A stretch of 64,000 bases of DNA from the NCBI GenBank assembly GCA_039831155.1, contig JBDONT010000043.1:1-64000 (forward strand), given 5' to 3'. Position numbers and translations under genes: made by a program. A model generated the notes under the pieces. It had not been told where the DNA came from. It ran no database searches and saw only the letters and a program-made list of their open reading frames with translations. The stretch comes from Nautiliaceae bacterium. Lineage in GTDB: Bacteria > Campylobacterota > Campylobacteria > Campylobacterales > Nautiliaceae. Numbering within the stretch: position 1 is the first letter of the stretch; the number at the start of each line of letters is the position of its first letter. Positions 1 through 64,000 of the stretch are shown piece after piece.

Positions 1-68
1 TCTTTACCTCCTATCTTCTTACCTGCTAATAACTCTTTTACCGCTTTTTCAAAATCAAATCTTTCCAT
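1..68 (-). CDS. IS256-family transposase, N-terminal fragment (partial)
   Basis: Hand translation MERFDFEKAVKELLAGKKIGGK resembles IS256 transposase N-termini of the FDFxKALxxLxxGxxLxGKDG type; AAGGA RBS. Confidence 0.7.
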   Translation of the reverse strand, partial: MERFDFEKAVKELLAGKKIGGK

Positions 69-126
69 GTCAGTCCTTTCATTTTTAGTATTTTATCCAG
101 ACTGACACGGAATTTCTAATAGTCCC
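1..126 (-). mobile_element. Left end of an IS256-family insertion sequence (continues beyond window start)
   Basis: Minus strand begins GGGACTATTAGAAATTCCGTGTCAGT (IS256-like terminal repeat) 3 bp after the pfkA stop, followed by an AAGGA RBS and a transposase-like N-terminus; other end not visible. Confidence 0.7.
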
Positions 127-129
127 GCT

Positions 130-1086
130 TTAGACCATTAAGTCTCTTGCCAGGTCTAAGAGCTCTTGTTTGAGTTGGTATTTTGAGGTTACAATCTCTT
201 TTAAATCTCTTAAAATAAATTTATCGTTATAGTAGGTTACTATTTTATTGGGATTTTGAGAGATGTTGTCAATAGCCGTTTTTATAAATTCTGCCGCTCT
301 TAATCTTTCTAATATCGTAGGGTTTCCCCCTCTTTGAATATGTCCTAAAACCGTACTTCTTGCTTCAAATCCTATCTCTTTTTCAAACCATTCTTTAATT
401 TGATTAGTTACGTTTAAGCCTTCTGCCACTATTGCTATAAAATAGCTTCTGCCGTTTTTGATATCTTTTAAATACTTTTCTTTTAGTGTTTCAAGGTTGT
501 AAGGAGCTTCTGGAATTAAACACATTTCAGCTCCGTTTGCTATTGCACTTACAAGAGTCAAATACCCGCACTCTCTTCCCATTGTTTCTATCACAAAAGC
601 TCTTTTAAAGCTGCTTGCCGTATCTCTTATTTCATCAATTGCGTGTCTTATTACGTTCAAAGCCGTATCGACTCCTATAGAATAGTCGTTTAAAGCTATA
701 TCGTTATCTATAGTAGCTGGAATTCCCATAAATTTAATTCCGAACTCTTTGTAAAATATCTCTAAAGCCCTAAAACTTCCATCACCCCCTAAGACTACAA
801 TTGCATCAATTCCCTTTTTTTGAAGGTTTTCAAAAGCTTTTTTTCTATAAGTTTTTTCATACCATCTTTTACTTCTGCTGCTTTTTATTATAGTCCCACC
901 TCTGCTTATTATGCCACTTACATCTTTAAAAGATGCTTTTTTTATTTTATCGTCTATTAATCCTTCTAAGCCTTCATATATAAAATACGGTTGATAATCT
1001 TTTTCTATTGAATATTCAACAAATTTCTTAATTGCCGGGTTCATTCCACTGCTATCCCCACCACTTGTCATAATCGCTATTTTCAT
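130..1086 (-). CDS. pfkA: ATP-dependent 6-phosphofructokinase
   Basis: TSGGDSSGMN, GGDGS, TIDND, ETMGR and LGHIQRGG motifs. Confidence 0.95.
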   Translation of the reverse strand: MKIAIMTSGGDSSGMNPAIKKFVEYSIEKDYQPYFIYEGLEGLIDDKIKKASFKDVSGIISRGGTIIKSSRSKRWYEKTYRKKAFENLQKKGIDAIVVLGGDGSFRALEIFYKEFGIKFMGIPATIDNDIALNDYSIGVDTALNVIRHAIDEIRDTASSFKRAFVIETMGRECGYLTLVSAIANGAEMCLIPEAPYNLETLKEKYLKDIKNGRSYFIAIVAEGLNVTNQIKEWFEKEIGFEARSTVLGHIQRGGNPTILERLRAAEFIKTAIDNISQNPNKIVTYYNDKFILRDLKEIVTSKYQLKQELLDLARDLMV

Positions 1087-1197
1087 TTTGAGCTCTTTTT
1101 TTCTAAATTATACACATAATTTACTTTATTTTTACTTAAAATGTAAATTTATTCTTTTACAGTTTTTATAGTAAAATTTCATAAAAAAAGGATAAAA

Positions 1198-2715
1198 ATG
1201 GCAAGAGCACTACTTAGCGTATCTGATAAAACGGGAATTGTTGATTTTGCAAAACAACTTGTGGATTTAGGATTTGAGATAATTTCAACCGGTGGGACTA
1301 AAAGAATACTTCAAGAAAATGGAATTAAAGCAATTGATATTAGCGAAATTACAAAATTTCCGGAGTGCTTTGGAGGTAGGGTAAAAACTCTTAATCCTTA
1401 TGTTCACGGGGGAATTTTATACAGAAGTGGGATAGATGATGAAGAGGCAAAAAAACTTGAAATTGAGAGAATTGATTTAGTAGCGGTAAATCTATATCCG
1501 TTTAAGGAGACAATTGAGAGAACTGATGATTTTGAAGAAATTATAGAAAATATTGATATTGGTGGACCTACAATGGTTAGAAGTGCTGCTAAAAATTTTA
1601 AAGATGTTTTAATTGTAACAGACCCAGATGATTATGATATGGTAGTTGAGGCTATAAGAGAGGGTAAAGACAGCTATGAATTTAGAAGAGATTTGATGAT
1701 AAAAGCTTATGAGCATACGGCTGCATATGATAGTATGATTGCAAATTATATGAATGAAAGATTTAATGGTGGATTTGGAGATAAAAGATTTATTGTTGGA
1801 AAAAGAGTATTTAATACAAGATATGGGGAAAACCCTCATCAAAGAGGTGCTTTATATGAATTTGAAGACTTCTACAAAGGTCTTAGAACTCTAAAAGGTG
1901 AAGCAAGCTTTAATAACTTAACTGATATTAACGGAGCCGTTAAGATTGCCGTTAGTCTTGGAAAAGGTGCTATTAGTATCATAAAACACGCAAATCCGTG
2001 TGGAGCAGCTAAAAAAGATGACCTTGTGACTACTTGGCAAAAAGCACTTGAATGTGACCCTATTAGTGCATATGGTGGTGTTGTAGCGGTAAATGGAGTG
2101 GTTACAAAAGAATTGGCAGAAGAGATTAATAAAATTTTTGTTGAAGTATTAATTGCAGGGACTATTACGGAAGAAGCTATAAAAGTATTTGAGAATAAAA
2201 AAAGAATTAAACTATTTGACCTTGGAAAATCTCATTTAGAAATTCCTGGGGATATGTGGGATTTTAAACATATTGAAGGGGGATTTGTATTCCAAGATTC
2301 TGATAGGGTAGAAGAAGATGAAGTAGCAAATGCAAAATGTGTAACAGAAGTTTGTGTAGATGATAAGACTGATTTAGAGATGGCGTGGAAAATTGCAGCA
2401 CTTACAAAAAGCAATTGTGTTGTATTTGTAAAAGATTCTCAAATGGTAGCAATTGGTATGGGAATGACAAGTAGAGTTGATGCAACAAGATGTGCAGTTG
2501 AAAAGGCTAAATCTCTTGGACTTGATATAAAAGGAAGTTCCCTTGCAAGTGAAGCATTTTTTCCTTTTAGAGATAGTGTAGATTATGCAGCAGAAGTTGG
2601 AGTAAAAGCGATTATTCAACCGGGTGGAAGTATTAGAGATGATGAAGTAATTCAAGCGGCAAATGAAGCTAAAATTGCAATGTACTTCACAGGAAAAAGA
2701 CATTTTCTTCACTAA
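1198..2715 (+). CDS. purH: Bifunctional AICAR formyltransferase/IMP cyclohydrolase
   Basis: [48 protein letters not shown]. Confidence 0.98.
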
Positions 2716-2746
2716 TTCTTCTTTTTTCTTTTTTTAAAGGATTTGA

Positions 2747-3421
2747 ATGATTGATTGTAAAAAACATATTTTTATTACTTTTTTTCTTATAGTGTTTATT
2801 ATACTTCTATTTGCATACACTAATATAGATGAGTACATTCAAAATTTTTTTTATGATTTTCAACATCATAAATGGATTTTAGATAGAAATCTTCAGCCTT
2901 GGAAGTTTATTTTTTATGACGGAATAAAAAAGATACTTATATTTATTGGTGTTTTGTTTTTATTTGTTCTTTTTACGGATAAATTTAAAGAATATAAAAA
3001 AGGGATTTTAGTAGTTTTATTAAGTGGTGTTTTGGTGCCGATAGTTATAGGGGGGCTTAAAAAAGCTACTAATATGCCATGTCCTAAAAATAGAATAGAA
3101 TACGGTGGAATTTATCCTAAAACCAAAGTATGGGAACATTATCCTAAAAATTTTCATGCAAAAAGAGTTAAATGCTGGCCGGCCGGTCACGCGAGTGGAG
3201 GTTTTGCTTTAATGAGTCTGTTTTTTTTATTTAAAATAAGAAAAAACAGATATATAGGTCTTGGGATTGGAATTGTTTTGGGATGGTTAATGGGTATTTA
3301 TAAAATGTTAATAGGAGACCATTTTTTATCACATACTATGTTGACTATGGAGATGGCCTGGTTTATTATTGTGCTAATTGCGTGTATGATTTTAGATGAT
3401 AGATATTTTGAAAGGAACTAA
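2747..3421 (+). CDS. PAP2-family membrane phosphatase
   Basis: KxxxxxxCP, PAGHAS and GDHFLSH motifs with TM helices. Confidence 0.85.
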   Translation: MIDCKKHIFITFFLIVFIILLFAYTNIDEYIQNFFYDFQHHKWILDRNLQPWKFIFYDGIKKILIFIGVLFLFVLFTDKFKEYKKGILVVLLSGVLVPIVIGGLKKATNMPCPKNRIEYGGIYPKTKVWEHYPKNFHAKRVKCWPAGHASGGFALMSLFFLFKIRKNRYIGLGIGIVLGWLMGIYKMLIGDHFLSHTMLTMEMAWFIIVLIACMILDDRYFERN

Positions 3422-3856
3422 ATGTTAGAATCTATTATTAACCATCAAAAAGAGCTTAAAGAACTTTTTGAGAAAATGGATTTTTTAAGAGAAAATTTTG
3501 ACTTTGGTAATTCGAACACTTTTTTGGATGAATTAAAAGATTTTGCAAAAGAGATGAAAAAAGAGTTTGAATATCATTTTAATTTACAAATCTATTCAGT
3601 AGGTACGAATCCTAAAGTAGAACATTTAGTTAAGGAAAATCTTCTTGTTAGAGATATGCTTTTTAGAATGCTTGATTTTATTATTCTTAAAGCAAAAGAG
3701 GGAAATGTTGATGCTTTTATGAAATTTGACGATTTTGAAGAGATTTTTAGAGCGTATCTGAAAAAAGAAAAAGGACTTTTTATTCAAAATATAGAATCCG
3801 AACTTAGTGAAGATGAGATAAAAGAGATTGAAAAGAAACTTAACGCTTTAGTATAA
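3422..3856 (+). CDS. Hypothetical protein, possibly a degenerate hemerythrin-like four-helix bundle
   Basis: Helical protein with H..., HF and KExxLF-like pattern; AAGGA RBS. Confidence 0.5.
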   Translation: MLESIINHQKELKELFEKMDFLRENFDFGNSNTFLDELKDFAKEMKKEFEYHFNLQIYSVGTNPKVEHLVKENLLVRDMLFRMLDFIILKAKEGNVDAFMKFDDFEEIFRAYLKKEKGLFIQNIESELSEDEIKEIEKKLNALV

Positions 3857-3906
3857 CTTGCAAAAACATCTTTTTTATGATAAATTGCACCCAAAAAGGA
3901 GAAACG

Positions 3907-4170
3907 ATGGATTGGTTTGATGAAAATAAAACGCCAAAAGAGAAGTTTTTTGAAATTGTTTATAACGCTAACAAAAACTTAGTAATAGAAGAACTTGAAG
4001 AGGTTTTTAAGAGATTAGCCGCACTTGAGATAATTGCCGAGGAGTGTATAGGAGATGAGGTTGAGCAGAAAATTAACGAAATCGTATTTTCAAAAAGCGA
4101 TGAATTAGAATCTGTTGAAACTGATTTATACATTCATACGATGGCTAATATTTTAACGAAAAATGAGTAA
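3907..4170 (+). CDS. DUF2018-family protein
   Basis: TPKEKFFEIVYNAN pattern typical of the Campylobacterota gene upstream of ispB; start reset to the ATG after AAGGAG. Confidence 0.75.
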   Translation: MDWFDENKTPKEKFFEIVYNANKNLVIEELEEVFKRLAALEIIAEECIGDEVEQKINEIVFSKSDELESVETDLYIHTMANILTKNE

Positions 4171-4531
4171 ATTTTTTCTTTTTTTCCCTCTTTTTTTGTA
4201 TTCGCTGACTTTTCCTTATACGGTTGAGCTTAAAAAAGATGAAACGATATCCTTTGAAGTTACTTATTTAAAAAATATCTACCCTTTTAATCTTAGATGG
4301 ACTCTTTTTAAAAATAATGTTTTAACCGTTCTTTACAGATATGATAATTTTCCAAGACAAATAACCCTTTATAAAGACTACCCTCTAAACGCTTTTAAAG
4401 TACCTATTGTTAAAATTCCGGATAATTATCCCTATTTTTATATTGTCTTTAAAGATTTTAATGGTAAAATAGCGACATTTGATATTTATTTAAAAAACGG
4501 AAAAAAAGTAGTTGTAAAGGTTAACGAATGA
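4163..4531 (+). CDS. Exported hypothetical protein
   Basis: Signal-peptide-like N-terminus; LRWTLF motif; overlaps both neighbours. Confidence 0.6.
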   Translation: MSKFFLFFPLFLYSLTFPYTVELKKDETISFEVTYLKNIYPFNLRWTLFKNNVLTVLYRYDNFPRQITLYKDYPLNAFKVPIVKIPDNYPYFYIVFKDFNGKIATFDIYLKNGKKVVVKVNE

Positions 4532-5391
4532 AATTTTTTGAAATTATGGATGATATGTTTAGCGAATTTGAGGAATATAAGGATATCCAAAAAGGAAAAG
4601 GGATAAGAGGGAGGCTAATTACTATAATTAATCCGTCTGCTCAAAAACTAGCGGCAGTAGTGGAGTCTATTCATTTGGCAAGTTTGCTCCACGATGACGT
4701 AATAGATGAAGCCGATATGAGAAGAGGGGTTAAGTCTATAAACGCTAAATACGGCGAACATACGGCTGTAATGCTTGGAGATATAGTTTATTCAAAAGCT
4801 TTTTTCGAGCTTATAGATTTTGGAGAGGAAATTGCAAAAACCGTTTCAAATGCTGTTTTTTTATTGTCTCAAGGGGAACTTGAAGATGTGAAATTAAGTA
4901 AAGATATAAATTTGGATAAAGATAAATATATGCAGATGATTTATAAAAAAACAGCCTCTTTAATTGAAGCCGTTTGTAAGGCTGCGGCTATTACCAAAGG
5001 GTACGATAAAGAAAAATTCGCCTTGTACGGGAAAAATATAGGAATTGCGTTTCAGATAATTGACGATTTGTTGGATATTACGCAAGATGAAAAAACGCTT
5101 GGAAAACCTAGTATGGCAGATTTTTTTGAGGGTAAAACTACATTGCCTTATATTTATCTTTTTGAAGTTCTAGAAGACGAAGATAAAAAAACGTTAAAAT
5201 CTTTTTATAAGAAAAAATTGAATGAATCTCAAAAAGAGTGGATAAAAAATAAAATGAACGAATACGGGATTTTAAAAAGATGTTATGAAGAGGCGTTTTT
5301 ACTTGTAAATAGAGCTAAAGAAGCGATAAAAGAGTATAAAATATCGGAACTTGAAAAAATAGCCGATAAAGTGGTTAAAAGAGAGTTTTAA
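4528..5391 (+). CDS. ispB: Polyprenyl (octaprenyl) diphosphate synthase
   Basis: HDDVID..RRG and FQIIDDLLD motifs, KTA. Confidence 0.9.
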   Translation: MKFFEIMDDMFSEFEEYKDIQKGKGIRGRLITIINPSAQKLAAVVESIHLASLLHDDVIDEADMRRGVKSINAKYGEHTAVMLGDIVYSKAFFELIDFGEEIAKTVSNAVFLLSQGELEDVKLSKDINLDKDKYMQMIYKKTASLIEAVCKAAAITKGYDKEKFALYGKNIGIAFQIIDDLLDITQDEKTLGKPSMADFFEGKTTLPYIYLFEVLEDEDKKTLKSFYKKKLNESQKEWIKNKMNEYGILKRCYEEAFLLVNRAKEAIKEYKISELEKIADKVVKREF

Positions 5392-6043
5392 TCTCTTCAA
5401 AAAGTTTTTTATAAATCTTTGCCTCTTTAGCGTTTGGGTATTGTTCTATTATGCTCATTTTACTAAACGGCATAGCTTCTATCAAATCGCTTTTTGGGAT
5501 GTATGTTTTTAGGTATTGAGAAGAGGGGAGTTTTAAAACGGCTTTAATTACCTGTTTGTGTAAGGGTTTGTTTTCCACTCTGTTTAAGAAAAGACGAATA
5601 TTTTTATTTAGTTTTGTTTTTATGAGCTGATTGTATGTTCTAAGCGATAAGATGTTCGGTAGAATCGGAACTATTACGATATCTGAAGATATTAAAATTT
5701 TTTGAGTGAGTTCGTTTAAGGTAGCCGGTGAATCTATAATTACAAATTTGTAGTTTTTATTTAGGATGTTTAGAAGTTGAGGCAGTTTTGAGCTTTCTTT
5801 TAATGTTATATCAGCCGGAATAATGTCTAAATTTTTATACTGGGTTTTTTTTATCGTTTTTTCGATAGGCTTTGTAAATATGTATCTTTTTTTCGGTTTT
5901 TTATTAAAAAAATAACTACTTGCCCCTTGCGAGTCTAGGTCTATAAGAAGGGTTTTCCCCTCTTTCCTTGCCAGTGACGCTAAATTTACGGATGTGGAGC
6001 TTTTGCCTACACCACCTTTTATATTATAAAGAGAAATAATCAA
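5375..6043 (-). CDS. ParA-family ATPase (orphan)
   Basis: Deviant Walker A KGGVGKS, IDLDSQG, IIDSP; probable TTG start at 6043 behind AAAGGA. Confidence 0.85.
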   Translation of the reverse strand: MIISLYNIKGGVGKSSTSVNLASLARKEGKTLLIDLDSQGASSYFFNKKPKKRYIFTKPIEKTIKKTQYKNLDIIPADITLKESSKLPQLLNILNKNYKFVIIDSPATLNELTQKILISSDIVIVPILPNILSLRTYNQLIKTKLNKNIRLFLNRVENKPLHKQVIKAVLKLPSSQYLKTYIPKSDLIEAMPFSKMSIIEQYPNAKEAKIYKKLFEEIKTLF

Positions 6044-6104
6044 ATTAATATCCTTTAAGGGCTTTAGCTTTTGATATAATATCAAAAACCCTCTGGAGAT
6101 TCAA

Positions 6105-7010
6105 ATGAAAGAGATTAATATAAACGAACTTCATAATCCCGAGTATGTGCTTGTCGGCAATAAAAAGATGAATTTAAACGATTTGATAAACGAATATGTG
6201 GAACTTAAAAAAAGAAATAAAAAAGCCGTAAAAAAATATATGCAAGAACAAGAACTAAAACCTTATCAAGCCGAGCTTATAAAAATGCAAAAGTATCTTG
6301 AAGATACTCAAAAAAGAATGATAGTTTTGTTTGAGGGAAGAGACGCGGCCGGAAAAGGTGGGACTATTAGACGTATTGTTAGGTATATGAATGAAAAACA
6401 CTACAGAGTTGTAGCCCTTGGTAAACCTAGTGACGTTCAAAAAACCCAATGGTATTTTCAAAGATACGTAGAGCAGTTTCCCAGAGGTGGGGAGATTGTT
6501 TTTTTTGATAGAAGCTGGTACAACAGAGCTATGGTTGAGCCGGTTTTCGGATTTTGTACGAAAGAGCAGTATGAGACGTTTATGCAAGAAGTTCCGATGT
6601 TTGAGAAGTCTTTGGTAATGGAGGGGACTGTTTTGGTTAAAATTTATCTCTCAATTTCAAAAGAAGAACAAGCCAAAAGATTTGAAAAAAGAAGAAGAGA
6701 CCCTCTTAGACAGTGGAAATTAAGCGAAATTGATCTTCAAGCCCAGGATAAATGGGATGAGTTTACGGAAATGAAATATAAAATGCTAAAAGCAACCCAC
6801 ACCCACTACGCTCCCTGGACGGTTATAAGAAGCGATAACAAACACTTAGCAAGACTTAACGCTATGAAGGTTATTTTAAACGCAGTAGATTATCCGGACA
6901 GAAACGAAGAGCTTGACTATGTACCGGATGAGGGAATAGTTGTAAGTGGTGCGAGAGAGATTGAGATAATGGAAGCAGATAGAATCAGAAGTGGTAAATT
7001 TGTAAGTTAA
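6105..7010 (+). CDS. ppk2: Polyphosphate kinase 2
   Basis: FEGRDAAGKGG, FDRSWYNR, WKLS..D motifs. Confidence 0.96.
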   Translation: MKEININELHNPEYVLVGNKKMNLNDLINEYVELKKRNKKAVKKYMQEQELKPYQAELIKMQKYLEDTQKRMIVLFEGRDAAGKGGTIRRIVRYMNEKHYRVVALGKPSDVQKTQWYFQRYVEQFPRGGEIVFFDRSWYNRAMVEPVFGFCTKEQYETFMQEVPMFEKSLVMEGTVLVKIYLSISKEEQAKRFEKRRRDPLRQWKLSEIDLQAQDKWDEFTEMKYKMLKATHTHYAPWTVIRSDNKHLARLNAMKVILNAVDYPDRNEELDYVPDEGIVVSGAREIEIMEADRIRSGKFVS

Positions 7011-7019
7011 GGAGAAAAT

Positions 7020-8006
7020 ATGACAAAAGAGAAAGCAAGAGAAGTTTTTGAGAAATTATTTAAAAATGAACTAAGTGAAGAAGAAGCAAAAGAACTTTTA
7101 GTTTCTTTATACCAAAAAGGGGAAACGCCGGCTGAAATTGCCGCTGCCGCAGAAGTTATGAGAGAGTACTCCGTTAAACTTCCGGTAAGCAAAGAACTTC
7201 AAGAAAAACTTATAGATATAGTGGGTACCGGGGGAGATAAATCAAACAGTTTTAATATCTCTTCTACTACGGCACTTTTAGTAAGTGCTATAGGGTGCTA
7301 TGTGGCAAAACACGGAAACAGAAGCATAACAAGTAAATCTGGAAGTGCCGATATGCTTGAAGCTCTTGGAATAAATCTTAATTTAACTCCCGAAAATCAA
7401 GTAAAAATGCTAGAAGCTGTCAGATTTACTTTTATATTTGCAATAAACCACCACCCGGCTATGAAACATATTATGCCTATTAGAAAGTCTCTTAATCATA
7501 GAACAATTTTTAATATCCTAGGGCCTCTTACAAATCCGGCCGGGGCTAAGAAATATCTTTTGGGAGTGTTTTCTCCCGAGTTTATCGAGCCTATTGCCAC
7601 TGCACTTACCCTTATGGATGTAAAAAGTGCAATGGTCGTAAGCAGTGAAGACGGAATGGATGAAATTAGTATAGCAGCACCTACCAAAGCTATTTATTAT
7701 GACGGTATGAGAATGAGAGATATGGTAATTAATCCTAAAACTTACGGTATAAACGGGAGTAAAGAGGATTTAATAGGAGGAGATGCCAAAGAGAATGCCA
7801 AAATTACAAGAGGTATTTTAAGTGGGGAGATAAAAGGTCCAAAAAGGGATGCCGTTTTATTAAACGCTGCGGCTAGTCTTTTTGTAGATAAAAAAGTAAA
7901 TTCAATTGAAGAGGGGCTTAAAGTTGCAGCCGAAACGATAGATAGTAAAAAAGCGATAAATCATCTTGAAAAAATTATTGAAATATCTAAAAAGCTTGGA
8001 AAATGA
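7020..8006 (+). CDS. trpD: Anthranilate phosphoribosyltransferase
   Basis: DIVGTGGD, NISST, KHGNRS, LGPLTNP, GMDEIS. Confidence 0.96.
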   Translation: MTKEKAREVFEKLFKNELSEEEAKELLVSLYQKGETPAEIAAAAEVMREYSVKLPVSKELQEKLIDIVGTGGDKSNSFNISSTTALLVSAIGCYVAKHGNRSITSKSGSADMLEALGINLNLTPENQVKMLEAVRFTFIFAINHHPAMKHIMPIRKSLNHRTIFNILGPLTNPAGAKKYLLGVFSPEFIEPIATALTLMDVKSAMVVSSEDGMDEISIAAPTKAIYYDGMRMRDMVINPKTYGINGSKEDLIGGDAKENAKITRGILSGEIKGPKRDAVLLNAAASLFVDKKVNSIEEGLKVAAETIDSKKAINHLEKIIEISKKLGK

Positions 8007-8401
8007 TAGAAGTAAAAGAGATAAAAGATTTACAAAAAGTGATTGATTGTATAAAAAAATCGGGTAAAAATATTATTATTTTAAGTGGAACGCTTGGAAG
8101 TGGAAAGACGACTTTGGTTAAAGAGTTTGTAAAGAGTTTGGGTGTGGATGATAAAGTAACTTCTCCAACTTTTGCCATTCAAAATATTTATGATAACAAG
8201 GTTTTTCATTACGATTTGTATAATAAAGGGTTGAATGAATTTTTGTCTCTTGGAATGATTGAGGAGCTTGAAAAAGAAGGGTATCATTTTATTGAATGGG
8301 GAGAGGAGTTAAAGGATATTTTAGATATGTACGGATTTGAATATATGATAATTAAAATATCTTTAGAAGGAGATAGAAGGATTTTTGAATGTCAAGGTTA
8401 G
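8003..8401 (+). CDS. tsaE: tRNA t6A biosynthesis ATPase
   Basis: GTLGSGKTT, SPTF, HYDLY, IEW. Confidence 0.93.
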   Translation: MIEVKEIKDLQKVIDCIKKSGKNIIILSGTLGSGKTTLVKEFVKSLGVDDKVTSPTFAIQNIYDNKVFHYDLYNKGLNEFLSLGMIEELEKEGYHFIEWGEELKDILDMYGFEYMIIKISLEGDRRIFECQG

Positions 8402-9108
8402 TGGCTAAAAATTTAAAAAAAGCTTTTAAAAAAAATTTAATTATAAAAGGTGTTTCACTTGAAGTAAAAAGAGGAGAGGTTGTGGGGCTTCTTGGTCCAA
8501 ATGGTGCCGGGAAAACGACTTCTTTTTATCTTATTTGTGGGCTTTTGGTTCCGGATGAGGGGGAGGTGCTTCTTGATGGAAAGGATATAACAAAACTTCC
8601 GCTTCATAAAAAAGCCCGTTTAGGGATAGGGTATCTTCCTCAAGAGAGTTCGGTTTTTAGGGATTTAAGTGTTGAAGATAACCTATATATAGTAGCAGAG
8701 CAGTTTTACGATAAAAAAGAACAAAACAGAATTGTTGAGGATTTATTGGAAAAGTTTAATATCGAACCTATTAGAAAAAGAAAAGGGATTAGTTTAAGTG
8801 GTGGGGAGAGAAGAAGGGTTGAGATAGCGAGGGCTCTTGTGCCTAAGCCTAAGTTTTTGTTTTTGGACGAACCTTTTGCCGGAGTTGACCCGGTTAACGT
8901 AAACGATATTAAAAATTTGGTTGAGTTTTTAGCTAAAGACGATATAGGGGTAATTATCACAGACCATAACGTAAGGGAGACTTTGTCTATTTGTAACAGG
9001 GCTTATGTTTTAAAAGAGGGTATGATTTTAACCCAAGGCGATGCAAACCATATAGTAAATCACCGTGAGGTTAAAAAACACTATTTGGGAGAAGATTTTA
9101 AATTATGA
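8389..9108 (+). CDS. lptB: LPS export ABC ATPase
   Basis: GPNGAGKTT, LSGGERRRVEIARAL, DEPFAGVDP, ITDHNVRETL. Confidence 0.96.
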   Translation: MSRLVAKNLKKAFKKNLIIKGVSLEVKRGEVVGLLGPNGAGKTTSFYLICGLLVPDEGEVLLDGKDITKLPLHKKARLGIGYLPQESSVFRDLSVEDNLYIVAEQFYDKKEQNRIVEDLLEKFNIEPIRKRKGISLSGGERRRVEIARALVPKPKFLFLDEPFAGVDPVNVNDIKNLVEFLAKDDIGVIITDHNVRETLSICNRAYVLKEGMILTQGDANHIVNHREVKKHYLGEDFKL

Positions 9109-10331
9109 AACTGAAAACCAAAGTTTCAAATAAACTCTCAACCAAACTTATAAGTTTTTTGCCTATTTTAAAAGCAAATGCAGATGAATTGTTTGAAGAG
9201 ATAAAAGAGATAAGTAAAGAAAATCCTTATATTGAAGTCAGAAATAAAAGATTTGTAACGGTCAGTAATTTAAAAAACGCAAACACTAATGAAATAGAGG
9301 CTTTAAGCGTAGCTAAAAAAAGTCTGTATGAAAGTTTGATAGAACAAATCGAAAATTCTAATCTTTTTCCTACTTCCAAATCGAAAAGAGTCGCTTTTGA
9401 GATTTTAAAAGATATAAATACGGAAGGGTTTTTTGAAGGGGATGAAAAAGAGATAGCAAAGAGAGTGGGGATAAAAGAGGAAGAAGTTAAGAAAATAAGA
9501 GAACGATTTATTTATCTTAGTCCTCCTGGAGTGGGGGCTAAGGATTTAAAGGAGTGTATGCTTTTTCAGCTTCATAATTTGGAAATTGAAGATGATGTGT
9601 TTCAACTTGCAAAAGAGATGATTGAATATCTTGAAAATTTAAGTAAATTTTCAAAAGAGAAATATTTTCAAAAAGCGTTGGAAGTTATAAAACAGCTTAG
9701 GGTCTTGCCGGCTATGGAGTATATAAAAGATGAAGAGATAATTCCGGAGATTATTGTTTTGAATAAAGACGGAGAGCTTGAGATTAGAATAAACGATGAG
9801 CATTATCCGGAAGTGGATGTAAAAGCCCCGGATGAAAAAAGTGCGTTTTCAAAAGAGAAATTTAAAGAAGCGAGAAACATCATAGACGCACTTGAGATGA
9901 GAAAAGCCACTTTAAAAAAGATAGCTTTAATGATAGTTGAGCTTCAGTATGAGTTTTTTCAAGGGGGAGTTATCCGTCCTATGAAAATTAAGGATTTGGC
10001 AGACGAACTTGAGTATGCCCCTTCTACGATAAGCCGGGCTATTGCCAATAAATATCTTTTGTGCGATAGAGGGATTATTCCTCTTAAAAGCTTTTTTTCC
10101 ACGGCTTTGGATGAGGATGTTTCGGCAAATCAAATAAAAGAGGAGATAAAAAGATTAATTAAACAAGAAGACAAATCAAAACCTCTAAGCGATGAGAAAC
10201 TTACTCAAATTATTAATCAAAAATATAATTTAAACCTTGTAAGAAGGACTGTTTCAAAGTATAGGGACCATTTGAAAATTCCTACTAGCAGGGAGAGAAA
10301 AAGGCTTTATAAATTGGGAGTCGATATTTAA
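9105..10331 (+). CDS. rpoN: RNA polymerase sigma-54 factor
   Basis: PPGVGA, STISRA HTH, RpoN box RRTVSKYR; follows lptB. Confidence 0.93.
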   Translation: MKLKTKVSNKLSTKLISFLPILKANADELFEEIKEISKENPYIEVRNKRFVTVSNLKNANTNEIEALSVAKKSLYESLIEQIENSNLFPTSKSKRVAFEILKDINTEGFFEGDEKEIAKRVGIKEEEVKKIRERFIYLSPPGVGAKDLKECMLFQLHNLEIEDDVFQLAKEMIEYLENLSKFSKEKYFQKALEVIKQLRVLPAMEYIKDEEIIPEIIVLNKDGELEIRINDEHYPEVDVKAPDEKSAFSKEKFKEARNIIDALEMRKATLKKIALMIVELQYEFFQGGVIRPMKIKDLADELEYAPSTISRAIANKYLLCDRGIIPLKSFFSTALDEDVSANQIKEEIKRLIKQEDKSKPLSDEKLTQIINQKYNLNLVRRTVSKYRDHLKIPTSRERKRLYKLGVDI

Positions 10332-10744
10332 TTGTTTCTGATGATTAAACTATCAGGAAGATTAAATTTTTCTATTAACTCTTTTTCTTTTTCTCTCATT
10401 TCTCCGTTGTCTGTTTCGTGGTCGTAACCTAAAAGGTGTAACATTCCGTGAATAAATAGGAGCTTTATTTCGTCGTCTAAGGAGTGGTTTATTTCGTTTG
10501 CCACTCTTTTTGCCGTATCTACCGAAATTACTATACTCCCAAGTGGCATTCCCGGCATATCTTCTAAAGGAAAGCTAAGTACGTCTGTAGGGGTGTTTTT
10601 GTTTCTGTAGGTGGTGTTTATTTTTTTTATCTCTTCATCGGTTGTTAAAATAAGTTCTATGTCTTTATTAGTTAGGTATTCATAAATCTCTTTTAGTTTG
10701 TTTATATCAAACTCATAATCAGTTCTATTTTCGAAATCTATCAT
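10328..10744 (-). CDS. ybeY: rRNA maturation endoribonuclease YbeY
   Basis: TDVLSFP, HGMLHLLGYDH. Confidence 0.96.
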   Translation of the reverse strand: MIDFENRTDYEFDINKLKEIYEYLTNKDIELILTTDEEIKKINTTYRNKNTPTDVLSFPLEDMPGMPLGSIVISVDTAKRVANEINHSLDDEIKLLFIHGMLHLLGYDHETDNGEMREKEKELIEKFNLPDSLIIRNN

Positions 10745-10791
10745 TTAGCCACCTTTTTTAGTAAAATTATATAATAAAAAAAGGATTCACA

Positions 10792-11448
10792 TTGAAAGCC
10801 GTCGTTATACTAAGTGGAGGTATGGATTCTACGACTGCTCTTTTTATAGCAAAAAAGGAGTATGAAGTAATTCCCCTTCATTTCAATTACAATCAAAGAA
10901 CCGAAAAAAGAGAGCTTAAAGCCTTTAATGATATTTGTGATTATTTGGGGCTGGAGAATAGGTATGTTATTGATTTGCCCTTTTTTAAACAAATAGGTGC
11001 TAGTGCTTTGGTGGATGAGAATTTAGAAGTTCCTACAGATGGACTAAAACCCGGAATTCCTATAACTTATGTGCCGTTTAGAAACGGAATTTTTTTATCG
11101 ATTGCAGCTGCAATTGCAGAAAAAGAGGGTGCTAAAGCTGTTTTTATAGGAGTTGTGGAAGAAGATAGTAGTGGATATCCGGATTGTACGGAAAAGTTTA
11201 TAAAAAGTATGCAAGATGCCATAAATGCCGGGACTAAACCTCAAACATACATAGAGTTAAAAACTCCTCTTATTCATCTTAAAAAAGAGGATATAGTAAA
11301 AAAGGCTGTTGAAGTGGGAGTTCCTCTTGAGCTTACGTGGAGTTGTTATAAAGAGGAAGAAAAAGCGTGTGGGGTGTGTGACAGTTGCAGGTTGAGGCTA
11401 AAAGGATTTGAAAAAGCCGGTATTGAAGATAAAATACCTTACAAGTGA
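10792..11448 (+). CDS. queC: 7-cyano-7-deazaguanine synthase
   Basis: SGGMDS, YVPFRN, GYPDC, SCY..CGVCDSC. Confidence 0.96.
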   Translation: MKAVVILSGGMDSTTALFIAKKEYEVIPLHFNYNQRTEKRELKAFNDICDYLGLENRYVIDLPFFKQIGASALVDENLEVPTDGLKPGIPITYVPFRNGIFLSIAAAIAEKEGAKAVFIGVVEEDSSGYPDCTEKFIKSMQDAINAGTKPQTYIELKTPLIHLKKEDIVKKAVEVGVPLELTWSCYKEEEKACGVCDSCRLRLKGFEKAGIEDKIPYK

Positions 11449-11534
11449 AAATATTATGTTAACTTATAAAGAGTTAAATTAAGCTTAAAAGCTTTAACCT
11501 TTAATGAAAAAAACTTAAAAACTAAAGGAGAAAA

Positions 11535-12374
11535 ATGAAAAAGAAAATCGAAACAGTAAAAACTCTACTTGACTCTCTTCCTTTTATCAGAAAATTTTAC
11601 GGGAAGACTATTGTTATAAAATACGGAGGAAGTGCCCAAATAGATGAGAAGTTAAAAGAGTCTTTTGCAGTTGATATTTTAATGTTCTATATGGTTGGGA
11701 TAAAGCCAGTAATCGTTCATGGAGGAGGTAAAAGAATTACGGAAATTTTAAACGCCCTTAATGTAAAAACAGAGTTTAAAGACGGGGTTAGGGTTACTAC
11801 TAAAGAGTCTATAAAAATTGCAGAAATGGTGCTTAGTGGAGAGATAAATAAAGAAATTGTAAATATGTTAAACCAGCACGGGGCTAAGGCTATCGGGATA
11901 AACGGAAAGGATATGAGTTTTATGAAGGCAAAATCACTTGTAGGGTATACGGGTGAGATTGTTTCGATTGATGGGGTTTTTATAAATAAACTTTTAAGTG
12001 AAAATCTAATTCCGGTAATTGCCCCGATAGCCGCAGGAGATAGTGCCACACATCCCGGGTATAATATAAATGCCGATACTGCGGCAAGTGAGATAGCAGT
12101 TGCAATTAACGCAAAAAGAGTTATATTTTTAACGGATACTCCTGGAGTATTGGATAAAAATAAAAATCTTATAAGTTCTTTAACAAAAACCGAAATTGAA
12201 GAACTTAAAAAAGACGGTACAATAGCAGGTGGTATGATTCCAAAAGTTGACGCAGCACTTGGGGCTGTAGAGAGAGGAGTTGAAAAGGCTCATATAATTG
12301 ACGGAAGAGTTGAGCATTCGATTTTACTTGAGCTTTTAACAAGCGAAGGAATAGGAACTGAAATTAAAGGATAA
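11535..12374 (+). CDS. argB: Acetylglutamate kinase
   Basis: VIKYGG, VHGGG, NINAD, GGMIPKV, HIIDGR. Confidence 0.96.
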   Translation: MKKKIETVKTLLDSLPFIRKFYGKTIVIKYGGSAQIDEKLKESFAVDILMFYMVGIKPVIVHGGGKRITEILNALNVKTEFKDGVRVTTKESIKIAEMVLSGEINKEIVNMLNQHGAKAIGINGKDMSFMKAKSLVGYTGEIVSIDGVFINKLLSENLIPVIAPIAAGDSATHPGYNINADTAASEIAVAINAKRVIFLTDTPGVLDKNKNLISSLTKTEIEELKKDGTIAGGMIPKVDAALGAVERGVEKAHIIDGRVEHSILLELLTSEGIGTEIKG

Positions 12375-12384
12375 AGGAGAGAAA

Positions 12385-12744
12385 ATGAAATTTATCGTAA
12401 AAAAACCTATACCTGGATTTGAAAACGTACAAGAGGTTGATTTTAGTAAAATAGATATAGACTTGGCAGTTTTAAAAGACGGTGAAAAAACTCTTTTTAC
12501 TCTTATAAATCCTTTTATTTTAAGAGAGTATGAGTTTGAAATACCGGCTGATGTTAAGGTATTGCTTGATATTAACGAAAATTCTAAAATAGAAGTTTAT
12601 AACAATATCGTGCTTAAAAACCCCAGAGAAGAGTCTATAGTAAACTTTAAAGCCCCGTTTATTTTTAATTTTGATAATAATACTTGTGCTCAAGTTATTT
12701 TGGGAAACGAAGGATATTCTAAGCTTGGAGATTTTGTAAAATAG
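12385..12744 (+). CDS. fliW: Flagellar assembly factor FliW
   Basis: PIPGFE, INPF..REYEF, NFKAP, AQVIL pattern. Confidence 0.85.
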   Translation: MKFIVKKPIPGFENVQEVDFSKIDIDLAVLKDGEKTLFTLINPFILREYEFEIPADVKVLLDINENSKIEVYNNIVLKNPREESIVNFKAPFIFNFDNNTCAQVILGNEGYSKLGDFVK

Positions 12745-12772
12745 GGTATAATTCGCCAAAAAAAAGGGAATT

Positions 12773-14791
12773 ATGCCACTTAGCAAATTAAACAAAGAAC
12801 AGCTTCAAGCAGCTACCGCCCCTCTTGGGCATAATCTTGTTATAGCAAGTGCCGGGACTGGTAAGACTTCTACTATAGTAGGAAGAATTGCTTATCTGCT
12901 TCAAGAGGGAATTGACCCAAAAGAAATACTTCTTTTAACCTTTACAAACAAAGCCGCAAATGAAATGAAAGAGAGGGTTTCTAGATTTTTACCTAAAGCA
13001 AAAGAGATTGAGGCAGGGACATTTCACGCAGTAAGTTATAGGTGGTTAAAAAAACTGAATAAAAACATAGTTTTAAAACAGCCTAAAGATTTAAAGATTC
13101 TTTTTAAGTCTATTTACGATAAAAGGGATTTTACTAGACTTCAGGGAGAAGAGAAGCCCTACGGTGCTAATTATCTTTTTGATTTATATTCTTTATTTTT
13201 AAATTCAAATGTTGAGAATTTTGAAGAATGGCTGGCGAAAAAAGCTCCTAATCAGGTTGAATACGCATTGGTTTATGAGAGTATTTTTGATGAGTATGAA
13301 GAGATTAAAAGAGAGCATAATTTAGTGGATTTTAATTCTCTTTTAATTGAAATGATAAGGGCTATTAAAAACGGGGTTAAAGTGCCTTTTAAAGAGGTAT
13401 TGGTTGATGAATATCAAGATACCAATCCTTTGCAAAATTCTCTAATAGAGAGTATAAAACAAGACTCTCTTTTTTGTGTTGGGGACTATGACCAGAGTAT
13501 TTATGCTTTTAACGGGGCTGATATTTCTATTATTTCCACTTTTGATAAAAGATACGAAAATGCTAAAGTATTTACCCTAAAGAAAAATTACAGAAGTTAC
13601 GGGGAGATTTTGGAAATTGCAAATAAGGTTATTTCTCATAATCCCAGAATTTACCCTAAAAGTTTGGAAGTTACGAGAGGATTTTTAGGAGAGTGGCCTA
13701 AGGTTTTGTATTATAACGATACGTTTGAAGAGTATAGAGATATCGCTAGCAGGATTTTTGTATCTTCCACAAACAGAGACGACATAGCTATTTTGTTTAG
13801 AAACAACTCAAGTGCCGATGCGATTGAGGCTATGCTTAGAGAAAAAGGGATTGAATGCAGAAGAAAAGGAGGAGTTAGTTTTTTTGATTCAAAGGAAGTT
13901 AAAATTACTCTTGATTTGTTGACTTTTATAGTTAATCCAAAAGACATAATGGCGTTTATTCATATATTCGAATACGCAAAAGGTGTCGGGAGTGCCATAG
14001 CAAACGATATTTTTGAAGCTCTTATGATTTTAGGAGAAGGAGATGCTAAAAGAGGGTTTTTAAACCCCGATACTTCAAAAAAGGTTTTTACAAATAAAAA
14101 AACCTCTTATCAACTTGGGCTTTTTGATGATTTTATTCAGCTAGGAAGCCTTTCTAAGTTTAAAATGATAGGTATAGATGATGAGTTTTTATCAAATCCT
14201 ATTTTAAAACATCCTAAACTCTCCGTTGAGGGTGGGGAGTTTTTATTTAATTTTTACAAACTTTTAAAAAGAGTAAACAGGCTTAAAAATCCGATTTCCA
14301 TATTTAACGAAGTTATAGAGAGTAAGACTTTTAAGCATATTATAGGCAATATAGCAAAAGAGAGAAGTAAAGATAAAAACGGAAAATTGATAGTTGAAAA
14401 ATTTGATGAAAATAAGGAAAAGATAAAAAATAAAGTAAAAGTGCTTGGTAATTTATTGAAAAATTACAACGATTTGGAGAAGTTTTTAAACGCTATGGTA
14501 CTTGGAGCTAGCGAAATGAGTGAAGGCAAAGGGGTAAATCTTTTAACGATACACGCAAGTAAGGGGCTTGAGTTTAAGGAGGTTTATATTGTTGATTTGA
14601 TGGAAAAGAGGTTTCCTAACATAAAACTCTCAAAACCGGCCGGTGGAATAGAAGAAGAGAGAAGGCTTTTTTATGTAGCTGTTACAAGGGCAAAAGATAG
14701 ACTTTATTTATGCCTTGCTAAGAATGACAGAATAAGAAATATTTCCTATGAACCCAGCAGGTTTTTGGCAGAAGCCGGATATAAACTATAA
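12773..14791 (+). CDS. UvrD/Rep-family ATP-dependent DNA helicase
   Basis: ASAGTGKT, VDEYQD, VGDYDQSIY, TIHASKGLEF, EERRLFYVAVTRA. Confidence 0.93.
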   Translation: MPLSKLNKEQLQAATAPLGHNLVIASAGTGKTSTIVGRIAYLLQEGIDPKEILLLTFTNKAANEMKERVSRFLPKAKEIEAGTFHAVSYRWLKKLNKNIVLKQPKDLKILFKSIYDKRDFTRLQGEEKPYGANYLFDLYSLFLNSNVENFEEWLAKKAPNQVEYALVYESIFDEYEEIKREHNLVDFNSLLIEMIRAIKNGVKVPFKEVLVDEYQDTNPLQNSLIESIKQDSLFCVGDYDQSIYAFNGADISIISTFDKRYENAKVFTLKKNYRSYGEILEIANKVISHNPRIYPKSLEVTRGFLGEWPKVLYYNDTFEEYRDIASRIFVSSTNRDDIAILFRNNSSADAIEAMLREKGIECRRKGGVSFFDSKEVKITLDLLTFIVNPKDIMAFIHIFEYAKGVGSAIANDIFEALMILGEGDAKRGFLNPDTSKKVFTNKKTSYQLGLFDDFIQLGSLSKFKMIGIDDEFLSNPILKHPKLSVEGGEFLFNFYKLLKRVNRLKNPISIFNEVIESKTFKHIIGNIAKERSKDKNGKLIVEKFDENKEKIKNKVKVLGNLLKNYNDLEKFLNAMVLGASEMSEGKGVNLLTIHASKGLEFKEVYIVDLMEKRFPNIKLSKPAGGIEEERRLFYVAVTRAKDRLYLCLAKNDRIRNISYEPSRFLAEAGYKL

Positions 14792-14800
14792 AGGAAGAAG

Positions 14801-16003
14801 ATGTCTTATAAGGAAAACAATATAAAAAACGTTTTACACGGATTTTTTTTGGCAGTTGCTATGGCAGTTGCAGAGCCTAGTACGATTTTGCCTCTTATTG
14901 TGCATCATTTTAGTGAGAGTGTGATTTTGGTGGGAGTTTTTGCTTCGTTGCTTAGAGGAGGGGCGATTTTAGTGCAACTTTTCGCCGCATTTTACGCTCA
15001 AGGTTATAAAAAAGTAATGCCTTATATGAGAAGAGTTTTTTTAGCCAGGTTTCTTAGCTGGTTTATGATAGGTATTGCGATTTTAATTATAGGAGATAAA
15101 AACCCGACCCTTACTCTTTGGGTGTTTGGAATAGGGCTTTTTATATTCTCTTTTTCAGCGGGTTTTGGAAGTATCTATTTTAGTGAGATAATAGCAAAAA
15201 TTTTTACAAAAACAGAGCGTGGTAAATCAATGGCGAATAGGCAGTTTTTTGCTGCAATTGCTTCTATTATAAGTGGAGGAATAGCCGGGTGGGTTTTGGA
15301 GAGTTTCGAGCCTCCTAAAAGTTATGCTTATCTTTTTATAATAAGCAGTTTTTTACTTGGTATAGGGCTTTTTGCGTTTGCTACGATAAAAGAGCCGATT
15401 AAAGAGAATGTAAGGGTAAAAGAGGAGAGTTTTATAAAATTTTTGAAAAACGCTTTTTCTTTTTTAAAAGAGGATAAGGCTTTACAGATTCAGATTTTGA
15501 CAATTTTGTTTAGTTACTCTTTTTTGTTCGCTTTTCCTTTTGTAATTTTAAAAGCGAATCAAACCATCCATCTAAACGGTTGGCTTGTGGGAGGATTTGT
15601 TACTATTCAAATGCTCGGGGCTTTAATCGGTAATTTGGTTTGGAAAAAATTAGCTCCTCAATATAAAAAGATTATTATTTTTTCTTTTATAAGTGTTGTT
15701 ATGGCGTTTATTGTGGCATTGTTTGCAAAAAACGCTTTTATGTATGCAGTGGTGTTTTTTTTAATAGGGTTTGCAATGGACGGATTTAAAATCAGTGGTA
15801 TGAATCTTTTGTTTGAGATAGCACCGGAGGATAAAAGACCGGTTTATGTGGCTTTGCAGAATAATTTAACTTCAATAGGGCTTTTTTTTGCAATTCCCGG
15901 TGGATTTATTTTAGAAAAGTTCGGATATGACGTTTTATATCTTTTTACTGTCTGTATGCTTTTTGTAGGGCTTTTTTTTGCCACCAGATTAAAGGCTAAC
16001 TGA
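14801..16003 (+). CDS. MFS transporter
   Basis: About 12 hydrophobic segments, 400 aa, APEDKRP..Y motif. Confidence 0.85.
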
Positions 16004-16575
16004 TGCAAGAAATTGTAGATTTTATAGTTAATACCGTAGGAAGTTTGGGGTATGTGGGGATTTTTATTATGATGTTTTTGGAGAGCAGTTTTTTTCCTTT
16101 TCCCAGTGAAGTTGTAATGATACCGGCCGGGTATCTTGCAAGTAAAGGGGAGATGAATATTTTTTTGGTTATTATAAGTGGTGTTTTGGGTTCTGTAACG
16201 GGAGCCTGGTTTAATTATCTTATAGCTTATAGTGCCGGTAGGAGGATTGTTCTTAAATTCTTAAAAGCTAAGCATTTAGAAAGAATAGAAAAGTTTTTTG
16301 AAAAACACGGAGAGATATCGACTTTTAACGGAAGATTGATTCCGGGAATTAGGCAGTATATCTCTTTTCCGGCCGGTCTTGCTAAAATGGAGCCTTTTAA
16401 ATTTACTCTTTTTACGGCTTTGGGAGCCGGGATTTGGGTGGTTGTTTTAGCAATGCTGGGATTTTTTATAGGAGAAAACCAGGAGCTGATTCATAAATAT
16501 ATAAAAGAAATTACCGTTTTTACTATAGGCTTTTTAGCGATAATTACTTTTATATACATAAAAAGGAGGAGTTAA
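16003..16575 (+). CDS. DedA-family membrane protein
   Basis: [28 protein letters not shown]. Confidence 0.92.
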
Positions 16576-17057
16576 TCCTCCCATCTGCATCTTCTTCCAA
16601 ATCCACGTCCAAAACCTCTTTGAAGGCCTCTTCCTAAGCCTCTTTGGAAGTTTTGGTATCTTCTTCCAAAACCTCTTCTAAATTGAGGCTCAACGTTAGG
16701 AGATTCTAAAGACTCTAAAGTGTTCAGTGTTTCTTGGATGTCTTTTGTATTTGAAATTAAAGGTGTGATGCCTTCGGCAACTAGGTTTTTAACCATACTT
16801 TCTCCAAACTCTTCTGCTACCAAAGCATCAACCCCGGCTTCTGCCAATAATACAGGTACTATTCTTCCGGTACCAAGACCTCTTTGGTGTTGAGGTAGTG
16901 ATTTTAGGTTTATGTTTTCTTCTTTTATTGTTTCAATTATAGGGTTTTGGATATAGAATTTTTCGTTTGTATCGGTATCGATAATTAAAAACCCTTTTGC
17001 CAGTCCTATATGGTTTGCGATTGTTTTTTGATTGTTTGTCGGAAATGCTACTCTCAT
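16572..17057 (-). CDS. NifB/NifX (dinitrogenase FeMo-cofactor domain) family protein with an Arg/Gly-rich tail
   Basis: [16 protein letters not shown]-terminus, [11 protein letters not shown]; tail [23 protein letters not shown]. Confidence 0.75.
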
Positions 17058-17078
17058 TTTCCCCTCCTTAAAATTTTT

Positions 17079-17351
17079 TTATTTTAAAACCTCTATCGCT
17101 TTGCCGTTTAGCAAAGCATCTGCAATTTTTGCTCTTGCGTTATTTAGAATTCTTCCGAATGTCGGACGAGAGACTTGCATTTCAATTGCCGCCTCTTCGT
17201 GATAAAGTTTTTCTAAATCGGCAAGTCTTATAGCTTCAAGCTCATCGGGTGTTAGTGTTACGATATCCAGCATTATAGCCGGTACACTACAGGGCTTGAA
17301 GCATACGTTTTCGAAATTTCCCCTAATTCTTCTTCTTACTCTTCTTGGCAT
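17079..17351 (-). CDS. DUF134-family predicted DNA-binding protein
   Basis: MPRRVRRR..FKP, ELEAIRLADLE, AA..MQVSRPTF.RIL..AR.KIADAL..GKAI. Confidence 0.92.
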   Translation of the reverse strand: MPRRVRRRIRGNFENVCFKPCSVPAIMLDIVTLTPDELEAIRLADLEKLYHEEAAIEMQVSRPTFGRILNNARAKIADALLNGKAIEVLK

Positions 17352-17362
17352 TTAAGCTCCTT

Positions 17363-17409
17363 TGAACATATGTTCACTAAATTATACTTCTTTTTTGAGC
17401 ATATGTCAA
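17363..17409 (-). promoter_or_regulatory. Consensus sigma70 promoter of the DUF134 operon overlapped by two palindromic operators
   Basis: Minus strand TTGACA(17409-17404)-17 nt-TATAAT(17386-17381); TGAACATATGTTCA at 17363-17376 and TGAGCATATGTCAA at 17396-17409. Confidence 0.85.
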
Positions 17410-17495
17410 GATAAAAAAGAATTTTATATAAATTTTTCTTAAAAAAGTGATAATTTTTTGTTATACTTTAGCAAATTTTCATAAGGAGAATATGT

Positions 17496-18689
17496 ATGGG
17501 TAAAAGAGTTTTGGTTTTAGGTGGAGGATTTGGTGCACTTGAGAGTGCTATTTGGCTTAGAAAATACGGATTTGACGTAACGGTTGTAACAAATAGGGAT
17601 TATATGTATATATATCCTATTTCTATTTGGATTCCAACGGGTGAGTATTCTTTTGAAGATTGTACCATATCCTGGGAAGAGTTAAGAAAAGTTCACGGAT
17701 TTGAAGTAAAATATGATAAAGTGACTAAAATAGATATTAACGCTAAAAAAATAGTATGCGAAAAAGAGACTTTTAGTGATTTTGATTATCTTGTAATTGC
17801 CATAGGTGCCGATAAGGTAAAACATAAAGGAAGTGAAAATTTCTTATCTATTTGTGGTGCTCCCGAAGAGTCTTTAAAAATAAAAGAAAAACTTGACGAA
17901 CTTATTAAAAAAGGAGAAGGAAAACTTGCGTTTGGGTTTGGTGGTAATCCTAAAGACCCTAGTAATGTAAGAGGTGGTCCTGCTTTTGAAGTTATGTTTA
18001 ATGTTCATAATAAATTAAAAAAACTCGGTATTAGAAATAAGTTTGAAATTACCTTTTTTGCTCCTATGCCAAAACCGGGTGCCAGAATGGGTGAAAAGGC
18101 TTTAAAAGTTATGGATATGTGGTTTAATAAACTTGATATAAAACAAATCAAAGGAAAGAAAATCAAAGAGTTTGTAAGTGACGGTGTTATTTTTGAAGAC
18201 GATTCGAAACTTGAGAGTGATTTGACTATGTTTATTCCGGCCGGAAACGGACTGGAGATTTTTAAAGATAGTGGACTTCCTTTAAATGAAGCCGGGTTTA
18301 TTAAGATTAATGAGTATTGTGAAGTTATGCATAACTTTGATGAAACGAGTTCGGATAAGTTTCCTATTTTTGCCGTAGGAGATAGTGCTGCAATTGACGG
18401 ACCAGATTGGAGAGCGAAACAAGGACATTTAGCAGAAGTAATGGCAAAAGTTACGGCTTATAACATTAAAATGATGGAAGAAGGAAAAGAATCCAGAAAA
18501 GAGTATATCTCTCATATTAATATTTTATGTCTTATGGATAGTGGAGATGGTGGAGCTTTTGTTTATAGAGACAATAAAAAAGCGATGCTTATACCTTTAC
18601 CTATTATAGGGCATTGGATGAAAAAAGGTTGGGGGTGGTATTTTAAAAATTCTAAACTAAATAAAATTCCTAGAATACCGGGAATGTAA
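17496..18689 (+). CDS. Sulfide:quinone oxidoreductase-like FAD-dependent oxidoreductase
   Basis: GGGFG FAD motif, DYLVIAIG, SICG, FAVGD and C-terminal CLMDSG (SQR CxxDxG) motif. Confidence 0.8.
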   Translation: MGKRVLVLGGGFGALESAIWLRKYGFDVTVVTNRDYMYIYPISIWIPTGEYSFEDCTISWEELRKVHGFEVKYDKVTKIDINAKKIVCEKETFSDFDYLVIAIGADKVKHKGSENFLSICGAPEESLKIKEKLDELIKKGEGKLAFGFGGNPKDPSNVRGGPAFEVMFNVHNKLKKLGIRNKFEITFFAPMPKPGARMGEKALKVMDMWFNKLDIKQIKGKKIKEFVSDGVIFEDDSKLESDLTMFIPAGNGLEIFKDSGLPLNEAGFIKINEYCEVMHNFDETSSDKFPIFAVGDSAAIDGPDWRAKQGHLAEVMAKVTAYNIKMMEEGKESRKEYISHINILCLMDSGDGGAFVYRDNKKAMLIPLPIIGHWMKKGWGWYFKNSKLNKIPRIPGM

Positions 18690-18710
18690 GAGCTTTAAAG
18701 CTCTTTTTTT
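18688..18710 (+). terminator. Rho-independent terminator
   Basis: AAGAGC-TTTAAA-GCTCTT followed by a T run. Confidence 0.75.
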
Positions 18711-18740
18711 AATTTTTTATAAAAATTTAAAAAAAAACTC

Positions 18741-18769
18741 TTGACAAAGAATAAAAATTTTTATACAAT
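18741..18769 (+). promoter_or_regulatory. Sigma70 promoter of the tRNA operon
   Basis: TTGACA-17 nt-TACAAT with A-rich upstream tract. Confidence 0.85.
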
Positions 18770-18789
18770 TTCATTACCAAATGACGCGA

Positions 18790-18864
18790 TGGGCTGTCGC
18801 CAAGTGGTAAGGCAGCGGACTTTGACTCCGTCATTCGGAGGTTCGAATCCTCCCAGCCCAGCCA
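18790..18864 (+). tRNA. tRNA-Gln(UUG)
   Basis: Cloverleaf TGGGCTG/CAGCCCA, anticodon loop CTTTGAC, TTCGAAT, encoded CCA. Confidence 0.97.
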
Positions 18865-18870
18865 TTTTGA

Positions 18871-18948
<78 letters not shown>

Positions 18949-18999
18949 GACTGTTAAATAAAATGGTGTCAGAGGAAATACAAAGATAAAAAAGAAGAA

Positions 19000-19215
19000 T
19001 TAGTCTCCTTTAGATAAACCGAAAAATATTTCGATTTTTGTCTCAAGTCTTACAAAATCCTCTCTTAAATCTTTAATTGAACTTAAATTGTCCTCAAACT
19101 TTATAAGAGAATTTTGCAAATTGTTTAAATCTTTCCTTAAACTTACAACATAAGAAGTGACAAAAACTAAATATGAAATTATAGTTATTGCCACTCCAGT
19201 CTCAAGTGTTATCAT
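19000..19215 (-). CDS. Small protein with one TM helix plus coiled coil (phage/holin-like architecture)
   Basis: MITLETGVAITIISYLVFVTSYVVSL then heptad-rich segment; ATG at 19215 follows an upstream TAA (TAATATG); GTG at 19236 is an alternative start. Confidence 0.55.
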   Translation of the reverse strand: MITLETGVAITIISYLVFVTSYVVSLRKDLNNLQNSLIKFEDNLSSIKDLREDFVRLETKIEIFFGLSKGD

Positions 19216-19216
19216 A

Positions 19217-19351
19217 TTAGCTTCTTGAATCTCCACTATCAGCTGAAGCTATTTGGACCTTTCTACTCCTTAAAATATAAACACTATCTGCTTTTACATT
19301 ATTAAAAGTTTTACCTTTTAAAGCATTTTTTACGTCTGCATCAGAAAGGTT
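19217..19351 (-). pseudogene. Headless 3' remnant of an unknown gene
   Basis: 44 open codons (NLSDADVKNALKGKTFNNVKADSVYILRSRKVQIASADSGDSRS*) with no start codon; stop lies 1 nt before the next ATG. Confidence 0.4.
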
Positions 19352-19790
19352 TTATTTATTATGTAAATTTGTATAAATTTTATTCAAGGAATAGCTTATT
19401 TTAATTTACCTTCTAATCTTTAATGAGGTTTATTATTTGTAATTATTTCGATTTTCTTTTTGTTATTTAAATGTTGCAGGTTTAAGTTCTATCACAAAAC
19501 TGTATAACTTTTCCCAAGCTCAAAATTTTGACAATTATTTAAAAACTTGCGATATAATTGCAATAGTCAAATGATTTTTGAAAATTTTTTGTTAACACTT
19601 ATTTTGGTTGGGAAAATCCCTAAAGTCGGTAGTGAGTATTTTGAAAACCCCGATATTTAAAATGCGTTTAACCGATACATTTGGAGTATTGAAACTATTT
19701 TAATTTTGAGAATCCTATGATTTTTAGGAGTAGTTTAAGCGATGATTTTATGAAATTGGAAAAAAACAGAAGATTAAAATAAGATAATAC

Positions 19791-20837
19791 TTACTTTGAA
19801 TTTTCTTTAATACTTTCCTGTAGCCATTTTGTGAAATTTTCTTGGAATTTGTTTTGAGGGTTTTTAATGTCTATTACTTGATTTTGTTTATAATTGATTT
19901 TTAGTTTTTCCCCGGCTTTTAGATTTTGAAGTTTTACGTCGCTGTTTTTACTTGATATTTTTTTAGTTGATATAATTACTTTGTTCCCTTCTGTTTTCAT
20001 TTTCCATAATATTGCTTTGTGCTGGTCTTTTAATATCATTTTTTTAATTGTTTTATAATCTTTGTTATTAGGATATTTTTTGATTAAGTTATCTATTTTT
20101 TTGAGTGCCCACTCTTTTGACATTTGTTTTCCGTGTTTAGTGTTGGCTAATTTACTTGTATTAAATTTACTCTCTACAAGTAAAACTTTGGAAATTTTTC
20201 CGTTTTTCTTTTTGATAAACAGTCCGTCTATGCCGTTTCTTCCTACTTCGCCTTCTATTTTTTTCCATTTGCCGGCTTTTGTGAAATATTTGGTCATTAC
20301 GCCTTCTGTTATTTTCCCGGTTTTTAGGTTTACTTTTGCTTGGATTTTTGGATTTGCTTTTGGAAGTTTAGGTAGCGAAACACTTTTTGGGGCTATTTTA
20401 GGTGGTGTAGGGGGTTTTAGTGCTACGTTTGGGGTTGTTAGGGTTGTTAGAGGCAAGGTTGTTTTTGCTATTGTTTTGGAAACTGCAAGTTTTGAAGTGG
20501 CTTTGGTTGTAGCAGAAGAGGTGGCTTTTACGGCTTTTGTAGCCGGAGAAAAGAGAGCTTTTATTTTTCCTATACCGGAAGATATGGCTTTTAATAATCC
20601 TTTAAAAGCTTTTATGACAAATTTAAAAACTACTTTGAATATATTTGCTATAAATTTGAAGATAGCTTTAAAGATGTTGACTATAAATTTGAAAATAGTG
20701 GGGATTAATTTTATAACCCATTTTAAAGCCTGAATTAAAAGTTTTATAACAAACCATATAGCAGCCACTATAAATTCAACTATTGCAGCGATAACTGAAA
20801 ATATTCCGGCTATTAAAGCTCCGATAATTTGAAACAT
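19791..20837 (-). CDS. Putative membrane-anchored PD-(D/E)xK-like nuclease (toxin/defence-type)
   Basis: Hydrophobic/amphipathic N-terminus, K/T/A/P-rich linker, C-terminal GIDG...VESK...QMS..W pattern; AAGGAG RBS. Confidence 0.6.
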   Translation of the reverse strand: MFQIIGALIAGIFSVIAAIVEFIVAAIWFVIKLLIQALKWVIKLIPTIFKFIVNIFKAIFKFIANIFKVVFKFVIKAFKGLLKAISSGIGKIKALFSPATKAVKATSSATTKATSKLAVSKTIAKTTLPLTTLTTPNVALKPPTPPKIAPKSVSLPKLPKANPKIQAKVNLKTGKITEGVMTKYFTKAGKWKKIEGEVGRNGIDGLFIKKKNGKISKVLLVESKFNTSKLANTKHGKQMSKEWALKKIDNLIKKYPNNKDYKTIKKMILKDQHKAILWKMKTEGNKVIISTKKISSKNSDVKLQNLKAGEKLKINYKQNQVIDIKNPQNKFQENFTKWLQESIKENSK

Positions 20838-20879
20838 ATAATCTCCTTAAAAAAAAGGAGAATTTTAACATAAAATTAA

Positions 20880-21596
20880 TTAATACCAAATCCTCTCAAG
20901 ATATAATCCGTTTGGAGGGGCTAAATGTTTATTTATAAGTTTTTCTTTGTTTAGTTGAGTCTGAAGATGGGAGAGATTTAATTTTTCTTCGTTTATTTTT
21001 AATAAAAAATCCACAATTAGCCTTATCTGTCCTCTTAAAAATCCGTTTCCTTCTATTTTGATAACCGTTAAGTTTTTATATGTGAATATGTTTGTATTGT
21101 AAATTGTTCTTATGTAGCTGTTTACACTGCTTCCCCTTTTTGCGAAATATTCGAAATCGTGGGTTCCTTCAAATACCTTTAGGGCTTGTTTTATAATTTT
21201 TATATCGATTTTATGAGGATAGTAGGTAATATAATCTGCTATATGAGGAGAAAATTGTGAAGATATTAGATATCTGTAGCTTCTTTTTTTGGCATCAAAA
21301 CGTGGGTTAAAATCATCTTTTGTTTTTTGCAAGGTTTTTATGTGGATATATGGATGTAAGATTTTGTTTAGAGATACTTTCAGTTTTTCCGTTTCCCAAA
21401 ACCCCGGGGCTTTAAAGGCTATGACTTGATTTAAGGCGTGAACGCCTCTATCCGTTCTTCCGGCGTGAGTGATATTTGAAGTGATATTTAATTTTTGTAG
21501 GGCTTTTTCTATTTCTCCTTGGACGGTTTTTTTATCCGGTTGTTTTTGCATTCCGTAAAATTTACTTCCGTCATAACTTATAACAGCTTTTAAAAT
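20880..21596 (-). CDS. truA: tRNA pseudouridine(38-40) synthase; probable ATT start
   Basis: ISYDGSKFYGMQKQ, AGRTDRGVHA, GNGFLRGQIR, APPNGLYL; ATT at 21596 lies 7 nt after AAGGA. Confidence 0.93.
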   Translation of the reverse strand: MLKAVISYDGSKFYGMQKQPDKKTVQGEIEKALQKLNITSNITHAGRTDRGVHALNQVIAFKAPGFWETEKLKVSLNKILHPYIHIKTLQKTKDDFNPRFDAKKRSYRYLISSQFSPHIADYITYYPHKIDIKIIKQALKVFEGTHDFEYFAKRGSSVNSYIRTIYNTNIFTYKNLTVIKIEGNGFLRGQIRLIVDFLLKINEEKLNLSHLQTQLNKEKLINKHLAPPNGLYLERIWY

Positions 21597-22561
21597 GGCG
21601 TTTTCCTTTTATAAAAGATAAAGCTTATTATGGTAAATAACACTATTGTACCAAGTGTTACGAATATTGACTTTGAAATTTTTGTTAAAGATAGATATAT
21701 CACTATCAAAACAAAAGAGTAAACAAGTGCTCGGTTTTTGTGAATTCTAGGATGAAAAAAAGCGATTGTCGGAACGAAAAATATAAGTGCTATGGGAAGT
21801 AGGGCAAAGGGCAGATAAAATGAAAAAAGAGATTTAAACTCATTAAAATATTCGGAAAATCTAAATATGGAGTAGTGGGATTTGGGTATTTTTTGGTTAA
21901 TAAACATTGTTTTATAATCAACTATTGAGGTTTTGTTTATTTCATAAATACTTCCGTTTTGAAGTTTGAAGATTAAATAGTTTGATTTTGAGTTTAGGTT
22001 TGCTTTTTTTGCCAAAATGAATTGGTTTTTGTCATTATTGAATAAAATTAGGTTTTCATAGGTTTTATCTTTTTTAGATGATGTAAACACGTTCCAATTG
22101 CCGAATTTTTGAGATATTTTTGCTGTTTGAAAGTTAAATTTCGCAACTTGCTGTTTTTTTGTTTTGAAGTTTTTAAATGCGATTTTTGCATAAGGAATAG
22201 AGACAAAAAGAATTAGCAAATTTACAAAACTTAAAATAACTGATATTATTAAAAAAGGTTTTAAAAGTGTAAAAGGTTTAATACCCGAAGAAAACAGAGC
22301 TATAATTTCTTGAGATTCACTGTGTTTTGTAAATAGCGAAACAACAGCTATAAAAAAAGAGATGGAAAGTGCTATAAAAAGAACTTTCGGTAAAAAGAGA
22401 AGATACATTTTTAAAAGTTCTAAAAATGTAATTTGAATATTTGATGTAACGTTCGAAATGGAAATAATAATAATAATCGAAGTGATTAAAAAAAGAATTG
22501 TAAAAATAGTGGTAAAAATAGGCCAAAAGCCCATTAAAAGATATTTAGAGAGTCTATCCAT
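21590..22561 (-). CDS. LptF/LptG-family permease
   Basis: TM-periplasmic-TM layout, EIIALFSSG motif; conserved position between pilD and truA. Confidence 0.8.
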   Translation of the reverse strand: MDRLSKYLLMGFWPIFTTIFTILFLITSIIIIISISNVTSNIQITFLELLKMYLLFLPKVLFIALSISFFIAVVSLFTKHSESQEIIALFSSGIKPFTLLKPFLIISVILSFVNLLILFVSIPYAKIAFKNFKTKKQQVAKFNFQTAKISQKFGNWNVFTSSKKDKTYENLILFNNDKNQFILAKKANLNSKSNYLIFKLQNGSIYEINKTSIVDYKTMFINQKIPKSHYSIFRFSEYFNEFKSLFSFYLPFALLPIALIFFVPTIAFFHPRIHKNRALVYSFVLIVIYLSLTKISKSIFVTLGTIVLFTIISFIFYKRKTPF

Positions 22562-23288
22562 AAATGGCACTCCATAAATTTACAAAATAATCATAAAACA
22601 CCCAAACTATAAAGGTTCCCAATGCTAAAAACGGTATAAAAGGAAGTTCTAAGTCGTTGTTTTTTATTCTGTTATAAAAAGAAGGGAAAATAGCTAGTAA
22701 AGAAGCTATAAAAACTGCCACGATAGCCATTTTTATTCCAAGCAACGCTCCCATAGTTCCGGCTACTATAATATCGCCTTCCCCCATTGCTTCTCTTTTG
22801 ATTAAATAAGAGACATAAAACCTAACAAGACTCATACCACCCATTAAAATTAAAGCATTTGTAAAGTTGTTTAAAATATCCGGCGAGCTGAAAAAAGATA
22901 AAGTTAAAGCAAGTAAATTCAAACTATCCGGTACGGCTTTGTAATCAAAGTCAATCATACTAAGGGCTAGAAGTGTTGCGAATATTGTAAAGTTTATTGC
23001 GAAAAATATATCAAAACCGGTTTTTTTATAAACTATAAGAGCGATTATTCCCGTTAAAAATTCGATAATCGGATATCTTATAGAGATTTTTTCTCCACAA
23101 TTTGCACATTTTCCTTTTAGCATAATCCAGCTAAGTATCGGAATATTATGCCAGGGTTTTATTTGGGTGTTGCATTTTGGGCAGCTGCTTGGAGGAGAAA
23201 TTACGCTTTTATTCAAAGGCAACCTGTAAATAACCACATTTAAAAAACTACCTATTGCAATTCCTAGTAAAAATACGAAAATTTCCAT
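22554..23288 (-). CDS. pilD: Prepilin peptidase
   Basis: GSFLNVVIYRLP, two CxxC, IDF, MGEGD, PFIPFL. Confidence 0.93.
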   Translation of the reverse strand: MEIFVFLLGIAIGSFLNVVIYRLPLNKSVISPPSSCPKCNTQIKPWHNIPILSWIMLKGKCANCGEKISIRYPIIEFLTGIIALIVYKKTGFDIFFAINFTIFATLLALSMIDFDYKAVPDSLNLLALTLSFFSSPDILNNFTNALILMGGMSLVRFYVSYLIKREAMGEGDIIVAGTMGALLGIKMAIVAVFIASLLAIFPSFYNRIKNNDLELPFIPFLALGTFIVWVFYDYFVNLWSAIYG

Positions 23289-23950
23289 TAAATACCTCCG
23301 AATCTTCTTTCTCTTTTATGAAAGTTTTTTATAATTTTATCAAGTTCTTCTTTTGTAAAGTCCGGCCATAAAGTGTTTGTAAAAAACATTTCGGCATAAG
23401 CACACTGCCACAAAAGAAAATTACTAAGTCTGATTTCTCCACTTGTTCTTATAAGCAGGTCTACATCTCTGCTTAAGTCAAGATTCTTGTGGATATTTTC
23501 TGGTGTTACTTCTTCTTTTTTTTCTATCATTTTTTTAACAGCCCTTGTTATTTCATCTCTGCTTCCGTAATTTAGTGCCAATACTTGAGTTAGTTTTTTA
23601 AAATTTTTTGTTTTTTCTTTTGTATATTCTATCCTTTCTCTTAAATTTTTTGAAAATTTACTAATATCTCCAATTACTTCAAATTTAACTTCGTTTTCTA
23701 TATAAGTTAAGAGTTCTTTTTTTAAGTAATTATCAAGAAGCTTCATTAAAAAATCGACTTCCATTTTGGGTCTTTTCCAGTTTTCCGTTGAAAAAGCGTA
23801 AAGAGTTAATATCGAAATTTCTTCGTTTTTTGCACAGTATGTAGTTATTTCCCTTACTACTTCCGCACCTTTTTTATGACCTTCTACTCTTTTAAGGCCT
23901 CTTTTTTTCGCCCATCGGCCGTTACCGTCCATAATAATAGCTAAATGCAT
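23288..23950 (-). CDS. uppS: Undecaprenyl diphosphate synthase
   Basis: HLAIIMDGNGRWA, FSTENWKR, RTSGE.RLSNF, RRFGG. Confidence 0.97.
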   Translation of the reverse strand: MHLAIIMDGNGRWAKKRGLKRVEGHKKGAEVVREITTYCAKNEEISILTLYAFSTENWKRPKMEVDFLMKLLDNYLKKELLTYIENEVKFEVIGDISKFSKNLRERIEYTKEKTKNFKKLTQVLALNYGSRDEITRAVKKMIEKKEEVTPENIHKNLDLSRDVDLLIRTSGEIRLSNFLLWQCAYAEMFFTNTLWPDFTKEELDKIIKNFHKRERRFGGI

Positions 23951-23951
23951 A

Positions 23952-24626
23952 TTAAGCCTTTAAATTTAATAAATTTTCGGAAAAAATAAACATTGCTTTT
24001 GGTTCTTTTTTGAGAAGATAAACTTCCAAATCAAGTTCGTTTGAATACTCTTTTATCAATCTAAGAGTAGCATCATAAGGTGAATGAACGGTTAATGAAG
24101 TCGTAGTTATTTCACCTTCTAAGTCTCCTAAATGATTAAATACGGCATAAAATTTTACTCTATTTTTGTGATATTTATATTGCAAAACGGCTTTTTTCTT
24201 ATCATTTATAATTAAATGGTGGATTTTATGCTCAAGGGCTAGTAAAATATTTGTAAAAAAAATAAATTCTTCTTTTGAAGAAGCGTTTGCGAGATGTTTT
24301 AGGGTTGTATCTTTTGAGAAATGGATAAGTTTTTCTTTTAGTTCTATTTTATTTAGTTTTTCAAGCAGGGGAGGTATTTCTCTTAAATTGCTTATCTGAA
24401 GTTTACTTCCACTCTCTTTTATTTGAGCGAAATATTTTTTACCTACCATAAGAGGAAAAGAACTTTTTGTTTCCACTTCTTTTTTGCCCAGTTGAATAAG
24501 GTATCTTATGGGGTTTATCTCTTTTTTTACTTCTATTTTTACCGGTAAAGCCGCGTTAAATTCGGTTATGTTTAATCTGTTGATTTCTTTTAAAACTTTT
24601 CCGATTTTAGATATGTTTAGAGGCAT
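23952..24626 (-). CDS. Hypothetical protein
   Basis: 224-aa ORF tightly packed between coaBC and uppS. Confidence 0.7.
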   Translation of the reverse strand: MPLNISKIGKVLKEINRLNITEFNAALPVKIEVKKEINPIRYLIQLGKKEVETKSSFPLMVGKKYFAQIKESGSKLQISNLREIPPLLEKLNKIELKEKLIHFSKDTTLKHLANASSKEEFIFFTNILLALEHKIHHLIINDKKKAVLQYKYHKNRVKFYAVFNHLGDLEGEITTTSLTVHSPYDATLRLIKEYSNELDLEVYLLKKEPKAMFIFSENLLNLKA

Positions 24627-25749
24627 CTACTACCTTAAAGGCTATATTTTCTTTTGTATCTTGACTTAGTTTGATTTCTTTATCTTTTGTAATAAAGATA
24701 ATTTCATTTTCATCACTTCCAAAATCGTTTTTTGTTAAAAGGTTTAGGCAAATTGCATCAAGGTTTTTGTTATAAAGAGTATTTTTGGCGTATTTAAGGG
24801 CATTTTTTTCGTCTCTTTCCGCTTTAAAGCCTATTTTTTTAAATGGTTTGGTTTTTAGAGTCTCTAATATATCTATATTTTTTTCCATTTCTAAGCAGAA
24901 TTTATCTCCGATTTGCTCTTTTTTTAGTTTTCCCGGGGTATATTTTGGCTTATAATCCACAATCGCAGCAGCCATTATTAAGTAATCAGGATTTTCTTGT
25001 AAGATTGCGTTAAGATAATCTTTTGCACTTAATGCTTTAATTTGTTTTATCTCTTTGCTTAAGTTATGTTCTTTACTTGAAATCAGGGTAACATCGGCTC
25101 CTTTTATGTAAAAAGCTTTTGCTAAAGCTTCTCCCATTTTTCCACTTGAGAAGTTGCTAATAAACCTTACATCGTCGATTTTTTCTATACTGCCTCCCGC
25201 AGTTACCACTACTTTTTTGTTTTGCCAAAACTTTTCTTTATTTACTTCTCTTAAAGCCCTTAAAAATATTTCACTCGGTTCTGCCATTTTGCCGATACCT
25301 TCGTCTCCACAAGCAAGAAGCCCGGCATTTGCTTCTATGATGTTTAATTTTTTAAAGCTTTCTTGAGTTGTAGGATGAAGGTACATATTTGTATTGGCAG
25401 CAGGGGCAAATAAAACGGGAGCTTTTGTAGCAAGATATGTTTGAAGTAAGAGATTATCGGCAATGCCGTTTGCAGCTTTATTTATTGTGTTTGCACTTGC
25501 AGGGGCAATTATGTAAATATTTGCCCATTTTGCATAATCTATATGGTTAACTTCACTTGCCCAATTTTCGTTTTTTTCTATTAAAACTTTTTGGCGTGTT
25601 AGGGCTTCAAAAGTAAGAGGAGTTATAAACTTAGTAGCAGCTTCGCTCATTACAACTCTTACCTTATCTCCTCTTTTAACAAAAAGTCTTATAAGCTCAC
25701 ACGTTTTATAAATCGCAATGCTTCCGGTTACACCTATTAAAACATTCAC
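24607..25749 (-). CDS. coaBC: Phosphopantothenoylcysteine decarboxylase/ligase
   Basis: GVTGSIAIYK, APASAN, LACGDEG.GK, VRFISNFSSGKMG. Confidence 0.96.
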   Translation of the reverse strand: MNVLIGVTGSIAIYKTCELIRLFVKRGDKVRVVMSEAATKFITPLTFEALTRQKVLIEKNENWASEVNHIDYAKWANIYIIAPASANTINKAANGIADNLLLQTYLATKAPVLFAPAANTNMYLHPTTQESFKKLNIIEANAGLLACGDEGIGKMAEPSEIFLRALREVNKEKFWQNKKVVVTAGGSIEKIDDVRFISNFSSGKMGEALAKAFYIKGADVTLISSKEHNLSKEIKQIKALSAKDYLNAILQENPDYLIMAAAIVDYKPKYTPGKLKKEQIGDKFCLEMEKNIDILETLKTKPFKKIGFKAERDEKNALKYAKNTLYNKNLDAICLNLLTKNDFGSDENEIIFITKDKEIKLSQDTKENIAFKVVDASKHI

Positions 25750-27029
25750 TATTTTCTCCCAAAAAACTTATAATAAAAATCTTTAACAATCTTAAGAGGG
25801 GCTCTGCTTATTGCAAGAGAGCCTTTTTTTATATCCTTATTTACAGTGCTTCCTGCTGCTATCATTACGTCATCTTCTATTGTAACTGGAGCTATAAGTT
25901 GAGTATCACTTCCTACAAATACGTTTTTGCCGATTTTTGTTTTATATTTATTTTTTCCGTTATAGTTACAAGTAATTGTACCGGCTCCTATGTTTGTTCC
26001 CTCATCAATTTCACTATCTCCAAGATAACTTAAATGTCCCGCTTTTACGCCTTTTAGCTTACTTGCTTTTACTTCTACAAAGTTTCCTATATGAGTATCA
26101 ATAATTTCGCTTTTTGGTCTGATTCTTGCCATCGGTCCTATGCCACTGTTTTTAATAACCGCCTCTTCAATTACACTAAGAGGTCTTATTTCACTTTCAA
26201 TTATCGTAGATTTTTTAATAACACATCCGTTTCCAATTTCACACTCTCCCTCAAAATTTGAATAAGCGTCAATGTAGATTGTATCCGGAAGGTGCATAAT
26301 AACACCTTGTTGCATCCAAAAATCTTTTATTCTTTTACACATAATCTCTTCGGTTTTTGCTAAGTCTTTTTTTGAATTTACTCCTTTAAAGCTCTCTTCA
26401 TCAACTTCAATAGCTTTTATTTTAAGTCCCTCTTTTACTGCCATTTCTATAATGTCTGTTAGGTAATATTCGTTTTGAGCGTTATTGTTTGAGAGTTTTG
26501 GCAAAAATTCTTCAAGGGTTTCTTTTTTAAACAGATAAACTCCTGCGTTTACGTATGGAATTTTTAGCTCTTTTTCATTTGCGTCTTTTTGTTCTACTAT
26601 TTTTAAAACGTTTTCATCTTTTATTACAACTCTTCCGTATCCATCCGGATTTTTCAGTTTCATTACACTCATTACGATATCGGCGTCAACTGCAAGAAAT
26701 TTTTTAAGTTCATCTGCTGTGATTAAAGGCATGTCTCCGTTTAATACCAAAACTTTATCGCCTCTTAGAGGTACTGCTTTTAAGGCTCCACCCGTTCCCG
26801 GGGAATTTTGTAAGTCTTGTTTGATGATATTTACCGGATATTTCGATACGGATTCTTTAACTTTTTCAAACTGATGATTCAAAACAATATCTATATTATC
26901 GCTAAGTTTTAGCGACTCTTCTATAATGTATTCAATCATAGGTTTATTACATAGGGTATGAAGAACTTTTGCTTTTTTACTTTTCATACGGGTACCTTTA
27001 CCGGCGGCAAGAATGACAATTTGCAGCAT
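25749..27029 (-). CDS. glmU: Bifunctional UDP-GlcNAc pyrophosphorylase/acetyltransferase
   Basis: [37 protein letters not shown]; start reset to MLQIVIL. Confidence 0.96.
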
Positions 27030-27075
27030 AAAAATTTCCTTTTTTGATATAATTATAACAAAAAAGGCCAATTTA

Positions 27076-27843
27076 ATGGATTTAGCAAGTGTAATAGGCT
27101 TGGTTGGGGCACTCGGGCTTATTATTGCAGCGATGGCTATGGGGGTTGGGATTGGCCCTTATATTGACGGTCAGTCTATTTTAATCGTTGTATTGGGGTC
27201 TATTATGACTCTTTTTATTTCCAATAAAATGGAGATGATGACAAAATTTGCAAAAGTTTTTATGATTGCGATAAAACCGAGCTATCAACCGAATTATGAA
27301 GAACTTATTAAAAAACTAGTGGATTACGCTACTCAAGCAAGACGTGACGGGATACTTTCACTAGAACAAGCTGCCGCGAATGAAGAGGATGAGTTTTTAA
27401 AAAAAGGTCTTTCAATGGCAGTTGACGGGAATGAACCCGATACCATAAGAGAACTTTTAGAAATTGAACTTGAACAAATGGATGCAAGACACAAAAAGAT
27501 GGCTTCAATTTTTAGTAACTGGGCCGGCCTTGCCGGGGCTATGGGGATGATTGGTACGCTTGTCGGGCTTGTTGCGATGCTTCTTAATATGTCCGATCCT
27601 TCGGCTATTGGTCCGGCTATGGCAGTTGCCCTTTTGACGACTCTTTATGGGGCTATGATTGGTAATATTTTCGGTTCTCCTATCGCAAATAAACTAGGGC
27701 TTAGAAATGATGATGAAATTTTGGCAAAAACGATGATAATTGAGGGAATTATGTCGATTCAAGCAGGGGATAACCCAAGAACGCTTGAAGCAAAGCTATT
27801 AAGTTTCTTACCACCTAGTCAGAGAAAAAGTCAGTTTGAATAG
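27076..27843 (+). CDS. motA: Flagellar stator MotA
   Basis: [28 protein letters not shown]; start reset to MDLAS. Confidence 0.95.
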
Positions 27844-27851
27844 GATAAATT

Positions 27852-28625
27852 ATGGCTAAAAAATGTAAATGCGAATGTCCCGAGTGTATGCCCGAATGGC
27901 TTGCGACATTTGGGGACTTGATGAGTCTTCTTTTATGCTTTTTCGTATTGCTTCTTTCAATGTCTACAATGGATGCTAAAAAAGTAAAAGAAGCTATCGG
28001 TTCTTTGGCCGGGGCTCTTAGTGTTTTGGAGGGGGGAACTCAAACGGAAGTGAGTCGTAACAGAATTCAAAAAGCAACCCCTATTCAAAAATCGGATGAA
28101 ACGGCTCAAACAGTAAACAGACTCTCTCAAGCAATTGCCGAATTTAAAGAGTTTACAGCCGGAGGAAAAGGACCGGCAATTACCCTTGAAGAAGGAGAAG
28201 AAGGCTTTTTTATAAGACTTCCTGCCGATATTACTTTTAAGCCCGGAAGTGCTCAAATTACCAATGAAGATAGTTTATTATTTTTAAAAAGAATTTCGCT
28301 CATTATTAAAGAATATTTGCCTAAAAATATTGAAATTCAGATTAAAGGTTATACTGATAACGTTCCACCTTCGCCGACTTCTCCGTATGCAGACAATTGG
28401 GAGCTAAGTGCCGCAAGGGCTCTTAGTGTGCTTAAGATTTTAATAAAAGACGGAGTTAATCCAAAGCAGCTTAGTGCCGCTGCTTATGGAGAATATCATC
28501 CGATTGCTTCTAATGCAACGCCAGAGGGAAGAGCTAAAAACAGAAGAGTTGAAATATGGTTTTTTGCGAAAAAAACAAAATATCAAAAAAATATTCAAAA
28601 ATCCATTTTGGATATGAAGAAGTAG
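27852..28625 (+). CDS. motB: Flagellar stator MotB
   Basis: WLATFGDLMSLLL, OmpA-like GYTD, NWELSAARA, NRRVEI. Confidence 0.95.
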   Translation: MAKKCKCECPECMPEWLATFGDLMSLLLCFFVLLLSMSTMDAKKVKEAIGSLAGALSVLEGGTQTEVSRNRIQKATPIQKSDETAQTVNRLSQAIAEFKEFTAGGKGPAITLEEGEEGFFIRLPADITFKPGSAQITNEDSLLFLKRISLIIKEYLPKNIEIQIKGYTDNVPPSPTSPYADNWELSAARALSVLKILIKDGVNPKQLSAAAYGEYHPIASNATPEGRAKNRRVEIWFFAKKTKYQKNIQKSILDMKK

Positions 28626-28626
28626 T

Positions 28627-29352
28627 ATGAAAAAACTTTTTTTAATATTAATCCCCATTTTTATTTTAGCGGCACCTCAAATACCTACCGTTAATTTATC
28701 TTTAACGGCACCGGAAACTCCTAAACAGCTTGTAAGTGTTTTAAATGTTACTATTTTAATGACTCTTTTGGTATTGGCTCCTAGTATTGTTTTGGTAATG
28801 ACTTCTTTTGTTAGGCTTTTGGTTGTTTTTGGATTTTTGCGTCAAGCCCTCGGTACCCCTCAATCGCCTCCGACTACGCTGCTTGTGAGTCTTGCTTTGG
28901 TTTTGACTTTTTTTATAATGGAGCCGTATGCGAAAAAGGCTTATAATCAAGGAATAAAACCTTATATGGAAAAAAAGATAGGATATGAAGAGGCTTTTAA
29001 AAGAGCCGTTAAACCTTTTAAGACTTTTATGTTAAAAAACACAAGAGAAAAGGATTTGGCTCTGTTTTTTAGGATTCGTCATTTGCCAAATCCTAAAACC
29101 ATTGATGATGTGCCGTTAACTATTTTGGTACCGGCTTTTATGATAAGTGAACTTAAGACGGCTTTTGAGATTGGATTTTTGATATTTTTGCCGTTTTTGA
29201 TTATCGATATGGTTGTGAGTTCTATATTAATGAGTCTTGGTATGATGATGTTACCACCCATTATGATTAGTTTGCCTTTTAAGATACTTCTTTTTGTATT
29301 GGTTGATGGGTGGAATTTAATTACATTAGGTTTGGTTCAAAGCTTTAGATAA
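28627..29352 (+). CDS. fliP: Flagellar export apparatus FliP
   Basis: MTSF.R, LRQALG, PAFMISELKTAF, GMMMLPP, LFVLVDGW. Confidence 0.97.
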   Translation: MKKLFLILIPIFILAAPQIPTVNLSLTAPETPKQLVSVLNVTILMTLLVLAPSIVLVMTSFVRLLVVFGFLRQALGTPQSPPTTLLVSLALVLTFFIMEPYAKKAYNQGIKPYMEKKIGYEEAFKRAVKPFKTFMLKNTREKDLALFFRIRHLPNPKTIDDVPLTILVPAFMISELKTAFEIGFLIFLPFLIIDMVVSSILMSLGMMMLPPIMISLPFKILLFVLVDGWNLITLGLVQSFR

Positions 29353-29361
29353 AGGAGAAAT

Positions 29362-30453
29362 ATGAATTGTAGTAGTTTTGGAAAATGTGGAAGTTGTGTT
29401 TTGTGGGAAATTCCTTATGAAAAACAACTTGAGATTAAAAAAGAGCGTTTAAAAGAGATGTTTAGTGATTTTGATATACCGGAAATTGAAGTAATAAACG
29501 GCGGTGATGAGTACTTTAGAGCAAGAGCTGAATTTAGGGTATGGCATGAGGGGGATAGAAGTTATTACGCTATGAGAAAGAGAAAAGAAGAAGGGCGTGG
29601 GGTAATTCCGATTGAAGAGTGTAAGATTGTGGATAAAGCTATTTATAATGTAATGGGACCACTTTTAAAAGAGATTGAAAAGAATGAAAATTTAAGATTT
29701 AAGCTTTATGAAATTGATTTTTTAAGCAATTCAAAAGGGGAGCTTATTGTTACCCTTATTTACCACAAAAAAGTGGATGAAAGCATTGCAGGAGATATTA
29801 GAAAATTAAAAGAAAAATTCCCTCAAATTGACTTTGTAATAAGACGCAAGGGTAGAAAATATGTTTTTGATAAAAACTATCTGATTGAAGATCTTGAAAT
29901 TGACGGTAAAACTTATAAATATAAAATAATAGAAAACACTTTTTCCCAGCCAAATAGAGAAATAAACAAAAAAATGATAAGCTGGGCTAAAAGATGGGCT
30001 GATGGTTTAAAAGGGGATCTGGTGGAGCTTTATTGTGGAAACGGAAATTTTACCATTCCTTTAAGTGAAAATTTCAGAAAAGTAATTGCCACCGAAATTA
30101 ATCCGGAATCAATTCAAGCTGCGACATATAACGCTGAAATTAACAATAGGGATAATATTTCGTTTATGGCTATGAGTGCGGCTGAATTTAGTGAACTTAA
30201 AAATAGTGGGTTTTTTAATTCGTATGACCTTAAAAATGTACTTATTGACCCACCAAGAGCAGGGCTTGATGATAAGTCTCGTAAATTTGTAAATGAGTTT
30301 GATAATATTATTTATATCTCTTGCAATCCAGAAACTCTTCATAGAGACCTTAAAACTTTAGCAAAAGATAGAAAAATAAAAGCTTTTGCCTTTTTTGACC
30401 AGTTTCCTTATACTAATCATATGGAGTGTGGGGTTGTGCTTGAAAAAATATAA
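29362..30453 (+). CDS. trmA: tRNA/tmRNA (uracil-5)-methyltransferase
   Basis: RARAEFRVWH, FSQPN, ELYCGNGNFT, DPPRAG, YISCNP, DQFPYT.H.E. Confidence 0.93.
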   Translation: MNCSSFGKCGSCVLWEIPYEKQLEIKKERLKEMFSDFDIPEIEVINGGDEYFRARAEFRVWHEGDRSYYAMRKRKEEGRGVIPIEECKIVDKAIYNVMGPLLKEIEKNENLRFKLYEIDFLSNSKGELIVTLIYHKKVDESIAGDIRKLKEKFPQIDFVIRRKGRKYVFDKNYLIEDLEIDGKTYKYKIIENTFSQPNREINKKMISWAKRWADGLKGDLVELYCGNGNFTIPLSENFRKVIATEINPESIQAATYNAEINNRDNISFMAMSAAEFSELKNSGFFNSYDLKNVLIDPPRAGLDDKSRKFVNEFDNIIYISCNPETLHRDLKTLAKDRKIKAFAFFDQFPYTNHMECGVVLEKI

Positions 30454-30516
30454 CTTTTTTTTAATGAAAATGACATATAAATTACGCTTAAAAAATTACA
30501 AAGGTTAAATTTTTAA

Positions 30517-30615
30517 ATGACTGAATTAAAAGATATTATAGGAGAGATTTTTTTGGTATTATTATTTTTAGGAATCTCAATAGGAGCTATAATAGCTGAA
30601 AAAATAAGGAAATAG
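30517..30615 (+). CDS. Candidate 32-aa single-pass membrane microprotein
   Basis: MTELKDIIGEIFLVLLFLGISIGAIIAEKIRK*; stop abuts the panE ATG. Confidence 0.45.
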   Translation: MTELKDIIGEIFLVLLFLGISIGAIIAEKIRK

Positions 30616-31443
30616 ATGAGGATTTTGATTATAGGAAGTGGGGGAGTTGGAGGCTATTTGGCTTATAAACTGATAGAGTGTGGAAAGGATGTTACTTTAA
30701 AAACAACTTCGAAAACTAAAAAATTTATTGATGAAAACGGATTGACGGTTATTGATGTTGATAAGGAGTATAAAGTTTATCCTAATACCAGTTTAATGGG
30801 TATTTATGATGTGGTGTTTGTTACTACGAAATCTTATCATTTGGATGAAGTTATAAAAGAGCTTCAAAAAATAGTAACAAAAGAGAGTATTGTAGTTCCT
30901 ATTTTAAACGGAATAGGGCATTTTGAAAAGTTTAAAAATTTAAATGCAAAAATTTTAAAAGCTTGTATTTATATACTTTCAAATAAGAAATCAATAGGAG
31001 TTATTCATAAAAAAACTCCTCTTTTTTATCTTTGTGTGGAAGATGACGAAAAGTTAAGAAGAGTGTTTGAGGGGTGTGATTTAAAGATAAAATTTTCTAA
31101 AGATATAGACAAAGAGATATGGAAAAAGTATCTTTTTATTGCTACGTTTGCAACGCTTCAAAGTTATTATCAAAAACCAACAGGTTGGGTAATAGAACAT
31201 AAAAAAGATGAAGTTGAAAAATTTTTGGATGAAGTTATAAAAATTGCAAAAGAAGAGGGGATTGATTTAGAAGATGAAAAAGAGAAAGTAATAAAACAGG
31301 CTTTAAATATTCCGTATGAAAGCAAAATGAGTATGCAGATAGATTTTGAAAATAAAAATAAAACCGAAGTTGAAAATATTACCGGCTTTTTGGCAAAAAA
31401 AAGTGAATTTATAAATCGGTTTTATAAGAAGTTAAATGAATAA
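30616..31443 (+). CDS. panE: Ketopantoate reductase family protein
   Basis: IIGSGGVGG, TKSY, ILNG, WKKY, SMQ.D, TEVE..G. Confidence 0.88.
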   Translation: MRILIIGSGGVGGYLAYKLIECGKDVTLKTTSKTKKFIDENGLTVIDVDKEYKVYPNTSLMGIYDVVFVTTKSYHLDEVIKELQKIVTKESIVVPILNGIGHFEKFKNLNAKILKACIYILSNKKSIGVIHKKTPLFYLCVEDDEKLRRVFEGCDLKIKFSKDIDKEIWKKYLFIATFATLQSYYQKPTGWVIEHKKDEVEKFLDEVIKIAKEEGIDLEDEKEKVIKQALNIPYESKMSMQIDFENKNKTEVENITGFLAKKSEFINRFYKKLNE

Positions 31444-31747
31444 AAAGTTTTTTATTTTGAAAAAGATAGCCAGAATATTTAAAGAGAATTTAAGGGAAAA
31501 AGATATTATCTGCAGATGGGGAGGTGAGGAGTTTGTTGTTATTTTACCTTATACGCCGGTAGATAAAGCAATTTACATAGCTCAAAAATTAAGAAAAGCA
31601 GTAAAAAACCATAATTTTGACGAAATAAAGGTTACTGTTTCTATTGGGGTTAGTATGTTTGAGGGGCTTTTGAAAAGACTTTTAAAAAAGCCGATGAACA
31701 TCTGTATAAAGCAAAAAATTCAGGAAGAGATACTGTTGTTTAGGTAA
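31436..31747 (+). pseudogene. Truncated, frameshifted GGDEF diguanylate cyclase
   Basis: RWGGEEF and TVSIG present; N-terminal DID.FK..ND..GH missing; ADEHLYKAKNSGRD continues in another frame after about 31665. Confidence 0.85.
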
Positions 31748-32109
31748 TTTTCTATTAGTTTTTTAGCTACAAGCGAATCTATCCTACCGTCTTTTTTATG
31801 CTTTATAACACCTTTTATCTCTTCTTTAACTTCTGCACTTGTATAGCTTTCATCTATAAAAACTATTTTGCCTTTGTAATCTAAAAGAGAAATAAAATGT
31901 TTTATTCTTCTTTGCATTTCTTCATTTGTCATAGGAAGTCCTACAACAAGGATATCAGCTTTATATTCTTTTATAATTTTCATCGTATCATTTGCAGCTT
32001 GGTTTCTGTTTTTTCTTATAACAGCTTTTAACGGTACTACAACACTTCCGTTTGAAAAGGCTAAACCTATTCTTTTTAAGCCTACGTCAATTCCAATAAT
32101 TCTTTCCAT
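31720..32109 (-). CDS. ruvX: RuvX/YqgF pre-16S rRNA nuclease
   Basis: IDVGLKRIGLA, VVGLP, DESYTS, IDSL.A. Confidence 0.93.
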   Translation of the reverse strand: MERIIGIDVGLKRIGLAFSNGSVVVPLKAVIRKNRNQAANDTMKIIKEYKADILVVGLPMTNEEMQRRIKHFISLLDYKGKIVFIDESYTSAEVKEEIKGVIKHKKDGRIDSLVAKKLIENYLNNSISS

Positions 32110-32576
32110 TTTAAAACCTTTTGATTTAGATTTATTCTTGCATTTAGAGGGCTTGGGCTTGTAAGGTATATTATTTTTAAGTCAGGAAAATATTTTTTCA
32201 TAACTTTTTGGGCAAGTCTGCTAGTTACTGCTATTTTTTTTATATTCGGATATTTTTTTAGAAGTTTTTTTATATCACAAGGTTCTATTATTTCTAGATT
32301 GTCGTCTCTTGAGTTGTTTTCTTTTCTTTTTGCTTTACATATCGTATCCCAAAGGGCGATTTTGTGCTTTTTTAAAAATTCTATCTTTTCTTTGATACTC
32401 GCAGGTTTTTTGTTTTGAAAAATTTCAGCTAGAATTTCCCAAAATTGATTTTTAGGGTGAGAGTAGTAAAAGTTGTTTTCAAAAGATTTAATAGACGGGA
32501 AAGTCCCTAAAATTAATATTTCACTCTCTTTAAAAACGATAGGTTCAAAAGGGTGGTTAAAAATAGACTTTTCCAT
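32082..32576 (-). CDS. Uracil/hypoxanthine-DNA glycosylase family protein
   Basis: HPFEP, LILGTFPS..S, YYSHPKNQFW, IALWD, L.SPSP.N. Confidence 0.85.
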   Translation of the reverse strand: MEKSIFNHPFEPIVFKESEILILGTFPSIKSFENNFYYSHPKNQFWEILAEIFQNKKPASIKEKIEFLKKHKIALWDTICKAKRKENNSRDDNLEIIEPCDIKKLLKKYPNIKKIAVTSRLAQKVMKKYFPDLKIIYLTSPSPLNARINLNQKVLKWKELLELT

Positions 32577-33252
32577 TTTTAATTTCAACCTTTCCTTCAA
32601 GTTCCATTTCATATAGAGTATTTCCGTATTTTTTAAGAGCTTCATTAAGAGTTAATATTTTTTCATTATTTTCTAATTCAAACTGCTTTAAAAACTCATC
32701 AATATCCCAAATAACTTCTGCCCCGTTTCTTGCCATATATCTGGTACCACTGCTTTCTGTAAGTCTTTGGGGAATTACAAAAACTTTTTTATTAAACTCT
32801 TTTGCCCATTTAAAACTATTCATACTGCCGGAATTTAAACTAGCTTCCGGAATTATTACAAATTCGCTCAAAGCTATAATAATTCTGTTTCTTTGTAAAA
32901 ATGTATGTTTATAGGGGGTAAAGTTTTTTTCGTATTCGCTGATTAAAAGAGCTTTTTCTTTTATCTCTTTTATGAGGTTTGCATTGCTTTTTGGGTATAT
33001 GACATCAATTGATGCGGGGGAGACTAGTATGGTATTTGGAAAAGCTGCTTTATGTGCACACGTATCGATACCCAATGCTCCACCACTTATAATAATGTAT
33101 TTTTTACTTAGGGCTTTTGCTAATATTTTGGTTATTTCTTTAGAGTATTTACTGGCTTTTCTAGTACCTACTATGGCTATTTTGGGTTTATTTAAAAGGT
33201 TTACATTACCCTCATAAAAAAGTTTGAAATTTTGATAGTTAATTGAGTTCAT
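32557..33252 (-). CDS. dprA: DNA-processing protein DprA
   Basis: IAIVGTR, ISGGALGID..AH, ISEY, F.QRNRII, SGS. Confidence 0.92.
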   Translation of the reverse strand: MNSINYQNFKLFYEGNVNLLNKPKIAIVGTRKASKYSKEITKILAKALSKKYIIISGGALGIDTCAHKAAFPNTILVSPASIDVIYPKSNANLIKEIKEKALLISEYEKNFTPYKHTFLQRNRIIIALSEFVIIPEASLNSGSMNSFKWAKEFNKKVFVIPQRLTESSGTRYMARNGAEVIWDIDEFLKQFELENNEKILTLNEALKKYGNTLYEMELEGKVEIKNGKVYF

Positions 33253-34180
33253 CTATATATACTACCTTTATGTTTTTTAGGATATCTTGGGAGTTTTTTA
33301 GGGTTTTTAGGGTTATGGTGTGAGGATGTCCTATTGCTATGGCGTAACCCCTTTTTTTAGCTATTCTTACAGCTTTTTTAAGTTGATTTCTTATATAACT
33401 CGGTTTTTTTTCATTATCAAGAAAAATATTTCTTGAATATAATGGAATATGGTAGATTTGGTTTACTATTTTTGATTTTGAGTGAGGTGTTGTTTTTGAA
33501 TCCACAAATCCTATATGTTCTATTTTTAAAGCTCTAAACAGCTTTATCATAGCTTTTTTGTCTGCAGTAAAAGTACTCCCGGTGTGATTGTTTAAAAATT
33601 TTGCATTCGGAAAATATGCTTTTACTTCTTTTATTCTGTCAAGGATTGTTTTAAAAGAATCGTTTATATGTAGGGTTTTTGGTTCGGGTCTATTAAAATG
33701 TATAGCTTCCATTGGCAAATGAATCATATAATGGTTAAACTCTTTTGCGTATAAAGGGGTGTTCGGGTGCCTTTTAGTAGGAGGAAAAAAGGATGGTGTA
33801 ATTTTAAAAGGAATTGATTTTATAAGTTTTACTTGATAAGCAAAAGAAACGTCATCTATAATAATTACAAGTTTTGGTTTTGAAGATGTTTTTACGGGTT
33901 TAATGGGAGGTGGCATTATAACTTTGGTGTTATTGGTTGTTTTTTGATAATCAAGTATTTCAGAAGGAATTTTGGTATTTAGAGAGTTTTCAAGAGAAGA
34001 GATTTTCTCTTGAAGGGTTTTTATGTTGTTTTGAGTTTTTGTGAGTTTTTTTTCGTAAGTTGTTTTTGAAAAAATTAAATATATTAAAACTCCGCTAAGT
34101 ATAAATATTATGCCGATTAAAGAATAGATAATAACTTTAAGTTTATCTAATTCTTTATTTTTTTTTAATTTTTTTTTCAT
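33239..34180 (-). CDS. Divergent polysaccharide deacetylase family protein
   Basis: IIIDD, HLPME, NNHTGS, DSKT, R.IFLDN, AIGHPH; N-terminal TM. Confidence 0.9.
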   Translation of the reverse strand: MKKKLKKNKELDKLKVIIYSLIGIIFILSGVLIYLIFSKTTYEKKLTKTQNNIKTLQEKISSLENSLNTKIPSEILDYQKTTNNTKVIMPPPIKPVKTSSKPKLVIIIDDVSFAYQVKLIKSIPFKITPSFFPPTKRHPNTPLYAKEFNHYMIHLPMEAIHFNRPEPKTLHINDSFKTILDRIKEVKAYFPNAKFLNNHTGSTFTADKKAMIKLFRALKIEHIGFVDSKTTPHSKSKIVNQIYHIPLYSRNIFLDNEKKPSYIRNQLKKAVRIAKKRGYAIAIGHPHTITLKTLKNSQDILKNIKVVYIDELN

Positions 34181-34410
34181 TTTGCTAAAATAATTTCAAC
34201 TTCTAATGTCTCAATATTTTGATTTGAATTTGTTTTTATATGAATGTCTTTTATGTCTAGATATTTTTTTACAACGTTAATTAAATCTTTTTTCATTTCA
34301 TCTAAATTTTCTATTTTTGTGTTTGCTCTTTCGTATGCGAGCATCATCATAAGTCTGTCTTTTGCTATATCTTTTGATTTTTTCTTTTTAAAAATATCAA
34401 ATAAACTCAT
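34177..34410 (-). CDS. minE: Cell division topological specificity factor
   Basis: SKDIAKDRL...ER, DL..VVKKY; follows minD. Confidence 0.93.
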
Positions 34411-35216
34411 TTAAAAAGTCCTTTTAGTTTGCTAAGTAAGCCTTTTTTTGCTTTTAAGTCCAAAAACTCAACTTCTTCTCCTAAAATTCTTCTTGCAATT
34501 CTTCTAAACGCTTCTCCTACAAGAGAGTTTTCATCAAGTACTACCGGTTTACCCAAGTTTGTAGAATTTACTATATCTTCATCATCCGGTACCACTCCTA
34601 TTAAAGGAAGTGCCAGGATGTGGAGTACGTCTTCTGTTGATAACATTTGACCTTTTTCTACCAGTTCCGGTTTAATTCTATTGATAATGATATGTTTTAA
34701 AACTTCTTTGCCTTCTTGTGCTTTTTTACTTTTAGCGTCTATTATTCCTATAACTCTATCGGCATCTCTAACTGAAGATATTTCAGGGGTTGTTACTATT
34801 AAGGCTCTGTCCGCCAGATAAATAGAATGTTCAAATCCACTCTCAATTCCGGCAGGGGAATCGATTAAAATATAATCGAAATCTTTTTTAAGCTCTTCTA
34901 TCAGTTTTTCTACTTTATCTTTGTTTAATACGTTTTTATCTTTTGTTTGGCTTGCCGGAAGGAAGTGGAGGTTTTCCACTCTTTTATCTTTAATAATAGC
35001 TTGAGCTAAATTACAGTTACCTTCCATTACGTCTACTACGTCAAATACTATTCTGTTTTCAAGTCCAAGTATCATATCGAGGTTTCTAAGCCCTATATCA
35101 AAGTCTACCGCTATTACTTTTTTACCTTGTTTTGCAAGGGCAGTTGCTATGTTTGCAGTGGATGTTGATTTTCCAACTCCACCTTTTCCACTTGTTATTG
35201 TTATAACTTCACCCAA
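34407..35216 (-). CDS. minD: Septum site-determining ATPase
   Basis: [32 protein letters not shown]-terminal amphipathic helix. Confidence 0.97.
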
Positions 35217-35285
35217 AATTTCTCCTTTTTTGTAACTTATAAAATTTACCCCGTAAACTTTATAAGTCCCAAAAAGGGAAGAGAA

Positions 35286-36326
<1,041 letters not shown>

Positions 36327-36375
36327 TTATATCAAATAATTTGTTATAATTGATTTTTAATAAAGGAGGAGTTTT

Positions 36376-36921
36376 ATGAAAAAACTGTTTTTCGTTATAT
36401 TTTTGTCACATTTTTTGTTTGCCACCCAAGATTACTTGCAAAAAATGACTCTTTTACAACTTTTTAAAAAACAGTATTATTCTTATATTTGTCAGCAAAG
36501 ATGGAGATATATAAATAAGTACAATAATAAAAGAGAAGATTTGTTATCCCTTGTAGCTTATGCGTGTTTAAAAAAGAGATACTTGACACCGGCTTTAGAT
36601 TTAGCTAAAGTTTTAAAAGTGACAAAAGAGGGACGTAAAAATGCCACTTATATTACAATATTGTTTTTAATGAAGAAACTTATCATTCAAAAAATAGAAG
36701 ATAATTTGGATTTATCGGGAATAGTCTTACCTATTATTAGCGACAATAATTTGGGAAAAGTTTATAATTATATACAAAAAGGTAATTATCATACGGATGA
36801 TAAAGTTATTTTTATCGATGACGGTAATATTTCTTTTAAAGTTTGGATTAGTAATAATTTTAACGTTGTAGTTGAAAAATTTGAAAACAATCAATTAAAA
36901 AGTAGGGAGTTTTACTGGTGA
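36376..36921 (+). CDS. Exported hypothetical protein leading the pilB-pilC operon
   Basis: Signal peptide; strong AAGGAGG RBS; stop overlaps the next GTG. Confidence 0.65.
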   Translation: MKKLFFVIFLSHFLFATQDYLQKMTLLQLFKKQYYSYICQQRWRYINKYNNKREDLLSLVAYACLKKRYLTPALDLAKVLKVTKEGRKNATYITILFLMKKLIIQKIEDNLDLSGIVLPIISDNNLGKVYNYIQKGNYHTDDKVIFIDDGNISFKVWISNNFNVVVEKFENNQLKSREFYW

Positions 36922-38555
36922 AAATAGGAGAATTTTTTTTAAAAAACGGGATTATTAACGAAGAACAATTACAAAAGGTTTTGGAACATCAAAAAAAGCA
37001 TCCTTCTAAAAAGTTGGTTGATATTCTTTTTGAGTTCGGTTATATCACTAAGCAACAGTTTTTAGAGTTTTTATCTAAACAGATGGGAATTAGATATGTT
37101 GATAATCTTGATAACGTAAGATTAAGAGATATTAAAATTCCGGTAAATATTCTAAAACAGACGTTTTCGGTGCCTATCGAAGTAAAATATGATAAAGCCG
37201 TTATTGCGATGGCCGATCCGCTTGATTGGAACGCCCAGGCACTGATTAAAAGATTTTTTCAAGATAAAAATTTAGAAATAGTTTTAGGGTTTAAAGATGA
37301 TATAAAGAAAATAATAAAAAAAGTTGAAGATAGAGAGAAAATTAAAGAAATTTTAAACGATATTAAAAAAGAGCTTCACGGAGAAGAGATAAAAGGTGAC
37401 GAATCGGCTATTATGAGGCTTATCAAATATATATTGGTTTCTTCAATCGAAAGAAAAGCGAGTGATATTCATATAGAAGCGGATGAGGGTGAAGGTGAAG
37501 TTAGAATAAGGGTTTTTGGTACTTTATATGAATTTTTGGATTTTGACGAAGAGATTTTTTCAGCTATCAATTCAAGAATAAAGCTTTTAGCCGGACTTGA
37601 CGTTAGTGAAAAAAGAAAACCTCAAGACGGTGCCTTTTCTATGCAATTCGGGCCTAATAAGTTCGATTTTAGGGTATCAACCCTTCCTACTATTTGGGGA
37701 GAGAGTATAGTTATTAGGATTTTGGATAAAAGAAATATTTTAAAGAAAATCGATGAAATAGGTATTACTCAAAAAAATTTGCAACTTATAAAAAAATCTC
37801 TTTCTCAACCCAACGGAATTTTTCTTGTAACAGGACCTACCGGTAGTGGTAAATCCACAACCTTATACGCTTCTTTAAATGAAATAAACTCAACCGATAG
37901 AAAAATCATCACGGTAGAAGACCCGGTAGAATATAAATTAAAAGGTATCCAGCAAGTTCAGGTTAATCCAAAAGTTGGTCTTACGTTTGCCGGTGCCCTT
38001 AGAAGTATCTTAAGACAAGACCCCGATATTATTATGATTGGGGAGATTAGGGATAAAGAGACTTTAGAAATTGCGATTAAAGCTGCAATGACCGGACATT
38101 TGGTATTGTCGACATTGCATACGAATGATGCGGTTGCCGCTATTAACAGGATGATTGATATGGGAGTTGACCCTTTTTTGGTGGCGACCGCTTTAATAGG
38201 GGTTGAAGCTCAAAGACTTGTTAAAACAATCTGTCCTTATTGTAAAACAACTCATAAACCGGCCGATATTTATCTTGACCCTATTAAAAACCTAATTCCG
38301 AAAGATACGGTGTTTTATACCGGAAAAGGGTGTGAGAAGTGTAATATGACCGGTTTTGCCGGAAGGTCATTGATTACCGAAGTTTTTATGAAAGATGAAG
38401 AACTTGAATCTATGATTTCAAAAAACAAAGATAAATTGGAACTTTTAAAATATTTGAAAGAAAAAGGATTTAAGAATATGTTTTATGACGGACTTATTAA
38501 GGCGGTAAAAGGAGAAACGACTTTGGAAGAAGTGTATAGGGTGGCGAAGCTATGA
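36918..38555 (+). CDS. pilB: Type IV pilus/T2SS assembly ATPase (PilB/GspE)
   Basis: ASDIHIE, PQDG, GPTGSGKSTT, EDPVEY, LRQDPD..GEIRD, TLHTND, CxxC pairs. Confidence 0.9.
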   Translation: MKIGEFFLKNGIINEEQLQKVLEHQKKHPSKKLVDILFEFGYITKQQFLEFLSKQMGIRYVDNLDNVRLRDIKIPVNILKQTFSVPIEVKYDKAVIAMADPLDWNAQALIKRFFQDKNLEIVLGFKDDIKKIIKKVEDREKIKEILNDIKKELHGEEIKGDESAIMRLIKYILVSSIERKASDIHIEADEGEGEVRIRVFGTLYEFLDFDEEIFSAINSRIKLLAGLDVSEKRKPQDGAFSMQFGPNKFDFRVSTLPTIWGESIVIRILDKRNILKKIDEIGITQKNLQLIKKSLSQPNGIFLVTGPTGSGKSTTLYASLNEINSTDRKIITVEDPVEYKLKGIQQVQVNPKVGLTFAGALRSILRQDPDIIMIGEIRDKETLEIAIKAAMTGHLVLSTLHTNDAVAAINRMIDMGVDPFLVATALIGVEAQRLVKTICPYCKTTHKPADIYLDPIKNLIPKDTVFYTGKGCEKCNMTGFAGRSLITEVFMKDEELESMISKNKDKLELLKYLKEKGFKNMFYDGLIKAVKGETTLEEVYRVAKL

Positions 38556-39793
38556 AGTATTATAAAATTACTTTTTTGTATAAAGGGCAGCAGCAAGAGG
38601 TCATTATAAAAGCCTTAAATAAAGCGGAAGCGATTATAGACGGGAAAAAGATAAATAAAGGGCTTTTGGTAAAAGTTGAAGAAATTCCTATGCCTTTTGA
38701 GGAAAAAGTAAAAATTTTAAAAGATATTTTTAAATCTAAAATTATGAGAAAAAAATTAAATTACCCTTCTTATATTTCTTCTATTAGGCAACTTGCGGTT
38801 TTGATTAAAGCCGGTATTTCGTTAAAAGATTCTTTAGAGGATATAGCGAATAATACCGAAGACGAAATGATAAAAAAGCTTTTTTTAAAAGCGGCGGAAG
38901 CAATTGACAGTGGAAAATCATTATCGGATGTATTTGCCGAATATGAACAGTATGTAGGAGGAATTTCTCTTGCGATGATAAGACTCGGAGAACAAACCGG
39001 GGATTTGGTAATGGCTCTTGAGAGTCTTGCTAAAATTTTTGAAAATATGTATGAAAATAGAAAAAAAATGGTAAAAGCTTTACGTTATCCTATTTTTACG
39101 TTAATAGCTATTGCGGTTGCTTTTACGTTTTTGATTTTAATGGTCGTACCGAGGTTTAAATCTATTTTCGAACAATTACATGCTCAACTGCCTTTACCGA
39201 CCAGAATTCTTCTATTAATAGAAAAGATTTTATCTCAATACGGATTTGTGGTATTGGCGATAATTATTATTACTATTTTAGTGACGACGTTTTCTTATAA
39301 AACTTCTTATAATTTCAAACTCAAAATGGATAAAATTTTATTAAAAACTTATTTGATTAATAAAATTATAGAATACTCAACTCTTCATAGATTTTTAATG
39401 ACTATGGCGTCTTTACTTAGAAGCGGTATTCCTCTTGTGGATGCTTTAAAAATTAGTGAAGGTATTGTTGAGAATGAAGTATTGAAAAATAAAATTAAAG
39501 AGATAGTCAAAGGAATTAATCAGGGTAGAAGTTTTGCAGAGATGATAGAAGAGGTTGATTTGGTGAACTTCGTTGCAAAAAGAATGATTAGTGCGGGAGA
39601 GGAATCGGGAGAACTTGACAGTATGCTTCAAAGTGCGGCCGATTATTATGAAGATAGGTTTAAAGACGTTATTGAAAATATGCAAGCTTCCATAGAACCT
39701 ATTATGTTAACGGTAATAGGTGGTATTGTTTTATTATTGATGTTAGGAATTTTTATGCCGATGTGGGATTTGGCAAAAGCGGCTAAGGGTTGA
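38552..39793 (+). CDS. pilC: Type IV pilus/T2SS platform protein (PilC/GspF)
   Basis: RQLA.LIKAG, GEQTG, ALRYP, GEESGELD, IEP. Confidence 0.9.
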   Translation: MKYYKITFLYKGQQQEVIIKALNKAEAIIDGKKINKGLLVKVEEIPMPFEEKVKILKDIFKSKIMRKKLNYPSYISSIRQLAVLIKAGISLKDSLEDIANNTEDEMIKKLFLKAAEAIDSGKSLSDVFAEYEQYVGGISLAMIRLGEQTGDLVMALESLAKIFENMYENRKKMVKALRYPIFTLIAIAVAFTFLILMVVPRFKSIFEQLHAQLPLPTRILLLIEKILSQYGFVVLAIIIITILVTTFSYKTSYNFKLKMDKILLKTYLINKIIEYSTLHRFLMTMASLLRSGIPLVDALKISEGIVENEVLKNKIKEIVKGINQGRSFAEMIEEVDLVNFVAKRMISAGEESGELDSMLQSAADYYEDRFKDVIENMQASIEPIMLTVIGGIVLLLMLGIFMPMWDLAKAAKG

Positions 39794-40054
39794 TTTTTTT
39801 GTTTATTTTATAATTTTTATACTCTTTTTCCGCTTCTTCATACTCTTTTTTCAGTTTTTTGTACTCTATTCTTATGTTCATAATAGCAGCACTTACTCCC
39901 CAAAACACTCCAAGCCACAAAAGCCACCATTCATTAAACGTGTTTTTCATCCATATGCCAAGCCCGATTCCCATTAAAATAGCTACTACTACGGAAATGC
40001 CGAGTGAGAGCTTTTCAGCTCCCTCAACGGTTTTGCCAAGTTTTCCTTTTTTCA

Positions 40055-40055
<1 letters not shown>
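39783..40055 (-). CDS. AtpZ/AtpI-family small membrane protein
   Basis: LSLGISVVVAIL.GIG.G, two TM helices; downstream of hemL. Confidence 0.75.
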
Positions 40056-41317
<1,262 letters not shown>

Positions 41318-41368
41318 TCCTTTAATTTTATTTTAAATATGCTAAAATTATACAAAAAAAGGTTTGTA

Positions 41369-41650
41369 ATGAAAATAGATGAGAAATTGGTTCAAAGACT
41401 TGAAAATCTATCAATGGTGGAAATTGAAGATAAAGAAAAGATGGCAAAAGATTTAGCTGAAATTGTTGAGTTTGTAGAAATGCTTAACGAACTTGATACG
41501 AGTGAAATCGACGCTACGTTTTCAACTCTAAACAATCCTACTCCTTTAAGAGAAGATGAAGTTGTAGAGAATAATATAATCGAAGAGGTATTGTCTCACG
41601 CTCCAAAAGCAAAAGACGGATTCTTTATCGTTCCTAAAATTATAGAATAA
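41369..41650 (+). CDS. gatC: Asp/Glu-tRNA amidotransferase subunit C
   Basis: LRED, AP...GFFIVPKIIE; start reset to MKIDEKL. Confidence 0.92.
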   Translation: MKIDEKLVQRLENLSMVEIEDKEKMAKDLAEIVEFVEMLNELDTSEIDATFSTLNNPTPLREDEVVENNIIEEVLSHAPKAKDGFFIVPKIIE

Positions 41651-41660
41651 GGATTGAAAA

Positions 41661-42728
41661 ATGGCACTCTCATACACTCTTGAACAGTTATTAAGAAGTA
41701 TTAAAGACTACAAAGCAAGTGACTTGCATTTAAATGTAAACGCAGAGCCGATGTTAAGGATTGACGGAAGACTCACTCCTTTAAATCTGCCGAAACTTAC
41801 AAAAGAAGATGTGGTCGAGCTTTGTTATTCGGTTTTGACGGAAAAGCAAAAGGCTGTTTTAGAAGATGAACTTGAACTTGACTTTTCTTTTGAAATTCCA
41901 AAAGTTGCCAGATTTAGGGCAAATTACTATTTTGAAAGAGAAAGTCTAGCGGCTGCTTTTAGGATTATTCCGGAAAGACCTCTTAGTCTTGACGAACTTA
42001 ACGCTCCGGCTATTTTCAAAAAATTAGTAAGAAGGGAAAAAGGGCTTGTACTTGTAACGGGGCCTACTGGTAGTGGTAAATCTACAACCCTTGCTGCTAT
42101 GCTTAATGAAATTAACGAATCTTTTAATAAACACATAATTACCATTGAAGACCCTATAGAGTTTGTTCACCAGCATAAAAAATCTCTTATTTCCCAAAGA
42201 GAAGTTGGACGCGATACGAAATCGTTTTTAAATGCACTTAGAGCTTCTTTAAGGGAAGACCCGGATGTGATTTTAATCGGGGAGATGAGAGATAAAGAAA
42301 CTATAGGAGCGGCTATTACCGCAGCAGAAACAGGGCATTTGGTGTTTGGTACATTACATACAAACTCCGCAGTACAAACCATAAACAGAATTGTAAACGT
42401 ATTCCCAGCAAACGAACAAGACCAAATCAGAACTCAACTTTCAATGGCTATTTTGGCAGTTATTGCTCAAAGTTTATTACCTAAAATCGGAGGTGGAAGG
42501 GTTGCGGCTCAAGAAATTATGATAAACAACCCGGCTATTGCAAACCTTATTCGTGAAAATAAAATTTCTCAAATCTACTCTCAAATGCAATTAAATCAGG
42601 GTACTACCGGAATGCAGACAATGAATCAAGTTTTAGCGGATTTAGTAAGACGTCATATCGTTGATAAAGAAACCGCTATGGCTTATTCTACGAAACCGGA
42701 AGAACTTAGAAAATTAATCGGTGTATAA
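41661..42728 (+). CDS. pilT: Type IV pilus retraction ATPase
   Basis: ASDLHL, GPTGSGKSTTLA, EDPIEF, LREDPD, AETGHLV, AIANLIRENK. Confidence 0.93.
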   Translation: MALSYTLEQLLRSIKDYKASDLHLNVNAEPMLRIDGRLTPLNLPKLTKEDVVELCYSVLTEKQKAVLEDELELDFSFEIPKVARFRANYYFERESLAAAFRIIPERPLSLDELNAPAIFKKLVRREKGLVLVTGPTGSGKSTTLAAMLNEINESFNKHIITIEDPIEFVHQHKKSLISQREVGRDTKSFLNALRASLREDPDVILIGEMRDKETIGAAITAAETGHLVFGTLHTNSAVQTINRIVNVFPANEQDQIRTQLSMAILAVIAQSLLPKIGGGRVAAQEIMINNPAIANLIRENKISQIYSQMQLNQGTTGMQTMNQVLADLVRRHIVDKETAMAYSTKPEELRKLIGV

Positions 42729-43732
42729 TGAAAGATTTATTGGTTTCTTCTTATGATTATAATTTACCTCCAGAGCTTATAGCTAAATATCCCGTAACGC
42801 CGCGGGATAGTGCTAAGCTTTTGGTGTATGATAGAAAAAAAAATAAAATCTATCATACCGTTTTTAGAAATATTTTAGATTTTGTAGGGGATAAAAGGTT
42901 TGTTTTTAACGATACGAAAGTTATAAAAGCTAGGATTTTCGGTAAAAAAGAGACAGGTGGAAGGATAGAACTTCTTTTAAATAGACCTTTTGGAGATAAA
43001 TTTTTGGTTTATATAAGAGGGAAAGTAAAAGAGGGGAGAGTTTTATATTTTGATGAAGGTTTAAAAGCTAAGGTTATCGAGCTTTTAGAAGATGGAAGCA
43101 GGATGGTTGAGTTTTATAAAGATAATAAAAAACTCTCTTTTTTAGAGCTTGTAAAAATTTTAGAAAAAATCGGTCATATTCCACTGCCTCCTTATATAAA
43201 AAGAAATGATGAAAAACTTGATGAGAGGGAATATCAAACGGTGTTTGCACGTAAAGTCGGAGCCGTTGCCGCACCAACTGCGAGTTTACACTTTACTCCC
43301 TCTCTTCTTGAAGAGATTGAAAAAAAAGCATATCTTACTTTGCACGTGGGTGCCGGGACTTTTAAGCCGGTTGAGGTTGAGGATATAAGAGAGCATAAAA
43401 TGCATAGTGAATATTTTGAAATTCCACTTTCTACTGCTAAAATTCTTGATAGTGATGAAGAGATTGTTGCAGTTGGAACTACTTCTACAAGAACGATAGA
43501 GTATTATGCAAGAACTAAAAAGCGTGAAGGGGAATGTGATTTGTTTTTAAATCCTTTAAATCCTCCAATTAGAGTAAATCATCTCTTAACAAACTTTCAT
43601 CTTCCAAAATCAACTCTTATAATGCTTGTAGCTGCATTTATAGGCAGAGAAAAAACTCTTAAACTTTATCAAAAAGCAATTGATAAAAAATACAGGTTTT
43701 ATAGTTATGGAGATGCTATGCTTATAATTTAA
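42728..43732 (+). CDS. queA: SAM:tRNA ribosyltransferase-isomerase
   Basis: PLPPYI, YQTVFA, AAPTASLHF, TNFHLPKSTL, YRFYSYGDAM. Confidence 0.97.
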   Translation: MKDLLVSSYDYNLPPELIAKYPVTPRDSAKLLVYDRKKNKIYHTVFRNILDFVGDKRFVFNDTKVIKARIFGKKETGGRIELLLNRPFGDKFLVYIRGKVKEGRVLYFDEGLKAKVIELLEDGSRMVEFYKDNKKLSFLELVKILEKIGHIPLPPYIKRNDEKLDEREYQTVFARKVGAVAAPTASLHFTPSLLEEIEKKAYLTLHVGAGTFKPVEVEDIREHKMHSEYFEIPLSTAKILDSDEEIVAVGTTSTRTIEYYARTKKREGECDLFLNPLNPPIRVNHLLTNFHLPKSTLIMLVAAFIGREKTLKLYQKAIDKKYRFYSYGDAMLII

Positions 43733-43753
43733 ATGGAGAAAATCTCCATTTAA
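43729..43753. terminator. Bidirectional hairpin between convergent queA and trxC
   Basis: TTAAATGGAGA-AAA-TCTCCATTTAA, 11-bp perfect inverted repeat. Confidence 0.7.
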
Positions 43754-44187
43754 CCTGCTATTTTATCTACCCACATACTAAAGCTGAATTCATCCAGTGC
43801 ACCCATAGCTCTGTCTACTTCAACTCCGTCTTTAAGAGCTACGATTGTAGGTATGCTTCTTATACCAAATTGCATAGCGGCTTGTTGATTTTTGTCGGTA
43901 TTTATTTTAATAAATTGAGCTTTTAGAGGAAAAGAAGCTGCAACTTTATTAAAGATAGGTGCAAACATTTGACACGGACCACACCATTCAGCCCAAAAAT
44001 CAACTATTACAGGTACATTGACCGAATTTGCTATTTTGTGGAATTCATCGTAACTGTCAACTGAAATTGCTTTATTTTCAAGTAAATTCCCTTTACAAAC
44101 TCCACATACGGCTTTTTTATATTCGTCTTTTTTTGGAAGTTTATTTAAACTTTTACAATGAGGACAAGCGAAAATTATAGTATTCAT
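43750..44187 (-). CDS. trxC: Thioredoxin 2 (zinc-finger thioredoxin)
   Basis: N-terminal CPHC...CGVC plus WCGPC. Confidence 0.9.
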   Translation of the reverse strand: MNTIIFACPHCKSLNKLPKKDEYKKAVCGVCKGNLLENKAISVDSYDEFHKIANSVNVPVIVDFWAEWCGPCQMFAPIFNKVAASFPLKAQFIKINTDKNQQAAMQFGIRSIPTIVALKDGVEVDRAMGALDEFSFSMWVDKIAG

Positions 44188-44285
44188 ATTCTTTCCTTTA
44201 TCAGAAAAATTTAGTCGAATTATATAAATTTTTATATGCTTTGTCAAATAAATGTGATATAATATCGTTAAAAAAGGATAGTGGA

Positions 44286-44804
44286 ATGTTTAGAAGAGAA
44301 CTTAAAAAATATGATTTAAGTGATGTTGAAAAATACCAATACGCAAGAATAGTTACAAACAAAGGCGATATATGGGTAAAACTTTTCTCAGAATCCACGC
44401 CTAATACGGTTGCAAACTTCGCACATCTTGCAAAAGAAGGGTTTTATGACGGGCTTAAATTTCATAGGGTAATTCCGGGATTTATGGCTCAGGGAGGATG
44501 TCCTAACTCAAGAGAAGGTGCTAAAGGAATGGTAGGTACCGGAGGTCCGGGATGGGCGATAGAGTGTGAAACGGATGCACCTAAACAAGTTCATAAAAGA
44601 GGAAGTCTCTCAATGGCACACGCCGGAAAAGATACGGGAGGCAGTCAGTTTTTTATCTGTTTTACAGACTGTCCTCATTTAGATGGTGTTCATACGGTAT
44701 TTGGTGGAATAGAAGAGGGGGATGAGGAGAGTTTTAAAGTGCTTGATTCGATTCAAAAAAATGATGAAATTAAAACTATAGAAATTTATGAAAAAAGGGA
44801 TTAG
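44286..44804 (+). CDS. Cyclophilin-type peptidyl-prolyl isomerase
   Basis: FHRVIPGFMAQGG, SMAHAG, GSQFFI, HLDG.HTVFG. Confidence 0.95.
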   Translation: MFRRELKKYDLSDVEKYQYARIVTNKGDIWVKLFSESTPNTVANFAHLAKEGFYDGLKFHRVIPGFMAQGGCPNSREGAKGMVGTGGPGWAIECETDAPKQVHKRGSLSMAHAGKDTGGSQFFICFTDCPHLDGVHTVFGGIEEGDEESFKVLDSIQKNDEIKTIEIYEKRD

Positions 44805-46966
44805 AGTTTGACGATTTTAGCCCCGTATCCTCCCATATGGGGAGGTGCGTCACTGAATTCTTTTACAAGAGGATGATTTTTTAGTAAATCGGTAATTCCT
44901 TTTGCCAAAATTCCTTTACCCATTCCGTGATAAATCCAAACTTCTTCAAGCCCGGCAAGAGCGGCGTTGTTTAGATACTCTTCGGTTTTTTCAAGTGCTT
45001 CTTCTAATCTCATACCGTGTAAATCGAGTTTAATGTCTACTTTTTGAGGTTTTGGTTTTATAATTTGCGTTTTTGTTTTTTTAGGGAGTCTGTACGGCTC
45101 AAGTGAGTTTTTTGGAATCCAAAGTTTTTTACCGTCTATGTCTACAAGGGCGTTTTTGCCTTTTATATCGAGAATTTCTCCTATATTTGTAAAGTATTTT
45201 ACCGTATCTCCTACTTTAAATTCTTTATTTGTTTCACTTTTTTTGACTTTTATGTTTGAGCGAATTTTATTTGCCTCATTTAGTGCCCTGTGTGCGTCTT
45301 TTACGGATTTTGCTTTTATTGCTTCTTTTGCTTTTTTTATTGCTTCATTGTATTCTTTAAGAAGTCTATTTTTTTCTTTTTCGATTGTTTCGTTAAATTC
45401 CTCTTTTTGACGGATAAGAGATTCTTTTAAAAGTTTTATGTCTTCAAATTCGCTTTCAAGTTCTTTGATTTTTTGTTTTTGTTCAAATTCAAGTTGAGCC
45501 GATTTTTCTATAAGCACGTCAAGTTTTTCAAGGTCGTCGCTGTATTCTTTTTTGGCTTTTTCTATGATGTTAAACGGAATCCCGTATCTTTTTGCGGTTT
45601 CAAACGCATAGCTTTTTCCAATTGTTCCTTTTATGAATTCGTATGTAGGTTTTTGGTTTTTTTCATCGTAAATTGCGGCGAGAAGCTCCACTTCTTCGTT
45701 TTGAGCTAGCAGCGTCGCAAGGCGTTTGTGGTGGGTTGTGATTACTATTCGGTTTTTTTTCATAATCTCTTCAATGATGACTTTAAATAAACTTGCAGCT
45801 TCGTTTGCGTCGGTTCCTAGTTCAATTTCATCTACGCCTATTAGGTAATTTTCTTTGAAAAAGACTTCTTTAAACTCTTTAATTCTCCCCGCAAACGTTG
45901 AAATATCGTTTTTTACGTTTTGAGGGTCGTCGATTATCGGTTTTATTTCTTTAAACGAAGGAATTATAGAATTTTCCCTGATTTTCATAGGAAGCAGATG
46001 TTTTGCCATATAAGCACTGCTTAGGATTGATTTTAAAAGCATTGTTTTACCTCCGGCGTTTACACCGGTTATGATTAAGACCTGCTTGTCCCATTCAAGG
46101 TTTATCGGTTTACATTCTTTAAGGGCAGGGTGGCAGAAGTTTTTCAGCACCATTTTTTTAGTTTTGCTTGGCAATATAAATTCAAGATTTTCGTTTTTAG
46201 CCATAAAGATACGGGCTTGTATATGGTCGAATTTGTCAAATTCGCGGTTTATAAATTCCAAAAACTTAGTCCATTTTCTAAGGCGATTTGAAAACTCTTT
46301 TGCTATTTCATATAGTATTTCTTCTTTTTGGCTTTTAAGGTTGTCTTCCTTTTCCTTTAATTTTTCAATGGTCTTTGGGAAGATATAAAAAAATCCACTC
46401 TGGCTTCTTCCTAGAATTTCGGCGTTTATTACTTTATTGTATCCACCTCTTACAAGCAGCGTTTCTTCTCCACTTTGTACGTGGATTTGTTTGTCCACAA
46501 GGAAAGGTTCTAGTTTTTTTGAATTTATGTATTTGTATAACTGCTGGCGTATTTGGGATTTTAGCTCTTTTATGCGTTCGTTTATCATATTGAGCTCTTC
46601 AAATCCTATAACTTCACCTTTTTGGTTGTAGTGTTTGTCTATTTCCAAAATATCTTGAGGAATTTGAATTTTATCAAACCACTCACTTAAATCCTGCCAT
46701 TTTCTGCTTTTAAGATATAGAAAATAACGAATAATTTTTAAAAACTCAAAAATCTGGCCGTGTTTAAGAATTCCGAATTTTTTAAGATGTATTATTTCGG
46801 TATCTAGGTTTTTTACGTTTGGAGGAGGATTGAAGTCTTTGTTTTGAAGTTTTTGTAAATATTTATAAATAGACTCTATGCTTCCTTGAATTTTAAACTC
46901 TTTTTCCCTTGCAAAAAGAGATGTGAGTTTGTTTATGTAGTCTGTTAAGTCAAGTTTGTTAATCAT
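44801..46966 (-). CDS. mutS2: MutS2 with C-terminal Smr domain
   Basis: TGVNAGGKT, STFAG, DEIELGTD, TTH, LDLHG, HGMGKG.L. Confidence 0.93.
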   Translation of the reverse strand: MINKLDLTDYINKLTSLFAREKEFKIQGSIESIYKYLQKLQNKDFNPPPNVKNLDTEIIHLKKFGILKHGQIFEFLKIIRYFLYLKSRKWQDLSEWFDKIQIPQDILEIDKHYNQKGEVIGFEELNMINERIKELKSQIRQQLYKYINSKKLEPFLVDKQIHVQSGEETLLVRGGYNKVINAEILGRSQSGFFYIFPKTIEKLKEKEDNLKSQKEEILYEIAKEFSNRLRKWTKFLEFINREFDKFDHIQARIFMAKNENLEFILPSKTKKMVLKNFCHPALKECKPINLEWDKQVLIITGVNAGGKTMLLKSILSSAYMAKHLLPMKIRENSIIPSFKEIKPIIDDPQNVKNDISTFAGRIKEFKEVFFKENYLIGVDEIELGTDANEAASLFKVIIEEIMKKNRIVITTHHKRLATLLAQNEEVELLAAIYDEKNQKPTYEFIKGTIGKSYAFETAKRYGIPFNIIEKAKKEYSDDLEKLDVLIEKSAQLEFEQKQKIKELESEFEDIKLLKESLIRQKEEFNETIEKEKNRLLKEYNEAIKKAKEAIKAKSVKDAHRALNEANKIRSNIKVKKSETNKEFKVGDTVKYFTNIGEILDIKGKNALVDIDGKKLWIPKNSLEPYRLPKKTKTQIIKPKPQKVDIKLDLHGMRLEEALEKTEEYLNNAALAGLEEVWIYHGMGKGILAKGITDLLKNHPLVKEFSDAPPHMGGYGAKIVKL

Positions 46967-46969
46967 TCT

Positions 46970-47509
46970 CTACCTTATAAAATTGATATATTCGTTTTTG
47001 TATTTTACGTAATTTTCAGCATTTTTATAGATGTTTTCTATTTCTTTATCACTTAGAGTTCTTACAACTTTTGCCGGGCTTCCCAAAATCAGACTTCTTG
47101 GAGGAAATTTTTTACCACCCGTTACCAGTGCACCGGCTCCTACTATCGATTCGTCTCCGATTTCGGCTCCATCAAGGATTGTCGCACTCATACCTATAAG
47201 GCATGCGTTTCCTATCTTACAGCCGTGAAGCATTACGCGGTGGGCTATTGTTACGTCGTCACCTATAATAGTCGGAAAGCCGTCTCCTATTTTCTTTTCT
47301 TTTTTATAATGTGTTACGTGTATCATGCTCATATCCTGAATGGATGTGCGTTTTCCGATTTTAATATAATGCACGTCCCCTCTTATAACACATCCAAACC
47401 AAACGCTACTATCTTCTCCAATTTCAACATCTCCGATAATATCGGCACTTGGTGCAATCCACGCAGATTTTGCTATTTTTGGAAAGTCGTCTTTATAGCG
47501 TAAAATCAT
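46970..47509 (-). CDS. Gamma carbonic anhydrase family protein
   Basis: Hexapeptide repeats, IRGDV, IQD, H ligands (IHV, AH, LHGC). Confidence 0.9.
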   Translation of the reverse strand: MILRYKDDFPKIAKSAWIAPSADIIGDVEIGEDSSVWFGCVIRGDVHYIKIGKRTSIQDMSMIHVTHYKKEKKIGDGFPTIIGDDVTIAHRVMLHGCKIGNACLIGMSATILDGAEIGDESIVGAGALVTGGKKFPPRSLILGSPAKVVRTLSDKEIENIYKNAENYVKYKNEYINFIR

Positions 47510-47787
47510 AGTTTAACTCCTTTTAATGCTTCTTTTTCAATAGCTCTATTTTTATTTTTTGCAATTACTATATCAACTTTTAACATTAGTTTTTCTTCCA
47601 AAATTATCCTAATAAATCCTATTTTTTCATCTATATTTTTGGGATATTCTTTAGGAATTAAAAACAAATCCAAATCTCCCCCTTTTTTATTATCTTCAAG
47701 TCTGCTTCCAAAAACATAAATGATTGATGGAAGATATGAATTTACTATGTTTTTAATTGTTTCAATCTCTTTACTTGAGAGCCTCAT
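47506..47787 (-). CDS. Minimal nucleotidyltransferase (MNT) antitoxin
   Basis: YVFGSR....KGGDLDL and KVDIV; start reset to MRLSSKE. Confidence 0.85.
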   Translation of the reverse strand: MRLSSKEIETIKNIVNSYLPSIIYVFGSRLEDNKKGGDLDLFLIPKEYPKNIDEKIGFIRIILEEKLMLKVDIVIAKNKNRAIEKEALKGVKL

Positions 47788-48223
47788 ATTTTTCCTTGAT
47801 TTTTTTGTAAATTTTCTCAAAAGTTTTGATACTTTCTATTATTTTGTTTAAATTATCGATAATTTCGTCAATTTCATCAGGGTACTCGTGAGAGATTTTA
47901 TTTCTGATTTCTCTTAATCTTATCCATTCATCTCTTTTTACAATATTTAGTCTCTCAAGCTCGCTTAATATTTCTAAAAAACTTTTTTCATTTGTATCAA
48001 ATCCCGTTTTTTCAATAAAAAGTTTAAAAACTTTTTCACCAAGTAAGCTTTGTAATTTTGTAAACCTAAAAGCAATTGCGTCAAGCGTGTCTTTTGAGTG
48101 AAACTGTAATTCTTCATAATTTTTATAATTAATTGGTAGAAAGGTTGAAATTTTATTTTTGTATCTTTTTATGTCTTCTAAATTGTTTTTTATTATATCA
48201 AGATAAAACTCCAGCCTATCCAC
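47771..48223 (-). CDS. HEPN-type RNase toxin
   Basis: [20 protein letters not shown] (RX4HXY). Confidence 0.8.
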
Positions 48224-50243
48224 GTTTTAGCTCCTCTATTTTATCCCTAAGCATAGCCGCTTTTTCAAATTCTAAATTTTTTGCGGCTTCTTGCATCTCT
48301 TTTCGCAGTTTTGCGATTATTGCTTTTTTTTCGCGTGGTGGAATTTTATTTTTGTTTTTAAGTTCTTTTGCTATTGTTTCATATCCTTCTTCTTTTAAGG
48401 ATTTATCAAGTTTTCTAACCGTACTTTTTGGCGTAATGCCGTGAAGTTTGTTATATTCTTTTTGTTTTATTCTTCTTTTTATAGTCGTTTTTATTGCGTT
48501 ATACATCGATTTTGTTATTTTATCTTTTATTTTTTCCAAAACCTCCAAATCATCGTCAATTACTATAGGTTCTTCAATTTTACTCGCAAACATTAAAACT
48601 TTTCCGTTTACGTTTCTTGCAGCCCTTCCCATTGTTTGAATTAGGCTTGTTTCACTTCTTAGAAATCCTTCTTTATCTGCATCAAGAATTGCAACCATAC
48701 TAACTTCCGGTAAATCAAGTCCCTCTCTTAAGAGGTTTATTCCAATTAGCATATCAAATTCATTGCTTCTAAGACCTCTTATTATCTCGTTTCTCTCAAC
48801 TACGTCGATATCACTATGCATATATTTTACTTTAAGTCCCATTTCAAGGTAATATTTTTGCAACTCTTCTGCCATTTTTTTTGTAAGAGTTGTTACAAGT
48901 ACCTTTTCTCTTCTTGCGATTACCTCTTTTGCCCTGTCATATAGTGTTGCTACTTGGTCTTTGCTTGGAAGTATTTCTACAACCGGGTCAAGAAGACCAG
49001 TTGGACGGATAATTTGTTCGGCAACGCAAGTCGAAATACTAAGCTCATATTCTCCGGGAGTTGCCGAAACAAAAAGATAGTGAGGGGCTTTATTTATAAA
49101 CTCTTCAAACTTATATGGCCTATTATCAAGTGCACTCGGAAGCCTAAAGCCGTGCTCAACTAATACCTCTTTTCTGGCTCTATCTCCGTTATACATTCCA
49201 CGAAATTGAGGAAGGCTAACGTGGCTTTCATCCACTATTACAAGATAAGGTTTTCCTTTTATCTCAAAATAATCCATTAGTGAATAAGGAGTTTCTCCCG
49301 GTTTTTTGCCTGTTAGGTGTCTTGCGTAGTTTTCTATTCCTTTGCAAGTACCTGTGGTTTCAAGCATTTCCAAATCAAATTCCGTTCTTTGTTTTAAGCG
49401 TTGGTATTCGATTGTTTTTCCTTCTTTTTCAAACTCTTTAAGCCTTTCTCCAAGTTCTTTTTCAATGCTTTGAATTGCTTCAGCCAAGCGATTTTGTCCT
49501 ACAATAAATTGATTTGCAGCATAAATTGTTATCTCTTTAAGCTCTTGTAGTTTTTCGTTTGTTATATAATCAATCGTATAAATTCTATCAATCTCATCTC
49601 CGAAAAACTCCACTCTTATTACATCATCTTCAAAATATGTAGGAAAAATATCAATAACTTCTCCATTAACTCTAAAGTTTCCTCTTTCAAAGTATTTATC
49701 GTTTCTTGTATATCCCATTGATAAAAGCCTCATCATAAACTGACGTTGTGATAATTCATCCCCAACGGCAATTTTTGCTACCATTTTTTTGTATTCAAGG
49801 GGGTTTCCAAGCCCATAAAGTGCAGAAACCGAAGCTACTACGATTACGTCGTCATATTCAAGCAAACTGGCAGTTGCACTTACTCTTAGTCTTTCAAGTT
49901 CTGCATTAATTGATGCGTCTTTTTCTATAAACAAATCTTGTCTTGGAAGATAAGCTTCTGGTTGATAATAATCGTAATAACTTATAAAATATTCGACGTG
50001 ATTATTTGGAAAAAATTCTTTAAATTCGCTGTATAACTGGGCTGCTAAGGTTTTATTATGAGTTAGAATAAGGGTTGGAGTTTGAAGTTTTTCAATAATA
50101 TTTGCCATAGTAAAGGTTTTACCACTTCCTGTAACTCCAATTAACGTATTATAACGGCTCCCTTTTTTTATGCAATTTGTTAGTTTTTTTATAGCTTGAG
50201 GCTGGTCGCCTGTTGGTTTGAAGTTTGAATTTAATTTGAACAA
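48216..50243 (-). CDS. uvrB: Excinuclease ABC subunit B
   Basis: [44 protein letters not shown] domain; TTG start after AAGGAG. Confidence 0.97.
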
Positions 50244-50292
50244 AACTCTCCTTTTTATTATAATTATACCAAATCTTTTAGAAAGGAAAAAA

Positions 50293-50514
50293 ATGGATTT
50301 ATTAACAAAATTAAATGAAAAAATAGACACTCTTTTAACAAAATACGCAGAGCTTGAAAAAGAGAATGAAAATTTAAAAATTGAACTTAAAAACACTCAA
50401 GAACTTTTGGCTCAAAAAGAGAGTGAATTATTGGAATGTCAAGAAAATATGGCTTTAAAAGAGCTTGAGCTTGAAGAAGTTGTAGCGAAAATAGAAACAA
50501 TTATCGGAAAATGA
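50293..50514 (+). CDS. ZapB-like coiled-coil protein
   Basis: L.KL.EKI..LL..Y..L..EN..L heptad pattern, 73 aa. Confidence 0.6.
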
Positions 50515-50720
50515 AAAAAATCTCTTTATCCGTACTTGGGGAAAAGTTTGAAATAGAACTTGAAGATGAGTTTTTTGAATTTGTAAAAGAAGATTTATTA
50601 AAACTCAAATCCCCAACTCCTAAGGAGATTCTTTTTTTACTGCTGGAGAATAAAAAAAAGCAGTTTGAAATTAATAAAAAAGCTGAAGAAATTATTTCTA
50701 AACTGGATTTTTTTATTTAA
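50511..50720 (+). CDS. ZapA-like small protein
   Basis: ISLSVLGEKFEI N-terminus; ATGA overlap with the ZapB-like gene. Confidence 0.45.
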   Translation: MKKISLSVLGEKFEIELEDEFFEFVKEDLLKLKSPTPKEILFLLLENKKKQFEINKKAEEIISKLDFFI

Positions 50721-50788
50721 TATATGATACGAAACTGATAATAAAATGATATTAAACTTATTTTATTTAAAAGATAATTAATTCGGGC

Positions 50789-50819
50789 TTGACATTTAAA
50801 TAAAAATTTATGATATAAT
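50789..50819 (+). promoter_or_regulatory. Sigma70 promoter of the pilin cluster
   Basis: Extended -10 TGATATAAT at 50811-50819; TTGACA 19 nt upstream of the hexamer. Confidence 0.65.
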
Positions 50820-50848
50820 TCTTACTAAAGAAAAAGAAAGGAGTGCTT

Positions 50849-51346
50849 ATGAAAAAAGCGTTTACAATGATTGAATTGATTTTCGTTATCGTTATTTTAG
50901 GTATCTTAGCTGCAGTTGCAATTCCAAAGCTTATGGCTACAAGAACGGATGCTAAAGTATCTGCAATTTCTCAAGAAGTGTCAAATGCTGTAAGTGAAAT
51001 TCCGGCATACGTAACTTCTCAAGGAAAAGTAGGAACTATTTACGATATGTCTCAAGTAGCTAAAACATTAGTAGACCAAAATAAAGCGTGGGATGATAAC
51101 CTTTCAAAAGGTAACTCTGCCGCTAAAGATACTACTTATAGTAAAATACCTCATTCTATCGATACTCTTTATGTCGGTGCACAAGATGACAACGGAGATA
51201 TCGAACCTTGTATGATTTTAGACGTAAACTCAACTACTTTAGTAGTTACTGATTCAAGTGCAGGAACTGGAGCTATTTGTAAAGGGGTTCAAGCAAGAAT
51301 TAAAGAAGGTAACTATACAATCGCAGGAAGCAGCGTAAAATTCTAA
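50849..51346 (+). CDS. Type IV pilin (probable major pilin)
   Basis: [28 protein letters not shown]-terminal Cys pair; own terminator. Confidence 0.88.
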   Translation: MKKAFTMIELIFVIVILGILAAVAIPKLMATRTDAKVSAISQEVSNAVSEIPAYVTSQGKVGTIYDMSQVAKTLVDQNKAWDDNLSKGNSAAKDTTYSKIPHSIDTLYVGAQDDNGDIEPCMILDVNSTTLVVTDSSAGTGAICKGVQARIKEGNYTIAGSSVKF

Positions 51347-51370
51347 GAGATTCCTCTCTTAGTTTTTTTT
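51343..51370 (+). terminator. Rho-independent terminator after pilin 1
   Basis: CTAAGAGA-TTCC-TCTCTTAG followed by T8. Confidence 0.8.
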
Positions 51371-51396
51371 GAAAGAGGGGAAGTAAAAGAGGGGAA

Positions 51397-51843
51397 ATGA
51401 AAAATGCATTTACAATGATAGAACTTATTTTCGTTATCGTTATTTTAGGAATATTGGCGTCCGTTGCTATTCCTAAACTAATGTCTACAAGAGATGACGC
51501 TCAAACTGCAACTCTTACGACTCAACTTCAAACAGCTAATAGAGAAATTATCAGTTATTATACTTCACAGGGTGGTGAGATTAATTTTTCTGAAATAAAT
51601 AATTCTTCGCAAGTAGTTTTAAATGAGCTTATTCATTATGGGTGGATTGAAGTAAAAGACGATAATCATTCTGTGTTTTATTCTGATAGGGATAATAAAA
51701 TAGTTTGTATAAATTATTATACCGATGGCGGTAGAATAGAAGTGGAGCAAAATAATTCGAATAATTCTCCTTTGTGTAACGATATAAAAAGAATAGTAAA
51801 AGATGCAAATTATTCCGTTTTAAACGAAACGGTTAAATTTTAA
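51397..51843 (+). CDS. Type IV pilin/pseudopilin
   Basis: MKNA|FTMIELIFVIVILG; Cys pair; C-terminus VKF like pilin 1. Confidence 0.88.
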   Translation: MKNAFTMIELIFVIVILGILASVAIPKLMSTRDDAQTATLTTQLQTANREIISYYTSQGGEINFSEINNSSQVVLNELIHYGWIEVKDDNHSVFYSDRDNKIVCINYYTDGGRIEVEQNNSNNSPLCNDIKRIVKDANYSVLNETVKF

Positions 51844-51852
51844 AGGGAAAAA

Positions 51853-52269
51853 GTGAAAAAAGCATTTAGTATGTTGGAACTTGTCTTTGTGATTGTAATA
51901 ATCGGTATTTTAGCAGCAGTTGCTATTCCTAAACTTTGGGTAACAAGAGATGATGCTATAGTCGCAAAAATCAGAAGTGACGTTTCAAATATCCGATCGG
52001 CTATTTCTTCTAAATACGGTAAGTATGTTTTAGAAGGAAACGATAGCTGTCCATCGTTAGAAGGGGCTGATGATAACAGACTTTTTGAGGGTGTAATGGC
52101 TTATCCTATCAAAAAAAATAGTGGTTCTATTAAATGGGACGGAAACGGGACGGATTATAATATTACTTGGAATGATAAAGTTTTAAAGTTTCACTATTAT
52201 AATAATCCGGCTGATAATTGTAAATTCGAATGCAATAATACCGATGCTTGTGATGTTATGGGCGAATGA
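51853..52269 (+). CDS. Type IV pilin/pseudopilin
   Basis: [18 protein letters not shown]; four Cys. Confidence 0.88.
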
Positions 52270-54062
52270 GATATTATGATGTAGCTATTATCAATACTCC
52301 TAAAGTCTTTACATATGAGAGTGAAGATGAGTTGAAAGAGGGGGATGTAGTTGAAGTTGAAGTTAAAAGTCGTATAGTTTCAGGATATGTAATAAAAGAA
52401 GTTGAAAAACCGGATTTTAAATGTAAGCCGGTTATAAAAAAGCTTTTTTCTTTTTCTCCCAATAAACAAAAAATTATAAATTTTATCTCTTCTTATTATG
52501 TAGCTCCCATAGGTGAGGTTGTTTCTCTTTTTTTCAAAGGAGAGTCTTTTATATCTCCTAAAGATATTAATACAAATATTAATTTAACTCCCAAACAACA
52601 GGAAGCTTTTTCGTTTTTAAATAAAAATAATGTTTCTATTCTTTTTGGGGATACCGGAAGCGGAAAAACAGAAATTTATATAAAACTTATCGAAAAGACC
52701 TTAAAGAAGGGAAAAGAAGCTCTTTTTTTACTTCCCGAAATTGCAATTACTTCTCAAATGGAAAAAAGGTTAAAAGTTCATTTTAAAGATACTTTGGCTA
52801 TTTGGCATAGTAAAGTTACAAAAAAGACAAAAGAAAAGATTTTAAACGGTATAGCAAAAGGGGAGATAAAAGTAGTGGCCGGGGCTAGGAGTGCACTTTT
52901 TTTACCTTTTGAGAATTTGGGGTTAGTTATTGTGGATGAAGAACACGACGATAGTTATAAAAGCGAATCGATACCTAAATACAACGCAAAAGATTTGGCT
53001 ATTTATTTCGGTAAAGTATATGGGGCGAAAGTTGTTTTAGGGAGTGCTACGCCTCTTGTTAGCGATTTGTATAAGTTTCCTTATTTTAGACTTAAAGGGA
53101 CTTTTTTTAACACCACAAAAAAAAGATATTTTAGGGAAAGTTTTGACGAGTTTATTATTGATAAAATATCCGAAACTCTTAAAAATAAAAAACAGATAAT
53201 AATATTTTTACCTACAAGGGCGAATTTTAAATATATGATTTGTGCTAATTGTGCAAAAGCGGTAAAATGTAAATATTGCGATGTTGCTATGAGTGTGCAT
53301 AAAAATAAAAGGGCACTTGTTTGTCATTATTGTAATTACACTTCCCAAATTCCTAATAGATGTGAATTTTGTGGGGGAGAAGAGTTTATAAACGAAAGAA
53401 TAGGGACTAGTGAATTAAAAGAGAAGCTTGAGGAGTTGTTTTCAAATGCCGTAATTGAAAAATTTGATAGAGATATAGTGACTTCCAAAACAAGAATTGA
53501 GAAAATTTTAAAAAGATTTGCAAATAAAGAGATTGATATTTTAGTAGGTACTCAAATGCTTGCAAAAGGGCACGATTATCCGGATGTTGCTTTGAGTGTG
53601 GTTTTGGATATAGATTTTGTTTTAAATAGTGCAGATTTTAGGGCAAGTGAGAGGGCTTTTGCTTTGGCTAAGCAGGTTGAGGGGAGGGCTGGTAGAAGAA
53701 GTGATGGAGAAGTTATTATTCAAACATTAAACAGAGAATTTTTTGATAGGAGTTATGAAGAGTTTTATGAAGAAGAGATTGAATTTAGAAAAGATTTAGG
53801 CTATCCTCCTTTTAACAGGCTAATTAGAATTGAGTTTCAAAGTAAAAAGAAAGAAGAGGCGTTTTTAAATATGCAGAAGTTTTTAAAGTGTTTGGGAGAT
53901 AAAGAGGAGATTGTGGGAAGTGGAGAGGCTCCTATTTTTAAGATCAATAATATTTATAGATATCAAGTTTTATTAAAAGGCAAAAATCTTCATAAACTTA
54001 TTGCTCCTTGTGTGGATTTGAGTAAAATGAAAGTAGATGTAGACCCGGTTAGTTTTGTTTGA
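52266..54062 (+). CDS. priA: Primosomal protein N'
   Basis: [19 protein letters not shown], four Cxx[16 protein letters not shown]. Confidence 0.95.
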
Positions 54063-55548
54063 GTTTTTCCGGGTCTATTGCTACTTTATAATCCGGGTCA
54101 TCTTCTTCATAAGTGCAATAAGGTCCGGCAACTTCAAGAAGTTTTTTACACTCATTACTTAGGTGTCTAATTGTTAGTTTTTTGCCTGCTTGAATATACT
54201 TTTTTGTGATTTTATCAATTGCCTCAACTCCGCTGCTGTCCATAACGCGAACGTTTTTAAAATCCATTACCACTTCATTGGGGTCGTTTTTTACATCAAA
54301 ACTCTCAATAAAACTTCTGCTGCTTCCAAAAAAGAGAGGTCCTTCAAATTCATATATCTTTTTATTGCCTTCTTGATAAGTTTTATAATAAACTTTTGCG
54401 TGTTTCCAAGCAAATACGAGGGTTGATATTATAACCCCGCTTATTACTGCAATTGCAAGGTCTGTAAAGATTGTAATTAGGGTAGTTACTATTAAAATAA
54501 ACGCATCTTCTTTTGGAATTCTTTTTAGTTTATCAATACTTGCCCATTCAAATGTTGCGATACTTACCATAAACATAATTCCAATTAATACTGCAAGTGG
54601 AATTTTTTCAATCCAGTTTGATAAAAAGACTACAAATAAAATTATTAAAATTGCAGCACTAATCCCACTAAGTCTCCCGCGTCCTCCTGATGTGTGGTTA
54701 ATAATAGTCTGACCTATCATCGCACATCCAGCCATTCCTCCAAACATTCCACTAACTGCATTCCCAGCCCCAAGTGCTTTTGCTTCTTTGTTACCGTTTC
54801 CTCTCTCACCACTTAACTCTTCTAAAACTTCAAGAGTAAGAAGTGATTCAATAAGCCCAACTAACGCCATAATTATCGCATAAGGCAAAACGATTTTTAA
54901 AGTTTCAAGGTTTAGAGGAACATCTGGGAAATGAAAGCTTGGGAATTCTCCTTTTATATGTGCTAAATCACCAATTGTTTTTGTATCTATATGAAAGCCC
55001 CAAACAATTGTCGTAATTATAAGAATTGCTCCAAGTCCGGCAGGGATTGCTTTTGTAAATTTAGGAAGAAAGTACATTATTGCCATAGTAAGTGCCACTA
55101 AAATATAAATCCAAAAACTCTCTCCTTTGAAAAATTGAAATTGAGAATAAGCAATTACAATAGCAAGCCCGTTTACAAATCCATAGACTACCGGCATTGG
55201 TACAAGACGGATAAATTTAGCAAATCCAAATAACCCTACCAAAATTTGAATAATCCCGGCAAGTATAGCCGCAAGATAGAGGTATTCTATGCCGTATTTT
55301 TGCACAAGAGATACCACAACCACTGCAACACTCCCGGCCGCCCCGCTTATAAGCCCGGGTTTCCCTCCAAAAGCCGCTGCAATAAGCCCTAAAATAAAAG
55401 CTGTATAAAGCCCAACAACCGGAGATACTCCGGCAACAAACGAAAATGCAATTACTTCCGGAATCAAAGCAACCGATACGACAATTCCTGCTAAAATATC
55501 ATTTTTTGTGTTTTTTGCGTTATAATTTTGCAAAATTTTAGAAAACAA
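54049..55548 (-). CDS. SulP/SLC26 anion transporter with STAS domain
   Basis: [42 protein letters not shown] start after AAAGGA. Confidence 0.92.
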
Positions 55549-55603
55549 GTATAATCCTTTAGATGATTTTGGGGCGTGATTATACCATAATAAAGGATAA
55601 ATT

Positions 55604-56098
55604 ATGTTTAAAAAAGTAGGTGAGTATTTTACCAATAAAGACGAGGAGTTTTTAAAAAAAAGCGATTTGGTTATTTTTTGGAACGAAGCTCCTAAGAAAC
55701 TTATAAAAAATTACGTAGTACTAGGAGGAGAAGATACTCACTCAAAAGTTGATATAAAAAGGGCTGATAAGGATTTGGCACTTCTTTTGGCAAGACTTGC
55801 TTATGTTTTTGAGATTTATGACGAAGAGTTAAAAGATAGTGAGGAGTTTGAGGATTTTGTGGATATTTTAAAAGGTGTAAGGGTAAAAACTCAAATAAAA
55901 AAACATTTAACTACTCTTGAGGAGGTGAGCGGGGTTTTGTATTTAATAGACTCTTCAGATAAGGTTAGTATTATTTTAGGTAATGTGGACGAAGAAGAGG
56001 TCGAAGGTGTGATTAGTTTTGCTAAGATGTTTGGTGATAAAATCGGTATTTTTTCAAAAAAAGATATCAGCGATAAAGAGATAGAGTTTTATGAATAA
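55604..56098 (+). CDS. Hypothetical protein
   Basis: 164-aa acidic ORF with AAGGA RBS, upstream of argD. Confidence 0.6.
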   Translation: MFKKVGEYFTNKDEEFLKKSDLVIFWNEAPKKLIKNYVVLGGEDTHSKVDIKRADKDLALLLARLAYVFEIYDEELKDSEEFEDFVDILKGVRVKTQIKKHLTTLEEVSGVLYLIDSSDKVSIILGNVDEEEVEGVISFAKMFGDKIGIFSKKDISDKEIEFYE

Positions 56099-56107
56099 GG
56101 AGATAAA

Positions 56108-57265
56108 ATGAATTATTTGTTAAATACTTACGCAAGATTTGACGTAAAGTTTGAAAAAGGAGTTAATGCCACTTTGTGGGATGAAAAAGGAGAGAGTTAT
56201 ATAGATTTTACAAGCGGTATTGGGGTTGTAAGTGTAGGGCATGGGAATAAAAGATTAGCTAATATCATATGTAAACAAGTGAATAATATTATTCACATTT
56301 CAAATCTTTACAGAATTCCTTCTCAAGAAGAGCTTGCGGAGATTTTAGTTAAAAAGAGTGGAATTGATGGAGGAGTGTTTTTTTGCAATAGCGGGGCTGA
56401 GGCAAATGAGACTGCTCTTAAAATTGCAAGAAAGTATGGAGAGGTTAATGGAGAGATTAAAAGGTATAAAATAATTACCCTTAAAAATTCATTTCACGGA
56501 AGAACTATCTCAACTCTAAAAGCAACAGGTCAACCAAAATTTCATCAATATTTTGGACCATTTCCTGATGGCTTTACATATGCAGAGGATATAAAGGATA
56601 TCTATAATAAAGTAGATGATAAGACAATTGGAGTAATGATTGAGCTGATTCAAGGGGAAGGTGGAGTTAATCCTTTTGATAAAAAAGAGATTCAAGAGTT
56701 GGCTGAATTTTTAAAATCAAAAGATATTTTACTTATTGTGGATGAGGTTCAAACAGGTATTTACCGCACTGGTGAATTTTTAGCAAGTAATTTATATGAG
56801 ATAACCCCAGATATTGTAACTCTTGCAAAAGGACTTGGTGGAGGGGTTCCTATTGGAGCTGTAATTACAAGGCTTACCGATGTATTACAACCGGGAGACC
56901 ACGGAAGTACGTTTGGAGGAAACTATCTTGCCACAAGGGCTGCAATTGAGGTAATTAGAATTTTAGAAGATGAGGAGAATAAATTAAAAGATACGATAGA
57001 GTATTTTGAAGATAAAATGGTTGAAATTGTAAAAGAGTTTCCTAGGTTGTTTGATAATATAAGTGGATACGGGCTAATGAGAGCTATAAAAGCTAAAAAC
57101 AGCGAAATTAGAGATGAAGTTGTAAAAAAAGCGTTTGAAAATAGAGTGCTTGTATTAAAAGCCGGAGAAAAGTCGGTTAGATTTTTGCCGCCTCTTACTA
57201 TAAGTAAAGAAGAGATTGACGAGGGATTTGACAGATTAAAAGATGCAATTAGCGGAGTTAATTGA
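56108..57265 (+). CDS. argD: Acetylornithine aminotransferase
   Basis: NSGAEANE, SFHGRT, IQGEGG, DEVQTG, LAKGLGGG, HGSTFGGN. Confidence 0.92.
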   Translation: MNYLLNTYARFDVKFEKGVNATLWDEKGESYIDFTSGIGVVSVGHGNKRLANIICKQVNNIIHISNLYRIPSQEELAEILVKKSGIDGGVFFCNSGAEANETALKIARKYGEVNGEIKRYKIITLKNSFHGRTISTLKATGQPKFHQYFGPFPDGFTYAEDIKDIYNKVDDKTIGVMIELIQGEGGVNPFDKKEIQELAEFLKSKDILLIVDEVQTGIYRTGEFLASNLYEITPDIVTLAKGLGGGVPIGAVITRLTDVLQPGDHGSTFGGNYLATRAAIEVIRILEDEENKLKDTIEYFEDKMVEIVKEFPRLFDNISGYGLMRAIKAKNSEIRDEVVKKAFENRVLVLKAGEKSVRFLPPLTISKEEIDEGFDRLKDAISGVN

Positions 57266-58449
57266 TGAGATACGCTTTAGTCTTTTTACCCCTTTTTCTA
57301 TTTGCTTCTTTGCTTAGCGATTTAAAACAAAAAGAACTTAGTTACGATAAAAACTTCACCTTAGAAGATAGTAAAGAGACGAAAAAATCGTGGATTAATC
57401 CTATAATGATTCAATATAACTACTCAAAAGACAACTCACTTGAGAGTATTAAAACTACCAATCAGCTTTTAAGTATCAGTATTAGTCAGCCTATTTTTAA
57501 AAGTGGGGCGATTTATTATTCTATTAAGTATGCTAATGATTTAAAAGATTATAATCTAAAAGATTTGGAATTAAAAAGACGAGAACTTATCAAAAATGCC
57601 CTTGACTTAGCGTTTGATTATAAAATAGCCGTATTAAATAAAAAAATTTCTCTTTTAAATATAGAAAATACGAAAATAGACGTTTTGAGAAAAAAAGAGG
57701 CTTTTTTAAATGGAGTCGGCGATTCTTCGTTGTTGAATAACGCAATTTTGTCTTTAAATAATTTAAGACTTTCTTTAGAGGATTTAAATTTTCAAATAGA
57801 GTCTTTAAAACTAAACTTCAAAAACATATCAACTATGGACATTTCAAAAGTCAAACTTCCAAGGTTTAAGTTAATCTCTAAAAATGAATTTATTGAAAAC
57901 AACCTTGAGTTTTTAAAACAGCAAAGACTAAAAAAAGTAAAATACGACCTTTATAAAATGCAAATAGGAAATCAGCTTTTGAGTTTGAATTTAAACGCTT
58001 CTTATAACTGGCAGGATATTGAATATTCAAAAACGACTCCTACTCTAAAAAGTAATTCCACAAATTACTATAAAATTGGATTTTCTGTTTCTATGCCTAT
58101 TAGTTTTAACGCTTTGAATAAAATTCAAAAATCAAAAATAGATTATCTAAAATCAGCCCTTTTGGTGGAAGATAAAAAAAACGAACTTTTAAATCTTTAT
58201 AAAAGCACTCTGTTTAAAATAAAAACTTTGGATAAAAAGATTAAAATCTATAAAGAAAACGTAAAAGTTTATGACGATTTAATAGCTTCTACCGAAGATT
58301 CCATAGAAGTCGGAAACGCTACGAATTTGGATTTGAAAATTTTAGAAAATTCTAAAAAAATGATGGTTTTGAATATGGAAGTTTTAAAATTACAAAAACA
58401 AAAGACTCTTTTAGAAGTTTATTATAAACTTATCAATTGGAATAATTAA
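57265..58449 (+). CDS. TolC-family outer membrane protein
   Basis: Signal peptide, SQPIFKSG and FSVSMPI beta/helix repeat pattern. Confidence 0.7.
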   Translation: MRYALVFLPLFLFASLLSDLKQKELSYDKNFTLEDSKETKKSWINPIMIQYNYSKDNSLESIKTTNQLLSISISQPIFKSGAIYYSIKYANDLKDYNLKDLELKRRELIKNALDLAFDYKIAVLNKKISLLNIENTKIDVLRKKEAFLNGVGDSSLLNNAILSLNNLRLSLEDLNFQIESLKLNFKNISTMDISKVKLPRFKLISKNEFIENNLEFLKQQRLKKVKYDLYKMQIGNQLLSLNLNASYNWQDIEYSKTTPTLKSNSTNYYKIGFSVSMPISFNALNKIQKSKIDYLKSALLVEDKKNELLNLYKSTLFKIKTLDKKIKIYKENVKVYDDLIASTEDSIEVGNATNLDLKILENSKKMMVLNMEVLKLQKQKTLLEVYYKLINWNN

Positions 58450-58502
58450 CTTTGTAAAAGTGTTTCTAAAAGTTACGAGTAGAAAAAAAATTATTACTTA
58501 AT

Positions 58503-58563
58503 GTAACAATTGTTACTATTCACACTTAAAATATCTTATTTTAATATAAGTTTTTGTTATAAT
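58503..58563 (+). promoter_or_regulatory. Promoter of the flavoprotein gene with an upstream palindrome
   Basis: Perfect palindrome GTAACAATTGTTAC at 58503-58516; extended -10 TGTTATAAT at 58555-58563. Confidence 0.65.
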
Positions 58564-58593
58564 ACTACAATATTTATAATTTAAAGGAGTGAT

Positions 58594-60300
58594 ATGAAAG
58601 TTGACGTTTTAATTGTAGGTGCCGGCGGAGCGGGACTTTATGCGGCATTGAGTGCGGCACAGGAAGCCAAGGGTATGGAAATAGCCGTTCTTACCAAAGT
58701 GTATCCGACACGTTCGCATACCGGTGCGGCACAGGGAGGTGTTAATGCGGCTCTTGCGAATGTCGACCCTACCGACAGTGAGGAGCTGCATACGTTTGAT
58801 ACTGTTAAGGGAAGCGATTATTTGGCCGACCAGAAAGCCACTAAATATATGTGTTATGAAGCTCCGAGAATTATCAGGGAAATGGAGCATATGGGTGTGC
58901 CGTTCAGCAGACTAAACAACGGTAAAATAGCCCAAAGACCTTTCGGAGGTGCAAGTAAAGACAGAACATGTTACAGTGCCGATAAAATGGGGCATGTAAT
59001 GCTTCATACGTTATACGAACAGTGTATTAAACACGGTATAAAATTTTTAAACGAATGGTTTATGTTAAATATCGCTCACGACGGAGAGAGACTTCAGGGT
59101 GTAACCGCAATTAATATTGCAACGGGTGAAATTCAGTTTATCCACGCAAAAGCGGTAATTTTGGCAACCGGAGGACACAGCAGGATTTACTGGGGGTATA
59201 CTTCAAACGCTCTGGGATGTACGGGAGACGGAACGGCTGCGGCACTTAGAGCCGGACTTCCTCTTAAAGATATGGAATTTTTACAATTTCACCCAACCGG
59301 TCTTAGAAAATCCGCGATTTTAGTATCTGAAGCGGCAAGAGGAGAAGGGGGGCATCTTTTAAACAACAGGGGCGAAAGATTTATGAGTAAATATGCTCCT
59401 GAAAAAATGGAGCTCGGTCCTAGGGATTTGGTCGCAAGAAGTATTATGACCGAAATCAGGGAAGGCAGAGGATTTAAAGATGAAGAGGGAAGAGAATACG
59501 TTCATTTGGATTTAACTCATCTTGGGGCTGAAAAAATCAAAGAAAGACTTCCTCAAATCAGGGAACTTACAATTGATTTTGAGGGAATAGACCCTATAAA
59601 AGAAGCTATCCCGATTAAGCCTACGGCTCACTATGCGATGGGTGGAATCCACACCGACGTAAAATGCGAAACACCGGTTGCCGGTATTTATGCGGCGGGT
59701 GAGGCACAGTGCGTAAGCGTTCATGGAGCGAACAGACTTGGCGGTAATTCGCTTCTTGATATCGTGGTATTCGGACACGTAGCAGGTAAAGAAGCGGTAA
59801 GATATGCGGAAGGTACCGACTTTGCGAGAGGAGGTCAGGGGCAGCTTAAAGACGACGTTAAATTTATTCAGGAGTTGTTTGACAGGGAAAGCAAAGAAAC
59901 TTTAGGTGATTTAAGAGAAGAACTAGGTGAGATTATGTTCAGACATTTCGGTGTGTTTAAAAACGAAAAAGAGATGCAAGAGGGATATGAAAAACTTAAG
60001 AATTTAATCGAAAGGGCAAATACGAACCTTGCGGTGGAAGACAAGTCGAAAGTATTTAATACCGACTTACAAAGTCTTCTTGAATTTTACAATTTACTTG
60101 AAATTGCGGATGTTCTGGCTTACGCTTCGCTTCAGAGAAAAGAATCCCGCGGGAGTTTTTACAGGGATGATTATCCAAAAAGAGATGATGAAAACTTCCT
60201 GTATCATTCAATGATTACTAAAAACAGTGACGGAAGTTTTAAATATGAAAAAGGTGAAGTCGATTTAAGCCTTTACGAACCGGCTGAACGTAAATATTAA
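58594..60300 (+). CDS. sdhA: Succinate dehydrogenase/fumarate reductase flavoprotein
   Basis: GAGGAG, RSHTGAAQGG, QFHPT, SEAARGEG, HYAMGG, HGANRLGGNSL; no Tat signal. Confidence 0.93.
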   Translation: MKVDVLIVGAGGAGLYAALSAAQEAKGMEIAVLTKVYPTRSHTGAAQGGVNAALANVDPTDSEELHTFDTVKGSDYLADQKATKYMCYEAPRIIREMEHMGVPFSRLNNGKIAQRPFGGASKDRTCYSADKMGHVMLHTLYEQCIKHGIKFLNEWFMLNIAHDGERLQGVTAINIATGEIQFIHAKAVILATGGHSRIYWGYTSNALGCTGDGTAAALRAGLPLKDMEFLQFHPTGLRKSAILVSEAARGEGGHLLNNRGERFMSKYAPEKMELGPRDLVARSIMTEIREGRGFKDEEGREYVHLDLTHLGAEKIKERLPQIRELTIDFEGIDPIKEAIPIKPTAHYAMGGIHTDVKCETPVAGIYAAGEAQCVSVHGANRLGGNSLLDIVVFGHVAGKEAVRYAEGTDFARGGQGQLKDDVKFIQELFDRESKETLGDLREELGEIMFRHFGVFKNEKEMQEGYEKLKNLIERANTNLAVEDKSKVFNTDLQSLLEFYNLLEIADVLAYASLQRKESRGSFYRDDYPKRDDENFLYHSMITKNSDGSFKYEKGEVDLSLYEPAERKY

Positions 60301-60305
60301 TGAAG

Positions 60306-60365
60306 AATTGAGAATGGAGAACGGAGAATTTTTAATTCTTAATTCTCGACTCTACATTCTCAATT
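60306..60365. repeat. 25-bp imperfect inverted repeat made of heptamer units
   Basis: AATTGAGAATGGAGAACGGAGAATT / AATTCTCGACTCTACATTCTCAATT, 21/25 paired, 10-nt loop. Confidence 0.8.
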
Positions 60366-60372
60366 TTAAAAA

Positions 60373-60449
60373 TGGTCTCCCGGGCGGGATTTGAACCCAC
60401 GACCTTCGGATTAGGAATCCGATGCTCTATCCGACTGAGCTACCGGGAG
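60373..60449 (-). tRNA. tRNA-Arg(CCU)
   Basis: CTCCCGG/CCGGGAG acceptor stem, TCGGA-TTCCTAA-TCCGA anticodon arm, TTCAAAT, CCA. Confidence 0.96.
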
Positions 60450-60515
60450 GTAATTAAAATTATAACAAAAAATTAAATAGTTATTTTAAAATATGTTATG
60501 CAAAAAGGAAGAGTT

Positions 60516-61475
60516 ATGAAAAAAATTAAATACATAACGAGAATAAAAAGATACAACCCCGATACTAAAAAGAGTTATTGGCAAGATTTTGAGGTTGAGG
60601 TTGAAGATAGTTTAACGGTTCTTGAACTTTTAATGTATATAAAAGATAAAATTGATGAAAGTTTAACTTTCAGAGCGTTTTGCAGAAGTGCCATTTGCGG
60701 TAGCTGTGCTATGATTATTAATGGACGTGCCGGGCTTTCTTGTAAGATTCAGGCAAAGGATAAAATCAAAAACGGGGTTATAAAAATAGAACCCCTTAAC
60801 CATTTACCGGTAATAAAGGATTTGGTTGTAGACCAAGAACCGGCATTCGACAAACTCAAAAAAGTAAAACCGTACCTTGACCCCGATCCTAAAAAAGTTC
60901 CGGATAATTTGAAAGTCGAATCTTTGGTGTTGCCGGAAGAAGTTGCCAAATACGACAAACAGACGGACTGTATTTTATGTATGGCGTGTTACGGTCAGTG
61001 TAACGCACTTGAGGGTGAAGCCGCATATCTCGGACCGTTTCAGCTTACAAAAGCGTTTAGATTTATAATGGATTCAAGAGACGGTATGGACGTTGAAGAG
61101 AGAATTAAACTTGTAGAAGAGAATGGAATTTGGGATTGTGTACAGTGTCAAATGTGTCTTGCTGCTTGTCCTAAAGGAATTAAACCGGCTGAAGATATAT
61201 TCGAACTTAGAAGAATAGCAAAAGACACCGGAGAAGAAAATATTGCAACAAGACGTGCTAAGTTCTGGTTTGCTACTGTATTTGAAACCGGACAAATTGA
61301 TAAATGGCATTTACCGGAAGTTGCGTTTAACGATGAAAAAGGAAAAGAGATCACTAAAAAGCTTGAAGAAGAGTTTAGAAGTAGAGGGATGAAAGAAGAT
61401 GAGTTTGGGCCTAAACCGTTTGATGGAATTAAAGACTTCCAGAAATTTATTAAAAAACTTGAAAAGGAACTATAA
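60516..61475 (+). CDS. sdhB: Succinate dehydrogenase/fumarate reductase Fe-S subunit (long form)
   Basis: CRSAICGSC..C, CILCMACYGQC, CVQCQMCLAACP; C-terminal extension. Confidence 0.9.
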   Translation: MKKIKYITRIKRYNPDTKKSYWQDFEVEVEDSLTVLELLMYIKDKIDESLTFRAFCRSAICGSCAMIINGRAGLSCKIQAKDKIKNGVIKIEPLNHLPVIKDLVVDQEPAFDKLKKVKPYLDPDPKKVPDNLKVESLVLPEEVAKYDKQTDCILCMACYGQCNALEGEAAYLGPFQLTKAFRFIMDSRDGMDVEERIKLVEENGIWDCVQCQMCLAACPKGIKPAEDIFELRRIAKDTGEENIATRRAKFWFATVFETGQIDKWHLPEVAFNDEKGKEITKKLEEEFRSRGMKEDEFGPKPFDGIKDFQKFIKKLEKEL

Positions 61476-62302
61476 TGAAAAAGATAGGTATTTATCCTGG
61501 ATGCTGTTTTCAAGGGGCAGACATCCACAATTACGATATTACTGAAGATTTTTTAAGTAAAATGGGTGTTGAGGGAGTTTTACTTGAAAAAAGTGCTTGT
61601 TGTGGTGGTGGAGTAATTGATGAGACAAATAAAATGATAGTTTACGGTTTAAATGCCAGAAATATAGCTTTAGCAGAAGAAAAAGGAGTTGATTTATATA
61701 CTCCTTGTAATACGTGTTATATGATTATCGCAAAAACCAAACTCGCACTTGATTCCGACCCGGAACTTAAAGAAAAAATTAATAAAATTTTGGCTGAAGA
61801 GGGACTTGAGTATAAGGGGGAAGCTAAAATTTATCATACTTTAAATTTAATTAGAGATTTTGTTGGAATGGATGAATATAAAAGTAAAATTAAAAGAAAA
61901 CTAGAAGGTATAAAAGTAGCTCCATATTATGGATGTCACGTTCTAGCACCAAATGAAGTTTCACTTGATGATCCGGAAAATCCTACTGTTTTAAAAGAAA
62001 TACTTGAACCTTTAGGTGTTGAGGTTGTTGAAGGGTATCAACACGAACAAACTTGCTGTGGATATCATGCAAGATATACAAACCCTGAACAAAAAGAAAA
62101 ACTTGCAGTAAAACCTCTAGAGGGGGCTAAAGAAGCCGGAGCAGATATTGTGGCGACTCCTTGTCCATTATGCCATAAAGCGATGGACGGATATGAAGAG
62201 CCGATTTTACAGGTTACACAGCTAATTAACGTTGCTTGCGGTTCGACTCCACAAGAAGCGTTTTGGAATATTAATAAAACGGAAGTTAAAATCTCTTTAT
62301 AA
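61475..62302 (+). CDS. CCG-domain (HdrB/SdhE-like) subunit
   Basis: YPGC..CCGGG..PCNTC and YYGC..CCG..PCPLC. Confidence 0.88.
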   Translation: MKKIGIYPGCCFQGADIHNYDITEDFLSKMGVEGVLLEKSACCGGGVIDETNKMIVYGLNARNIALAEEKGVDLYTPCNTCYMIIAKTKLALDSDPELKEKINKILAEEGLEYKGEAKIYHTLNLIRDFVGMDEYKSKIKRKLEGIKVAPYYGCHVLAPNEVSLDDPENPTVLKEILEPLGVEVVEGYQHEQTCCGYHARYTNPEQKEKLAVKPLEGAKEAGADIVATPCPLCHKAMDGYEEPILQVTQLINVACGSTPQEAFWNINKTEVKISL

Positions 62303-62367
62303 CTTCTTTTTTCTTTTTTCAGTATAAATTCATCTAAATATTTTATAATTTTTAAAAAGGATTAACG

Positions 62368-62913
62368 ATTCGTTACAATATTATTGAAAAAATAGGGGAA
62401 GGTAACAGAGGCGAAGTATATAAAGCCCGTTTGGAAGACGGGCGAATAGCAGCTATTAAATGGGCTAAAAATTATGAAATAGACAAAGAGTGGGAAATTT
62501 TAAAATATTTAGACGGATTTATAGCTCCAAAGCCTATTGAGAGGGGAAAGCGTTATTTTATAATGGAGTATATTGAGGGTAAACCTTTAAAAGAGTTTTT
62601 AGGAAGTGAAAAGTATTATGAAGTTTTGAAAAAATCTTTAATAGCAGCTTGCGAGCTTGATAAAAAGGGTGTTTTTCATTCTCAATTAGGCAGATATTAT
62701 CATATTTTTTATTCTGATAATGAAGTGAGGTTTATTGATTTTGAAAGAGCTGTATTTAGTAAAAACCCCAGAAATTTTATGCAGATGGTAGGATATTACT
62801 TGTTTAGGGATGAAAAATTTGATAAAAATAGTTTAAATAGAGTAATTGAGCTTTATAAATCCTCAAAAGAAGAGGGACTTAAATTGTTGTTAAAGGTAAT
62901 GGATGAGAGTTAA
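62368..62913 (+). CDS. Atypical Ser/Thr kinase-like protein; probable ATT start
   Basis: IGEGNRGEVY Gly loop upstream of the listed TTG, AIK, MEYIEG, HSQL, IDFERA. Confidence 0.75.
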   Translation: MRYNIIEKIGEGNRGEVYKARLEDGRIAAIKWAKNYEIDKEWEILKYLDGFIAPKPIERGKRYFIMEYIEGKPLKEFLGSEKYYEVLKKSLIAACELDKKGVFHSQLGRYYHIFYSDNEVRFIDFERAVFSKNPRNFMQMVGYYLFRDEKFDKNSLNRVIELYKSSKEEGLKLLLKVMDES

Positions 62914-63631
62914 TATTAAAAGATTTTTGAATTCAAAAACCTGGTTTGAAACGTTTAAAGTTGAATTTAAAGAGGATGAGACTATTTTGGAACTTCTTGA
63001 TAGATTAAAAAACAAAGAACGTTCTCTTACTTATAGAAGTTTTTGCAGAAGCAGTATTTGTGGAACTTGTGCCGTTAGGGTTAACGATAAAACGGTTTTA
63101 GCTTGTAAATCCAAAGTAAAAGATTTTTTGCAAAACGGTGAGCTTGTAATTGAGCCTGTGTTAAGAAGTAAAGTTATAAAAGATTTAGTGGTTAAGCACG
63201 ATTATATTGAAGAGGCAATTAGGAAAAATAAGTTATGGTTTGAAGATGAAATTAATCCTATTCAAGAAAATTTGCAAACCCCGGAAGAACTTAAAAAGTA
63301 TGATAAACAGACAGACTGTATTATGTGTATGGCTTGTTATTTTGAGTGTGAGGCACTTGATTATACTCCGGATTTTGCCGGACCTTTTATATTTACGAAA
63401 TATTTTAGGTTTGTGTTTGATAGCAGAGACAAAAGCAATAAACAACAAAGAATAGAACTTGCTAAAGAAAACGGGCTTTATAGTTGTATAAACTGTCAAA
63501 AATGTATTATGGTGTGTCCTAAAGAGATAGCGAGTGCTTTTGATATAAAAGCTTTACAAGCAAAAGATTCAAATCCTCCTACCCAGGATTTTGGATTTGG
63601 TGGGTTTGGAATGGATTTTAATAGTTTTTAA
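62903..63631 (+). CDS. Second succinate dehydrogenase/fumarate reductase Fe-S subunit paralog
   Basis: CRSSICGTC..C, CIMCMACYFEC, CINCQKCIMVCP. Confidence 0.88.
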   Translation: MRVNIKRFLNSKTWFETFKVEFKEDETILELLDRLKNKERSLTYRSFCRSSICGTCAVRVNDKTVLACKSKVKDFLQNGELVIEPVLRSKVIKDLVVKHDYIEEAIRKNKLWFEDEINPIQENLQTPEELKKYDKQTDCIMCMACYFECEALDYTPDFAGPFIFTKYFRFVFDSRDKSNKQQRIELAKENGLYSCINCQKCIMVCPKEIASAFDIKALQAKDSNPPTQDFGFGGFGMDFNSF

Positions 63632-63643
63632 ATAAGGATATAA

Positions 63644-64000
63644 ATGGCACGAGAACCTAGTGTGACTCCAATTTGGGAAGAGGTTGGATTTAAGGATGAG
63701 AATTTATCTAAAAAACATTTAATTACTAGAACAGATAAAGAGGGGATGATTACGTTTGTTTCTAAACTCTTTAGCGATATGAGCGGATATTTAAAAAACG
63801 AACTTTTAAATATTCCCCATAATATAGTAAGACACCCTTTTATGCCCGAATCTGCTTTTATGGACTTATGGGAAAGTATTTTGTGGGGAGGAGAGTGGAG
63901 AGGTCTTATAATGAATTTAAGAAAAGATAGAAGATATTTTTGGGTTGATACTAAAATTAATCCTATAGATAAAAACGGAGATTTGACTAATAATCCTGAA
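63644..64000 (+). CDS. PAS-domain protein (Aer/CetB-like), partial
   Basis: Hand translation ITRTDKEGMITFV..F..MSGY...EL...HNIVRHPFMP..AF.DLW..I..G..WRG...N.RKD..YFWV; runs off the window. Confidence 0.85.
   Translation, partial: MAREPSVTPIWEEVGFKDENLSKKHLITRTDKEGMITFVSKLFSDMSGYLKNELLNIPHNIVRHPFMPESAFMDLWESILWGGEWRGLIMNLRKDRRYFWVDTKINPIDKNGDLTNNPE

Follow-up and report, generated by a model that had tools for sequence, protein, structure and literature searches.

The DUF134 gene in the analysed window, the whole 64,000-nucleotide stretch from a Nautiliaceae bacterium, is preceded by two near-identical 14-bp palindromes (O1 and O2), which, as judged from comparative and modelled evidence, are very probably the DUF134 binding sites for shutting off its own operon. 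Binding together with self-repression appears likely, and there is a good chance that DUF134 acts locally to repress its own operon of two genes, DUF134 and a NifX-fold protein resembling the iron-sulfur storage protein IssA. Sequence comparison supports the TGARCATATGYTCA-type site as the cis-element that is conserved at DUF134 promoters of many phyla. In the literature searched, no DNA target has been described for DUF134/COG1342, a widespread family without assigned function. If the reading holds, an operator consensus, a repressor role and a candidate sensing site can be provided for this family, which would in addition gain a connection with the storage of iron-sulfur by vent bacteria that reduce sulfur.

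The features of the locus are collected in Table 1. The first-pass annotation had described a perfect consensus promoter, two palindrome copies with centres 33 bp apart and a divergent SQR-like gene starting less than 90 bp away, all of which, including the coordinates, were confirmed upon re-reading of the sequence, with the SQR-like ATG located 87 bp from O2. O1 occupies the interval between the -10 hexamer and the ribosome binding site over the predicted transcription start, with its centre near +4, while the left half of O2 is the -35 hexamer and its centre lies near -28; both have the core ACATATGT. On a consensus promoter, sites at these two positions correspond to the geometry of a repressor. 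The terminator-like hairpin after the IssA-like gene indicates that the operon is bounded at two genes, and the surrounding genes encode VTT and MFS membrane proteins according to Pfam. None of the contigs assembled from RNA runs (X1, X2), the libraries of which possibly contain DNA, covers 17313-17514, a gap that carries no weight as evidence.

Table 1. Features of the DUF134 locus, in positions of the window
Feature	Position	Strand	Remarks
DUF134 gene	17079..17351	(-)	90 aa; ATG 17349-17351; Pfam PF02001
IssA-like gene	16572..17057	(-)	161 aa; PF02579
Operator O1, TGAACATATGTTCA, perfect palindrome	17363..17376	.	from sequence
Operator O2, second palindrome copy TGAGCATATGTCAA	17396..17409	.	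from sequence; gene strand reads TTGACATATGCTCA
DUF134 operon promoter, sigma-70-type TTGACA-17-TATAAT	17381..17409	(-)	12/12 matches in promoter scan
TATAAT and TTGACA of this promoter	17381-17386 and 17404-17409	(-)	from sequence; spacer 17 nt
RBS AAGGAG of DUF134 gene, abutting O1	17357..17362	(-)	from sequence
Terminator-like hairpin and T-run, 3' end of IssA-like gene	16564..16582	(-)	bounds a two-gene operon
Divergent SQR-family flavoprotein gene	17496..18689	(+)	397 aa; neighbour, module membership not supported
Promoter-like site of SQR-like gene, TTAAAA-17-TATACT, TG-extended -10	17439..17467	(+)	9/12 matches

Judged within the window only, the motif fails to convince: three matches with up to two mismatches compare with an expectation of 0.74, and three were also reached in 4 of 100 shuffles. 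The genome scan for the palindrome proposed in the first-pass annotation, on the other hand, recovered the exact palindrome once in the 1.53-Mb genome, and with a weight matrix derived from other Nautiliaceae only, O1 (21.2 bits) and O2 (20.7 bits) rank first and second genome-wide, with the next genomic match at 16.7 bits and the peaks of three shuffles at 15.1-18.5 bits. Of 23 Nautiliaceae loci that are not redundant, 20 keep both operators. Across these 20 loci (protein identity 59-93%), mean column identity is 0.90 at -61..-8 versus 0.36 at -120..-62 and reaches 0.93 in O1 and 0.97 in O2, with a centre spacing of 34 bp in 16 of them. Furthermore, a pattern search with at most one mismatch in 26 Nautiliaceae genomes identified 21 distinct sites, 15 of them at the DUF134 promoter, compared to 4 sites for the reversed pattern in the same genomes. 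A wider regulon in the genome was rejected, with the remaining matrix matches, at or below 16.7 bits, inside the shuffle range; a candidate site 5' of two other NifX-fold genes (C22:21935) falls inside an open reading frame, and three inspected sites of the six away from DUF134 in relatives are located over an RBS-ATG (one) or read as coding sequence (two). Equally, GAAC-N4-GTTC can be read as a LexA site (Cheo-box), with five sites in the genome, the other four with different cores; this reading was dropped because the motif follows DUF134 across phyla.

The motif enrichment upstream of DUF134 homologues that had been suggested as a further check is indeed observed, with 63 of the 96 non-redundant loci carrying RCATATGY at -110..+3 relative to DUF134, versus 29 of 2946 control windows from the same loci, a difference for which a Fisher test overstates the case since related genomes are not independent. 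A set of 80 loci comprises the top-ranking ones among 517 relatives, each at least 47% identical to the query, and represents one part of the family. Site-bearing loci belong to at least 10 phylum-level groups as assigned by record titles, and the only constant neighbour of the site is DUF134, with no other regulator gene being constant. Among the 33 loci without an exact RCATATGY, inspection by eye indicated that many harbour one-letter variants or have DUF134 internal in an operon. In the other phyla, again by eye, a single site fills the spacer between -35 and -10 at the optimal 17-nt spacing, often in front of apparently leaderless genes (TATAAT - 5 nt - ATG).

These positions bear on the possibility that DUF134 binds the sites but serves as an activator or dual regulator, by recruitment of RNA polymerase at -35 or by activation of the divergent gene. 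In fact, O2 overlaps the -35 hexamer as class II activator sites do, and three relatives (L007, L012 and L019) show by eye a divergent TG-extended -10 within about 10 bp of O2, such that one protein could control both directions. The promoter, though, already matches the consensus at every position, has a 17-nt spacer and can do without an activator, O1 is positioned over the transcription start, about 70 bp separate O2 from the likely SQR-like start downstream of it, and the site in other phyla is embedded in an optimal spacer unlike the long spacers of MerR-type promoters, which makes activation unlikely.

The assignment of DUF134 as the repressor that occupies the palindromes draws on the protein itself, which is encoded by a single copy in the genome and belongs to PF02001 (DUF134/UPF0251; E 1.9e-18, 67.3 bits vs a cut-off of 27, residues 4-86). 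It combines an Arg-rich N-terminal arm, the motif C17-F-K-P-C21 and a sigma-region-4-type HTH with the recognition helix SRPTFGRIL; the Pfam model Sigma70_r4_2 scores 22 bits, under its 25.7-bit cut-off. The structural model (pLDDT 80 overall and >90 at residues 31-80, with low confidence, 52-64, in the N-terminal 30 residues) superimposes on sigma region 4 in complex with a -35 element and on the DeoR domain with an rmsd of 0.6-0.8 A over 40-48 residues. In a Foldseek search, no PDB entry matched this model at E <=0.001 (E-values >=0.07), a weakness attributable to the small size of the domain, and the fold assignment rests on the rmsd together with the sequence-profile match, whereby a 17-protein DUF134 profile identified as the closest homologue of solved structure the DNA-binding domain of DeoR in the PDB (7bhy, E 2e-6; 8r7y, E 3.5e-5), which has the recognition motif ISRPT-SR in common with DUF134. 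A homodimer is predicted by ESMFold2 with a score of 0.68 compared to 0.00 for the best of three controls (>=97% contact agreement between runs; partner pLDDT >=79), the dimer mark being reached by 20 of 30 solved one-chain pairs and 1 of 23 solved single chains; the run used an alignment made for this analysis and the pass may reflect likeness to solved HTH dimers.

The best structural match is region 4 of sigma-70/ECF factors on the -35 element (PDB 2h27; rmsd 0.6-0.7 A over 46-48 residues), and the left half of O2, TTGACA, differs by one letter from the half-site TGAACA; in contrast to sigma factors, DUF134 is devoid of regions 2 and 3 and is predicted to act as a dimer on a palindrome. As to DeoR of Bacillus subtilis, a SorC family member with an HTH of the sigma-70-region-4-type subclass that acts at the dra-nupC-pdp operator, base-specific contacts in TTGAACA and the presence of ACATATGTTCAA in the operator (right half-operator) are described (PMC11229326). 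The likeness between the two proteins thus comprises the homologous HTH (rmsd 0.8 A over 40 residues in addition to the profile match), identical half-site letters and repression from promoter-overlapping sites, the latter predicted for DUF134. Furthermore, the DeoR tetramer binds two half-operators, which the paired O1 and O2 would equally allow for DUF134. On the other hand, DUF134 with its 90 aa carries the Arg-rich, Cys-bearing N-terminal arm instead of the sugar-phosphate effector domain of SorC proteins (about 250 aa), a distance of 4 bp around CATATG, rather than about 6 bp, separates its half-sites, and the genes under its predicted control concern metal clusters and not nucleoside catabolism. 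Pfam gives only DUF134 and weak sigma-r4 matches, and with the effector domain missing, DUF134 is not considered a SorC member; only the DNA-binding module is in common.

The half-site variants are supported, by sequence comparison, to co-vary with the recognition helix of DUF134. Proteins with SRQTFGN are associated with TTAGCAT or TTGGCAT half-sites, with T at position 2 in 12/12 half-sites of the six such loci whose site is convincing; where the helix has Arg at that place, G is found in 114 of 146 half-sites, and TGCACAT variants are found with SRTTF[SA]R proteins only. Within Nautiliaceae, G66/S66 in the recognition helix displays no clean pattern with A/G at half-site position 4. The palindromes could alternatively be bound by another factor of the ArsR/SmtB, Fur or Rrf2 type encoded elsewhere, with DUF134 being merely a regulated gene. 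TGAACA-type inverted repeats do resemble the operators of certain ArsR/SmtB repressors, and ArsB, ArsP_2 and TehA-like transporters are among the neighbour genes of DUF134 in relatives; nevertheless, the site tracks DUF134 through phylum-level groups with otherwise differing neighbours, no second regulator gene is constant at these loci, half-site changes follow the DUF134 helix and the homologous DeoR domain reads TTGAACA, all of which renders such a factor quite improbable. Least probable is a strong promoter combined with an RNA element, a 5'-UTR hairpin formed by O1 beside the RBS, in place of a protein operator: O1 is probably mostly transcribed and abuts the RBS, and the -35 and -10 hexamers account for part of the conserved block, but the same core occurs in O2 5' of the transcription start, the site of other phyla is wholly in the untranscribed spacer, often of apparently leaderless genes, a stem of 4-5 bp closing a 4-nt loop would be weak, and the co-variation with the protein helix finds no explanation. 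Of the earlier proposal that DUF134 autorepresses through a TGARCATATGYTCA-type site, the site itself stands by its conservation, helix co-variation, match to the DeoR half-site and repressor geometry, from which, along with the models, we infer binding and repression.

The second gene of the operon had been annotated as a NifB/NifX partner. A NifX-fold domain is present (PF02579, Nitro_FeMo-Co; E 1.8e-11, residues 10-114), but the NCBIfam models for nifX (29.3 bits vs a cut-off of 112) and nifB (14.7 vs 343.65) remain below cut-off, and sequence composition suggests that the protein is better described as IssA-like. Its acidic domain has no Cys and is followed by a tail of 46 residues with 9 Gly, 11 Arg, 7 Phe/Trp/Tyr and 1 Cys (pI 11.8). 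A similar tail (pI 9.8-11.9) is found in 15 of 16 other Nautiliaceae partners, the exception (L035) having a 23-residue acidic stub of pI 4.6. IssA (PF2025) of Pyrococcus furiosus is a thioferrate iron-sulfur storage protein with a tail of 70 residues including 15 Gly, 7 cationic and 14 aromatic residues (pI 10.7), and no regulator is named in the accessible part of its description (PMC5524996). Both proteins combine the same IPR003731/PF02579 domain with an unstructured-looking cationic Gly/aromatic tail containing a single Cys, and both hosts are sulfur-rich vent organisms; in difference to IssA, the partner is bacterial, has a shorter tail and no proline-rich linker, the likeness being one of domain and tail composition.

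For repression by DUF134, a mechanism can be envisaged in which a homodimer would set its two sigma-region-4-type HTHs on the TGAAC half-sites of the CATATG-centred 14-bp palindrome. On O2, the dimer would compete with region 4 of sigma-70 for the -35 hexamer, while a second dimer would cover the transcription start at O1 and prevent formation of the open complex or promoter escape; as the spacing of 33-34 bp amounts to about three helical turns, the two dimers could touch. The promoter otherwise being a perfect consensus, high expression would be expected once the repressor leaves. The N-terminal arm might be the place at which release is set off, with Cys17 and Cys21 from the two subunits making up a four-thiol site for an Fe-S species, for iron together with sulfide or for a thiophilic metal(loid). 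Release would yield the IssA-like protein, which could store or carry iron-sulfur.

That a metal, Fe-S or sulfur signal is sensed through CFKPC, as the first-pass annotation had put forward, is plausible in view of the aligned and modelled cysteines. C17, K19, P20 and C21 are invariant in 17 DUF134 proteins of Campylobacterota (Nautiliaceae) and Hippea, the Cys pair is present in all Campylobacterota/Hippea loci except two (L022 and L026), and the dimer model places Cys17 beside Cys21' of the other subunit with a contact 17-21' across the interface. DUF134 proteins of other phyla, without the CFKPC cysteines, have Cys elsewhere N-terminally or none, which precludes sensing through Cys as a rule for the whole family. 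For the DUF134 of this locus, an Fe-S, sulfide or metalloid signal acting on the cysteines is advanced tentatively, at less than even odds. More speculative, and rather doubtful in its entirety, is the view of DUF134 as a thiol-based sensor-repressor of a new class, made from a sigma-region-4 module that stands by itself, the dimer of which would compete with sigma-70 on the -35 element and bind an Fe-S, iron-sulfide or thiophilic metalloid ligand at an intersubunit four-Cys site to release DNA. Such a protein would control a bacterial IssA-type thioferrate store in vent Campylobacterota, and the same protein/operator pair, equipped with lineage-specific sensor arms, might govern ORP-like, arsenic, tellurite or sulfite transport operons in bacteria and archaea.

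If true, DUF134 would be the first known regulator of IssA-type iron-sulfur storage. With one regulator gene, one target, two near-identical operators and two Cys, the locus provides a minimal test case whose consensus promoter should be read by E. coli, and makes the control that anaerobes exert over IssA-type storage, and over ORP-type metal-cluster proteins outside Desulfovibrio, directly testable.

ArsR/SmtB and Rrf2 (IscR/NsrR) proteins are small dimeric HTH repressors with a palindrome over their own promoter and thiols at or near the dimer interface. The likeness of DUF134 to these Cys-based sensors is functional only and refers to the model with thiols as the proposed sensor, as the winged helix of the former is unrelated to the sigma-region-4 fold. 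Another relevant system is orp of Desulfovibrio vulgaris Hildenborough, where NifX-fold proteins (Orp8, the C-terminal domain of MrpORP) occur with MinD-type ferredoxin-insert ATPases, and where transcription is directed by sigma-54, the enhancer-binding OrpR and IHF (PMC6345978, PMC8359166, PMC3897727), not by a DUF134 operator. At 8 of the 63 related loci, DUF134 is succeeded by the same set of MinD-type ATPases with ferredoxin inserts and NifX-fold proteins, including Sulfurovum, Sulfurospirillum and one Phycisphaerae locus. In the window, the NifX-fold gene stands alone without MinD-ferredoxin ATPases, and membership in an ORP complex cluster was rejected, given the terminator after this gene and the VTT and MFS neighbours.

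An effect of DUF134 on the divergent SQR-like gene, which had also been considered, did not find support, as no more than 5 of the 17 Nautiliaceae loci examined have this gene as divergent neighbour and its promoter-like site starts 30 bp past the nearer operator, being overlapped by neither O1 nor O2. The NCBIfam model SQR_III scores 73.6 bits on the encoded protein vs a cut-off of 525. By alignment, the protein is without one catalytic cysteine, as Arg is found at the place of Cys156 of Aquifex SQR, which together with Cys347 we take to be redox-active, and equally opposite the Cys of CEGP in 3h8i. Cys120 and Cys345 align with Cys124 and Cys347 of the Aquifex enzyme, respectively. The fold itself is that of an SQR, with Pyr_redox_2 as Pfam match (E 1.5e-17) and Aquifex SQR (3hyv, E 2.3e-25, residues 1-385) as best match in the PDB, besides 3h8i (E 1.9e-21).

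The best-supported model for this region is that DUF134 represses its own operon: DUF134 dimers would occupy the palindrome O2, over the -35 element, and the palindrome O1, over the start, and in the bound state would repress an otherwise maximal promoter (12/12 in the promoter scan). The operon comprises two genes on the minus strand, DUF134 and then a Nitro_FeMo-Co (NifX-fold) gene, here called the partner. The promoter, both palindromes, their spacing and all coordinates observed in the first-pass annotation were correct throughout upon re-reading of the sequence. An autoregulated HTH repressor is of a known kind; for the family (DUF134/UPF0251/COG1342/PF02001) neither an operator nor a published function was found in the literature searched, from which subscription journals were largely missing.

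Features of the DUF134 operon and of the divergent promoter-like site
Feature	Coordinates	Strand	Basis or remark
DUF134 gene, 90 aa	17079-17351	-	PF02001, E 1.9e-18
Nitro_FeMo-Co (NifX-fold) gene, 161 aa	16572-17057	-	PF02579, E 1.8e-11
Hairpin and T-run, operon end	16582-16564	-	sequence
-35 TTGACA	17409-17404	-	sequence; 17-nt spacer to -10
-10 TATAAT	17386-17381	-	sequence; four bases to O1
O1 (candidate operator), TGAACATATGTTCA	17376-17363	gene strand	directly before AAGGAG
RBS AAGGAG	17362-17357	-	five bases to ATG
O2 (candidate operator), TTGACATATGCTCA	17396-17409	gene strand	left half is the -35 hexamer
Promoter-like site of SQR-like gene, TG-extended -10	17439-17467	+	starts 30 bp past O2

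On the window by itself the motif fails to convince: three matches with at most two mismatches were found versus an expectation of 0.74, and as many turned up in 4 of 100 shuffles. Over the whole genome it does convince. The genome scan proposed in the first-pass annotation recovered the exact palindrome once in the host assembly (G000; 1.53 Mb, 32% G+C, 43 contigs), and a weight matrix derived from 40 sites of other Nautiliaceae only gave 21.2 bits for O1, 20.7 bits for O2 and 16.7 for the next match, with maxima of 15.1, 18.5 and 15.3 in three shuffled genomes. CATATG occurs 284 times in the 1.53 Mb versus roughly 500 expected (hand estimate from base composition), a shortfall which an NdeI-type restriction system might cause.

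Close protein relatives bear names that put the host in Nautiliaceae, the named genera being Nautilia and Caminibacter. A search of 41 related genomes, G000 among them, detected DUF134 in 26; of 24 other Nautiliaceae genomes, 21 have it, and the full arrangement of TTGACATATGYTCA, TATAAT, TGARCATATGYTCA and RBS is kept in 20 of 23 non-redundant Nautiliaceae loci. The centres of O1 and O2, 33 bp apart in the window, are separated by 34 bp in 16 of these 20 loci, by 35 bp in two and by 36 bp in one. Among the 23 loci, L017 has no site upstream of DUF134, and L007 and L008 have one only, fused to a TATAAT, with the NifX-fold gene absent downstream; the promoter of L007 and L008 is reduced to one TTGACATATGTTATAAT, so that partner gene and O1 are both absent there. 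In L008, a RecR gene is found downstream of DUF134. Mean column identity in the alignment of the 20 loci is 0.36 at -120..-62 versus 0.90 at -61..-8, with 0.97 in O2 and 0.93 in O1, and the DUF134 proteins of this set are only 59-93% identical; the conserved block of promoter and predicted operators amounts to a classical phylogenetic footprint. When 26 family genomes were searched with the pattern (at most one mismatch), 21 distinct sites emerged, 15 of them at the DUF134 promoter, versus four with the reversed pattern, and three non-DUF134 sites inspected lay in coding sequence or on RBS-ATG, so that the regulon in Nautiliaceae appears to be the DUF134 operon itself.

Beyond Nautiliaceae, a cross-phylum scan with one genome per species, for which 17 aligned DUF134 proteins served as query, contributed 80 loci, the top-ranking ones among 517 confirmed relatives, and 96 loci were retained after eight duplicates and two unusable loci had been dropped. 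The expected enrichment of the palindrome upstream of DUF134 across taxa was found: 63 of 96 loci have RCATATGY at -110..+3 relative to the DUF134 start, versus 29 of 2946 control windows of equal length from the same loci (nominal Fisher p 4e-83, overstated since related genomes are not independent). Many loci without exact RCATATGY carry one-letter variants and elsewhere DUF134 lies directly behind another gene, according to an unscored reading. By our reading of the promoters, other Campylobacterota have TGAACATATGTTCG filling the -35/-10 spacer and, 22-23 bp from it, CGAACATATGTKCA behind the -10; one TTATGAGCATATGCTCATAA in the 17-nt spacer provides the -10 in Acidobacteriota, Ignavibacteria, Syntrophorhabdaceae, Thermodesulfovibrionales and others; and the site is ATTAGCATATGCTAAT in Lentisphaerota, Elusimicrobia, Eubacteriales and KSB1. 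On the same reading the site lies within the core promoter in every lineage, a geometry of repression, not of activation, and in the TTATGAGCATATGCTCATAA-type lineages the ATG often follows TATAAT by only about 5 nt, a short distance which suggests leaderless DUF134 mRNAs. At L054, L057, L060, L077 and L099 (Syntrophorhabdaceae, Thermodesulfovibrionales and delta-proteobacterial bins) the ATG stands ~5 nt after TATAAT without an RBS, suggesting leaderless mRNAs with the -10 within the operator. Two Sulfurimonas loci, L043 and L045, possess a second operator pair ~100 bp upstream of DUF134 with its own TTGACT/TATAAT, oriented oppositely toward a small ORF without Pfam match; both directions may be under DUF134 control there.

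Four lines of evidence, drawn from sequence comparison and modelling, point to DUF134 itself as the binder of the palindromes. DUF134 is the only constant neighbour of the site, the genes upstream and downstream varying widely. Half-site and recognition helix co-vary: SRQTFGN proteins go with half-sites TTAGCAT or TTGGCAT, with T at position 2 of all 12 half-sites from the six loci with a convincing site, whereas 114 of 146 half-sites of proteins bearing Arg there have G at this position; TGCACAT variants are confined to SRTTF[SA]R proteins, and right halves TTGACAT or TTAACAT go with the SRPTISR proteins, a group within one Nautiliaceae genus. As each helix group may be a single clade, this co-variation probably amounts to few events, not many. 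The family profile matches the DNA-binding domain of B. subtilis DeoR (7bhy, E 2e-6; 8r7y, E 3.5e-5), with which DUF134 has the motif ISRPT-SR in common; the structural study of DeoR reports base-specific contacts within 5'-TTGAACA-3' and gives the operator as ATTGAACAAAATTTCAATTACCAATTTACATATGTTCAA (PMC11229326), the right end of which, as given there, nearly equals the Nautiliaceae operator. The AlphaFold model of DUF134 (mean pLDDT 80; >90 for residues 31-80, 52-64 for the first 30) superposes on -35-bound sigma region 4 and on the DeoR domain with rmsd 0.6-0.8 A over 40-48 residues, with weak Foldseek E-values (>=0.07). A palindromic site calls for a dimer, and the homodimer test gave 0.68 versus 0.00 for the best of three controls, a mark reached by 20 of 30 one-chain-pair and 1 of 23 single-chain structures; likeness to solved HTH dimers may contribute to this pass, for which the alignment was our own. 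At least 97% of contacts recur between runs and the partner's pLDDT is at least 79; the modelled interface involves helix 1 (38-48), the end of helix 3 (73-81) and residues 16-22, Cys17 facing Cys21 of the other subunit. Self-repression via the palindrome, as proposed initially, is a prediction well supported by comparison.

The assignment of the partner to NifB/NifX in the first-pass annotation did not hold, both NCBIfam models being missed by far. The NifX-fold domain of the partner lacks Cys and has an acidic pI of 5.0, whereas the partner's last 46 residues (pI 11.8) contain nine Gly, 11 Arg, seven aromatic residues and one Cys; a GRGFGY-type tail of pI 9.8-11.9 occurs in 15 of 16 other Nautiliaceae partners, the exception, at L035, having a 23-residue acidic stub only (pI 4.6). 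IssA, induced under abundant sulfur and iron, has a cationic, Gly- and aromatic-rich, probably unstructured tail carrying its single Cys (PMC5524996), and such a tail with one Cys is common to both proteins. By this likeness of domain and tail the partner was reassigned as IssA-like. In a DNA contig of run X3 the Gly/Arg repeat region is lengthened in frame by 12 nt and 18 nt at 16602 and 16663, so that tail length differs between strains as between species (46-89 residues). Downstream of DUF134 a gene could be called at 63 loci: a Nitro_FeMo-Co gene at 38 and MinD-type ATPases with ferredoxin inserts (orange-protein-cluster type) at eight, with ArsP_2, SLAC1/TehA, MFS, NifU and DUF5320 genes also among them. 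Two further NifX-fold genes lie in tandem in G000 (contig C22, 22014-22753), one with a His/Glu-rich stretch, neither with a cationic tail or convincing operator.

The suggested control of the divergent SQR-like gene by DUF134 is unsupported: among 17 Nautiliaceae loci inspected, the gene lies divergently next to DUF134 at five, and its promoter-like site is placed such that O2 would fall near -70. The remaining loci have a TehA-like channel (three loci), ArsB, adenylate kinase, RpiB or others. At L007, L012 and L019 the divergent -10 is, by our reading, at most about 10 bp from O2, which makes joint control of both directions more likely there. The protein belongs to the SQR family, with Aquifex SQR (E 2.3e-25, residues 1-385) and Acidianus 3h8i as top solved relatives; Cys120 and Cys345 align with Cys124 and Cys347 of Aquifex SQR, and Arg stands at the position of its catalytic Cys156.

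Release of DUF134 might proceed through a four-thiol site of Cys17/Cys21, with an Fe-S species, iron-sulfide or a thiophilic metalloid as ligand; we infer this from motif invariance, the modelled contact and the nature of the neighbouring genes. The motif is invariant in the Campylobacterota/Hippea alignment (17 proteins), and in the wider sample loci of this group keep both Cys except L022 and L026; DUF134 of other phyla is without Cys17/Cys21 and has other Cys in the N-terminal arm or none. In several Campylobacterota (L005, L012, L013, L018, L022, L036, L047, L063, L070) DUF134 is flanked or followed by genes for TehA/SLAC1, ArsB, ArsP_2 or a chromate transporter, and such neighbours, transporting toxic or sulfur oxyanions, hint that the Cys-bearing clade is connected with metalloids or sulfur anions.

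Contigs from two metatranscriptome libraries of one vent sample match 16603-16859, 16917-17148, 16784-17148, 17133-17283 and most of the SQR-like gene without a difference, and one spans the junction of both operon genes; these matches are compatible with expression but establish neither a transcript nor its strand or start. By far the greatest depth among the RNA-library contigs was seen at 18741-18947, where a sigma-70-type promoter (11/12; 18741-18769) precedes genes for tRNA-Gln (18790-18864) and tRNA-Met (18871-18947).
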